A DNA stretch of 11,216 nucleotides from a virus. Positions 1 through 11,216 of this stretch are shown here, one piece after another. Each line of letters opens with the position of its first letter. Positions within the stretch are counted from its first letter, which is position 1. The position numbers were made by a program, and so were the translations under genes. The notes under the pieces were generated by a model that did not search any database, was not told where the DNA came from, and saw only the letters and a list, made by a program, of their open reading frames with translations. The stretch lies in the UHGV virus genome UHGV-0117802; one strand, 5' to 3'.

Positions 1-159
1 ATGGGGATTATGCCTAATAATGTTGGAGGGTTTGGGGATGTGGAGAAGGCCAGCCGGGTATTTGTTCGGAATGAACTGATGCCACTTCAGAAGAAGTTAC
101 AAGATCTCAACTATTGGATCAATGAAGAAGCAATAACTTTCGAACACTATAAACTATAA
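1..159 (+). CDS. 3' end of a truncated CDS (52 codons, ...ITFEHYKL*); possibly the portal gene C-terminus by synteny
   Basis: Frame 1 is open from the window edge to TAA at 157-159. It is convergent with the 211..1608 gene. In P2/186 the gene ending next to cos is the portal gene, but 52 residues are not enough to confirm identity; an open frame of this length has a non-trivial chance probability. Confidence 0.3.
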   Translation: MGIMPNNVGGFGDVEKASRVFVRNELMPLQKKLQDLNYWINEEAITFEHYKL

Positions 160-182
160 TTTAAAAATCATTACCTATGAAA

Positions 183-207
183 AAAGGTGGAGACAACCTC
201 CACCTTT
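183..207 (-). terminator. Hairpin between convergent genes; intrinsic terminator for the 211..1608 gene
   Basis: Perfect 10-bp inverted repeat AAAGGTGGAG (183-192) / CTCCACCTTT (198-207) with a 5-nt loop. On the minus strand the stem runs into a T6 tract, starting 4 nt after the stop of the 465-aa gene. It may also serve the plus-strand gene ending at 159. Confidence 0.45.
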
Positions 208-210
208 AAC

Positions 211-1608
211 TTAAGCTTTAATATATTTAAATTTGAAAGGATTCGCGTTAGGATCTAATGGTTTTATTACGCCCTCCTCCCTTAACTTTTGCAATGCCTT
301 TTTAACCTTTTGAAGGTCATCTTCGCCACTTAATTGTCTAACCAACTTATTTGTGAGCTGTCCCGTTGGATTTTCTTTAAAATAATTAATAATCACATCC
401 TCAATTGAGGCTATTGTTTGATGCTTAACTATTACAACAAAATTATTGCCCCTTTCTTCAAATACCGGGGCTACCAACCCGGCCTTACGCAATTCATTTT
501 TTGCAGTATCAAGCCCCTCACCAATATCATGGTTCACTGGATTGGGAAGTTTATGCAACAAACGCACTAAATTTGGATTACGAGAAAACCGCTCTTCATA
601 TAAATTATTAATAGTCATGTATCCAGGCAATCTGCCTGGACTTTGAACTTCAATCCGGTTGTCATAAACTTTTACGTGCACATCATCCTTTTGGCTGTAA
701 TCTCTATGAATAACAGCATTAACTAATATTTCCTTCAATGCTTCTGCAGGATAGCTAAGTTTTACTAGATTTTCGCCGTCTTTGAATGATGCTCCATCAA
801 CATATTCTTTTACTTTTGCTATTGTATTTAAAATAACCACTTCAAGTGGCCCCTCAATCGTTACAGGATCTTCCTGTAATTGTTCACGTTTGTACTCTGC
901 TTCAGTTGTTCTAAGCCGATATACTTTTACAGCACATCGAGTATCTAAACATCCTTGAGGCTCTTCATCAAATAGTAAAACACAGCCTACATTCGGGACA
1001 AATTCACCATCTTTCTTAGTTAACAGTCGTTGTTTTTTTAAAAAAACTCTCGGTGACTGAGTCGTTCCTATTCTACGTAAATAATCAGAATAATATTCAC
1101 TTTCAAGAATATCTTCTACTTCAACTATATCCACTGCTTTTTTTTCATAAGGTTCTGCGCCTTTAGAATAGGAAAGCTGAGTAATTCGCTCACCTTTTAT
1201 TTTTAATTTTTGCGCGTTAGCTCTTATAAAGCAATCGCCAGAGGCCGTGTAATGAACCTTGGGGCTTTTTGGTATATCCACATGTAAAATCAATCCATTG
1301 GAAGGTGTTCTTAAATATTCCACCTCAACATTCTCAACAGCTGGATTAGTATTTTCCAATAAGGTCGAAATAATAGCATTCGCTTCCTCTGGCTCATTGA
1401 AACCAGATATACGCTCTCTCCCCGAAGCTGCATCCTCTATGCCAATATAAATATTACCGCCATCAGCATTTGCAAATGCTACAAAAGTTTCTTGTAATTT
1501 ATTAGGCGCTATTTGCTTACTTTTAAAATCATTGAAATGATCTTCAGTAGTGTTTAACAACGCCTTAATTTCCTGCGCTGATATATCAATTACTTCATAC
1601 ATCTTCAT
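211..1608 (-). CDS. Schlafen/AlbA_2-like N-terminal domain + HATPase_c_4-like C-terminal domain protein (465 aa), function unknown; AT-rich cargo
   Basis: ATG at 1608 with AAGGA RBS. N-terminal motif ETFVAFANADGGNIYIGIED matches the AlbA_2/Schlafen (divergent AAA) core signature AFAN-x-GG-x-IGV-D. C-terminal EILVNAVIHRDY matches the HATPase_c_4 signature. Base composition is visibly more AT-rich than the phage backbone. Confidence 0.6.
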   Translation of the reverse strand: MKMYEVIDISAQEIKALLNTTEDHFNDFKSKQIAPNKLQETFVAFANADGGNIYIGIEDAASGRERISGFNEPEEANAIISTLLENTNPAVENVEVEYLRTPSNGLILHVDIPKSPKVHYTASGDCFIRANAQKLKIKGERITQLSYSKGAEPYEKKAVDIVEVEDILESEYYSDYLRRIGTTQSPRVFLKKQRLLTKKDGEFVPNVGCVLLFDEEPQGCLDTRCAVKVYRLRTTEAEYKREQLQEDPVTIEGPLEVVILNTIAKVKEYVDGASFKDGENLVKLSYPAEALKEILVNAVIHRDYSQKDDVHVKVYDNRIEVQSPGRLPGYMTINNLYEERFSRNPNLVRLLHKLPNPVNHDIGEGLDTAKNELRKAGLVAPVFEERGNNFVVIVKHQTIASIEDVIINYFKENPTGQLTNKLVRQLSGEDDLQKVKKALQKLREEGVIKPLDPNANPFKFKYIKA

Positions 1609-1689
1609 TTTCCTTTAATATGTAGCTTGCTAAATTTACCATTTTTAATACTTTTATCAAGATGATGGTATAGATTACTCATCCGCGCG

Positions 1690-1708
1690 CTCGTATCCCC
1701 GCCACGCC
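1690..1708 (-). other. Putative cos (cohesive-end) site
   Basis: Minus strand reads GGCGTGGCGGGGATACGAG. The first 13 nt match the 19-nt GC-rich cohesive end of P2/186 as I recall it (P2 GGCGAGGCGGGGAAAGCAC). Its position between the portal side and the tum/A side is as expected. From memory, not searched. Confidence 0.4.
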
Positions 1709-1730
1709 TGCCCGCTTTATGTAGTGGTTT

Positions 1731-1832
1731 TCATGCAGGTGCATAATCTACGCAAAAGCCCGCCAGTTCTGGCGGGCCTTAGCAAAAACGATCCTCAAAC
1801 GATCATGCAATCTCATGCAGCATAGACATGCA
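1731..1832. repeat. Iterated CATGCA motifs next to the putative cos
   Basis: CATGCA occurs at 1732, 1804, 1814 and 1827. The 8-mer TCATGCAG is repeated at 1731-1738 and 1813-1820. ATGCA-GG-TGCAT inverted repeat at 1733-1744. Confidence 0.5.
1754..1777 (-). terminator. GC-rich hairpin with T-run on the minus strand
   Basis: Stem GCCCGCCA (1758-1765) / TGGCGGGC (1770-1777), loop GTTC. On the minus strand it is followed by TTTT (plus 1754-1757 AAAA). It would insulate the 465-aa cargo gene from leftward read-through. Confidence 0.35.
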
Positions 1833-2050
1833 CAGACGAGTAAAGCGAATCGGACTTTACGCAAGGTGAACTCCTCAGCGGGCATAATCAGTATGTCGGA
1901 AGATCTCTAAAAATGAATAATTCGGTTAACAGGTATGCTTACAAAAGCATATATTTGATTAAAAATCATGTAAGGGGGAGGATCTCAAACTGAATCGCCA
2001 CGGGTTTTACAAACTTCGATAGTCTCTCTAACGTTTCGGCTGAGGTCAAA

Positions 2051-2476
2051 ATGAAAAGCTTTTACGTATTAATTTTAATTCTGGTTGCAAGCTTTGTTAG
2101 CGTCCCAGTTCAGGCGGTAACAGCTAAAAACTATGAGAAAGGAACTAAAGCTCAACAGAAATCAATATCTTACCTTTCATGTGCATTCTATGGCAGTAGC
2201 ACACAATTAGATCCTAGCTACACGGAGCAAGTACCTACAGCCGATATCAAGATATTACAGAAAGCAGCTTACCACGCTTACAACGATGCGCTCTCATACT
2301 TTGGCTATGAGGAACCAGATCACGAACAACGCATAATTGATTATGCTGAATTTGTGGCGTCGCAAGAAGCTGTGTTATGGGATAAGCCGGGAATGAATGG
2401 AAAGCAGGTAACACTAATTGCTCGTTCTCTCTACAATGAGAGTAACTGTAACTTGTTACTGGACTCAATTAAGTAG
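2051..2476 (+). CDS. Small secreted protein of unknown function (141 aa) with N-terminal signal peptide
   Basis: ATG at 2051 with GAGG RBS 5 nt upstream. N-terminus MKSFYVLILILVASFVSVPVQA has a positively charged n-region, hydrophobic core and AxA-type cleavage context. It is on the opposite strand to all neighbouring phage genes. No recognisable enzyme motif. Confidence 0.55.
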   Translation: MKSFYVLILILVASFVSVPVQAVTAKNYEKGTKAQQKSISYLSCAFYGSSTQLDPSYTEQVPTADIKILQKAAYHAYNDALSYFGYEEPDHEQRIIDYAEFVASQEAVLWDKPGMNGKQVTLIARSLYNESNCNLLLDSIK

Positions 2477-2635
2477 GAAAAAGATGGTATTTTGCCCGTA
2501 GTTTCAACCTTAATCTCCAAACCTGTCGCAGAACGGGCGTTCACTCATCAAATAAACGCCACACCTAACGCCTCACTGTACTCGTTGTTCAACCTTGCTG
2601 ACGCCAGAAGCAATTTCAGACGCCAGCAACGTTTC

Positions 2636-2869
2636 TTAATGCAGCCAGCTGTCGTCTTCCCACACCTTCTGCATAATTTTCATCACTTGTTTTCTTTCTT
2701 CGTCCAGTTGCAGTCCGGTCAGTTCCACACCGTTAGAGCTACCTTTGCGGATACGAATTACCGTTTTGGGATACAGGGGGCGCAGATTGCGGTAAAGCTC
2801 GGATTCAAGGGCGTCCAGTGTAGACTGGCTAATCTTCTGCTCTTTATCGATCATTATTTCAATGCGCAT
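2636..2869 (-). CDS. DinI-like protein (77 aa from ATG 2869); probable C-terminal part of a Tum-like antirepressor
   Basis: MRIEIMIDKEQ...ALESELYRNLRPLYP...VMKIMQKVWEDDSW aligns by eye with E. coli DinI (MRIEVTIAK...WESADDW). GAGGTGA RBS 5 nt before ATG 2869. The reading frame is also open upstream to 2941. Confidence 0.6.
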   Translation of the reverse strand: MRIEIMIDKEQKISQSTLDALESELYRNLRPLYPKTVIRIRKGSSNGVELTGLQLDEERKQVMKIMQKVWEDDSWLH

Positions 2870-2879
2870 AAAAGTCACC

Positions 2880-3068
2880 TCAGCTGATGACATCCATTGA
2901 GCGGTTGTATTCGTGGGTTCTGATTTTTGCCATGAGTTCATCTGTCAGTTCAGAAACCCACTGCAGGGCCAGCCCCTTCTCTTCATCACTACACTCACTA
3001 GCCGCTACAAGCTTAAGAAAAAAATCAATGCGCTGGAGCTTCAAAGACTCCAAAAAATAGTCCTGCAT
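2880..3068 (-). CDS. Small SOS-controlled protein (62 aa); probable N-terminal part of a Tum-like antirepressor
   Basis: ATG at 3068 with GGAGG RBS. A LexA box lies 43-58 bp upstream. It overlaps the DinI-like frame over 2883-2941 in a different frame. The position (after gene A, next to cos) is that of 186 tum. Confidence 0.45.
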   Translation of the reverse strand: MQDYFLESLKLQRIDFFLKLVAASECSDEEKGLALQWVSELTDELMAKIRTHEYNRSMDVIS

Positions 3069-3110
3069 CTTTCCTCCTATGACACCAAATCAATACTGTA
3101 TACATAACCA

Positions 3111-3126
3111 CTGTTTATATTTACAG
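3111..3126 (-). promoter_or_regulatory. LexA (SOS) box CTGTTTATATTTACAG upstream of the tum-like operon
   Basis: Exact CTGT-N8-ACAG with an all-A/T spacer. A weaker half-site CTGTATAC lies at 3096-3103. On the minus strand a TATACT -10-like hexamer abuts the box. Confidence 0.55.
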
Positions 3127-3220
3127 TATATAATAATCTTACTGATGTAAAACGTTTTTTTACGTTCATCGGCCTGATATGCCTGGTATTATTAAGAGCA
3201 CGAATTGTTAACCCGCGTAA

Positions 3221-5593
3221 TTAATACAGGTTCCGCCACTTATCATCTTCCTTCAGACGCTGGTTCCGATAGAAGATACGCAGGCCTGCTCCTGACGGAA
3301 TACTGCCGCCGCGAAGGAGCAAATCGACTTCTTTCTCGCTGCCATCAAATCCCCTGGACTTCAGTTCATAGACGAGCTGCTGTCGCTGATGGTCTGTAAT
3401 TCGCTGTTTGTAGTCTTTACGCCGTTTCGGTTTCACCTGGCGTAACCTTGCAGCCAGTTCCCGGCGCTCTTTTTTGCTCATACTGTGCAGGTAATCGTGC
3501 AACTCCTTGTCATTCATACGGGTAATATCCGTTCTGGAGTCCCCATCAGCTGATTTGTCTTTCCCTTGTTGGTTCAAATTTTCAGCAAGGGGACAGTTAT
3601 TGCCACGAGTCCAAGGGGCGCAAGCGCCCTGGTCGGCTGCCGCCTCCTGAACATCAACGGCCTTACGAACCATTTTCCACTTCACGGCATGAGTGCAGAT
3701 CTTGCCCTCTGCAATAGGTGACCAGATGCCATAAATACGAATGCCGTGATCGCCATAGGCGGTCGGCTCTTCGTTGATTTCATAAGCGGTTCTGATGAGG
3801 TGATATTTGCGGGGAACCAGTACGCCGCCCTGCTTCATGATGTAGGTGGCAAAACAACCAGCATCAGCAGCAGCCAGGATGGCATCAAGGCGCGGGTTAT
3901 CCAGTACCGGCGCACCTGCTTTTTTGTCCCCCTGTTGCCTTGCCGCCTGACCAGCCAGCAATCGCAGTTCACGGTAAGCCTGACGCCCCGGAATGCCAAA
4001 GAAGCGGAATTGCTGAACACGATGCAGAGACGCCCAGGCATTAACGTATTCAGCATTATCACGCAGGGATTTCCCCGTTTCCTTGCTGATCTCGCCAGCC
4101 AGACCACGCCCGTCAATGTTCTTACTGATGTATTTCGCGATGTAGCTTGTTGGCGTACCTTTGCGCGGGTTAATCAACTCAGACTTAAAGCGCGGCCCAG
4201 TGTTATTGCCCAGTTCCTCACGGTCTTCACGGATGGCAAACTTACGCAGTAATGCAGTGATGGCGCGGCGGTCTTTTTTGCGCATAAAACACAACAGGTG
4301 CCAGTGAACTGTACCGTCATGATGCGGCTCAGCCACCCGCACGCCATACCACCGCAATCCGGCTTTGTGCATCGCCTTACGAAATGCAGCAAACATGCCG
4401 ACTAGATAATCACTGCTTTGTCTTACCGTCGCATTTGTCCAAGTTGGGTTGGGCCTGCCATTATTTAGCGTGGAATGGAAACGTGACGGACAGGTGATGG
4501 TGTAGAAAACGGCGCAGTCACCGCGCATTTCCGCGATAAGCTCCAGGCCTTTAACACAGGCCATCATCTCATTGCGGCGATGCGCAGGGTTGCTGCTGCT
4601 GGCGTTTACCACATCCTCCATGTCCAGCGTGTCGCCGTCTTCGTTCACCAGTTCATGAGAACGAAAAAACTCCAGCGACTTACGGCGCTGCTCACGTTTA
4701 TGCATCACGGCTTCATAGCTGACATAGGGAGATGCTTTTTTGCTGACCAGGCAGACAGCACGCAACTGCTCTTCCCGCCATTCGCAACGCATCTTCCATA
4801 ATTTCCGGTACCACCAGTCAGCGCACAACATACGCGCCAGCGAACCCGGAATGAGTTCATAGGGCACGGGTTTACGGCGGTTTCTTTTCCGGCGGAGTTG
4901 CTCAAACGCAGGCGGGATGACATCCAGACGCAGGGTTTCCGCTGCCACCTTTTCCCATGTCTTGCGGATTTCTTCTGGCTTAACGTCATCGGTGACATAC
5001 AAATCGCCACAAGCTGCATCAAGGCACATGCTCATATGCGCAGCTACCAGGGTGGACAGGCGTTTCACCTGATCCTGACTCATTTCAGGCAGGATCAGCA
5101 GGCCGTCCAGCCCTTCATGGCTTGCCATAAAGCGAAAAGAAGTGGATAGCTGACAGTCGCGTACATGCTCCAGCCGTTCCAGACATGGCTTAATCGTCTC
5201 ACGCAAATAGCGGGAATAAGCCTTTGGCCTGCCCAGGCTGCTGAAGTATTCAATACGTTGCATCAGTGGCTTGCTGATATGGGAAGGCTGGGCATTGACG
5301 TCCGCCAGAATGACCATATCTGGATTAAAACGCTGCTGCTCATGCGCCAGCTTTGCCCGACTAATGAGCTTATCCTGCTCCATTTCGCGCTGGACAGGAT
5401 CACGGGATTCATTAAAGAAATAACGCTCCCAGACCTGATCACTCAGTGCCTCGCGGCGCAGCTGTTCCTGCTCGTTATCGGCAGCGTACAGAGCGATCAG
5501 GTTTGAAAGCGCAGAAACTGAAGATTGCTCTTCTGTCTCTACGTAAGGATTGATTGCTTTTTTCTCAGCATTCCAGGAATAGCTGTAGTTCAT
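3221..5593 (-). CDS. A: Replication initiation protein A (P2 gpA / 186 A family rolling-circle HUH endonuclease), about 790 aa
   Basis: HUH motif in [10 protein letters not shown] and the two-tyrosine motif YIAKYISK, typical of P2 A / phiX174 A type Rep proteins. Size and position in the early operon fit. The track start at 5644 is TTG; ATG at 5593 overlaps the upstream stop as TAATG and has a GGAG upstream. Confidence 0.85.
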
Positions 5594-6423
5594 TACGCAA
5601 TCTCCAGTTCGAGCTGTGAAGGCTGCAAACCATTCGACAGCCAATCAGAAACTGAAGGTGGGCGAACAGCTTCAATTGCACCTTTTAAAATTGCGCAACG
5701 GTTTTTCAGAATGACAGCTTTCAGCTCCTTTTCCGTCAGATTGCGCGAATACTCAGCCTCCTGAATAGCCCGCGTCAGCTCAGGATATTTGCTATTAAAT
5801 TTGGGGACATTGCAGGCAAGATTTGTACTGTCGGCAGTCGCCAGTGGGTAATTTCCCAACACACGACCGTCAAGCATGCGCAAACCATGAACAGCTGTTT
5901 TGAAATTGTGTCGGCAATAAATTGCTTCAAAAGCGTCCTGCATACGACGATGCCAGTGCGCAGTTCTGATAGCCGCATATTCACCAGACGATCCAAAGCA
6001 GACACGAGGCCATTCACGACATAGCTCGATAAGCCGATCGATTGACTCGTGCAGATGCCAGACGGGAGTTGCCTTCCCGTAGAACATTTTCGGAACTTCG
6101 TTTATCAGGGCATCATTGTCACGTTCACCTCCGTCCACAACATCAGGAATGACAAAAAAAGCGACCTTAGGATGGTGGTAATAGTTCAGGAGCCATTTAT
6201 AAAAATCACTCCAGTTAATTTTTAGCCCACGCACCCATGCAGAAAATGCGCCGTTATCAATGCCGACGACCTGAGCGTGCTGAATGGACGCCGCAATCTG
6301 ATCTGGTCGTACATAGGAGACGAAAGCGCCAGCTCCGCTCACCGCAATACGATGAACGTCGCCAGCACTTCCCCAGACAGGCGTCCCATGGAAATGATGA
6401 ATTCCGTGGTGCATTTCTTTCAC
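5593..6423 (-). CDS. Unknown 276-aa protein translationally coupled between Dam and gene A; weak TGT/DpdA-like hints only
   Basis: GTG at 6423 overlaps the Dam stop (GTGA) with a GGGGTG RBS 5 nt upstream; ATG at 6414 is an alternative start. The stop overlaps the A start. His-rich N-terminus (HHGIHHFH). IDNGAF and [10 protein letters not shown] loosely resemble the DSGGF and hydrophobic-D motifs of tRNA-guanine transglycosylase-fold enzymes. No zinc-site CxCxxC. Confidence 0.55.
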
Positions 6424-7274
6424 ACTTGCACCCCGAAAATAACAGTAGAGTCACGTCCCCTACTAAAATCGGCACTAAACCAATTAGCAGATTTAGTGGC
6501 AATCATCTCAGTTGCAAATTTTCCCTCCCCCGCTGTAACGCCGATGCTGCGTTTCGCCCTGATGTAGTGGTGAGTGAAATTACGATAAAGGGACCGGGTC
6601 AAAGACGTGTTACTGTTAGAAACAATGACCGGATGTCCTTCTGATGACCGATGTTCAAGAATGGATGCCAGGTGATACTGATCATCTTCAGTGAAACCAT
6701 CAGTGTGATAGCCGGAAAACGTACCGTCATAAGGCGGATCGCAATACACCACATCCCCCACCTTCAACATCGCCAGCGTTTCATCAAAGCTGGCGCAGAT
6801 AAACGTTGCCCGCTGGGCTTTCTCTGCAAATGCGCGAATTTCTTTTTCAGGGAAATACGGATTTTTATAATTACCGTAGGGAATGTTGAAATGCCCGCTC
6901 TTGTTATAGCGACATAAACCACGGTAACCGTGACGATTGAGATACAGGAAATATACCGCTTTCATGAAATCAGTAATTTCAGTGGAGTAATTAAACTCCT
7001 GCCTTATGTTGTAATAAGCCACCTCCCTGTTTGCTTCCTCAAATAAAGCTCTGGCACGAGATATAAACGCCTCACAATCAGCAGCAACCTTTTTATAGAG
7101 GTTGATTAAATCAGGATTAATATCCGCAACAAGATAGCTGGGGTAATCCGTCTCCATCATCACTGCACAGGAACCCGCGAAAGGTTCAACCAGTCGCGGG
7201 CCAGCAGGAAGATGCTTTTTCAGTTCGGACATTATGGCGGTTTTATTTCCTGCCCATTTCAGGATGGTGCTCAT
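6420..7274 (-). CDS. dam: Dam-family DNA adenine (GATC) N6-methyltransferase
   Basis: [17 protein letters not shown] (FxGxG), [33 protein letters not shown] and VVYCDPPY (DPPY catalytic motif) are near-collinear with E. coli Dam. ATG at 7274 with GGAGGTG RBS; the track start at 7334 is TTG. Confidence 0.88.
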
Positions 7275-7498
7275 ACAGCACCTCCGTTGTAATGTTTGCC
7301 TTTCAGCTCTGCGATTTCCTGACAGGTAATGCAAAGCTGCACACCCGGAATGGCACGGCGGCGTGCTGGCGGAATTGGCGCTTCACACTCAACGCAAAGC
7401 ACGCGGGACACGCCCGGCGTTTTGGCACGGGCAGCACGGATATGGCGTTGGCGTTCTTCTTCAACGCGCTGCTGTACGAGATCCATTGCATCAGCCAT
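7271..7498 (-). CDS. TraR/DksA-family C4 zinc-finger protein (75 aa)
   Basis: CVECEAPIPPARRRAIPGVQLCITC gives a CxxC-N17-CxxC zinc ribbon as in phage/plasmid TraR-like proteins. AGGAG RBS. ATGA overlap with the Dam start. Confidence 0.7.
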   Translation of the reverse strand: MADAMDLVQQRVEEERQRHIRAARAKTPGVSRVLCVECEAPIPPARRRAIPGVQLCITCQEIAELKGKHYNGGAV

Positions 7499-7731
7499 CA
7501 GTGGATCTCCTGCGCTTCGTTCTGGATTGCTTCAGCAGTCACACGCAGCAGTTCTGCCGCTTCGACGTGGTTTAGCTGGCGGGAGGTGATATGACACGCC
7601 AGGCTATCGAGGCGAGCAGCCATTGCTTCAGCCCTTGCCCGGCGTTCTTCCAGACGAGCCTCTGTCAGTAAAAGATTAAGACCTGCATCATCCGGTCCGG
7701 TTTTGGTCGTGAGGGTTTCAATATTACGCAT
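7498..7731 (-). CDS. Small early-operon protein, hypothetical (77 aa from ATG 7731)
   Basis: ATG at 7731 with AGGAG RBS (the track start at 7737 is TTG). Stop overlaps the TraR-like start (TGATG). Charged, helical-looking sequence with no motif I recognise. Confidence 0.5.
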   Translation of the reverse strand: MRNIETLTTKTGPDDAGLNLLLTEARLEERRARAEAMAARLDSLACHITSRQLNHVEAAELLRVTAEAIQNEAQEIH

Positions 7732-7798
7732 AAGCAATTCTCCTGAATTTAGATAAAGGGATGCCCGGCGGGTTTACGCCATTAATTTCATTAGTTGG

Positions 7799-8140
7799 TT
7801 AATTCGGCATGGTTAGCCGTCTGGGAAATAAGCTCACCACTGCACGAAAATGATTCATTGCTTTAATCAACTCCCGCTTTTCGTCAGTGGTCAGCTCATT
7901 AATGCTGATGCTATGACGTTCAGCTGGAATTTTTGCCATAAAGAATATGGCAGCCAGTGCCCGTTTATTTTGTTCATTATTGATATCCCGAGGATCACGC
8001 ATATCTTTAATAAACCGCTCAAGCTCTGACTCAATATTCAAACCAAAAACTTTCGCCCTTAACTCCGCAATATGATTAAGTCCATTCAGGCGTTCACCGG
8101 GTCTTAATGGAACAGTCGCCGCAGCGCCTTCAATAGCCAT
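7799..8140 (-). CDS. Early-operon protein, hypothetical (113 aa), in the positional slot of 186 dhr
   Basis: ATG at 8140 with GGGGGA RBS. Coding-like composition. Assigned only by position after the cII and fil-like genes. Confidence 0.5.
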   Translation of the reverse strand: MAIEGAAATVPLRPGERLNGLNHIAELRAKVFGLNIESELERFIKDMRDPRDINNEQNKRALAAIFFMAKIPAERHSISINELTTDEKRELIKAMNHFRAVVSLFPRRLTMPN

Positions 8141-8304
8141 TTGTTCCCCCGTTTTTTCGTAGATAGTTCTGCCAGCAATTCATCTTGTGAACGGCACGGA
8201 TGCCAGCGTTTACCATCCTCACCCATGATCCAGCCGTGACCGTAGTGCATTGCCGGACTTTGTTTTACCAGCAGCGATGCAAATGATGGTTCTTTCGTCA
8301 GCAT
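8104..8304 (-). CDS. Small protein (66 aa from ATG 8304) in the positional slot of 186 fil
   Basis: ATG at 8304 with GAGGTG RBS overlapping the cII stop. Overlaps the next gene's start by 37 nt. Identity not confirmed. Confidence 0.4.
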   Translation of the reverse strand: MLTKEPSFASLLVKQSPAMHYGHGWIMGEDGKRWHPCRSQDELLAELSTKKRGNKWLLKALRRLFH

Positions 8305-8311
8305 AAGCACC

Positions 8312-8821
8312 TCACAGCAAACCGAATGAAGCACCGAGGCCAGTCACGGTATCAACTGCACTCGCCATCGCAGGATTAGCCTGTAAACGGGCCTGCAATG
8401 AAACAGCAGCCAGCGCCATCAGTCGTGTAACAGAGTTAATGCTGCTGATCGCATCACGACGGCCTGCACTGGTTTTTACATCGCCAGAAACCGCACCTGC
8501 CGCGACACGCCCTATCTCTGCAGTTGCACTCATGACGTAATGCGGCAGTTTCTCTTTTGCCACCTCATTAATCGGTACACATGGCAGGCAGTGAATCTGT
8601 GCCAGAAAGCCATCTACCAGCGTTGAATCTTCAGTCAGATCGGTAAGCAACCAGATTTCTGGTGCGGTTAATAAATGAGGTTGAGCTGGGTTCAGCTTGT
8701 TCCGCAGAATCTGCACATTCATGCCTGCACGTTCTGCCAGTTGCACTAGGTTGTGGCGCAATGCGAATGCACGACAGGCTTCATCAAAATGTGGATGTTT
8801 GGAAACTTGGTAATCAAACAT
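8312..8821 (-). CDS. cII: CII-like lysogeny-establishment activator (169 aa)
   Basis: ATG at 8821 (the track start at 8827 is TTG) gives 169 aa, the length I recall for 186 CII. Position immediately after the apl-like gene. N-terminal region is HTH-like ([15 protein letters not shown]). Confidence 0.65.
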
Positions 8822-8853
8822 GGTCAATGCCTCTGATGTATTTCAGAATCGAA

Positions 8854-9075
8854 CTAATTAAGGTTTAGATTGCATTCTGAAAGCGCATCAACGGTCATGG
8901 CTGCTATGTTGATCATCACTTTTTCACGTTTTTTATCTTTGCGCAGACGGTGACGGATAAGGCGTCCGTCAGCCAACATGTCATTGATGGTATCGATGGA
9001 CAGCCCTGTCAGCTCGCTATAGCGTTCAATAGTCACATGAGGCGTGGTAAGAGTGATTGAAATGTTAGGTCTCAT
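8854..9075 (-). CDS. apl: Apl/Cox-like small HTH protein (73 aa), first gene of the lytic arm
   Basis: Divergent from cI across the switch region. HTH-like segment [21 protein letters not shown] followed by a basic tail. Confidence 0.55.
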
Positions 9076-9200
9076 GATGCAACATTCCTCGTTTAATGAT
9101 GATTAATCAGGACGAATACGGATCGTTTGTATTTTGTGAACACCATAAACATACGATCGCACAGTGAAATCGTCAAGATAAAAGTTCACTTGGAGTGACC
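9076..9200. promoter_or_regulatory. Lysis-lysogeny switch region between apl and cI (promoters and operators)
   Basis: Candidate leftward promoter on the minus strand: TTGACG (9171-9176) - 17 bp - TATGTT (9148-9153). Direct repeats ATACGGATCG (9116-9125) and ATACGATCG (9151-9159), each containing GATC. Inverted GTGAAC (9136-9141) / GTTCAC (9184-9189). Confidence 0.5.
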
Positions 9201-9770
9201 ATGAATTTGGAGAAAGGCGGACGAGGCGCTATAGAGCGCATGGTAGAAGCTTATGGATTCAAAACTCGACAGGCGTTGTGCGATCATTTAGGAATCTCTA
9301 AAAGTACACTCGCCACACGCTACATGCGTGACTCATTCCCAGCAGAATGGGTAATCCAGTGCGCCCTTGAAACGGGCACCTCGCTTAATTGGCTCACAAC
9401 CGGACATGGTTCAAAGCAAACTTCAGGTAATACAAATACTATGGAAGTTGCTAAATATGTATTATCTGATGGTACCTTGCGTGAAGACGGTTTTTATATT
9501 TTTGATAAGGGATTTCTACCCTCTACGTTTAAAAAACCTTTTGTCATCACAGATAACAATTCTGAATTTATTTGTGATAAAGAATTTGATGATATACGTG
9601 ACGGTAAATGGGTAATAAGTATTGATGGCGAAATAACAATCCGCGATATTACTCGTTTACCCGGTGGAAGAATCTTCGTTGAAGGTGGAAACAGAGCCTT
9701 CGAGTGCAAGATAGAAGATGTTGAAATAATTGGGAAAATTATAAGTTTAACAATTAAGTACGTTAGGTAA
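9201..9770 (+). CDS. cI: CI repressor, phage 186 type (189 aa)
   Basis: N-terminal HTH region RQALCDHLGISKSTLATRYMRDSFPAEWVIQCALETGTSLNWL matches the Phage_CI_repr-type domain. Length is near 186 CI (192 aa). ATG at 9201 with GGAG RBS (the track start at 9195 is GTG). Followed by int on the same strand. Confidence 0.8.
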   Translation: MNLEKGGRGAIERMVEAYGFKTRQALCDHLGISKSTLATRYMRDSFPAEWVIQCALETGTSLNWLTTGHGSKQTSGNTNTMEVAKYVLSDGTLREDGFYIFDKGFLPSTFKKPFVITDNNSEFICDKEFDDIRDGKWVISIDGEITIRDITRLPGGRIFVEGGNRAFECKIEDVEIIGKIISLTIKYVR

Positions 9771-9785
9771 TACCGGGAGGAAACT

Positions 9786-9977
9786 ATGCTTGGTAAGGTA
9801 TTTTTTGTGGTTTTATCATGCTCTTTGTTATTAAACCCACTAACTACCTATGCTAAAAATTATCCTTGTTCTGGGAAAAAGGGAGGTGTCTCTCACTGTA
9901 CCTCCGATGGAAAGTTCGTTTGCAATGATGGAACTATTAGTAAATCAAAAAAAATCTGTACTAAAAACTCGCGATAA
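9786..9977 (+). CDS. Small secreted Cys-rich protein (63 aa) between cI and int
   Basis: Strong GGGAGG RBS 5 nt upstream of ATG. Signal-peptide-like N-terminus [23 protein letters not shown]. Mature part has 5 Cys and is Lys-rich. AT-rich codon usage. Confidence 0.5.
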
Positions 9978-10126
9978 ATTTTGCTTTTATATCTGCGCCT
10001 AATATAACAATGAGCCGCAGGCTAACCGCAAAAGTCACATACTCACATAGCAAAAAATAGCCAACTTCATTATGGCTTCAGTGAGATGTATGGTCGCAGG
10101 ATTTCATACATTGACACTGGTTATAT

Positions 10127-10142
10127 ATACAGTAAAAATGCT
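10127..10142 (+). promoter_or_regulatory. LexA-box-like palindrome CTGGTTATATATACAG upstream of int
   Basis: CTGG-N8-ACAG with an all-A/T spacer, two mismatches to the 16-bp LexA consensus. A TTGACA hexamer sits immediately upstream at 10121-10126. Lies about 20 bp before the int RBS. Confidence 0.3.
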
Positions 10143-10163
10143 CTCTATTGGAGGGCATTTTTT

Positions 10164-11216
10164 ATGGCAGTACGAAAACTCACCACAGGAAAATGGCTTT
10201 GCGAATGTTACCCCGCCGGACGTAGTGGGCGTCGTGTGCGTAAACAATTCGCCACCAAAGGCGAAGCTCTGGCTTTTGAGCGCCATACGATGGAAGAAAC
10301 CGAAGCAAAGCCCTGGCTGGGAGAATCAGTGGATCGTCGAACACTGAAAGACGTGGTTGAGCTATGGTTCAAACTACATGGTAAATCTCTAACCGCTGGG
10401 CAGCATGTCTATGATAAATTGCTGTTGATGGTTGACGCTCTGGGCAATCCCCTTGCAACCGATCTCACCTCTAAAATGTTTGCCCACTATCGAGATAAAC
10501 GCCTGACAGGTGAGATCTACTTCAGCGAGAAATGGAAGAAAGGAGCAAGCCCGGTCACCATTAACCTGGAGCAAAGCTATCTAAGTAGTGTTTTTAGCGA
10601 ACTATCCCGCCTGGGCGAATGGTCGTATCCAAACCCACTGGAGAACATGCGAAAATTCACCATCGCAGAAAAAGAGATGGCATGGCTTACCCATGAGCAG
10701 ATTGTTGAACTGCTGGCTGATTGCAAACGTCAGGACCCAATTCTGGCACTGGTAGTCAAGATATGCTTAAGCACAGGCGCACGCTGGCGAGAAGCAATAA
10801 ACCTTACCCGATCACAGGTGACTAAATACCGAATTACCTTTGTAAGAACGAAGGGGAAGAAAAACAGAAGCATCCCTATCAGTAAAGAGCTTTATGAAGA
10901 GATCATGGCGCTTGATGGGTTTAATTTCTTCACAGACTGCTATTTTCAATTTTTATCCGTGATGGAAAAAACGTCAATCGTGCTCCCTCGCGGTCAACTG
11001 ACACACGTTCTGCGCCATACGTTTGCGGCGCATTTCATGATGTCGGGTGGAAATATCCTTGCTTTGCAAAAAATCCTCGGACATCACGATATAAAAATGA
11101 CTATGCGTTACGCTCATCTGGCACCGGATCATCTGGAAACGGCGCTCCGTTTCAATCCTCTGGCAACGCTGCCAAGTGGCGACAAAGTGGCGGCAGCGGT
11201 TGGCATTACCCCGTAA
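10164..11216 (+). CDS. int: Tyrosine integrase, P2/186 family (350 aa)
   Basis: MAVRKLTTGKW..., LSTGARWREA, TFVRTKGKKNR, HVLRHTFAAHFMMSGGNILALQKILGH and MRYAHLAPDHLETA give the R...HxxR...Y catalytic layout and are near-collinear with P2 Int. ATG at 10164 with GGAGGG RBS. The gene ends at the window edge. Confidence 0.9.
   Translation: MAVRKLTTGKWLCECYPAGRSGRRVRKQFATKGEALAFERHTMEETEAKPWLGESVDRRTLKDVVELWFKLHGKSLTAGQHVYDKLLLMVDALGNPLATDLTSKMFAHYRDKRLTGEIYFSEKWKKGASPVTINLEQSYLSSVFSELSRLGEWSYPNPLENMRKFTIAEKEMAWLTHEQIVELLADCKRQDPILALVVKICLSTGARWREAINLTRSQVTKYRITFVRTKGKKNRSIPISKELYEEIMALDGFNFFTDCYFQFLSVMEKTSIVLPRGQLTHVLRHTFAAHFMMSGGNILALQKILGHHDIKMTMRYAHLAPDHLETALRFNPLATLPSGDKVAAAVGITP

What the first reader, a model, noticed from the sequence alone, without database searches (positions are those of the whole stretch)
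211..1608. AT-rich cargo gene beside cos encoding a Schlafen/AlbA_2 + HATPase_c_4 protein: candidate single-gene anti-phage system
The 465-aa ORF carries two signatures I recognise by eye: AFANADGGNIYIGIED (AlbA_2/Schlafen core) near the N-terminus and LVNAVIHRDY (HATPase_c_4) near the C-terminus. Its composition is clearly more AT-rich than the surrounding phage genes, which points to horizontal acquisition. It sits between the gene fragment at the left edge and the putative cos site, bracketed by hairpins at 183-207 and 1754-1777, with its own RBS. Cos-proximal regions of P2-family prophages are known hotspots for defence cargo (old, tin and others). The biochemical role of this domain architecture in bacteria is not established.
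Basis: partly seen in the sequence, partly recalled or inferred. Interest (0 to 1): 0.75.

Follow-up and report, generated by a model that had tools for sequence, protein, structure and literature searches.

The report
Prophage-borne Schlafen–ATPase candidate defence gene
A 186-like E. coli prophage carries, in its known defence-gene hotspot next to the DNA-packaging (cos) site, a rare single-gene insert encoding a bacterial Schlafen RNase fused to an ATPase and a DNA-binding domain; it is a credible but untested anti-phage gene of a family that has already been described.

Summary
A minus-strand ORF (stop 211; true start most likely ATG 1602, 463 aa, not 1608) encodes SLFN_AlbA_2 (E 3e-18), HATPase_c_4 (E 3e-17) and a C-terminal winged helix. 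The AF2 model (pLDDT 90) matches SLFN11/5/SAMD9 nucleases, GHKL kinases and the uncharacterised 3LMM.

The RNase motif E20-x4-D25-x-K27 and the GHKL residues E291/N295/DxGxG are conserved, and dN/dS is about 0.05.

The gene has 36% GC against about 50-56% for the backbone. It lies in a swappable module (about 112-1683) between the portal gene and cos, with its own conserved promoter and terminator. Only 8 of 5,426 complete E. coli genomes carry it. Sister prophages carry TIR, DUF4145, DUF4062 or S1-peptidase genes in the same slot.

It is not new. This slot is the published P2 gpA-gpQ hotspot, and Rousset 2022 Table S5A lists this exact protein (WP_001471283). The architecture is the commonest prokaryotic Schlafen class ("pSlfn-HisKinase", "Schlatpase"). 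In SLFN-pAgo the same module tetramerises on ATP and cleaves tRNA.

The stand-alone form has no demonstrated defence phenotype; HisKinase fusions tested in 2026 gave none. Verdict: a sound candidate and a new member of a known kind, of moderate interest.

The parts
1..159 (+). 3' end of the phage portal gene (gpQ), last 52 codons. The last roughly 16-22 codons (from about 93-112) co-vary with the cargo.
   Evidence: PGAP annotates a 'phage portal protein' ending here in the identical E. coli CPww7 record. Homology to prophages with other cargo stops at window 93-111.
112..1683 (.). Swappable single-gene cargo module (slot A, portal-to-cos), 35% GC.
   Evidence: The right boundary is sharp at 1684 in every comparison. 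The left boundary lies in the portal 3' tail.
177..207 (-). Intrinsic terminator of the cargo gene: a 10-bp GC-rich stem (183-207) followed by UUUUUU on the minus strand.
   Evidence: Fold energy -15.9 to -16.7 kcal/mol, z -3.5 and -6.0.
211..1602 (-). CDS of the stand-alone Schlafen-GHKL ('Schlatpase')-winged-helix protein, 463 aa, identical to WP_001471283. The alternative upstream ATG is at 1608.
1198..1545 (-). Schlafen/AlbA_2 RNase domain (residues 20-135 in 463-aa numbering), with E20-x4-D25-x-K27, VAFAN (N45 invariant) and D57.
430..756 (-). GHKL (Bergerat-fold) ATPase domain (residues about 283-391), with N-box E291/N295, HRDY 299-302 and G1 box D359-x-G361-x-G363.
214..423 (-). C-terminal winged-helix (wHTH) domain (residues about 394-463).
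1611..1615 (-). Shine-Dalgarno AAGGA, 8 nt upstream of ATG 1602.
   Evidence: Read directly from the sequence. It is conserved in the Enterobacter and Citrobacter orthologous loci.
1633..1660 (-). Cargo promoter candidate: -35 TTGATA, 16-nt spacer, extended -10 TGgTAAATT.
   Evidence: Consensus scan scores 9 of 12 plus the TG. CTTG of the -35 and TG.TAAATT are invariant in 7 orthologous loci, including Dickeya, where the phage context is gone.
1684..1833 (.). Conserved cos block of the phage backbone. The presumed 19-nt cohesive-end sequence GGCGTGGCGGGGATACGAG reads 1708 to 1690 on the minus strand.
   Evidence: Window 1684-1736 is 100% identical to the annotated 'putative cos site' of phage Cartapus. 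About 1,280 E. coli genomes share the block. The exact cohesive-end position rests on my recollection of the P2/186 cos sequences.
1754..1780 (-). Backbone hairpin followed by UUUUG on the minus strand. It probably terminates leftward early-operon transcription before cos and insulates the cargo promoter.
   Evidence: Fold energy -25.1 kcal/mol, z -4.2. It lies inside the conserved block. The insulating function is inferred.

Best explanation
The gene is a self-contained, horizontally acquired cargo module in the portal-cos slot of the P2/186 gpA-gpQ defence hotspot. It encodes a stand-alone prokaryotic Schlafen protein of the 'Schlatpase' type: a single-lobe Schlafen RNase, a GHKL ATPase and a C-terminal winged helix. 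The proposed mechanism has four steps. (1) The gene is expressed in the lysogen from its own promoter. [quoted passage not shown] (3) An infection cue releases this activity; the most likely cue is a nucleic-acid feature read by the winged helix. (4) The enzyme then cleaves tRNA in a metal-dependent way, stopping translation and aborting the competing phage's infection, which protects the lysogen population and the resident prophage. Shown here: the gene's integrity, its module boundaries and regulatory signals, the domain folds, intact catalytic residues in both enzymatic domains, strong purifying selection, and hotspot location with rare, variable occupancy. Inferred from published relatives: tRNase activity, ATP-gated oligomerisation and an abortive-infection outcome. 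Purely hypothetical: the trigger and the sensor role of the winged helix.
Against: No phenotype exists for this protein or for any stand-alone Schlatpase. Perez Taboada et al. tested HisKinase-type pSlfn fusions from Enterobacterales under native promoters in MG1655 and report protection only for the DUF262 and Ig-like fusions. One of the tested proteins could even be a close orthologue of this one, since Enterobacter, Pantoea and Raoultella orthologues are 91-92% identical, but I could not check this. Outside P2-like prophages the orthologues are lone genes among housekeeping genes; only about 1 of 11 or more such loci has a restriction system nearby. No domain evolves fast, and orthologues reach 70% identity across phyla, which is unlike sensors that track fast-evolving phage proteins. 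Two of the 9 E. coli copies carry frameshifts, although these may be homopolymer sequencing errors. PADLOC (2023) does not call it a system.
Confidence: 0.55

Rival explanations
1. It is a phage-serving or host-physiology RNase rather than an immune gene. In this reading the prophage-encoded Schlafen-ATPase trims tRNA or rRNA in response to a cellular state (stress, DNA damage, nucleotide level). Its role would be to modulate growth, lysogeny or induction, or to interfere specifically with P4-type satellites or sibling P2-like phages that share cos.
For: The whole protein is highly conserved with no fast-evolving sensor. Orthologues occur as lone chromosomal genes away from defence islands. 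T-phage-type panels gave negative results for HisKinase fusions. The promoter lies only about 30 bp from cos. Rousset et al. show that hotspot cargo can act between P2-like relatives.
Against: Every Schlafen protein characterised so far in bacteria, and the same supradomain in SLFN-pAgo, acts in antiviral defence. The slot is otherwise filled with defence-type cargo. Rarity (0.15% of E. coli genomes) and patchy horizontal spread are typical of defence genes.
Confidence: 0.2
2. It is an ATP-dependent DNA-binding regulator, as legacy annotations suggest ('transcriptional regulator', 'putative DNA binding domain-containing protein', 'RecG-like helicase'). In this reading the winged helix binds DNA, the GHKL ATPase acts as a switch, and the AlbA_2 domain serves as a nucleic-acid-binding module rather than a catalytic one.
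For: The protein has a C-terminal winged helix. Source annotations and PHROG 12156 name it 'DNA helicase'. The structural-genomics relatives 3LMM and 2KYY remain uncharacterised.
Against: No helicase motor domain is present, so the RecG name is an artefact of the Pfam family title. The nuclease triad is conserved across homologues down to 24% identity, which is not expected for a pure binding module. No conserved target operon or partner gene accompanies the gene in any context.
Confidence: 0.12
3. It is a decaying or neutral hitchhiker, a low-GC insert with no current function in E. coli.
For: Two of the 9 E. coli copies are frameshifted at the same T8 run. The gene is very rare.
Against: dN/dS is about 0.05 with dS 0.8-1.8. 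The promoter is conserved. The identical 463-aa protein occurs on 291 contigs. An intact ORF survives where the surrounding prophage has decayed. The frameshifts are +1 and -1 in a homopolymer, a typical long-read assembly error.
Confidence: 0.05

Closest known systems
Prokaryotic Schlafen defence proteins (pSlfn; RorSlfn5 and EcoSlfn7; Perez Taboada et al., Nat Microbiol 2026, PMC13056530)
   Same: It has the same PF04326 nuclease domain with the E-x4-(E/D)-x-K motif. It is a single polypeptide that fuses the effector to accessory domains. It falls in their most frequent class, pSlfn-HisKinase (34%) or pSlfn-HisKinase-HTH (19%).
   Different: The validated members carry Ig-like or DUF262 partners, not GHKL+wHTH. 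The HisKinase fusions they tested showed no defence. The trigger of this class is unknown.
'Schlatpase' supradomain of SLFN-pAgo (RzAgo; Kuzmenko et al., bioRxiv 2026, 10.64898/2026.05.29.728809)
   Same: It has SLFN (PF04326) followed by the GHKL ATPase (PF13749) in the same order and spacing, with equivalent catalytic residues (RzAgo D32, E314 and N318 against E20/D25, E291 and N295 here). A PADLOC pAgo model aligns over residues 36-397. That paper notes that most Schlatpases are small stand-alone proteins with or without a C-terminal HTH.
   Different: There is no PAZ/MID/PIWI core, so there is no guide-RNA sensor or filament 'safety catch'. How a stand-alone Schlatpase is kept off and then switched on is unknown.
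P2 gpA-gpQ cos-proximal defence hotspot (old, tin and others; Rousset et al., Cell Host Microbe 2022, PMC9122126; also PMC13586616)
   Same: The location is the same and occupancy is variable. The exact arrangement 'hypothetical + HATPase_c_4/AlbA_2 + hypothetical + DinI' with WP_001471283 is listed in their Table S5A.
   Different: The entry is listed but was never curated, discussed or tested. Here the hotspot resolves into two slots on either side of cos, and this gene is in the portal-side slot.
DIP2311 of Corynebacterium diphtheriae (PDB 3LMM) and 2KYY
   Different: Sequence identity is only about 16%. It is a structural-genomics entry with no assigned function.
Mammalian SLFN11/13/14 and the SAMD9 tRNase domains
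   Same: The nuclease C-lobe fold and the acidic active-site motif are shared. These are antiviral tRNases controlled by an ATPase domain.
   Different: The mammalian proteins are bilobed within one chain and use an SF1 helicase/ATPase. Here the domain has a single lobe and the ATPase is GHKL, so the bilobed site would have to form by oligomerisation.

Membership tests
Prokaryotic Schlafen (pSlfn) nucleases | Full-length PF04326 domain (more than 100 aa) | tested here: met
   Residues 22-137 match profile positions 1-117 of 118, 66.9 bits against a cut-off of 25.3.
Prokaryotic Schlafen (pSlfn) nucleases | Catalytic E-x4-(E/D)-x-K motif and SAFAN box | tested here: met
   E20-x4-D25-x-K27 is conserved in 39, 39 and 37 of 41 sequences. 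The box reads VAFAN with N45 invariant. D57 is D or E in 39 of 41.
Prokaryotic Schlafen (pSlfn) nucleases | Fold of the SLFN nuclease C-lobe | tested here: met
Prokaryotic Schlafen (pSlfn) nucleases | tRNA cleavage and phage-defence phenotype | not testable with these tools
   This needs wet-lab work. Published tests of HisKinase-class fusions were negative.
Schlatpase supradomain (SLFN + GHKL) | PF04326 followed by PF13749 in one chain | tested here: met
   the same layout is seen in all 120 close homologues.
Schlatpase supradomain (SLFN + GHKL) | Intact Bergerat ATP-binding residues (N-box E and N; G1 box DxGxG) | tested here: met
   E291, N295, H299, R300 and Y302 are invariant. D359, G361 and G363 are at least 90% conserved.
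Schlatpase supradomain (SLFN + GHKL) | ATP-driven dimerisation or tetramerisation | not testable with these tools
   Only a monomer model could be built.
P2/186 gpA-gpQ hotspot cargo | Located between gpA and gpQ next to cos, with different genes at the same place in related prophages | tested here: met
   The locus is listed in Rousset Table S5A.
SLFN-pAgo | PAZ/MID/PIWI Argonaute core, length about 1,071-1,187 aa | tested here: not met
   The protein is 463 aa with no Argonaute domains. The PADLOC hit covers only model positions 55-437 of 1121.
Sensor histidine kinase | DHp/HisKA phospho-acceptor domain next to the CA domain | tested here: not met
   There is no HisKA match at any threshold. 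Residues 138-282 have no Pfam hit. Structural matches cover only the CA domain.
RecG / SF2 DNA helicase (legacy name) | RecA-like helicase motor domains (DEAD/Helicase_C) | tested here: not met
   None was found. The name derives from the Pfam title of PF13749.
Z-alpha (Z-DNA/Z-RNA binding) domain | Winged helix with the signature Asn/Tyr on helix 3 and Trp in the wing (residues recalled from knowledge of ADAR1 Z-alpha) | tested here: inconclusive

The most novel reading that the evidence does not exclude
The stand-alone Schlatpase-winged-helix protein is an autonomous sensor-effector. Its trigger would be a conserved nucleic-acid feature or cell state (for example free DNA ends, ssDNA or cos-type ends of incoming P2/P4-type genomes, or an ATP/nucleotide signal read by the GHKL domain) rather than a fast-evolving phage protein. 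This would explain three observations: its unusual cross-phylum conservation, the lack of a variable sensor domain, and the negative results on standard T-phage panels. It would also assign a function to the commonest bacterial Schlafen architecture (53% of 5,930 pSlfn proteins in one survey, 58.6% of 103,533 SLFN-domain proteins in another).
Probability: 0.15. Interest if true: 0.65.

Novelty: new member of a known kind. Interest (0 to 1): 0.35.

Why it matters
Stand-alone Schlafen-GHKL proteins are the commonest prokaryotic Schlafen architecture: 53% of 5,930 proteins in one survey and 58.6% of 103,533 in another. No member has a demonstrated phenotype, trigger or regulation mechanism. This copy sits in E. 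coli, in a well-understood prophage hotspot, as a compact 1.6-kb module with its own promoter and terminator. It has natural isogenic comparators, namely sister prophages with other cargo. That makes it a convenient native system for asking what switches a Schlatpase on. The discovery itself, however, has been anticipated at the level of the hotspot, the family and the locus.

Tried and rejected
Searches that found nothing:
- NCBIfam gave no family.
- Rfam and tRNA scans of the window found nothing.
- Isolated phage genomes (INPHARED) and PLSDB plasmids hold only distant homologues, 27-39% identical. The close family is therefore seen only in prophages and chromosomes.
- A search for papers on the Mycobacterium phage Squirty homologue found nothing.

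Checks that could not be completed:
- The supplementary tables of Perez Taboada et al., needed to see whether a close orthologue was among the tested HisKinase fusions, are not held.

Weak or negative context evidence:
- A PADLOC scan of 77 neighbouring ORFs in seven non-prophage loci gave only sparse type I and type IV restriction hits.
- The ten largest neighbours gave none.
- tblastn placed the type I R-subunit fragments in a single locus, L017.
- 'Defence-island' support outside the P2 hotspot is therefore weak.

Readings rejected:
- Histidine kinase: no DHp domain.
- RecG helicase: no motor domain.
- SLFN-pAgo membership: no Argonaute core.
- A specific Z-alpha assignment for the winged helix: the match is at fold level only.

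Other points:
- The sigma-70 scan alone is not above chance for the region (6 sites found against 7.7 expected). The promoter call rests on cross-species conservation.
- The hairpin at 1754-1777 was rejected as a cargo boundary, because it lies in the conserved cos block.

Full report
OBSERVATION.
- Pfam places SLFN_AlbA_2 at residues 22-137 (E 3.1e-18) and HATPase_c_4 at residues 309-393 (E 3.4e-17). Both are far above the curated cut-offs.
- The gene has 36.1% GC (GC3 25.9%). The replication gene gpA has 52.7% (GC3 57%) and the structural genes 56%.
- Both hairpins fold significantly better than shuffled sequence.
These are explained in the next section.

LOCUS ANATOMY. The window is 100% identical to a 186-like prophage of E. 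coli CPww7 integrated next to rcdA/ybjJ.
- In window orientation the order is: portal 3' end (1-159, +), cargo gene (-), cos, a 141-aa secreted-looking ORF, DinI-like/Tum, gpA, Dam, cII, apl, cI, int.
- Window 1684-1736 is 100% identical to the annotated 'putative cos site' at the genome end of phage Cartapus. Cartapus carries a DUF4145 gene where this gene sits.
- The presumed cohesive-end sequence GGCGTGGCGGGGATACGAG reads 1708 to 1690. That assignment rests on my recollection of the P2/186 cos sequences.
- All orthologues begin MYE/MYQ, and PGAP starts at 1602. The AAGGA Shine-Dalgarno is 8 nt from ATG 1602 but only 2 nt from ATG 1608. The product is therefore most likely 463 aa, identical to WP_001471283.
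- The 183-207 hairpin is followed by U6 on the minus strand and is the cargo gene's own terminator.
- The 1754-1777 hairpin lies beyond cos, in the conserved block. It more probably stops leftward early-operon transcription.

A SWAPPABLE MODULE IN A KNOWN HOTSPOT. About 1,280 of 5,426 complete E. coli genomes share the cos block 1684-1833, but only 8 carry this gene. All copies are at least 99.7% identical, and one genome has two copies.
- In sister prophages the same slot holds a DUF4145 protein, a DUF4062 protein, an S1 peptidase plus a hypothetical protein, or a TIR-domain protein. All are on the same strand as this gene.
- Homology to those prophages ends sharply at 1684 on the cos side and inside the last 16-22 codons of the portal gene on the other side. 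The exchangeable unit is therefore about 112-1683.
- A second, independent variable slot lies between the cos block and DinI (1834-2625).
- A promoter-like site (TTGATA, 16-nt spacer, TGgTAAATT, at 1660-1633) lies inside the module. On its own it is not above chance.
- However, the CTTG of the -35 and TG.TAAATT are invariant across seven orthologous loci. These include Dickeya, where no phage sequence remains. The promoter therefore travels with the gene.
- This is the cos-proximal gpA-gpQ hotspot described by Rousset et al. 2022 and revisited in 2026.
- Their Table S5A lists exactly 'hypothetical + HATPase_c_4/AlbA_2 + hypothetical + DinI = WP_001154434 + WP_001471283 + WP_000834899 + WP_001217575', the four proteins of this window. 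The entry was not curated or tested.

THE PROTEIN. An AF2 model built on 41 homologues is confident (pLDDT 90.3, pTM 0.79).
- For the C-terminus they find winged helices: ArsR, MarR, Rpa2-WH, PerR and Z-alpha.
- Across homologues down to 24% identity the Schlafen motif E20-x4-D25-x-K27, N45 of the VAFAN box and D57 are conserved in 37-41 of 41 sequences.
- The GHKL residues E291, N295, H299, R300 and Y302 are invariant, and D359-x-G-x-G363 is nearly so.
- Residues 138-282 have no Pfam match.
- There is no HisKA/DHp domain, no helicase motor and no Argonaute core. The names 'histidine kinase', 'RecG helicase' and pAgo therefore do not apply.

EVOLUTION AND CONTEXT.
- The identical protein is on 291 contigs. 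Orthologues 90-92% identical occur in Enterobacter, Citrobacter, Raoultella, Cronobacter and Pantoea. Orthologues about 70% identical occur as far away as Thiobacillus, Photobacterium and Chryseobacterium.
- In Enterobacter and Citrobacter the gene occupies the same portal-cos slot of intact 186-like prophages.
- In Rahnella an intact copy sits between portal fragments and a cos remnant of a decayed, IS-invaded prophage. This suggests retention by the host.
- Elsewhere it is a lone gene among housekeeping genes with no conserved partner. Only one sampled locus has type I restriction fragments nearby.
- dN/dS against three orthologues is 0.045-0.065, with the GHKL domain at 0.01-0.02 and no fast-evolving domain.
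- The closest multidomain relatives (37-39% identity over the whole module) fuse it to an HsdR-like ResIII/SWI2_SNF2 + EcoEI_R_C motor.
- Isolated phage genomes and plasmids hold only distant relatives.

MECHANISM, FROM PUBLISHED RELATIVES.
- Perez Taboada et al. (2026) showed that prokaryotic Schlafens are anti-phage effectors. Once a fused sensor detects a phage cue, they cleave tRNA through the E-x4-(E/D)-x-K site in a Mn-dependent manner.
- In that study HisKinase (34%) and HisKinase-HTH (19%) fusions are the commonest classes. However, the HisKinase fusions tested gave no protection on their panel.
- Kuzmenko et al. (2026 preprint) named SLFN+PF13749 the 'Schlatpase' supradomain, present in 58.6% of 103,533 prokaryotic SLFN proteins. 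Most of these are small and stand-alone, with or without a C-terminal HTH.
[quoted passage not shown] This pairs single-lobe SLFN domains into a mammalian-like bilobed tRNase.
- PADLOC aligns residues 36-397 of this protein to that part of a pAgo model.
- I therefore propose an ATP-gated, oligomerisation-dependent tRNase that causes abortive infection, with the winged helix as the candidate sensor or autoinhibitor.
- Only the architecture and residue conservation are shown here. The activity, the trigger and the phenotype are inferred.

RIVALS. Three alternatives were considered: a phage-serving or physiological RNase, a DNA-binding ATP switch as in the legacy annotation, and a decaying hitchhiker.
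- The first keeps appreciable probability. The reasons are the uniform conservation, the lone chromosomal orthologues and the published negative tests.
- The other two are disfavoured by the conserved nuclease triad, by dN/dS and by the conserved promoter.
- The two frameshifted E. coli copies are +1 and -1 changes in the same T8 run (1138-1145). They may be assembly errors.

NOVELTY AND VERDICT. The hotspot, the protein family, its likely biochemistry and even this exact locus are already in the literature. What is missing is any functional evidence for the stand-alone form.
- The finding is a correct and well-reasoned call of a candidate defence gene, and a new member of a known kind.
- Its value is as a tractable native E. 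coli test case for the commonest, still phenotype-less, bacterial Schlafen architecture.
- Interest is 0.35.

Noticed in passing
window 5593-6423 (-): A 276-aa ORF lies between the Dam methylase and gpA. PGAP calls it hypothetical and it has no Pfam match. It matches PHROG 887 'queuine tRNA-ribosyltransferase' at 2.4e-96. It may be a DpdA/TGT-like 7-deazaguanine DNA-modification (anti-restriction) gene in the early operon. The same 276-aa ORF is present in the Enterobacter ludwigii prophage.
   Followed up: partly
window 1834-2625 (ORF 2051-2476, +): A second variable slot lies on the other side of cos. It holds a 141-aa ORF with a signal-peptide-like N-terminus (PHROG 7437, function unknown; no Pfam match) and a 10-of-12 promoter-like site at 1926-1955. 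The ORF is present or absent among sister prophages independently of the portal-side cargo.
   Followed up: partly
window 1138-1145: A T8 (coding-strand A8) run lies inside the cargo gene. One E. coli genome has a -1 change and another a +1 change exactly here, splitting the gene into 'AlbA family' and 'ATP-binding' ORFs. These are either homopolymer assembly errors or recurrent slippage inactivation.
   Followed up: partly
proteins P0137, P0132, P0141, P0136; locus L018 8001-11563: The closest multidomain relatives (37-39% identity across the whole Schlafen-GHKL module) carry it N-terminal to an HsdR-like motor (ResIII/SWI2_SNF2 + EcoEI_R_C), in the position where type I restriction R subunits have their nuclease. 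In L018 a 36%-identical stand-alone gene is followed by a separate HsdR-like ORF.
   Followed up: partly
L009 and L022 (Rahnella), about 7700-11300: An intact orthologue (83-84% identical) is retained between portal pseudogene fragments and a cos remnant of a decayed P2-like prophage, next to an IS transposase. This pattern suggests the host has kept the cargo gene.
   Followed up: partly
window 9786-9977 (+): A 63-aa Cys-rich ORF with a signal-peptide-like start lies in an AT-rich stretch between cI and int (PHROG 6000, function unknown). This interval is another minor cargo site reported for P2-like phages.
   Followed up: no
window 93-159 (+): The last 16-22 codons of the portal gene differ with the cargo type (portal length 341, 344 or 346 aa in sister prophages). 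Cargo exchange therefore recombines inside the portal 3' end.
   Followed up: partly

Follow-up and report, generated by a model that had tools for sequence, protein, structure and literature searches.

A predicted P2-family cos site with position-locked TGCAT words in a 186/Fels-2-like prophage of Escherichia coli

Prophage setting of the site

The window, by which we mean the whole 11,216-nucleotide stretch of the virus genome UHGV-0117802 analyzed here, is 100% identical to part of the E. coli CPww7 chromosome (NZ_CP075716, where the prophage lies around 1.40-1.42 Mb) and of five other complete genomes. Parts of its first 3300 positions (1-3300) are present in 1285 out of 5426 complete E. 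coli genomes. Gene assignments, taken from Pfam and RefSeq annotation, place an integrase, the CI repressor and CII in it, together with a phage-encoded Dam methylase (6420-7334) and replication protein A (gpA, PF05840; 3221-5644, minus strand). The window is the early arm of a 186/Fels-2-like prophage of the P2 family, reversed with respect to the P2 map. Two further RefSeq genes lie on the minus strand to the left of gene A, a 62-aa gene at 2880-3068 and a DinI-like gene at 2636-2869 (PF06183, E = 7e-23). A 131-aa plus-strand ORF at 2492-2887 in the program-made list of reading frames is probably spurious, as RefSeq places these two genes on the opposite strand there.

At the left edge of the window the portal gene (Q) ends at position 159 and continues beyond it, where the identical chromosome carries portal, TerL, scaffold, capsid and TerS (PF05944) genes; these, as well as the head-completion and lysis genes, are intact and annotated there. 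The prophage combines a gpP-type large terminase (TerL; 4368-6134 of locus L131, with Terminase_5, 6N and 6C domains) with a gpM-type small terminase (TerS; 1663-2313 of the same locus, PF05944), the pair found in the P2 family. The site described below has gene A and its accessory region on one side and portal gene Q on the other, which is the position of cos in that family.

Cargo genes flank the site on both sides, a statement of the initial annotation with which the gene annotation agrees, and the arrangement corresponds to a known cos-adjacent hotspot for defense and cargo genes (PMC9122126, PMC5694545). Between the site and the portal gene lies a gene for a 465-aa Schlafen AlbA_2/HATPase_c_4 protein (211-1608, minus strand); other E. 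coli strains carry DUF4145, DUF4062 or PIN-domain genes in its place. The 465-aa protein has partial matches to pAgo-associated PADLOC models, making it a candidate defense gene in this hotspot. On the other side, a plus-strand gene at 2051-2476 encodes a hypothetical 141-aa secreted protein with a signal-peptide-like segment at its N-terminus (MKSFYVLILILVASFVSVPVQA) and its own promoter-like site at 1926-1955; searches of this ORF against Pfam, NCBIfam and PADLOC families returned no match. The predicted promoters of the two cargo genes, at 1660-1633 on the minus strand and 1926-1955 on the plus strand, diverge from each other just outside the conserved block delimited below.

The 19-mer and the conserved block around it

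The minus strand at 1690-1708, read as the reverse complement of those positions, is GGCGTGGCGGGGATACGAG, a 19-nt sequence that is the sole match in the window to the pattern GGCGWGGCGGGGA. The initial annotation had likened this 19-mer to the start of the cohesive end of P2 and 186, and the resemblance holds: the genome records of P2 and P4 begin with GGCGAGGCGGGGAAAGCAC and that of 186 with GGCGTGGCGGGGAAAGCAT, all three annotated as cohesive ends, and the window sequence matches P2 and P4 at 14 of 19 positions and 186 at 15 of 19, with the first 13 bases identical to those of 186. On the minus strand from 1708 to 1690 it has the 19-nt form of P2-family cohesive ends that starts GGCG(A/T)GGCGGGGA, and it departs from the P2, 186 and P4 sequences at positions 14, 16, 17 and 19 (ATACGAG in the window, AAAGCAT or AAAGCAC in these phages). 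A full match of 19 of 19 is found in Salmonella phage SEN8, where positions 1-19 of the record are identical and annotated as a "putative cos site"; this 19-mer is also given as cos in the genome announcement of SEN8, where it was called at annotation and no end mapping is reported (PMC5427200). Both the SEN8 record and that of the 186-like phage EtG stop exactly at the base equivalent to window position 1709, just before the 19-mer. On the minus strand the predicted nick would lie 5' of 1708, and its staggered plus-strand counterpart between 1689 and 1690.

Among 114 class-1 cos loci from IMG/VR, retrieved with a pattern that covered the nick region alone, the 19-mer of the window is the commonest variant (40 copies), followed by the P2 type (30), a variant ending ATAGCAT (17) and the 186 type (11). 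In a scan of IMG/VR with the exact 19-mer, no contig ended at the site among the matches listed, most of which are prophage-derived. One IMG/VR contig (locus L287) carries two window-type 19-mers in opposite orientation 3.2 kb apart, at 3447-3465 (minus strand) and 6704-6722 (plus strand), which may reflect an assembly artefact or two adjacent elements.

To compare cos regions we number positions from the first cohesive-end base in the P2 map orientation, such that position p corresponds to window 1708 - p. In these terms the complete conserved block comprises 150 bp, 1684-1833 on the minus strand, or -125 to +24. BLAST against 50,697 phage records recovered the block in 85-105 records at 82-97% identity, with edges at 1684 and 1833, and in these records it is unannotated intergenic DNA; in the closest relatives the entire 150 bp are 92-97% identical. 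We also computed per-position information over 73 non-redundant cos regions that share less than 80% identity over -150 to -45, and information content falls to background beyond about +25 and about -125. Conservation extends only about 6 bp past the 19-mer on the portal side, and the rest of the conserved sequence is on the gene-A side.

The columns from -24 to +25 are near-invariant over the 73 representatives and form the conserved core of the region. To the right of the 19-mer stands a GC box, CGCGCGG (1683-1689, minus strand; +19 to +25), which corresponds to near-invariant columns with the family consensus YGCGCGC and is roughly symmetric with GCGGGCA on the left of the nick. The latter ends the proximal core GAAAACCACTACATAAAGCGGGCA (1709-1732, minus strand; -24 to -1), a stretch of high information content that lies within the 55-bp cos core of Ziermann and Calendar 1990, as cited in later work (PMC5694545, PMC3931495); that core is made up of the A-run, the GCGGGC box, the 19-mer and the GCGCGC box. 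Over -45 to +25, the window matches SEN8 at 60 of 71 positions, 186 at 51, P4 at 48 and P2 at 46.

Beyond the core lies an array of short repeats. The initial annotation had listed four plus-strand copies of CATGCA to the right of the 19-mer, and their start coordinates (1732, 1804, 1814 and 1827) are exact; read on the cos strand, they place TGCATG at -29, -101, -111 and -124 from the nick. The proximal copy (CATGCA at 1732-1737) supplies the TGCAT at -29 of a motif pair, ATGCAccTGCAT, at 1733-1744 on the minus strand (-36 to -25), and the same interval contains the palindrome ATGCAGGTGCAT of the form ATGCA-NN-TGCAT. The distal copies, all on the minus strand, are R3 (TGCAT at -101, 1805-1809, within CATGCA 1804-1809), R2 (-111, 1815-1819, within CATGCA 1814-1819), 10 bp from R3, and R1 (-124, 1828-1832, within CATGCA 1827-1832), 13 bp from R2. 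Both the palindrome and the exact double repeat noted earlier are present, the latter being TCATGCAG, which occurs exactly twice, at 1731 and 1813. Elsewhere in the 11.2 kb there is a single further CATGCA, at 6236, against an expectation of about 11 over both strands, and four same-strand copies within 101 bp arose in none of 2000 dinucleotide-preserving shuffles. For the shorter core TGCAT, the equivalent clustering test gave 81 of 2000 shuffles; the 5-mer is merely suggestive from the window alone, and the weight therefore rests on the comparative data.

A nick-anchored stack of the window with SEN8, 186, P4, P2 and a Ralstonia phage, read together with the information profile of the 73 representatives, shows the same parts at the same distances. 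The order in the family is a TGCAT triad, a variable spacer, ATGCA-NN-TGCAT, an A-run, GCGGGC(A/G), the 19-mer and (T/C)GCGCGC. Aligning the window with the cos regions of P2, 186 and P4, the comparison that the initial annotation had called for, gives a base-for-base common architecture: the start of the cohesive end, the GC boxes, the proximal ATGCA-NN-TGCAT with its A-run, the distal triad and the position between A and Q are all shared. What the window adds is an extension of the palindromic DNA into a terminator-like hairpin and a pair of GATC sites. The Felsduovirus cos (Fels-2, RE-2010, SEN8) has an identical 19-mer and a block that is 89-94% identical, including the hairpin and the GATC pair, and differs from the window in its flanking cargo genes alone. 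On every point that sequence can address, the element agrees with a P2-family cos.

Two other cos systems are instructive. In the phiCTX/Smp131 type of pseudomonads and xanthomonads, the architecture and positions are the same, but GCAG takes the place of GCAT as the repeated word and the cohesive end finishes GRGACGA; that of Stenotrophomonas phage Smp131 is GGCGTGGCGGGGAGACGAG (PMC3931495). The phiCTX GenBank record (35310..220) annotates "R4, R5, R6 repeats" that span cos and marks an IHF site some 300 bp upstream, so repeats beside a P2-family cos are not a new idea. The lambda cos (cosQ-cosN-cosB, with gpNu1 R sites and an IHF site) follows a like logic, a partially two-fold nicking site with an adjacent array of short repeats. 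The likeness is one of mechanism and not of family membership, as there is no sequence similarity and the overhang is 19 nt here and 12 nt in lambda. Furthermore, the lambda cosB repeats lie on the terminase-gene side, whereas here all repeats are on the gene-A side and conservation ends at +25 on the Q/P side; and the IHF consensus WATCAANNNNTTR, allowing up to 1 mismatch, has no match within 1684-1833.

Conservation of the repeated words and their candidate reader

The TGCAT words are held at fixed distances from the nick across a diverse set of phages. Of the 114 class-1 loci, 111 have a GCAT in the interval -45 to -20, and the 73 non-redundant representatives, drawn from those 111, all have it at -28; its upstream partner ATGCA is present in the -40 bin of 75 of the 114. 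The distal words are nearly as regular, with GCAT at -100 in 60 and at -110 in 55 of the 73 regions. The outermost position is looser, as GCAT stands at -123 in 38 of 73 and is shifted to -120/-119 in 29, and R1 is sometimes found at -121 instead of -124. The search pattern excluded the distal region, so the conservation of the distal motifs is no ascertainment effect. Spacer columns between the motifs carry information of about 0 over the 73 representatives, and motif register and spacing are constant within 1 bp across genera and satellites.

Satellites are of particular value here. Apart from cos, P4 has no region in common with P2, and it relies on its helper for terminase (PMC9122126). 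It has the full cos architecture, with its array adjoining the 3' end of psu, and all four positions are kept in 8 of 8 psu-positive P4-like satellites sampled. The Ralstonia phage differs in its cohesive end (GGTGAGGCGGGGTCCCAAC) and still has TGCAT at -110, -100 and -29. Distal copies are missing from locus L012 and from Aeromonas phage LPM4. In the latter (locus L132, around 300-345), three GGATC words at -127, -108 and -96 replace the distal TGCAT, which breaks the concerted rule described next, and the proximal TGCAT and a CCAGtgCTGG palindrome are retained.

A second class of cos loci, similar to phiCTX and Smp131, was retrieved with GGCGTGGCGGGGRGACGA and comprises 76 non-redundant loci. 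These have the same layout with the word GCAG at about -110 and about -100 (10 bp apart), -36 and -28. Distal and proximal words switch together: the combination is GCAT-GCAT in 64 of 73 class-1 representatives and GCAG-GCAG in 66 of 76 class-2 loci, as would be expected if one DNA-binding module reads all copies. Separately, an 11,251-bp GCAG-class viral contig from a metagenome (locus L212) ends exactly at +19, as expected for a filled-in virion end.

The initial annotation had suggested that such motifs could be cosB-like binding elements. The position lock, the satellites and the concerted switch to GCAG support this suggestion, and we infer that the words are recognized by a protein, most likely the terminase, in a cosB-like role. 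As to which subunit might read them, TerS (PF05944) is a helical protein in which similarity to TPRs is weak and no HTH can be recognized, and a sequence search with TerS against solved structures gave no match. The N-terminal Terminase_5 domain of TerL has similarity to sigma-70 region-4 and homeodomain-like HTH folds. Its putative recognition helix reads WK[Q/K/L]RD in 47 of 47 class-1 sequences (in fuller form T-V-[Q/H]-S-W-K-[Q/K]-R-D) and WK[A/T/S/G/D]RD in 54 of 54 class-2 sequences (T-[V/I]-H-[S/A]-W-K-[A/T/S]-R-D-[E/D]). A class-specific helix is compatible with the TerL HTH as the reader, a lead that leaves gpM as a further candidate. The class-specific residues are confounded by shared ancestry, and a comparison of the TerL HTH with TerS in four phages and about 100 loci is non-discriminating, because both proteins differ between the classes.

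Proposed role of the block and its lineage-specific additions

Taken together, the identity with SEN8, the architecture shared with P2, 186 and P4, the A-Q position with terminase genes nearby and the ends of the SEN8 and EtG records support the reading of this element as cos. The element is real, correctly interpreted by the initial annotation, and of an ordinary, already known kind. We consider it very probable that 1684-1833 is the complete cos of a Fels-2/186-like P2-family (Peduoviridae) E. coli prophage, with the TGCAT repeats acting as terminase sites. After induction, terminase, composed of a gpM-type small and a gpP-type large subunit, would cut the replicated circular genome around the 19 bp at 1690-1708. 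Cuts 19 bp apart between the GC boxes, GCGGGCA| and |CGCGCGG, would leave 19-nt 5' cohesive ends; we propose this step because the site is homologous to those of P2, 186 and P4, where the ends of the genome records are annotated as cohesive. Terminase would assemble on the gene-A (right-end) side through the TGCAT words, with either gpM or the N-terminal HTH domain of gpP as the motif reader, and the repeats would hold it at a fixed distance from the nicks as a functional analogue of lambda cosB. The monomeric circle would then be packaged and its DNA fed into the prohead.

Published work on packaging agrees with parts of this scheme. Monomeric circles are the preferred substrate of the P2-family terminase, and for P2 and P4 a "55-bp cos" has been described (PMC2231350). 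When a P4/P2 cosmid was extended past the short cos, transduction rose 10^4- to 5x10^4-fold (PMC9594776), a gain that fits a signal reaching to about -125. Papers citing Chattoraj and Inman 1974 contained no usable statement on which P2 end is packaged first, and the analogy with cosB is accordingly one of recognition and not of direction.

The main alternative accepts the site as cos but assigns binding of the TGCAT repeats to a host protein or phage regulator that bends DNA or acts in transcription or replication. Host factors had been raised in the initial annotation, lambda cosB needs IHF, and the change from GCAT to GCAG coincides with a change of host group; moreover, the annotated starts of the P2 old-tin transcript (33424/33426) lie about 30 bp from the triad, so that promoter and array overlap in P2. 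Nonetheless, the motifs hold their distance from the nick and not from the genes, and the flanking genes vary in content and orientation. The P4 array sits beside the 3' end of psu, the Ralstonia phage, which is betaproteobacterial, uses the enteric motif, and the block contains no IHF consensus, with the predicted cargo promoters outside it. We therefore regard binding by a host protein or regulator as unlikely, and a promoter or operator reading of the motifs was rejected, as their position follows the nick and not the neighboring genes.

A different objection concerns the prophage rather than the repeats. Many P2-like prophages of E. coli are remnants and the window covers only the early half of the element, from which it might be argued that the site is a disused relic cos in a defective prophage; given that the neighboring structural, terminase and lysis genes are intact in the identical chromosome and that the block retains the full family consensus, we judge this very improbable. 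Least probable of all is that the array is functionless and conserved merely through common descent, recombining as a unit beside cos: all compared sequences are indeed homologous and the closest relatives are 92-97% identical over the 150 bp, but among representatives below 80% identity the motif columns stand out from spacer columns with almost no information, the register holds within 1 bp across genera and satellites, and the four copies change jointly to GCAG.

If the block is the cos with terminase sites that we propose, it pins the packaging site, and hence the predicted virion genome ends, of a prophage type common in E. coli, and it delimits the 150 bp between the two halves of the cos-adjacent defense and cargo hotspot (PMC9122126). 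For cosmid and phage-delivery work with P2 and P4, the functional signal probably reaches as far as about -125, well past the often-quoted 55-bp core, an extent that would explain the 10^4-fold better transduction by longer cos fragments (PMC9594776). The GCAT/GCAG switch suggests a simple handle on packaging specificity. In the open literature that we searched, which did not extend to Ziermann and Calendar 1990, the statement of a 55-bp core was found and the TGCAT array was not named; what goes modestly beyond the literature found is the position-locked GCAT/GCAG word in phages and satellites and the Dam-site pair of the Fels-2 type. More speculatively, packaging in the P2 family may be signaled by a position-locked word of 4-5 bp, GCAT in enteric and Ralstonia phages and in P4 satellites and GCAG in the phiCTX/Smp131 class, which recurs at about -124, -111 and -101 and at -36/-29. 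A single reading head, possibly the TerL HTH and not TerS, would read all copies, the word would set helper-satellite packaging specificity, and in the Fels-2 type the GATC pair might add sensitivity to Dam or SeqA. We put this wider model forward tentatively, as possible rather than probable.

The Dam-site pair, GATC-N7-GATC (TGCATGATCGTTTGAGGATCG), occupies 1790-1804 on the minus strand, with GATC at 1801-1804 (-96) and 1790-1793 (-85); the first site abuts the distal repeat R3 and the two lie 11 bp apart. GATC at -96/-85 is found in 12-13 of 15 non-redundant members of the window's cos class, in which the intervening 7 nt vary, and the pair is absent from P2- and 186-type cos. A phage dam gene accompanies the pair in 17 of 20 loci and is present in 3 of 25 loci that lack it. 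We rejected this association as evidence of function, as it is confounded by lineage and has exceptions in both directions. Methylation gating and SeqA binding are possible roles of the pair. At the pac site of phage P1, Dam methylation of TGATCR elements that occur as repeats governs cleavage. The likeness is that GATC sites occur here in the packaging signal of a phage encoding its own Dam methylase, the first of them in the context TGATCG; unlike at P1 pac there are two sites only, and these belong to a cos rather than a headful system, such that the parallel serves as a lead only.

The hairpin lies between the Dam-site pair and the proximal motifs. It is formed by a GC-rich inverted repeat at 1758-1781 on the minus strand, with the core CCAGaaCTGG (-64 to -55), and is followed by TTTT at 1754-1757 in the manner of a terminator. 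The extended palindrome GGCCCGCCAGAACTGGCGGGC with TTTT (minus strand, 1781-1754) has a computed RNA fold of -25.1 kcal/mol (z = -4.65). A simple terminator scan left the 1758-1781 hairpin uncalled despite this strong computed fold, and Rfam returned no RNA family in the window. CCAG at -64 is present in 35 and CTGG at -58 in 30 of the 73 non-redundant cos regions, or about 45% of members, and the palindrome is absent from P2 itself. Judging from the modeled fold, the hairpin and its T-run probably also terminate leftward (minus-strand) transcription from the A/DinI side before it crosses cos. A comparable element is found in 186, whose terminator t95b lies just upstream of its triad.

Follow-up and report, generated by a model that had tools for sequence, protein, structure and literature searches.

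The window, i.e. the whole stretch of 11,216 nucleotides analysed here (virus genome UHGV-0117802), belongs to a 186/P2-like prophage, of which it forms the right arm, as judged from Pfam matches and from how an identical locus (L001) is annotated in RefSeq. Its features are compiled in Table 1. The order of LexA box, orf62 and DinI-like gene mirrors the p95/LexA/tum layout annotated in phage 186. As the alignment with the phage 186 record, at its right end, extends as far as window position 1709, the cohesive end can be placed directly beside it, and a 141-aa ORF therefore lies between cos and the DinI-like, tum-type SOS operon, the location given in the initial annotation. The ORF is present as annotated, its ATG being the sole start after the preceding stop codon, and it is convergent with the DinI-like gene. 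It had also been described as transcribed against every neighbouring phage gene. This holds for the AlbA_2 gene, the DinI-like gene, orf62 and gene A, all on the minus strand, but not for the portal gene end, which is on the plus strand.

Table 1. Features of the window, in order of position where coordinates are given.
Feature	Position	Strand	Basis and remarks
Portal gene, 3' end	1-159	+	Pfam/RefSeq annotation of the arm; beyond cos
Schlafen AlbA_2 + HATPase_c_4 protein, 465 aa	211-1608	-	Pfam; beyond cos
cos, 19-nt cohesive end	1690-1708		Reverse complement GGCGTGGCGGGGATACGAG; phage 186 right-end alignment
Intrinsic-terminator-like hairpin	1754-1777	-	GCCCGCC, 6-nt loop, GGCGGGC, TTTT; sequence reading, putative function
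Accessory cassette, 731 nt	1834-2564		GC 40.9%; empty site in vB_EcoM-813R9
Sigma-70 promoter-like site	1926-1955	+	TTAACA-18 nt-TATATT; consensus scan 10/12; ~95 nt 5' of ATG
Decayed 3' end of 215-aa membrane-protein gene	1945-2028	+	tblastn; two in-frame stops
Shine-Dalgarno GAGG	2042-2045	+	5 nt before ATG; kept in all P2-type copies
141-aa preprotein gene	2051-2476	+	RefSeq WP_000834899.1; UniProt A0A0K5BM55; phrog_7437
Sec signal peptide, codons 1-22	2051-2116	+	Hydropathy and -3/-1 rule; predicted SPase I cleavage after VQA
Mature domain, 119 aa, predicted five-helix bundle	2117-2473	+	AlphaFold2, pLDDT 95.1, pTM 0.88
DinI-like (tum-type) gene	2636-2869	-	Pfam DinI, E = 1e-22; RefSeq annotation in L001
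orf62 (62-aa ORF)	2880-3068	-	ORF list/RefSeq annotation
LexA box CTGTTTATATTTACAG	3111-3126		Perfect; 5' of orf62 and DinI-like gene
Replication endonuclease gene A	3221-5644	-	Pfam/RefSeq annotation
Early genes CII, Fil, DUF5347, TraR/DksA, Dam		-	Pfam/RefSeq annotation
CI repressor	9195-9770	+	Pfam/RefSeq annotation
Integrase	10086-11216	+	Pfam/RefSeq annotation

Several other parts of the window are variable or possess candidate accessory genes. The AlbA_2 gene is separate hotspot cargo outside the 731-nt unit. Its product has partial PADLOC matches to pAgo-associated models and corresponds to system 163 (11 occurrences) of Table S5B in PMC9122126. The DinI-like gene is exactly absent in Klebsiella-type relatives (window 2637-2891 gone), which retain orf62 and the 141-aa gene. 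A 276-aa ORF (5593-6423, minus strand) without match in the Pfam scan is located between gene A and the Dam methylase gene; in related prophages its site contains nothing (L001) or a PAPS-reductase-like gene (L010), and it looks like a further variable slot. Between CI repressor and integrase, a 63-aa ORF (9786-9977, plus strand), likewise without Pfam match, encodes a candidate exported protein with a signal-peptide-like N-terminus and a cysteine-rich mature part, possibly another moron.

The ORF at 2051-2476 is a real gene under purifying selection. The phrog_7437 HMM matches it over the full length (E = 4.3e-99, residues 1-141 on profile positions 1-141), and copies of at least 99% identity, all chromosomal, are present in 101 of 5,426 complete E. 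coli genomes. In comparison with five homologues of 77-90% protein identity, dN/dS amounts to 0.13-0.27 in the plus frame. All P2-type loci retain an intact ORF, ribosome binding site and signal peptide, which agrees with the good ribosome binding site reported before and answers the question of conservation raised with it. The ORF has a GC content of 40.4% and a GC3 of 38.7%, against 45.7% GC in the window and 52.6% GC (GC3 56.6%) in gene A, and is thus more AT-rich than the backbone, as had been noted.

The surrounding cassette is an insertion between SOS operon and cos, because the corresponding site of phage vB_EcoM-813R9 (L048) is empty: window 1684-1833 and 2565-3100 have collinear counterparts in this phage, separated there by only 7 nt. 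Empty site, foreign composition and recurrence in the moron slots of unrelated prophages support the earlier proposal of a moron, here encoding a protein with predicted export. Expression in the lysogen would start from the promoter-like site within the cassette. Such sites are no commoner in this region than in shuffled sequence, and Klebsiella-type copies keep the hexamers only in part. The search 3' of the 141-aa ORF revealed neither a terminator nor a stable hairpin (fold z-score 0.16 for 2470-2640), and the region yielded nothing in Rfam and tRNA scans. The terminator-like hairpin listed in Table 1 sits outside the cassette, on its cos side, in a block conserved among P2-like phages; given this position, transcripts of the SOS operon may read antisense through the 141-aa gene. 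The terminator t95b hairpin of phage 186 (GCGGGG...CCCCGC; L054 1937-1964) is without its second arm in window 2566-2605 (AACGAGTACAGTG), as compared with vB_EcoM-813R9, and with this arm lost the antisense transcripts may extend as far as the cos-side hairpin.

The N-terminus of the 141-aa protein consists of M-K, a 15-residue hydrophobic core from F4 to V18 (FYVLILILVASFVSV, Kyte-Doolittle mean 2.9) and P19-V-Q-A22, followed by V. Read by rule (hydropathy and the -3/-1 rule), it satisfies the demands of signal peptidase I, with K2 as positive n-region, small residues at -3 and -1 and a proline at -4. This three-part pattern is kept in 15 of 15 aligned family members despite their divergence in sequence (family identity 24-45%), so that the clear signal peptide of the initial annotation stands. 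AlphaFold pLDDT is below 50 for residues 5-19. A lipobox ([LVI][ASTVI][GAS]C) was not found at the end of the signal peptide, the first cysteine being residue 44; an LSAC-like motif is restricted to a truncated Enterobacter variant (P0005). Sec export and cleavage after A22 are strongly indicated by these features, and the product would very probably reach the periplasm as a soluble, acidic, helical protein.

The mature domain has a computed mass of 13.4 kDa and a pI of 5.1. Modelled with the 15-sequence family alignment, it folds confidently on its own in AlphaFold2. Residues C44, W110, Y128, N132 and C133 are invariant in the family alignment, and IIDYAEFVASQEAVLWDKPGMN is its most conserved stretch. 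In the model C44 is located in helix 1 and C133 at the junction of helices 4 and 5; the two probably form a disulfide. That the protein has no recognisable motif, as first stated, is in line with uninformative profile searches. Pfam, NCBIfam and PADLOC scans with the 141-aa protein and 15 family members yielded nothing meaningful, the defence HMMs of PADLOC-DB 2.0 contain no family matching the 141-aa protein at E <=1, the PDB profile search gave no matches at E <=10, and Foldseek against BFVD returned nothing at E <=0.001. NCBIfam matches to LolA and PepQ (E 0.08-0.23) are noise and account for the stray database name 'outer membrane lipoprotein-sorting protein'. Homology to T4 Spackle, best known among periplasmic exclusion proteins, was considered and rejected, as hhalign gives a probability of 5% and aligns the signal peptide only, with the Spackle query verified against PDB 6x6o. 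Tai4-type immunity proteins do not rise above background in the fold comparison. Family and fold are without any characterised relative.

Searched exhaustively with HMMER, 1.84 billion cluster representatives contain only 14 clusters of the family, with proteins of 94-168 aa. All named sources belong to Enterobacterales, namely Escherichia, Klebsiella, Hafnia, Enterobacter, Siccibacter, Rahnella, Scandinavium and Salmonella. Relatives are absent from 185,579 species-representative GTDB genomes according to two motif scans, and tblastn of the 141-aa protein against 50,697 INPHARED phage records gave no match. The 141-aa gene itself was found only in prophages and IMG/VR contigs, with 35 loci in IMG/VR. 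In all loci examined, family genes sit in variable slots of prophages or integrative elements, and they have moved between prophage types. P2-like phages from E. coli and Klebsiella have the gene between cos and gene A. A Hafnia P2-like phage carries it between the tail genes S and V, a lambdoid prophage at its end, behind the tail-fibre genes, and another prophage in the early region. Four loci have it directly 3' of the integrase or within ~4.6 kb of it, and in two elements it belongs to islands with ParA/ParG-type partition genes.

The interval between gpA and gpQ (A-to-Q) of P2 is a validated hotspot of anti-phage genes (Rousset et al. 2022, PMC9122126), in which partition systems, cdt toxins and other non-defence cargo are found as well. 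Table S5A of the same study lists WP_000834899 as 'hypothetical' beside HIRAN, DUF262/DUF1524 and AlbA_2 cargoes, the exact arrangement of the window included. Among 35 loci with the gene at the P2 position, the 1.4 kb across cos fall into 23 unrelated classes. From this number of classes and the varied partners in Table S5A it follows that the 141-aa gene is independent of the adjacent defence cargo. The protein sequence was not found in the accessible part of Table S5B (PMC9122126) nor in the supplements of a 2026 P2/P4 preprint, and literature searches by accession and PHROG retrieved no papers on the protein.

Small exported proteins are also present among the neighbours of the gene in several family loci. 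Two elements contain tight, overlapping runs of three to four small genes for signal-peptide proteins, a family member among them (L047 2577-4229, L050 4540-5917). The 157-aa protein of L047 and the 165-aa protein of L050 are homologous (32% identity), and both end in a Y..xNC-like motif resembling the C-terminus of the family. These neighbours and the family may form a wider superfamily of cysteine-stapled periplasmic proteins. Paralogy was rejected: the C-terminal NC motif is common to them, but hhalign support is weak (18 columns, 17% probability between the family and a neighbouring exported protein). Exported proteins of ~235 aa whose glycine-rich C-termini end in GGGFHY or GGGFHM (L007 4900-5628, L050 2225-2920) are common to two islands at the same eco/yejM chromosomal site. 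In the Hafnia locus, the 141-aa homologue is followed by a gene (L002 6624-7640) whose 338-aa product has a weak NucS_C (PD-(D/E)xK-like) match, a possible nuclease cargo of the S-V slot.

In the explanation that we prefer, the 731-nt cassette is a horizontally mobile accessory unit, a moron between the SOS-controlled DinI-like operon and cos, and the signal-peptide protein is the product of its only intact gene. The preprotein would be a Sec substrate that signal peptidase I cleaves behind VQA22, releasing the acidic five-helix protein, probably with a C44-C133 disulfide, into the periplasm. Having no catalytic motif, the mature protein would most likely be a stand-alone binding protein, and its most likely role would be protection of the lysogen at the level of the envelope. 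The target would be a periplasm-exposed part of the genome-delivery machinery of an incoming phage, or a host factor needed by this machinery, and the outcome superinfection exclusion. We rank envelope-level protection first on account of the small size of the protein, its lack of an enzymatic motif and its carriage by temperate elements in slots where exclusion or defence genes are frequent, the phage 186 slot included. Two positional hints point to exclusion, i.e. the anti-phage hotspot and the occurrence of orf97 in the same slot of phage 186. The points on the other side are the missing homology to exclusion proteins, with neither a PADLOC match nor a relation to T4 Spackle, and the non-defence cargo of the same hotspot. 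The weak promoter call and the lack of a terminator after the ORF likewise count against the explanation. Selection is purifying, not diversifying, and a conserved target, possibly of the host, therefore fits better than an arms race with phage proteins. An exclusion function is plausible; the account as a whole, from export to superinfection exclusion, is advanced tentatively and falls somewhat short of an even chance. Rather doubtful is the more far-reaching reading that the protein founds a new single-gene, periplasm-acting family of superinfection exclusion, moved among variable slots by temperate phages of Enterobacterales and blocking the genome delivery of other phages.

The same properties could belong to a periplasmic immunity or inhibitor protein, an orphan immunity gene directed against enzymes that are delivered from outside and attack the cell wall or membrane, e.g. 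amidase or muramidase effectors of type VI systems, bacteriocins or the lysozyme of the host. Predicted to be small, helical, periplasmic and cysteine-stapled, the protein resembles those of Tai4/Rap type, its relatives occur in the runs of small exported proteins described above, some with the C-terminal Y..xNC and homologous between islands, and purifying selection suits a conserved enzyme as target. Yet no family member has a Pfam match at E <=1 to Tai4, LprI, Ivy, MliC/PliC or other immunity and inhibitor families, an adjacent effector gene is present in none of the loci examined, and the hhalign comparison with the exported neighbour covers few columns, which leaves this alternative unlikely. 

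A lysogenic-conversion factor outside defence, acting on host physiology or fitness, e.g. in envelope stress, sensor-kinase signalling or colonisation, would agree with sites like those of classical conversion genes (the end of a lambdoid prophage, the vicinity of an integrase), with the virulence and maintenance cargo also housed in the hotspot, and with the conserved host target suggested by sequence conservation. The protein shows, however, no similarity to known periplasmic chaperones, stress proteins or virulence factors, and the rarity of the family, absent from the species-representative genomes, argues against a general physiological role; we regard such a factor as improbable to a similar degree.

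Upstream of the 141-aa gene the cassette contains the remains of another gene. Window 1944-2483 has 79% DNA identity with the Hafnia alvei P2-like prophage (L002), the similarity beginning 107 nt 5' of the ATG. Residues 190-215 of a 215-aa Hafnia protein match the 28 codons listed in Table 1 with 54% identity, interrupted by stop codons (tblastn). The intact Hafnia protein possesses two N-terminal transmembrane helices, and its gene precedes the 141-aa homologue. The L047 prophage shows the same order, a 29%-identical membrane-protein homologue preceding a 34%-identical family member. From the upstream remnant and the Hafnia pair it follows that the E. coli cassette descends from a two-gene arrangement that has lost its first gene. 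An obligatory two-gene module was rejected: the partner family is very rare, also occurs without the 141-aa family (L051), and is missing beside most family members.

The 141-aa gene might accordingly be regarded as a functionless leftover, the surviving half of a two-gene module that hitch-hikes in E. coli P2-like prophages. The decayed partner end just upstream and the adjacent pairs in Hafnia and, at 29-34% identity, in L047 are compatible with such an origin, and selection within E. coli is not measurable because the E. coli copies are nearly identical. Against it stands the comparison of copies that share the truncation, the E. coli-type window and the Klebsiella-type L009 and L040. They differ with a dS of 0.23-0.30 and a dN/dS of 0.14-0.19, by which the lone gene has been kept under purifying selection after the truncation. 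Moreover, the partner is absent beside most family members and exists without the family elsewhere, and reading frame, ribosome binding site and signal peptide remain intact in all P2-type loci; a mere leftover is thus very unlikely. The chance that 2051-2476 is a fortuitous reading frame, or that an antisense 73-aa ORF (2247-2468, minus strand), which exists and has no other support, is the true gene is negligible, since the dN/dS of 0.13-0.27 in the 141-aa frame, with synonymous changes per site far above replacement changes, rules out the antisense ORF, and the full-length PHROG match, the 14 diverged clusters keeping length and architecture and the confident AlphaFold model oppose a chance frame.

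The gpA-gpQ interval has been mined intensively for anti-phage systems, and the 141-aa protein was passed over as 'hypothetical'. If it does exclude phages or neutralise periplasm-acting toxins, the hotspot, known for cytoplasmic systems, would gain a single-protein mechanism at the level of the envelope, and there would be an explanation why the gene is retained unchanged in ~2% of complete E. coli genomes despite the turnover of the neighbouring cargo. If it does neither, the gene is one more prophage ORFan.

Among known systems, orf97 of phage 186 occupies the same slot, which follows the tum/DinI operon under LexA control and directly precedes cos, and is an accessory gene as well; the phage 186 record annotates it with 'expression from plasmid blocks 186 infection'. 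It encodes 243 aa on the early strand and is co-transcribed with tum, whereas the 141-aa gene lies on the opposite strand and encodes a signal-peptide protein. No similarity between the two was detected, as the 50,697 phage records without tblastn match to the 141-aa protein include phage 186. P2 tin/old and the other gpA-gpQ cargo (PMC9122126) share the hypervariable, cos-adjacent interval, in which cargo is swapped among similar prophages. The validated cargo of this interval (PMC9122126) is cytoplasmic and mostly directed at nucleic acids, in contrast to the small, predicted periplasmic 141-aa protein without PADLOC match, and the 141-aa gene remains constant on the A side of cos while the cargo on the Q side varies. 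The lambda morons bor and lom are likewise self-contained envelope-protein genes of foreign composition between conserved phage genes, present in some relatives only. Bor is a lipoprotein and Lom an outer-membrane barrel, whereas the 141-aa protein is soluble and helical in the model, has no lipobox, and its gene has a putative promoter and no terminator found after it.

Spackle (Sp) of T4 is a periplasmic superinfection-exclusion protein that inhibits the tail lysozyme gp5. As an analogy only, it is comparable in being phage-encoded, with a signal peptide, small, mainly helical, periplasmic and furnished with cysteines. The immunity proteins of type VI amidases of Tai4/Rap type are small, all-helical, periplasmic, cysteine-stapled and found in Enterobacterales; their likeness to the 141-aa protein lies in size, the all-helical architecture, the periplasmic location and the occurrence in Enterobacterales. 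The database entries phrog_7437, WP_000834899.1 and A0A0K5BM55 represent the same protein and are labelled 'hypothetical' or 'unknown function'. The 141-aa protein is therefore already catalogued as hypothetical, and its kind is familiar, an exported-protein moron in a known hotspot.

Follow-up and report, generated by a model that had tools for sequence, protein, structure and literature searches.

A very probable two-cistron SOS-induction operon, with Tum-type and DinI-like genes, in a P2-like prophage of Escherichia coli

Is the tum-like locus of this phage a single SOS antirepressor gene that has been broken in two, or does it consist of two genes? The question arises from the arrangement of open reading frames (ORFs) in the window, by which is meant the whole stretch of 11,216 nt of UHGV virus genome UHGV-0117802 that was analysed. 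A preliminary description reported a 62-aa ORF (2880..3068, minus strand) and a DinI-like frame which is open from 2941 down to 2636. The two frames overlap, and a run of five A residues on the minus strand (A5; 2924..2928) lies within the overlap. The tum gene was described as split at this run. Three explanations were offered: a homopolymer sequencing error, an inactivated gene, or a genuine arrangement which either yields two proteins or depends on frameshifting.

The answer given here, with high confidence, is that the region is an SOS-induction operon of a Fels-2/DuoHS-type P2-like (Peduoviridae) prophage in E. coli, and that it is made up of two separate, closely spaced cistrons. At the nucleotide level, the window and prophage DuoHS of E. 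coli HS are approximately 95-96% identical. Another E. coli contains a 98%-identical copy of the window, which has the same flanking genes as DuoHS (rcdA/ybjL).

Organisation of the locus

Read along the minus strand, the locus consists of the end of gpA (3221), promoter-like hexamers and a LexA box, a ribosome binding site (RBS), a 62-codon ORF, 10 nt, and a 77-codon ORF. The gpA gene (3221..5644, minus strand) encodes a replication endonuclease and was identified from its ORF and the annotation of its orthologues. It is directly upstream and serves as a context marker for the tum position.

The LexA (SOS) box, TACTGTAAATATAAACAGTG, is located at 3109..3128 on the minus strand. Its core, CTGT-N8-ACAG (3111-3126), has a single match in the 11.2-kb window, where 0.10 would be expected by chance, and is 43 nt upstream of the ATG at 3068; the early observation of a 62-aa ORF with a LexA box upstream is borne out. 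The putative -10 hexamer, TACTGT (3123..3128), lies within the box, and a spacing of 17 nt separates it from the putative -35 hexamer, TTTACA (3146..3151). Promoter p95 of phage 186 is annotated with TTCACA followed by TACTGT, the latter overlapped by the LexA site; the -10 hexamers are identical. A generic sigma-70 promoter scan called nothing at the LexA box. The hexamers, read from the sequence and by analogy with p95, are putatively those of the promoter of the 62-aa gene operon. A LexA box is present at the equivalent position in 24 of 33 species loci (described below), approximately 23-95 nt (mostly approximately 50-65 nt) upstream of the 62-aa gene; it is likewise found upstream in 186, PSP3, Fels-2, DuoHS and a Yersinia phage. 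There is no promoter-like site between the 62-aa gene and the DinI-like gene (a gap of 10 nt), and the two would be co-transcribed from the LexA-controlled promoter.

The 62-aa gene (2880..3068, minus strand) encodes MQDYFLESLKLQRIDFFLKLVAASECSDEEKGLALQWVSELTDELMAKIRTHEYNRSMDVIS. Its Shine-Dalgarno sequence, AGGAGG (3073..3078), is 4 nt 5' of the ATG at 3068, and its stop codon is TGA (2882..2880). It is designated a TumA-type antirepressor gene by orthology to Fels-2 STM2728 and DuoHS tum (ECHS_RS04495), with which its product shares 98.4% identity. The AGGAGG stretch, 'ATAGGAGGAAAGATG', recurs in the primers that were used for deletion in DuoHS. The A5 run falls in codons 47-49 (GCA AAA ATC).

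The DinI-like gene is TumB-type and encodes 77 aa (2636..2869, minus strand), from an ATG at 2869 to a TAA at 2638..2636. Its Shine-Dalgarno sequence, GAGGTG (2876..2881), was read from the sequence; it is 6 nt 5' of the ATG and shares bases with the TGA of the 62-aa gene. For the 77-aa form (MRIEIMIDKEQ...), the match to the Pfam DinI family (PF06183) has E = 6.6e-23 and 81.3 bits against a cut-off of 24.2, and extends over residues 14-76 and the whole of the profile (positions 1-63 of 63). In an end-to-end alignment with E. coli DinI (PDB 1GHH), the first residues of the two proteins coincide. It is 77.9% identical to PSP3 TumB over the full length. It is also 41% identical to residues 71-145 of 186 Tum (E = 3e-24), and this alignment starts exactly at an annotated internal GTG (29292). 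The statement that 186 Tum has 146 aa and a DinI-like C-terminal part was correct. In E. coli HS and in identical E. coli chromosomes, the RefSeq pipeline (PGAP) calls two genes here: a DinI-like one of 234 nt, and one of 189 nt for a 'hypothetical protein'.

The DinI-like frame is indeed open from 2941 to 2636, and the ORF list gives it as 2636..2941 with 101 aa, since ORFs were counted from the first ATG after the preceding stop. Older records with a 101-aa 'DinI family protein' (P0190-P0198) contain the same longest-ORF extension. However, the gene starts at ATG 2869, and the 72 nt of the frame upstream of it (2870..2941, minus strand) are non-coding, as stops in related loci indicate. As listed, the ORFs do overlap over 2880-2941; the apparent overlap of two coding frames arises because the longest ORF was called in a lineage where the DinI frame is open by chance for 72 nt upstream.

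A strong RNA hairpin is found directly 3' of the DinI-like gene (2633..2591, minus strand). It has a free energy of -23.8 kcal/mol (z = -3.66) and lacks a U tract. Where the DinI gene is missing, a hairpin of matching sequence comes straight after the 62-aa gene (L017 and L027; that of L040 is partly similar). The hairpin probably marks the 3' end of the transcript, either as the end of the operon or as a stabiliser.

The window also encodes a CI immunity repressor of the 186 type (9201..9770, plus strand), against which the antirepressor presumably acts. Its identity is 94.7% to DuoHS CI and 32% to 186 CI (E = 1e-37), and identical E. coli records name the product 'phage repressor protein CI'.

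Relationship of the 62-aa protein to Tum

Pairwise methods do not connect the 62-aa protein with 186 Tum. BLASTP gave no alignment between the two; an exhaustive phmmer search with the 62-aa query, covering 1.84 billion representatives, did not reach 186 Tum and contained no fused representative. A Pfam search assigned the protein to no family, and a profile search of the PDB with the 62-aa family found no solved relative.

A family profile was built from 28 diverse members which are 32-73% identical to the 62-aa protein of the window; the consensus is MxDLFxESxxLQRIxLxxRLVAxxxCSxxDKELALxWxxELTxEL. When this profile was compared with 186 Tum (hhalign), residues 3-44 were aligned to residues 3-44 with a probability of 94.9% and E = 4.5e-8; the alignment with 186 tum that had been proposed as a check thus finds the 62-aa ORF related to Tum. 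The profile matches a 60-aa 'tum protein' of a Yersinia phage more strongly (96.6%, E = 4.7e-10) and PSP3 TumA weakly (8.6%, E = 0.004), the latter in the equivalent region. PHROG models tie these proteins together independently. The 62-aa protein matches phrog_698 (3.6e-38), phrog_8554 (2.4e-8) and phrog_1993 (2.2e-3); 186 Tum matches phrog_1993 (1e-22), phrog_8554 (1.4e-11) and phrog_698 (2.4e-5, residues 7-44). PSP3 TumA belongs to phrog_1993, and phrog_698 is the 62-aa family itself. AlphaFold2 predicts a two-helix hairpin for the 62-aa protein, with helices at 2-23 and 28-61 and a mean pLDDT of 88.5.

The case for Tum homology rests on profile methods, since BLASTP was negative and the profile match to PSP3 TumA is weak. 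At the profile level, the 62-aa protein can be classed as a homologue of residues 3-44 of 186 Tum. It has the attributes of an antirepressor of the 186 Tum/PSP3 TumA type: N-terminal homology, a LexA box which overlaps the promoter, and a position downstream of gpA in a phage with a 186-type CI.

Conservation of the two genes and variation of the A run

The layout was compared in 33 loci from different Enterobacterales species, which were found with the single 62-aa protein as query and encode relatives of it that are 71-100% identical. The 62-aa gene is an intact ORF in 32 of these and encodes exactly 62 aa in 29; the stop codon may be TGA, TAA or TAG. The DinI-like gene is present and intact in 17 loci and disrupted in three. 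The layout does not depend on it, as it is missing from 13 of the 33, and the 62-aa gene stays intact where the DinI gene is absent or disrupted. The 60-aa 'tum protein' of the Yersinia phage also stands alone, with no DinI-like gene.

In the 17 loci with an intact DinI-like gene, it starts 9, 10, 11 or 12 nt after the stop codon of the 62-aa gene; as in the window, the 9-12 nt gap holds a G-rich RBS (GGGG, AGGG or GAGG). The relative frame of the two genes varies: it is 0 in five loci, +1 in five and +2 in seven. The DinI frame is closed 3-12 nt 5' of its ATG in six loci, and the +1 frame contains a stop within the last 60 nt of the 62-aa gene in 26 of 32 distinct DNA sequences. Only 13 of the 34 intact orthologues share the A5 run; the others have GCG AAA, AAG or CGT there, and these differences are mostly synonymous.

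Variation in the 62-aa frame is concentrated at third codon positions. The variable sites at first, second and third positions number 18, 12 and 42 in codons 1-47, and 12, 9 and 14 in codons 48-62; the corresponding pairwise differences are 2181, 713 and 7913, and 1749, 1479 and 3321. This dominance of third-position changes shows that translation in the 62-aa frame continues as far as its stop. The tail of the protein, ...AKIRxHEYxRSMDVxS, is conserved at the protein level. Both genes are intact ORFs under purifying selection.

The signs of a programmed frameshift are not seen: the slippery homopolymer is not conserved, and the second frame is neither open nor in a fixed register among relatives. 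Among the loci compared, the conserved unit is stop + RBS + ATG; the slippery site and the overlap are not conserved. Frameshift-dependent expression is therefore not supported. A hairpin at the junction of stop and RBS (2891..2874) was flagged by a terminator scan, but it is rejected both as a stimulator of frameshifting and as a conserved device for coupling. Folding of the junction (2860-2900) gives z = -0.85, no better than shuffled sequences, and the hairpin is not evident in the junctions of other loci.

Deletion of one A from 2924-2928 does produce a fused frame, as the preliminary description had stated; derived by hand, the product has 143 aa (48 + 18 + 77 residues). The A5 run is exactly where a single-base change fuses the frames, and the real gene might be a single 143-aa tum-like ORF into which a sequencing or assembly error has introduced one A too many. 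A run of four (A4) is found in otherwise near-identical DNA in one NCBI draft genome and three Logan assemblies (L042-L045). However, several complete E. coli chromosomes carry a 100%-identical version of the 661-bp region, and the region occurs in 1126 of 5426 complete genomes. When alleles were counted with short queries in which every 28-mer spans the run, A5 was found in 984 complete E. coli genomes (339 with the S51 variant and 645 with the T51 variant, as in the window), and A4 in none. The two-gene layout in more than 30 species, with differing stops and frames, the third-position variation up to the stop of the 62-aa gene, and the annotation of two genes in RefSeq also argue against an error, which can be discarded at virtually no risk. 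Inactivation, in which a frameshift has broken an ancestral fused antirepressor and left a prophage that can no longer be induced by SOS, draws on the fused 146-aa Tum of 186, and on one 100%-identical copy of the region which sits in a prophage remnant without most late genes. Against this, DuoHS is equally split and yet is inducible and infectious, and its induction depends on the 62-aa gene. The split form is also the norm across relatives, stand-alone 62-aa genes are common, and selection maintains both ORFs. Inactivation is excluded as a general reading, and little more than a trace of credence is left to it for this prophage. A third possibility combines both forms: the locus would make two main proteins, and slippage of a minority of ribosomes or transcripts at A5 would, in this lineage, yield small amounts of a fused, Tum-like product of 143 aa that has a role of its own. 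The A5 run and the 72-nt open DinI frame do coexist in the Fels-2-type lineage of E. coli and Salmonella, 186 makes nested products from a single tum gene, and natural A4 alleles demonstrate that a fused ORF can exist. A run of five is short for efficient slippage, however, and it varies synonymously among the orthologues; the overlapping frame is mostly closed, the register of the two genes is not fixed, and there is no significant stimulatory structure at the junction. Such dual coding is considered very improbable. Of the arrangements first proposed, the genuine two-protein one stands and dependence on frameshifting does not; a split of tum at the A5 run is not supported, given the separate start at ATG 2869 and the conserved layout of two genes.

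Fused forms do occur naturally, and they surfaced when the hypothetical 143-aa fusion served as the query. Among hundreds of clusters, eight small ones are truly fused; these have 135-144 aa and one or two members each. P0182 and P0185 carry exactly the junction predicted for the A4 fusion (after MAK), and the MAK junction is seen again in P0188 and P0189, which are from a 75%-identical lineage. Other junctions come after MAKIRSH (P0183), ...HEY (P0184), ...NR (P0186) and MAKIRS (P0187). At the DNA level, the change from A5 to A4 has occurred at this very run in the draft genome and Logan assemblies mentioned above, and independently in JGI metagenome contigs and a metagenome-assembled genome (L046-L049). 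The latter look like a remnant, since a LexA box is missing within 120 nt and gpA was not called in the 1.5 kb upstream. The fused alleles appear to be isolated losses of one base, or errors, at any point of the stretch over which the DinI frame is open by chance, and they leave the two-cistron reading unaffected. It had been suggested that the idea of a split tum would fall if related phages conserved the two-ORF layout and no fused homologue existed; the layout is conserved, but rare fused alleles and 186 Tum do exist. Split and fused forms are mutationally adjacent. It is conceivable, though unlikely, that the locus is a living intermediate: fused 186 Tum would have evolved from a two-gene ancestor. 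In the Fels-2-type lineage of E. coli and Salmonella, a single slip at A5 would suffice for a fused Tum like that of 186, and fusions do recur in nature, by A5 to A4 changes in at least two diverged lineages and at four other junctions. If this were true, fused alleles might alter induction, for example by tethering RecA-filament binding to antirepression.

Function and comparison with known systems

To our knowledge, direct binding of CI is known only for 186 Tum, which is reported to bind it. The most direct evidence for the function of the 62-aa gene is genetic and comes from DuoHS. This prophage is inducible by mitomycin C and infectious, and induction is lost in lexA(Ind-) and Δtum backgrounds (PMC12055606). 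According to the supplement of that paper, the tum gene which was deleted is ECHS_RS04495, the 62-aa gene. The primer for the deletion joins ATG to TGA and then reads 'GGTGACTTTTATGCGCATTG'; DuoHS Δtum, in which mitomycin C no longer caused lysis, therefore still had its DinI-like gene (PMC12055606). By analogy with this 98.4%-identical orthologue, the 62-aa gene of the window would be needed for SOS induction; binding of CI by its product is inferred. For Fels-2 and PSP3, a stop codon has been described as dividing tum into two genes, of which the upstream one is the antirepressor (PMC3121763). A literature search on tumA/tumB naming returned unrelated papers only.

The operon probably works as follows. 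In a healthy lysogen, LexA would sit on the box that overlaps the -10 hexamer, just downstream of gene A, and hold the operon off. DNA damage would lead to RecA-stimulated cleavage of LexA and derepression of the operon, and one mRNA would give two small proteins. The 62-aa protein, if it acts as 186 Tum does, would bind the 186-type CI, block its binding to the operator, and free the early lytic promoter. The 77-aa protein would most likely bind RecA filaments and tune the SOS signal, as may be expected of the DinI family. A two-cistron operon of this kind would neither need nor use a frameshift.

The module is found in approximately one-fifth of complete E. coli genomes and is very common in prophages of E. 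coli, Salmonella and Klebsiella; it is ordinary, widespread and previously described. Nearly all records list the 62-aa gene as a 'hypothetical protein', and older ones over-extend the DinI gene to 101 aa. It is suggested that the pair be annotated as a 62-aa Tum-type antirepressor and a 77-aa DinI-like protein, and not as a broken tum. Prophages with the two-gene module should be assumed to be SOS-inducible. More generally, where longest-ORF calls create a pattern of overlap plus homopolymer, the start codon should be checked before frameshifting is invoked.

The closest counterparts of the pair are STM2728 and STM2726.1 in Fels-2 of Salmonella LT2 and ECHS_RS04495 and ECHS_RS04500 in DuoHS. 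Both prophages have the same order as the window: gpA, LexA box, 62-aa gene, a 10-nt gap, and the 77-aa DinI-like gene. Their DinI-like protein is 100% identical to that of the window. The 62-aa protein differs by one residue in each: the window has T51 where DuoHS has S51, and the final residue of the Fels-2 protein is N rather than S. The window differs from both in its downstream cargo genes and has an extra 276-aa ORF before gpA. The split form is the norm, and is found in Fels-2, SopEPhi, RE2010, Cartapus, Klebsiella phages and PSP3.

The two-gene split of tum was already known from the literature (PMC3121763) and from the PSP3 record. PSP3 resembles the window in that a two-cistron tum lies behind a LexA box, downstream of gene A; tumA is annotated there as 'similar to 5' end 186 tum; UV induction of prophage' and is accompanied by tumB. 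It differs in that TumA belongs to the 186-type subfamily (phrog_1993) and the gap between the genes is 3 nt.

Phage 186 shares the promoter/LexA architecture and the order of A followed by tum. However, its Tum is a single polypeptide of 146 aa in which the two modules are joined by a linker of approximately 25 residues, whereas the window encodes separate proteins. The Trp37 which is invariant in the 62-aa family is Leu in 186 Tum. An RBS-like AAGGAGGG and an annotated GTG start are retained in 186 exactly at the DinI boundary, and the record states that the internal GTG at 29292 gives a 'truncated Tum - modulates SOS induction'. 186 Tum has the appearance of two cistrons joined together, with the initiation signals of the second preserved; the direction of this change is inferred. 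Gifsy-type phages are likewise comparable, as they have a LexA-repressed operon which encodes a small antirepressor (GfoA/GftA) and a separate DinI homologue (PMC3121763). In these phages, however, dinI comes first, the antirepressors and repressors are unrelated to those of the window, and the phages themselves are lambdoid.

Fused alleles and phage 186 tum

The 62-aa TumA-type antirepressor gene and the DinI-like gene are joined into one protein of 135-144 aa in rare natural alleles (P0182-P0189; loci L042-L049). These arise by single-base deletions at several positions. The change proposed in the preliminary description, A5 to A4 at the run equivalent to window 2924-2928, is among them and is found in two diverged lineages. 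There are no fused alleles among 984 complete E. coli genomes with the A5 allele. Phage 186 tum retains the sequence AAGGAGGG, which resembles an RBS, together with a GTG annotated as an internal start (L003 7280-7295); this start coincides exactly with that of the separate DinI-like gene in the window. These signals at the DinI-like boundary fit an origin of 186 Tum by fusion of two former cistrons.

Annotation and surroundings of the two genes

Start-codon calls for both genes differ between databases (P0190-P0198; phage 500465-1, L001 1552-1842 and 1867-2184). Public records give the DinI-like gene a length of 101 or 105 aa; for the 62-aa gene they use in-frame starts further upstream, which yields 84-109 aa. 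The latter gene is almost always labelled 'hypothetical protein'; one record calls it 'levan regulatory protein'.

An extra CTGT-N8-ACAG (the LexA box core) lies within the DinI-like coding sequence at about 1794-1810 in L009, L012, L014, L015, L019, L020, L022 and L029. The window has no second match there; such matches are probably due to chance.

A strong minus-strand hairpin without a U tract (2591-2633; -23.8 kcal/mol, z = -3.7) lies 3' of the DinI-like gene. In the species loci L017 and L027, which do not have the DinI gene, a matching hairpin immediately follows the 62-aa gene. L040, also without the DinI gene, has a partly similar hairpin 3' of the 62-aa gene.

Accessory regions

A 276-aa minus-strand ORF (5593-6423), with no Pfam or PADLOC matches, is located between the dam methylase and gpA genes. 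The ORF lies in a stretch (window 5515-6499) that is absent from DuoHS and from E. coli locus L041, the latter otherwise 98% identical.

The cargo region, a possible accessory or defence locus, is bounded by the SOS operon and the likely end of the portal gene. It contains two divergent ORFs. One (211-1608, minus strand) encodes a 465-aa Schlafen/AlbA_2 and HATPase_c_4 protein, which has weak PADLOC matches to pAgo-associated models; the other (2051-2476, plus strand) encodes a 141-aa product whose N-terminus resembles a signal peptide and which matches no family. DuoHS carries different genes at this position.

Follow-up and report, generated by a model that had tools for sequence, protein, structure and literature searches.

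Within the window, that is, the whole stretch of 11,216 nucleotides that was analysed, four genes lie on the minus strand (as do all features given below) in the order traR-like, dam, X and gene A, with neighbours joined by stop/start overlaps. The dam gene (6420..7274) encodes a Dam-family N6-adenine DNA methyltransferase of 284 aa; X (5593..6423) encodes a protein of 276 aa, counted from a GTG at 6423, which we assign below to the singleton phage DpdAs; and gene A encodes the rolling-circle initiator nickase of replication (790 aa; PF05840, E 1.2e-127; PHROG 91). The initial annotation had X starting at a GTG that overlaps the dam stop and ending over the start of A, and the junction sequences bear this out: at the first (...CAA GTG TGA), an out-of-frame GTG AAA produces a GTGA overlap, and at the second (GCG TAA TG AAC), base 5593 is common to the TAA of X and the ATG of A (TAATG), which places gene A at 3221..5593. 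Upstream of dam, and absent from that annotation, is a gene for a TraR/DksA-type zinc-finger protein (7271..7498; PF01258, E 4.4e-11), the stop of which overlaps the dam start as ATGA.

PGAP sets the start of X three codons downstream, at the ATG at 6414, to give a 273-aa 'hypothetical protein' (WP_001420002.1). We favour the coupled GTG, since in other clades a GTG or ATG also lies across the upstream stop, its position being conserved. Of 89 related loci that were examined, ~80 keep the X–A stop/start overlap (ATGA or TAATG), far beyond chance. Judged by their junctions, the genes of the traR-dam-X-A string overlap in such a way as to show X translated within it. A candidate early lytic promoter for this string (apl-cII-fil-...-traR-dam-X-A) lies at 9148..9176; it is a consensus match only, and the sole sigma-70-like one on that strand from the cI/apl divergence as far as gene A. 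In the same scan, terminator-like matches occurred at chance level.

The dam product matches both PF02086 (E 2e-76, 257.5 bits) and TIGR00571 'dam' (E 3.8e-95; 318.6 bits against a cutoff of 114.85) and, much as initially described, it is collinear with Dam of E. coli K-12, to which it is 47% identical (261 aa aligned, 8 gap positions). DPPY occupies residues 179-182 (6729-6740) and FAGS residues 32-35; a D12-class methyltransferase profile above its cutoff, together with the DPPY and FxGxG motifs, fits the Dam family. The protein differs from E. coli Dam in falling below the NF008152 equivalog cutoff (288 versus 441 bits) and in having a 20-aa C-terminal tail, which is part of an exchangeable cassette.

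This cassette (5519..6498) was delimited by blastn against two prophages that lack X (L006 and L005), homology to which ends at about 5518 and 6499; given these breaks, the swapped block comprises X in full, flanked by the last ~26 codons of dam and the first ~25 of A. In L006, the X-less example that was inspected, dam abuts A. The same slot can also hold a gene with a PAPS-reductase domain in place of X. The 2.1-kb dam-X-A segment has matches in 1241 E. coli genomes, most of them covering about half the query, and X is found, within a P2-like prophage, in 107 of the 5426 complete E. coli genomes (~2%). Among the related loci examined, 35 of 89 carry X without dam; such synteny counts come mostly from IMG/VR contigs, many of them near-identical, because a scan of genome contigs gave 9 loci only.

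The initial annotation had further entertained a Dam-dependent role for X, and had suggested checking whether the two genes are conserved as a pair. Here, in E. coli and in clades at 83-84% identity, the genes are adjacent and overlapping, as would befit one obligate two-enzyme system in which X needs or reads GATC methylation, but the distribution described above tells heavily against it: X occurs without dam, dam occurs without X in L006, X is rare relative to its backbone, a PAPS-reductase-domain gene can fill the slot, and the Dam of Pantoea phage MED16 is of an unrelated type and encoded six genes away. In Salmonella phage SEN1, it is a DUF5405 gene, and not dam, that stands upstream of the X homologue. 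The obligate pair is accordingly rejected on synteny, and we regard it as scarcely credible. The gene neighbourhoods indicate that Dam, presumably a methylase of GATC type, forms a module of its own and is not a partner that X requires; by the same measure, the conserved pair is X with A, and X is missing from most of the E. coli prophages that share this backbone.

The X–A pairing could itself be read functionally. X lies directly upstream of A, always with overlap, in two lineages of A whose identity to each other is only ~35%. This would suit a protein that assists the rolling-circle initiator where replication starts or the nick is made, and that has nothing to do with DNA modification. 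We consider this highly improbable, as most of the 1241 matching genomes cover only about half of the segment and L006 joins dam to A without X, homologues of X occur in siphoviruses and podoviruses that have no gene A, and the conserved Asp/His constellation described below points to an enzyme.

Searches of X against Pfam, NCBIfam and PADLOC gave no match. It does, however, match PHROG 887, 'queuine tRNA-ribosyltransferase', with an E value of 2.4e-96; this family also matches the DpdA proteins of the phages CAjan (8.2e-96), MED16 (3e-70) and 7-11 (7.1e-74). By tblastn, X is 76% identical to gp38 of SEN1 and gp39 of SW9 (both Salmonella phages), 55% identical to MED16 gp38 and 34% identical to gp032 of Salmonella phage 7-11. 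The initial annotation had presented X as an unknown protein; yet Hutinet 2019 lists SEN1 gp38 (YP_009217891) as a DpdA, and in RefSeq phage records the X-family protein is already labelled queuine tRNA-ribosyltransferase. Additionally, hhalign of an 87-sequence X-family profile with CAjan DpdA gave a probability of 98.6% (E 1e-15, 161 columns), with D56, H123, E126, H179 and D198-S199 of X aligned to identical residues, so that the DxGAF, His and DS[ST] motifs are common to both; by this method, the relationship to phage DpdA emerged only when CAjan DpdA served as the target. Two relatives connect the family to deazaguanine metabolism, one being a QueD::X fusion and the other adjoining a gene for a YhhQ/Vut_1 transporter. 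Canonical TGT is a different matter: phmmer searches of PDB sequences with X and with two family profiles (from an alignment of close homologues, A1, and one of the diverse family set, A2) returned noise only, Pfam found no TGT (PF01702) match among 87 diverse relatives, and hhalign of the family profile with E. coli TGT, or with a home-made 7-sequence TGT alignment, gave probabilities below 1%. Since these comparisons are null, the link from X to canonical TGT rests on the fold and on published HHpred results. Together, the profile and identity data place X in the already catalogued phage DpdA family, as a DpdA1-type member.

The structure prediction that had been suggested as a check yields, with AF2, a model (pLDDT 89.1, pTM 0.86) with eight beta/alpha units, that is, the TGT-like (β/α)8 barrel of phage DpdA, in which each of the conserved residues is placed at the C-terminal end of a strand. 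In BFVD, 31 structures match at E<1e-3: wherever a name is given, it is that of a phage 'queuine tRNA-ribosyltransferase', and the unnamed remainder includes the nt-1 protein R9TGF0. The best structural match is Cap10 (PDB code: 9NTN), at 11% identity and with likeness at the level of the fold only. That X might instead be an unrelated TIM-barrel enzyme, such as a metal-dependent hydrolase or an aldolase-like protein, with a merely generic likeness to TGT/DpdA, seems to us very unlikely. Also in keeping with the initial annotation, X has no hydrophobic segment that would suggest a membrane protein (maximum Kyte-Doolittle 19-mer 0.84).

The His-rich N-terminus of X that was noted at the outset is real (H5, H6, H9, H10 and H12), and it is no loose tag, since it belongs to HH[FY]HGTP, a conserved motif located where strand 1 ends. 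Here the motif reads HHFHGTP (residues 9-15; 6379..6399), in which H10, H12, G13 and P15 do not vary between close homologues (A1), and H12 and G13 are retained in at least 90% of the diverse set (A2). At the end of strand 3, the IDNGAF of residues 55-60 contains DNGAF (residues 56-60; 6244..6258), which aligns to LDSGAF of CAjan DpdA and corresponds, by strand position and D-x3-F spacing, to D95 and F99 of bacterial DpdA (PMC10164549). We propose D56 as the general acid/base Asp and F60 as the stacking Phe. Strand 5 carries WHLHE (residues 122-126; 6046..6060), with H123 invariant and E126 present in at least 90% of the family, and both residues are kept in CAjan DpdA (FHFGE). On strand 7, H179 of HGLRML (residues 179-184; 5872..5889) is matched in the alignment by a His of CAjan DpdA; by position, its analogue in Cap10 is H226, which is hydrogen-bonded to the nucleophile of that enzyme (bioRxiv 10.1101/2025.04.06.647259). 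Finally, ADSTN on strand 8 (residues 197-201; 5821..5835) aligns to CDSS of CAjan DpdA, and its D198, the counterpart by position of D256 in bacterial DpdA and D248 in Cap10, is our proposed nucleophile. The equivalences to bacterial DpdA and Cap10 are drawn from strand position and spacing, and not from an inspected superposition. Among 87 aligned diverse relatives, D56, F60, H123, E126, H179 and D198-S199 are invariant or at least 90% conserved; X has the catalytic set of phage DpdA (the Asp of DxGxF, a conserved His and the Asp of DS[ST]/DC), and CAjan DpdA is identical at these positions.

Two motif assignments had been offered initially: the likeness of IDNGAF to DSGGF/DSGAF holds, whereas the segment at residues 89-98, which is present as described, is not the likely site of the catalytic Asp, this being D198. 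The segment is more likely to serve in base recognition than as nucleophile. It contains IPDV (residues 92-95; 6139..6150), following strand 4, the D94 of which is invariant in the family, and D94 and the acidic residue at position 97 are the candidates for that role; as hhalign places an Asp of CAjan DpdA at position 97 of X, the choice between the two is ambiguous. The absence of a zinc site, given initially as a caveat on the fold, was correctly observed: X has no CxCxxC motif, its five Cys are scattered, and 78 residues follow D198. It is no argument against X being a DpdA, because the validated CAjan enzyme is without one too.

Sequence, profile and fold evidence thus agree on the DpdA-like, TGT-fold base-exchange enzyme that was first envisaged, the activity being what we infer. 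Neither the window nor the whole prophage contains que/preQ0 genes, so the host would supply the deazaguanine base; queC is present in 5425 of 5426 E. coli genomes, and the remaining genes of the preQ0 pathway are an established part of E. coli biology. We conclude that X is probably a singleton, minimal, zinc-less TGT-fold DNA-guanine transglycosylase of the early lytic operon of a P2/186-like E. coli prophage. Upon induction, it would take a 7-deazaguanine base (preQ0 or its precursor ADG) from the host queuosine pathway and, by the double displacement of TGT and DpdA, exchange it for guanine in phage DNA that has been replicated and is double-stranded. No more than a small fraction of G would be marked, probably at a sequence motif, and the mark, carried in virion DNA, would most plausibly lessen the effect of restriction, or of other defences that sense DNA, when the next host is infected. 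Precedent comes from relatives: CAjan ΔdpdA loses dPreQ0 (PMC6884629), and the DNA of 7-11 (PMC6884629) and MED16 (PMC8306585) carries dADG. Other observations tell against this reading. Orion, a singleton-DpdA phage, shows no modification, although its host makes no preQ0 (PMC6884629). In the two singleton relatives with LC-MS data, MED16 and 7-11, the modification is dADG, not dPreQ0, and affects only ~0.13% of G in MED16 and 0.02% in 7-11 (PMC6884629, PMC8306585); moreover, no protection of MED16 was seen against the restriction enzymes tested (PMC8306585).

Modification levels as low as these in singleton-DpdA phages would also be expected if X had the TGT/DpdA fold and another substrate (tRNA of the host, a deazaguanine attached to a protein, or a base or nucleoside in free form), dADG in the relatives being a side reaction; that the top structural match is a protein-directed TGT homologue, and that the tight coupling to A could hint at a protein partner, lean the same way. 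We nevertheless hold this to be unlikely: neither the window nor the prophage encodes a Cap9/QueC-like or CD-NTase partner, the zinc site of TGT and its C-terminal elements for binding tRNA are missing from X, the family of X also occurs in phages without gene A, and CAjan DpdA, the closest relative for which there are genetics, modifies DNA. A Cap10-like, protein-modifying role specifically is rejected, as its partners are absent from the prophage. To our knowledge, singleton DpdAs have no hydratase partner; this, the trace amounts of dADG and the lack of protection in the MED16 tests render the substrate and biological pay-off of X uncertain. We think it rather unlikely, but worth stating, that the zinc-less singleton DpdAs of P2/186-like prophages place a few 7-deazaguanine (ADG) marks per genome, not as bulk anti-restriction but perhaps in connection with A (the marks might label or shield the origin/nick region, for instance, or DNA that has just been displaced), with the dam/A junction serving as an exchangeable 'DNA-modification slot' (empty, DpdA or PAPS-reductase-like) by which temperate phages tune an epigenetic disguise. 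Such a tie to A would explain the constant translational coupling of X to that gene.

There is no conceptual novelty in the identification, as the family, the fold assignment and the P2-like homologues are already published. Its value is of a more practical kind: as PGAP names X a 'hypothetical protein', and its family goes unrecognised by the models of Pfam, NCBIfam and PADLOC, routine annotation overlooks a putative DNA-hypermodification enzyme. Were X active, the virions released by ordinary E. coli lysogens would contain 7-deazaguanine made from host queuosine precursors. A temperate, genetically tractable P2-like coliphage would be a convenient system in which to study the base, motif and sparseness of singleton DpdA modification, and the defences that it meets.

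Compared with known systems, X differs from the bacterial and archaeosine TGTs (PF01702) in having neither their zinc site, nor their tRNA-binding extensions, nor a match to the Pfam model. Cap10 of type IV CBASS binds the deazaguanylated N-terminus of a CD-NTase and works with Cap9 (bioRxiv 10.1101/2025.04.06.647259), whereas neither a CD-NTase nor a QueC-like Cap9 is found in the window or the prophage. The bacterial DpdA of the dpd cluster (S. Montevideo; PDB code: 7UI4) is a protein of 413 aa, whose large insertion Ins8 contains a structural zinc site (CxCx2Cx22H), and it needs the DpdB ATPase (PMC10164549); X is without the insertion and the zinc site, and neither dpdB nor dpdC-K lies beside it, its neighbours in the window and prophage being P2/186 early genes only. 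Also comparable is the DpdA1 of Escherichia phage CAjan (gp35) and of phage 9g; the CAjan protein has no zinc site and no Pfam match either, and its DxGAF, FH.xE, H and DS[ST] motifs align with those of the X family, although its pairwise identity to X is only ~22%. CAjan encodes FolE, QueD, QueE, QueC and a preQ0 transporter, whereas X would rely on the host, and CAjan replaces ~32% of its G, as against <0.2% in the relatives of X (PMC6884629, PMC8306585). The singleton DpdAs of SEN1, SW9, MED16 and 7-11, like X, belong to gamma-proteobacterial phages without preQ0 genes of their own, X differing in a clade-specific N-terminal leader. Among these, the matching gene of the P2/186-like Eganvirus SW9 abuts the replication gene, as X does, and in SEN1, also a P2/186-like Eganvirus, dpdA lies directly upstream of, and overlaps, gene A, as in the present prophage.

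X (5593..6423, minus strand; 276 aa counted from its GTG codon), which lies between the Dam gene and replication gene A, is a member of the DpdA family. By sequence, it has no match in Pfam, NCBIfam, PADLOC or the PDB, and models from the first three of these also detect none of the DpdA proteins of phages CAjan, MED16 and 7-11. Only PHROG 887, 'queuine tRNA-ribosyltransferase', detects all four proteins, matching full-length X with an E-value of 2.4e-96; the whole X/DpdA family represents an annotation gap. The 105 matching records from a tblastn search of 50,697 phage records are headed by the P2/186-like Salmonella phages SI22, SW9 and SEN1 (~76%), and include Flyfo siphovirus Tbat1_6 (61%), the P22-like or lambdoid BTP1, SPN3UB and SfI (~40% across the barrel core), and Salmonella phage 7-11 (gp032; 34%); gp38 of Pantoea phage MED16 matches X at 55% (pairwise E 1e-106). 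The best phage relatives of X correspond to what Hutinet et al. 2019 call 'singleton DpdA' phages; Supplementary Data 1 of that study includes SEN1 (YP_009217891), 7-11, SPN3UB, BTP1 and SfI (PMC6884629). The MED16 paper puts SEN1 gp38 and SW9 gp39 nearest to MED16 DpdA among viral homologues, and gives an HHpred match of MED16 DpdA to T. maritima TGT at 99.18% (PMC8306585). The SEN1 and SW9 proteins already carry the label 'queuine tRNA-ribosyltransferase' in RefSeq phage records. HMMER, run exhaustively over 1.84 billion representatives, gave 555 family clusters. The E. coli copies of X among the search outputs listed are all 'hypothetical protein' in PGAP.

At the sequence level, the decisive test of identity is the hhalign comparison with the genetically validated DpdA of Escherichia phage CAjan: an 87-member family profile aligns to it over 161 columns (probability 98.6%, E 1e-15), pairing DNGAF, WHLHE, VHGL and ADST of X with DSGAF, FHFGE, LHAF and CDSS, respectively. 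The first pair upholds the likeness to DSGGF that the initial annotation had seen in the IDNGAF segment. Moreover, its DpdA-like reading of X is correct, given the PHROG 887 match, the singleton-DpdA relatives and this profile alignment, although it re-identifies a catalogued family (PHROG 887; SEN1 homologue in Hutinet et al. 2019) rather than an unknown protein.

The TGT-type barrel proposed for X is likewise supported by structure prediction. AlphaFold2, given 61 homologues, predicts X confidently (pLDDT 89.1, pTM 0.86), with eight alternating strand/helix units; the top Foldseek match of this model is Cap10, the TGT homologue of type IV CBASS (E 5.7e-5), in agreement with the barrel reading. 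Among viral models (BFVD) there are 31 matches at E<1e-3, every named one being a phage 'queuine tRNA-ribosyltransferase'; the remainder, including nt-1 protein R9TGF0, are unnamed. In an alignment of 87 diverse family members, D94 and H123 are invariant, and H12, G13, D56, N57, A59, P93, G98, N103, P120, V121, E126, G144, H179, L181, R182, P193, D198 and S199 are at least 90% kept; every one of these residues lies where a predicted strand has its C-terminal end, the side of a TIM barrel on which catalysis takes place. Conservation indicates that the catalytic constellation of X is intact. By strand position and spacing, rather than by superposition, its motif residues would correspond to D95/F99, H181, L236 and D256 of bacterial DpdA, and to D73, H226 and D248 of Cap10; the base-recognition Asp may be either D94 or else the acidic residue at position 97. 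Taking family conservation and predicted strands together, a metal-binding TIM-barrel pattern is resembled by H-x-H in strand 1 (6379-6399), H123/H125/E126 in strand 5 (6046-6060), H179 in strand 7 (5872-5889) and D198 in strand 8 (5821-5835), all on the minus strand.

The window comes from a P2/186-like prophage and spans its early/replication arm; the genes relevant here are all on the minus strand. The gene order along the window is integrase, CI repressor, apl/cox-like, CII, Fil, DUF5347, DUF2732, TraR, Dam, X, A, DinI-like, cargo genes and portal gene end. Dam (6420..7274; 284 aa; PF02086, E 2e-76; TIGR00571 'dam', E 3.8e-95) is near-collinear with K-12 Dam (47% identity), its DPPY motif occupying residues 179-182. 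Read directly from the sequence, the TraR stop and Dam start meet at ...GTATGA..., the Dam TGA overlaps the GTG of X (...CAAGTGTGAAA...), and base 5593 is common to the TAA of X and the ATG of A (...GCGTAATGAAC...), which therefore places gene A at 3221..5593. X has five His within its N-terminal 12 residues, no hydrophobic segments and no CxCxxC motifs. The descriptive claims of the initial annotation (a near-collinear Dam with DPPY, an overlap at either end of X, a His-rich N-terminus and no membrane segment) are all borne out. Since the position of the X start over the upstream stop is kept in several clades, as GTG or ATG, the coupled GTG is favoured as the true start over the ATG of PGAP. 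The sole promoter-like site on the minus strand lies upstream of apl (9148-9176) and terminator-like matches are no more frequent than chance; one early transcript is plausible.

In nearly all of the 89 related loci examined for synteny (from IMG/VR, GTDB genomes and SEN1), X directly precedes A, and the two genes overlap as ATGA or TAATG in about 80; this arrangement is seen in two A lineages with a mutual identity of only ~35%. X is an early-operon gene and is translationally coupled. The pairing with Dam, the conservation of which was in question, is clade-limited: X occurs without Dam in 35 of the 89 loci, preceded there by a TraR or DUF5405 gene. In many Dam-less P2/186-like elements, the 92-aa DUF5405 protein encoded just upstream of X (SEN1_37 in phage SEN1; L001:4692-4970) matches PHROG 154 'replication initiation protein'. 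A 2.1-kb query comprising Dam, X and the A start matches 1241 of 5426 E. coli genomes, mostly across about half its length, whereas just 107 carry X itself, 102 of these with ≥99% identity, and in the X-less prophage locus inspected as an example, L006, Dam directly adjoins A. This synteny speaks against an obligate Dam-X pair; the two genes are separate cargo, each independent of the other, in a single variable slot.

In E. coli P2-like prophages this slot has three states: it is empty in most cases (L006:3233-3236), or holds either X (107 genomes; ~5519-6498 in the window) or a PAPS-reductase-domain gene (38 genomes; 336 aa, PF01507, PHROG 424; L005:3260-4270). Homology to X-less prophages ends at about 5518 and 6499, the recombination breakpoints falling within the Dam tail and the A N-terminus, so that the end of Dam and the initial ~25 codons of A travel with the exchanged block. 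In one Logan assembly, a 421-aa protein (P0011) joins the N-terminal part of Dam to X residues 48-276, and could be a deletion or assembly artefact.

The P2 tin/old cargo hotspot, which here lies between the end of the portal gene and the DinI-like gene, holds a minus-strand gene (211-1608) encoding a 465-aa Schlafen AlbA_2 (PF04326) and HATPase_c_4 (PF13749) protein (PHROG 12156; partial PADLOC matches to pAgo-associated models); this location makes it a candidate for a defence gene carried by the prophage. The E. coli CUVM3 copy is split into two CDS. On the opposite, plus strand of the cargo region, a 141-aa ORF (2051-2476) with a signal-peptide-like N-terminus matches PHROG 7437 (unknown function) and no Pfam model, and is kept in related prophages as WP_000834899.1. 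The DinI-like gene (PF06183; 2636-2941) and a small ORF (2880-3068), both on the minus strand downstream of A, also occur in 186-type SOS-inducible prophages; the equivalent pair in SEN1 is annotated 'UV induction' and DinI.

Two relatives of X are linked to deazaguanine metabolism: P0209, a family representative from a 24-kb JGI metagenome contig, is a continuous 335-aa QueD(PTPS)::X-like fusion (L106:2840-3847), and in Flyfo siphovirus Tbat1_6 the gene directly upstream of the 61%-identical homologue (L105:2525-3783 for the pair) belongs to the Vut_1/YhhQ family of preQ0 (queuosine-precursor) transporters. The whole prophage has no que genes; queC is found in 5425 of 5426 complete E. coli genomes, and the host can provide the precursor. 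We propose that, after induction, X would swap guanine in phage dsDNA for host-made 7-deazaguanine by way of an intermediate in which deoxyribose is covalently joined to Asp198, D56 being the putative acid/base, and that the mark would then be packaged. The inserted base may be either preQ0, with later hydration, or ADG directly. Among the relatives, deletion of CAjan dpdA causes loss of dPreQ0 from phage DNA, and dADG amounts to 0.02% of G in 7-11 DNA (PMC6884629) and ~0.13% in MED16 DNA, which showed no protection from the restriction enzymes tested (PMC8306585).

The novel points are the following: the copies of X in E. coli prophages are shown to be family members that lack annotation; X is aligned to CAjan DpdA at the level of single residues; the Dam/A junction is described as a cassette slot that has three states and in which the coupling of X to A is invariant; and the absence of a zinc site is common to X and CAjan DpdA. 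The CxCx2Cx22H site carried by TGT and bacterial DpdA is absent from X, as initially noted, and equally from the 306-aa CAjan DpdA, which has no Pfam match either; the zinc subdomain is thus not defining for phage DpdA. X therefore stands outside bacterial DpdA and TGT proper, yet within phage DpdA.

What the first reader, a model, noticed from the sequence alone, without database searches (positions are those of the whole stretch)
9786..9977. Small secreted Cys-rich ORF between cI and int, sharing an AKNY mature-end motif with the 141-aa secreted protein
The 63-aa ORF has a strong GGGAGG RBS and a signal-peptide-like N-terminus, followed by a Lys- and Cys-rich 40-residue tail (5 Cys). Both predicted secreted proteins in this window have AKNY immediately after the likely cleavage site (TAKNYEKG versus YAKNYPCS), and the underlying DNA matches 11 of 13 nt (GCTAAAAACTATG versus GCTAAAAATTATC). 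Being on the cI-int transcript, it would be made in the lysogen.
Basis: seen in the sequence. Interest (0 to 1): 0.5.

Follow-up and report, generated by a model that had tools for sequence, protein, structure and literature searches.

The report
Prophage copy of periplasmic YdcA mini-protein
The 63-codon ORF between the prophage repressor and integrase genes is a real, strongly conserved gene for a small exported protein of the catalogued but uncharacterised YdcA family, and the 'AKNY' motif it shares with another protein in the window is a coincidence.

Summary
The ORF (9786-9977, +) is real. It has a GGGAGG Shine-Dalgarno 5 nt upstream, starts 15 nt after the cI stop, and was intact in 84 of 84 close relatives checked. 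Against the commonest allele it differs at 12 nt, 11 of them synonymous. It scores above the curated cutoff for the YdcA family (NCBIfam NF007463; PHROG 6000). RefSeq already names it 'YdcA family protein', and it is 57% identical to E. coli K-12 YdcA.

The predicted product is a Sec signal peptide cut after Ala23, then a 40-residue, +7, four-Cys periplasmic mini-protein. The fifth Cys lies in the signal peptide.

AKNY is chance. 47 of 120 gene pairs in the window share a 4-mer, the commonest allele reads ARNY, the 141-aa protein's relatives read DNNY, DKNY or DESY, and the register relative to cleavage differs.

YdcA genes recur downstream of the repressor in diverse P2-like prophages, including an unannotated ORF in Haemophilus phage HP2. 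The domain is also fused to SNase, Endonuclease_NS and PLD nucleases, and it probably resembles a lobe of Legionella Dis2. My best guess, at low confidence, is a lysogen-expressed periplasmic DNA-binding or polyanion-binding module. The function itself is untested.

The parts
9201..9770 (+). cI repressor gene (the open frame starts at GTG 9195; the RefSeq annotation of the 100%-identical CUVM3 region starts at the position of ATG 9201)
   Evidence: Pfam Phage_CI_repr E=2.8e-33 and Phage_CI_C E=1.8e-28. Annotated 'phage repressor protein CI' in the identical E. coli CUVM3 region.
9775..9780 (+). Shine-Dalgarno GGGAGG, 5 nt before the ATG of ORF63
   Evidence: Read directly from the sequence.
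9786..9977 (+). ydcA-like gene (63 codons plus stop)
   Evidence: ORF list. NCBIfam NF007463 at 116.1 bits against a cutoff of 93. phrog_6000 E=4.6e-34. RefSeq name 'YdcA family protein'. 11 of 12 nt differences to the commonest allele are synonymous.
9786..9854 (+). Predicted Sec signal peptide (residues 1-23), cleaved after T-Y-A
   Evidence: K4, then the hydrophobic run [12 protein letters not shown], then NPLTTYA. Ala at -1 is invariant in alignment A2 while the preceding residues vary. No SignalP run was possible.
9855..9974 (+). Mature 40-residue YdcA domain, [40 protein letters not shown]: 4 Cys, net +7, about 4.26 kDa
   Evidence: Invariant P27, C28, S29, K32, G33, G34, C38, F44, C46, D48, G49, S52, S54, K55, C58. 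AlphaFold2 pLDDT 84-92 over residues 31-60. Charge and mass.
9852..9864 (+). The 13-mer GCTAAAAATTATC encoding A-K-N-Y; coincidental match to 2123-2135
2051..2476 (+). The 141-aa secreted protein used as comparator; unrelated to ORF63
   Evidence: phrog_7437 only. Its homologues do not conserve the A and K of AKNY. It lies in the interval between the replication gene (gpA homologue) and the portal gene, a known cargo hotspot of P2-like phages.
10134..10162 (+). Terminator-like hairpin plus U-run that also covers the int Shine-Dalgarno (GGAGGG)
   Evidence: RNA fold -17.5 kcal/mol, z = -4.69, 0 of 200 shuffles fold as well.
10164..11216 (+). Integrase gene (P2/186-type tyrosine recombinase); the prophage end abuts rcdA in E. 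coli CUVM3
   Evidence: Pfam Int_N E=3e-32 and Phage_integrase E=7e-22. Annotation.

Best explanation
ORF63 is a prophage-borne member of the YdcA family.

Shown or nearly shown:
- It is a real gene under strong purifying selection.
- It is placed to be co-transcribed with cI, with a 15-nt gap and its own strong Shine-Dalgarno.
- It encodes a Sec signal peptide followed by a 40-residue, highly cationic domain with four invariant Cys.

Inferred steps:
1. The pre-protein is exported by Sec and cut after Ala23.
2. Periplasmic oxidation (DsbA) forms two disulfides, giving a compact, stable mini-protein of about 4.3 kDa in the lysogen's periplasm.
3. This domain is a ligand-binding module for a polyanion, most probably DNA. 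The same domain is found, behind a signal peptide, at the N-terminus of secreted nucleases of three unrelated catalytic folds. One of these fusions sits in the same slot of another P2-like phage.
4. As a free-standing copy expressed with the repressor, it acts as a lysogenic-conversion ('moron') factor. It would change how the lysogen's envelope deals with incoming or periplasmic DNA, for example exclusion of foreign DNA, or interplay with periplasmic nucleases or uptake machinery.

The identity and export part deserves about 0.9 confidence. The DNA-binding and exclusion mechanism deserves about 0.3. The figure given below is for the mechanism.
For: Identity:
- NF007463 scores 116.1 bits against a cutoff of 93.
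- phrog_6000 E=4.6e-34.
- 57% identity to K-12 YdcA, E=1e-19.
- PGAP name 'YdcA family protein'.
- Pfam PF27300:YdcA is recorded on homologues.

Selection:
- 11 synonymous and 1 conservative (K24R) difference to the commonest allele.
- In the 32-codon core, pS=0.39 with pN=0. In distant relatives pS is saturated with pN of 0.09-0.21.
- 84 of 84 copies are intact.

Lysogeny-operon position recurs:
- Yersinia (3 species), Buttiauxella and Escherichia prophages have cI-ydcA-int with cI only 35-38% and int about 48% identical.
- In HP2 the ORF start overlaps the cI stop.
- In Comamonas, Iodobacter and Oceanisphaera P2-like prophages it lies downstream of, and co-oriented with, an HTH or S24 repressor, with Phage_GPD or a replication-gene homologue marking the element as P2-like. 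Kingella, Aquabacterium and Acinetobacter lwoffii P2-like prophages share the same neighbour clusters, but no repressor was confirmed there.
- A metagenomic phage-like contig has an HTH gene overlapping a YdcA gene.

Nuclease link:
- Pfam-confirmed fusions are YdcA+SNase (P0116), YdcA+Endonuclease_NS (three clusters, including P0204 and P0181) and YdcA+PLDc_2 (P0193).
- One fusion occurs in a Crenothrix genome (L055).
- There is a sub-threshold HNH tail in P0220.
- A likely SNase-type gene lies next to a ydcA-like gene in Shinella (L057). This rests on a weak phmmer hit, E=5e-4, to an ORF that overlaps the ydcA-like match in another frame, plus a motif read by eye.
- The YdcA-SNase fusion lies next to gpD-gpU-tape measure in a P2-like contig, the same slot as free-standing copies.

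Charge: 172 of 181 distinct core domains carry a net charge of +1 or more, median +3. This copy is +7.

Precedent: mobile elements encode periplasmic DNases that destroy incoming DNA (IdeA, SxnA, Dns). This comes from the review PMC12378983.
Against: - No experiment bears on DNA binding.
- ORF63 has no catalytic domain.
- Only 5 of 149 representative clusters have Pfam-confirmed nuclease fusions. Most are free-standing or carry unrelated low-complexity tails.
- A cationic module could equally bind LPS, phospholipid or another envelope component and merely anchor the nucleases.
- The only solved relative, Dis2, is a structural piece of a secretion machine near the outer membrane, with no reported DNA contact.
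- The published K-12 ydcA phenotypes concern acid and 3-hydroxypropionate stress, not DNA.
- There is no PADLOC defence hit.
- Phage DNA normally crosses the periplasm inside a conduit, so simple 'DNA capture' would not obviously block injection.
Confidence: 0.3

Rival explanations
1. Envelope-anchoring or adaptor module. The YdcA domain binds the inner face of the outer membrane, or an envelope machine, as Dis2 does in the Dot/Icm outer-membrane cap. In the fusions it only tethers the nucleases. The free prophage copy would decorate or modify an envelope structure, for example by masking a receptor or channel used by other phages or plasmids.
For: - Dis2 (Lpg0823) is the only significant PDB sequence hit: phmmer E=3e-5, profile E=1e-4.
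- Dis2 gives the top two Foldseek hits, prob 0.90-0.95, while the next hit has prob 0.11.
- A Dis2-like protein (P0229) carries PF27300.
- hhalign gives probability 68%, E=4.7e-5, to lobe 2.
- Dis2 lies 'near the outer membrane' and is disulfide-pinned.
- One family member carries a T6SS VasL domain and two carry DUF4124.
- The cationic surface would suit anionic lipid or LPS.
Against: - With the signal peptide removed, the PDB match falls to E=0.012.
- There are no T4SS or T6SS genes in the window or in most loci.
- Nucleases of three unrelated catalytic folds as fusion partners are explained more directly by substrate binding.
Confidence: 0.25
2. General envelope-stress or acid-tolerance factor. 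The prophage supplies an extra copy of a host periplasmic stress protein that improves lysogen fitness, with no role in DNA or exclusion.
For: - In E. coli W, deleting ydcA made cells sensitive to 300 mM 3-hydroxypropionate. The authors cite acid (pH 5) induction through YdcI (PMC7642389).
- An RpoS-holoenzyme SELEX peak lies in the rydC/ydcA intergenic region (PMC5493296).
- ydcA is up-regulated in a persister-enriched growth phase.
- Chromosomal, non-prophage copies exist in Escherichia, Citrobacter and Atlantibacter.
Against: - These are phenotypes, not a mechanism, and come from single studies.
- It does not explain the nuclease fusions, or the repeated capture by phages and small plasmids in many genera.
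Confidence: 0.15
3. Exported toxin, bacteriocin or defensin-like antimicrobial peptide, or a protease inhibitor of the small disulfide-rich kind.
For: - It is small, cationic and disulfide-rich.
- There are weak PDB sequence matches to Pin-II type proteinase inhibitors, E=0.07-0.3.
Against: - Those matches are not significant and reflect Cys spacing.
- No immunity, export or processing genes are adjacent.
- A Sec signal alone leaves the product in the periplasm.
- The family sits as a single-copy chromosomal gene in K-12.
Confidence: 0.05
4. AKNY is a shared functional motif, such as a sorting or processing signal or a trace of common origin, that links ORF63 to the 141-aa secreted protein.
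For: The same four residues occur near the N-terminus of both. In shuffles, a shared 4-mer falls within residues 15-38 of both proteins only 0.4% of the time, although that comparison was chosen after the fact.
Against: - 47 of 120 gene pairs in the window share a 4-mer.
- K24 is the one polymorphic residue of ORF63, and 49 of 84 copies read ARNY.
- The 141-aa family has D, not A, and N, K or E, not K, at those positions.
- The register relative to the cleavage site differs.
- There is no other similarity between the proteins.
Confidence: 0.03

Closest known systems
E. coli K-12 YdcA (b1419) and the YdcA family (NCBIfam NF007463/PRK10040, Pfam PF27300, PHROG 6000)
   Same: - Same architecture: a signal peptide ending in Ala, then a domain of about 35-40 residues with the motif PCSG-KGG-x3-C ... 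F-x-C-x-DG-x2-S-x-S-K-x2-C.
- 57% identity to K-12 YdcA.
- The HMM score is above the curated cutoff.
   Different: - It is carried in a prophage lysogeny operon rather than at the chromosomal cybB-rydC-ydcA-hokB locus.
- Its mature N-terminus is 'NYP', whereas K-12 has 'GRKP'.
- The family has no established function.
Legionella pneumophila Dis2 (Lpg0823), a component of the Dot/Icm type IVB secretion system outer-membrane cap (PDB 7MUC/7MUD)
   Same: - Exported and disulfide-stabilised.
- It shares the ...GG[VI]x-x-C...G-x-x-V-C-N-[DN]-G-x-x-S motif.
- It is the best and only meaningful PDB match by both sequence and Foldseek.
   Different: - Dis2 has two lobes and five disulfides and is built into a T4SS. 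ORF63 is a single lobe with four Cys and has no T4SS context.
Periplasmic DNases of mobile elements that degrade incoming DNA (IdeA of ICE VchInd5, SxnA of SXT, Dns of C. jejuni CJIE1)
   Same: - Accessory genes of integrated mobile elements whose exported products act on DNA in the periplasm (PMC12378983).
- YdcA-SNase, YdcA-Endonuclease_NS and YdcA-PLD fusions look like this class, and one sits in a P2-like phage.
   Different: - ORF63 has no nuclease domain.
- No sequence relation to IdeA or Dns was tested or claimed.
Accessory ('moron') cargo and defence hotspots of P2-like phages (old, tin, Z/fun; the gpA-portal hotspot)
   Same: - It is a non-essential gene in a variable slot, expressed from the prophage.
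- The integrase-primase interval is reported as a minor defence hotspot of P2-like prophages (PMC13586616).
- The same cI-int slot holds a PDC-S20 KAP NTPase next to ydcA in E. coli JA0072.
   Different: - No defence activity is shown and there is no PADLOC hit.
- Phage 186 itself has no gene in this slot; cI and int overlap there.

Membership tests
YdcA family (NCBIfam NF007463 / Pfam PF27300 / PHROG 6000) | Profile score above the curated cutoff | tested here: met
   NF007463 scores 116.1 bits against a cutoff of 93, E=4.2e-34. phrog_6000 E=4.6e-34. PF27300 is absent from the local Pfam copy but is recorded on the 97%-identical cluster representative.
YdcA family (NCBIfam NF007463 / Pfam PF27300 / PHROG 6000) | Four-Cys core motif PCSG-KGG-x3-C-x5-7-C-x-DG-x2-S-x-S-K-x2-C | tested here: met
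   All invariant columns of the 32-sequence alignment are present in ORF63.
YdcA family (NCBIfam NF007463 / Pfam PF27300 / PHROG 6000) | N-terminal Sec signal peptide with a signal peptidase I site | tested here: inconclusive
   The sequence features fit: K4, a 12-residue hydrophobic core, T-Y-A, and an invariant Ala at -1. No signal-peptide predictor or experiment was available.
YdcA family (NCBIfam NF007463 / Pfam PF27300 / PHROG 6000) | Direct similarity to the name-giving protein, E. coli K-12 YdcA | tested here: met
   BLASTP 57% identity, E=1e-19. The K-12 sequence was verified from NC_000913.
Dis2 (Lpg0823)-type T4BSS outer-membrane-cap protein | Two homologous lobes pinned by five disulfides | tested here: not met
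   ORF63 has one lobe and four mature Cys. The description of Dis2 is in PMC8486379.
Dis2 (Lpg0823)-type T4BSS outer-membrane-cap protein | Sequence and fold homology of the lobe | tested here: inconclusive
Dis2 (Lpg0823)-type T4BSS outer-membrane-cap protein | Genomic or physical association with a Dot/Icm-type secretion system | tested here: not met
   No T4SS genes are in the window, and none appear among the recurrent neighbours of 80 genomic loci.
Bacterial lipoprotein | Conserved lipobox with an invariant Cys at +1 | tested here: not met
   'VLSC' at residues 9-12 resembles a lipobox. However, Cys12 lies inside the hydrophobic core, very near the N-terminus, and is replaced by F, G, S, T or V in homologues.
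Mobile-element periplasmic DNase (IdeA/Dns-like) | A catalytic nuclease domain | tested here: not met
   ORF63 has no nuclease domain. Only some relatives carry SNase, Endonuclease_NS or PLDc_2.
Known anti-phage defence systems (PADLOC-DB) | A match to any defence-protein model | tested here: not met
   0 families at E<=0.01.
Pin-II / small disulfide-rich protease inhibitors | Significant sequence match and the family's eight-Cys pattern | tested here: not met
   E=0.07-0.3 only. ORF63 has four mature Cys.

The most novel reading that the evidence does not exclude
The YdcA domain is a previously unrecognised extracytoplasmic DNA-binding mini-domain, used by secreted nucleases of several catalytic folds and perhaps retained in Dis2. 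Temperate phages and small plasmids deploy the free-standing domain from their lysogeny or maintenance operons to interfere with DNA entering the periplasm. The targets could be natural transformation, conjugation or superinfection. This would protect the element from being displaced or out-competed. From general knowledge, many host genera seen here are naturally transformable: Haemophilus, Moraxella, Acinetobacter, Neisseria, Kingella and Psychrobacter.
Probability: 0.2. Interest if true: 0.6.

Novelty: already known. Interest (0 to 1): 0.3.

Why it matters
As a sequence feature it is ordinary. The exact protein is in RefSeq and is seen on more than 1000 contigs. It belongs to a named family.

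What is worth keeping is that the family has no known function, yet three things stand out:
- It is extremely constrained.
- Temperate phages have captured it again and again directly behind their repressor genes, and small plasmids carry it too.
- It is fused to at least three unrelated kinds of secreted nuclease.

That gives a cheap, testable hypothesis for an orphan E. coli K-12 gene (ydcA) and for a common prophage cargo gene. It also suggests what the unexplained Dis2 subunit of the Legionella Dot/Icm machine is built from. BL21(DE3) carries a 97%-identical locus, so the experiments are easy.

Tried and rejected
- AKNY as a motif: rejected.
- Spurious ORF: rejected by synonymous versus non-synonymous counts and intactness.
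- Lipoprotein: rejected.
- Local Pfam scan of ORF63: only a sub-threshold GULLO2-like hit, E=0.068.
- lpg1681 family: E=0.11, not meaningful. That paper concerns a protein with two transmembrane helices.
- Homologues of the 141-aa protein in phage genomes: none by tblastn.
- A universal conserved neighbour of ydcA genes: none was found among 80 genomic loci. The proteins downstream in HP2, Moraxella and Acinetobacter phages and in small plasmids are heterogeneous. Only the two plasmid ones are weakly alike.
- Foldseek against viral structures: nothing with prob above 0.2.
- The afdb50 library was unavailable.
- PADLOC: no hit for ORF63 or the 141-aa protein.
- Literature on YdcA: 28 papers mention the term, and the E. 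coli-related ones I read assign no function.
- The promoter scan found no more sites than chance, and pL was not located.

Full report
**What is in the sequence**

The window is the early and lysogeny end of a 186/P2-like (Peduoviridae-type) prophage. Over 9100-10250 it is 100% identical to E. coli CUVM3, where the element abuts rcdA. The gene order is apl-cII-fil... on the minus strand and cI, ORF63, int on the plus strand.

ORF63 runs 9786-9977. Its ATG is 15 nt after the cI stop, and GGGAGG (9775-9780) lies 5 nt upstream. The product is [23 protein letters not shown] / [40 protein letters not shown]. The Cys are at positions 12, 28, 38, 46 and 58, so one is in the signal peptide and four are in the 40-residue tail, not five. 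The tail has 8 Lys and 1 Arg against 2 Asp, giving net +7 and about 4.26 kDa.

**It is a real gene**

In 84 closely related copies (80 IMG/VR contigs and 4 genomes) the ORF is intact, with the same spacing to cI, while cI itself ranges from 87 to 100% identity.

Against the commonest allele the window copy differs at 12 nucleotides. Eleven are synonymous and one is the conservative change K24R. In the 32-codon core, pS=0.39 with pN=0. In distant relatives the synonymous sites are saturated while pN stays at 0.09-0.21.

591 of 5426 complete E. coli genomes hold at least 80% of the cI-ORF63-int segment. Every one of the 15 sampled rows covering at least 87% of it has a CDS annotated between cI and int. 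The one truncated copy I found (strain AH21) belongs to a prophage degraded by an IS5-family insertion that also removed cI.

**What it is**

It is a YdcA-family protein.
- NCBIfam NF007463 (PRK10040.1-2) scores 116.1 bits against a cutoff of 93.
- PHROG 6000 matches at E=4.6e-34.
- RefSeq calls it 'YdcA family protein' or 'hypothetical protein'.
- Homologues carry Pfam PF27300, which the collection names 'YdcA'.
- It is 57% identical to E. coli K-12 YdcA, whose sequence I verified from NC_000913.

Across the family the N-terminal 20-25 residues vary but stay hydrophobic. An Ala is invariant at the position of Ala23. The following domain is highly conserved, with invariant P27, C28, S29, K32, G33, G34, C38, F44, C46, D48, G49, S52, S54, K55 and C58. 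That is the pattern of a cleaved Sec signal peptide followed by a folded domain.

Cys12 is not conserved, so the lipobox-like 'VLSC' does not mark a lipoprotein. The AlphaFold2 model is confident (pLDDT 84-92) only over the Cys-containing domain.

The literature gives the family no function. K-12 YdcA is described as a 57-aa predicted periplasmic protein of unknown function. One study found that an E. coli W ydcA deletion is sensitive to 300 mM 3-hydroxypropionate, and it cites acid induction.

**The AKNY observation**

The four residues and the two 13-mers are there, at 9852 and 2123, but they carry no signal.
- 47 of 120 gene pairs in this window share some 4-mer, and a shuffled pair of these two proteins does so 8.7% of the time.
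- K24 is the only polymorphic residue of ORF63, and 49 of 84 copies read ARNY. What the family conserves is A|x-N-Y-P-C in one subfamily and G-R-x-P-C in another.
- In homologues of the 141-aa protein the same positions read TDNNY, SDKNY, SDESY or SDENY.
- Those homologues can only be cleaved after residue 22, because the later site would put Asp at -1. AKNY therefore lies at +3 to +6 in the 141-aa protein, but at -1 to +3 in ORF63.

**Context elsewhere**

Phage 186 has no gene between cI and int; they overlap there. ORF63 plus the 186-bp spacer is therefore an insertion into the lysogenic operon.

The same arrangement, cI-ydcA-int, occurs in prophages of three Yersinia species, Buttiauxella and Escherichia. 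Their cI is only 35-38% identical and their int about 48% identical to those here, while the YdcA core is about 75-80% identical.

In Haemophilus phages HP2 and S2, an unannotated 60-codon YdcA ORF starts on the cI stop codon. It is followed by orf1(S) and int, downstream of the annotated pL.

In P2-like prophages of Comamonas, Iodobacter and Oceanisphaera the gene lies downstream of, and co-oriented with, an HTH or S24 repressor. An adjacent gpD gene cluster, or a replication-gene homologue in Oceanisphaera, marks these elements as P2-like. Prophages of Kingella, Aquabacterium and Acinetobacter lwoffii share the same neighbour clusters, but no repressor was confirmed in them.

Other homes for the gene are:
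- the late regions of Moraxella and Acinetobacter siphophages;
- small Acinetobacter and Psychrobacter plasmids;
- chromosomal loci such as cybB-rydC-ydcA-hokB in Escherichia.

The family was found in 229 species-level genomes of Alpha-, Beta- and Gammaproteobacteria and in 505 viral contigs. It forms 462 clusters at 50% identity. No single neighbour is universal.

The cI-int slot is a cargo slot. E. coli JA0072 has ydcA followed by a KAP NTPase matching the PADLOC candidate system PDC-S20 at E=2e-171. Klebsiella phage 4LV2017 has an unrelated 349-aa gene there. A 2026 survey lists the integrase-primase interval as a minor defence hotspot of P2-like prophages.

**Leads to mechanism**

*(a) Domain fusions.* Among 149 representative clusters, the commonest recognisable partners are secreted nucleases of three unrelated catalytic folds: Endonuclease_NS (three clusters), SNase and PLDc_2. 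Further observations:
- A YdcA-Endonuclease_NS gene occurs in a Crenothrix genome.
- There is a sub-threshold HNH tail in one member.
- A likely SNase-type gene lies next to ydcA in Shinella, resting on a weak hit of E=5e-4.
- The YdcA-SNase fusion lies in a P2-like contig beside gpD-gpU-tape measure, the slot that free-standing copies occupy in other P2-like prophages.

*(b) Charge.* The domain is almost always cationic, with net charge of +1 or more in 172 of 181 distinct cores.

*(c) A solved relative.* The only meaningful match to a solved structure is Dis2 (Lpg0823) of the Legionella Dot/Icm outer-membrane cap.
- phmmer gives E=3e-5 and the profile gives E=1e-4, but only 0.012 once signal peptides are removed.
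- Dis2 gives the top two Foldseek hits at prob 0.90-0.95.
- A Dis2-like protein carries PF27300.
- hhalign gives 68% probability to lobe 2.
- Dis2 is described as two similar lobes pinned by five disulfides near the outer membrane, with no known structural relatives or function.

I regard the relationship as probable but unproven.

**Best explanation and rivals**

I am confident (about 0.9) that ORF63 is exported, cleaved after Ala23, oxidised to a two-disulfide mini-protein, and expressed with cI in the lysogen.

For what it does, the most economical reading of the fusions and the charge is a small binding module for DNA, or another polyanion, in the periplasm. The free-standing prophage copy would then act as a lysogenic-conversion factor affecting incoming DNA. 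Mobile-element periplasmic DNases that block transformation are an established precedent. I give this about 0.3.

The main rival, at about 0.25, is an envelope-anchoring or adaptor role like that of Dis2. A plain stress-tolerance role gets about 0.15, toxin or inhibitor roles about 0.05, and the AKNY link about 0.03.

**Side observation on transcription**

A 13-bp hairpin with a U-run (10134-10162; -17.5 kcal/mol, z=-4.7) ends one base before the int ATG and buries int's GGAGGG. It looks like a terminator or attenuator that could limit int expression from the maintenance transcript. If so, cI-ORF63 would be the main lysogenic message. This is inference only.

**Verdict**

The ORF is real and exported, and it is probably made in the lysogen. 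However, it is an already catalogued YdcA-family protein, and the motif that prompted the finding is a coincidence. Interest is modest. It rests on the family's unknown function, its recurrent placement behind phage repressors, and the nuclease fusions.

Noticed in passing
window 10134-10162 (+), just before the int ATG at 10164: A strong terminator-like hairpin (AAAAAUGCUCUCU-AUU-GGAGGGCAUUUUU plus U) at -17.5 kcal/mol, z=-4.7. It sequesters the int Shine-Dalgarno and could attenuate int expression from the cI transcript. A promoter-like site, TTGACA-17-AAAAAT, lies at 10111-10139.
   Followed up: partly
L171 3056-4583 (E. coli JA0072); L173 813-1862 (Klebsiella phage 4LV2017); L172 (phage 186): The cI-int interval is a variable cargo slot. 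JA0072 has ydcA plus a KAP NTPase matching the PADLOC candidate system PDC-S20 (E=2e-171). 4LV2017 has an unrelated 349-aa gene. In phage 186, cI and int overlap with nothing between them.
   Followed up: partly
L001 2920-3102 (Haemophilus phage HP2, also S2); L003 3417-3602 (Acinetobacter phage Ab11510-phi): YdcA-family ORFs that the deposited records do not annotate. In HP2 the ATG overlaps the cI stop (ATGA), and a second secreted protein, orf1(S), follows before int.
   Followed up: yes
window 211-1608 (-) and 2051-2476 (+): These genes lie in the interval between the replication gene and the portal gene, the known defence hotspot of P2-like phages. The 465-aa ORF matches PADLOC pAgo-type and pAgo-associated (Aga) models (E=1e-19). 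CUVM3 annotates it as two CDSs, an ATP-binding protein and an AlbA-family DNA-binding protein. The neighbouring 141-aa secreted protein has only a few enterobacterial homologues and no family.
   Followed up: partly
L174 4001-4669; L175 5001-5648; L178 813-1799; L055 1732-2655; L179 5001-5417: Signal peptide plus YdcA domain fused to SNase, PLDc_2, Endonuclease_NS (twice) and a weak HNH-like tail. The SNase fusion sits in a P2-like contig next to gpD/gpU/tape measure. The HNH-like one overlaps an upstream HTH gene in a phage-like contig.
   Followed up: yes
L050 5926-6348, L056 5986-6348, L080 3477-3815, L083 5923-6249, L070 673-996; proteins P0056-P0062: Many beta- and alphaproteobacterial homologues carry a second conserved Cys-rich, basic C-terminal module, C-x-C-R-S-G-x-Y-C-T-G-P-R-G-G-x-Y-C-x2-D-S-G-R-K-S-Y. 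No Pfam family was reported for it.
   Followed up: no
proteins P0080, P0081, P0083, P0084: Tandem arrays of two or three YdcA domains in one exported protein. The two-domain forms (127-131 aa) are the size of two-lobed Dis2 (124 aa).
   Followed up: no
L007 728-1697 (A. pittii pApiMCR53a, 3.9 kb); L008 1281-2440 (Psychrobacter pA40P1): On very small plasmids (the A. pittii one typed mobilizable MOBQ, the Psychrobacter one typed non-mobilizable but carrying a MobA/MobL gene), the ydcA-like gene is followed by a membrane-anchored protein of 243 or 319 aa. The C-terminal domains of these two are weakly similar, 30% over 46 aa. This may be a partner protein.
   Followed up: partly
L172 1658-1909 (phage 186 Orf69): The extra gene at the end of the 186 lysogenic operon encodes an 83-aa protein made of LAPDGTYVGG-like repeats. 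It is unrelated to YdcA.
   Followed up: no
L170 1373-2625 (E. coli AH21): An IS5-family element (ISKpn26) lies at a deletion that removed the region from fil through cI and the 5' half of the ydcA-like ORF. The result is a degraded prophage that still carries int next to rcdA.
   Followed up: yes
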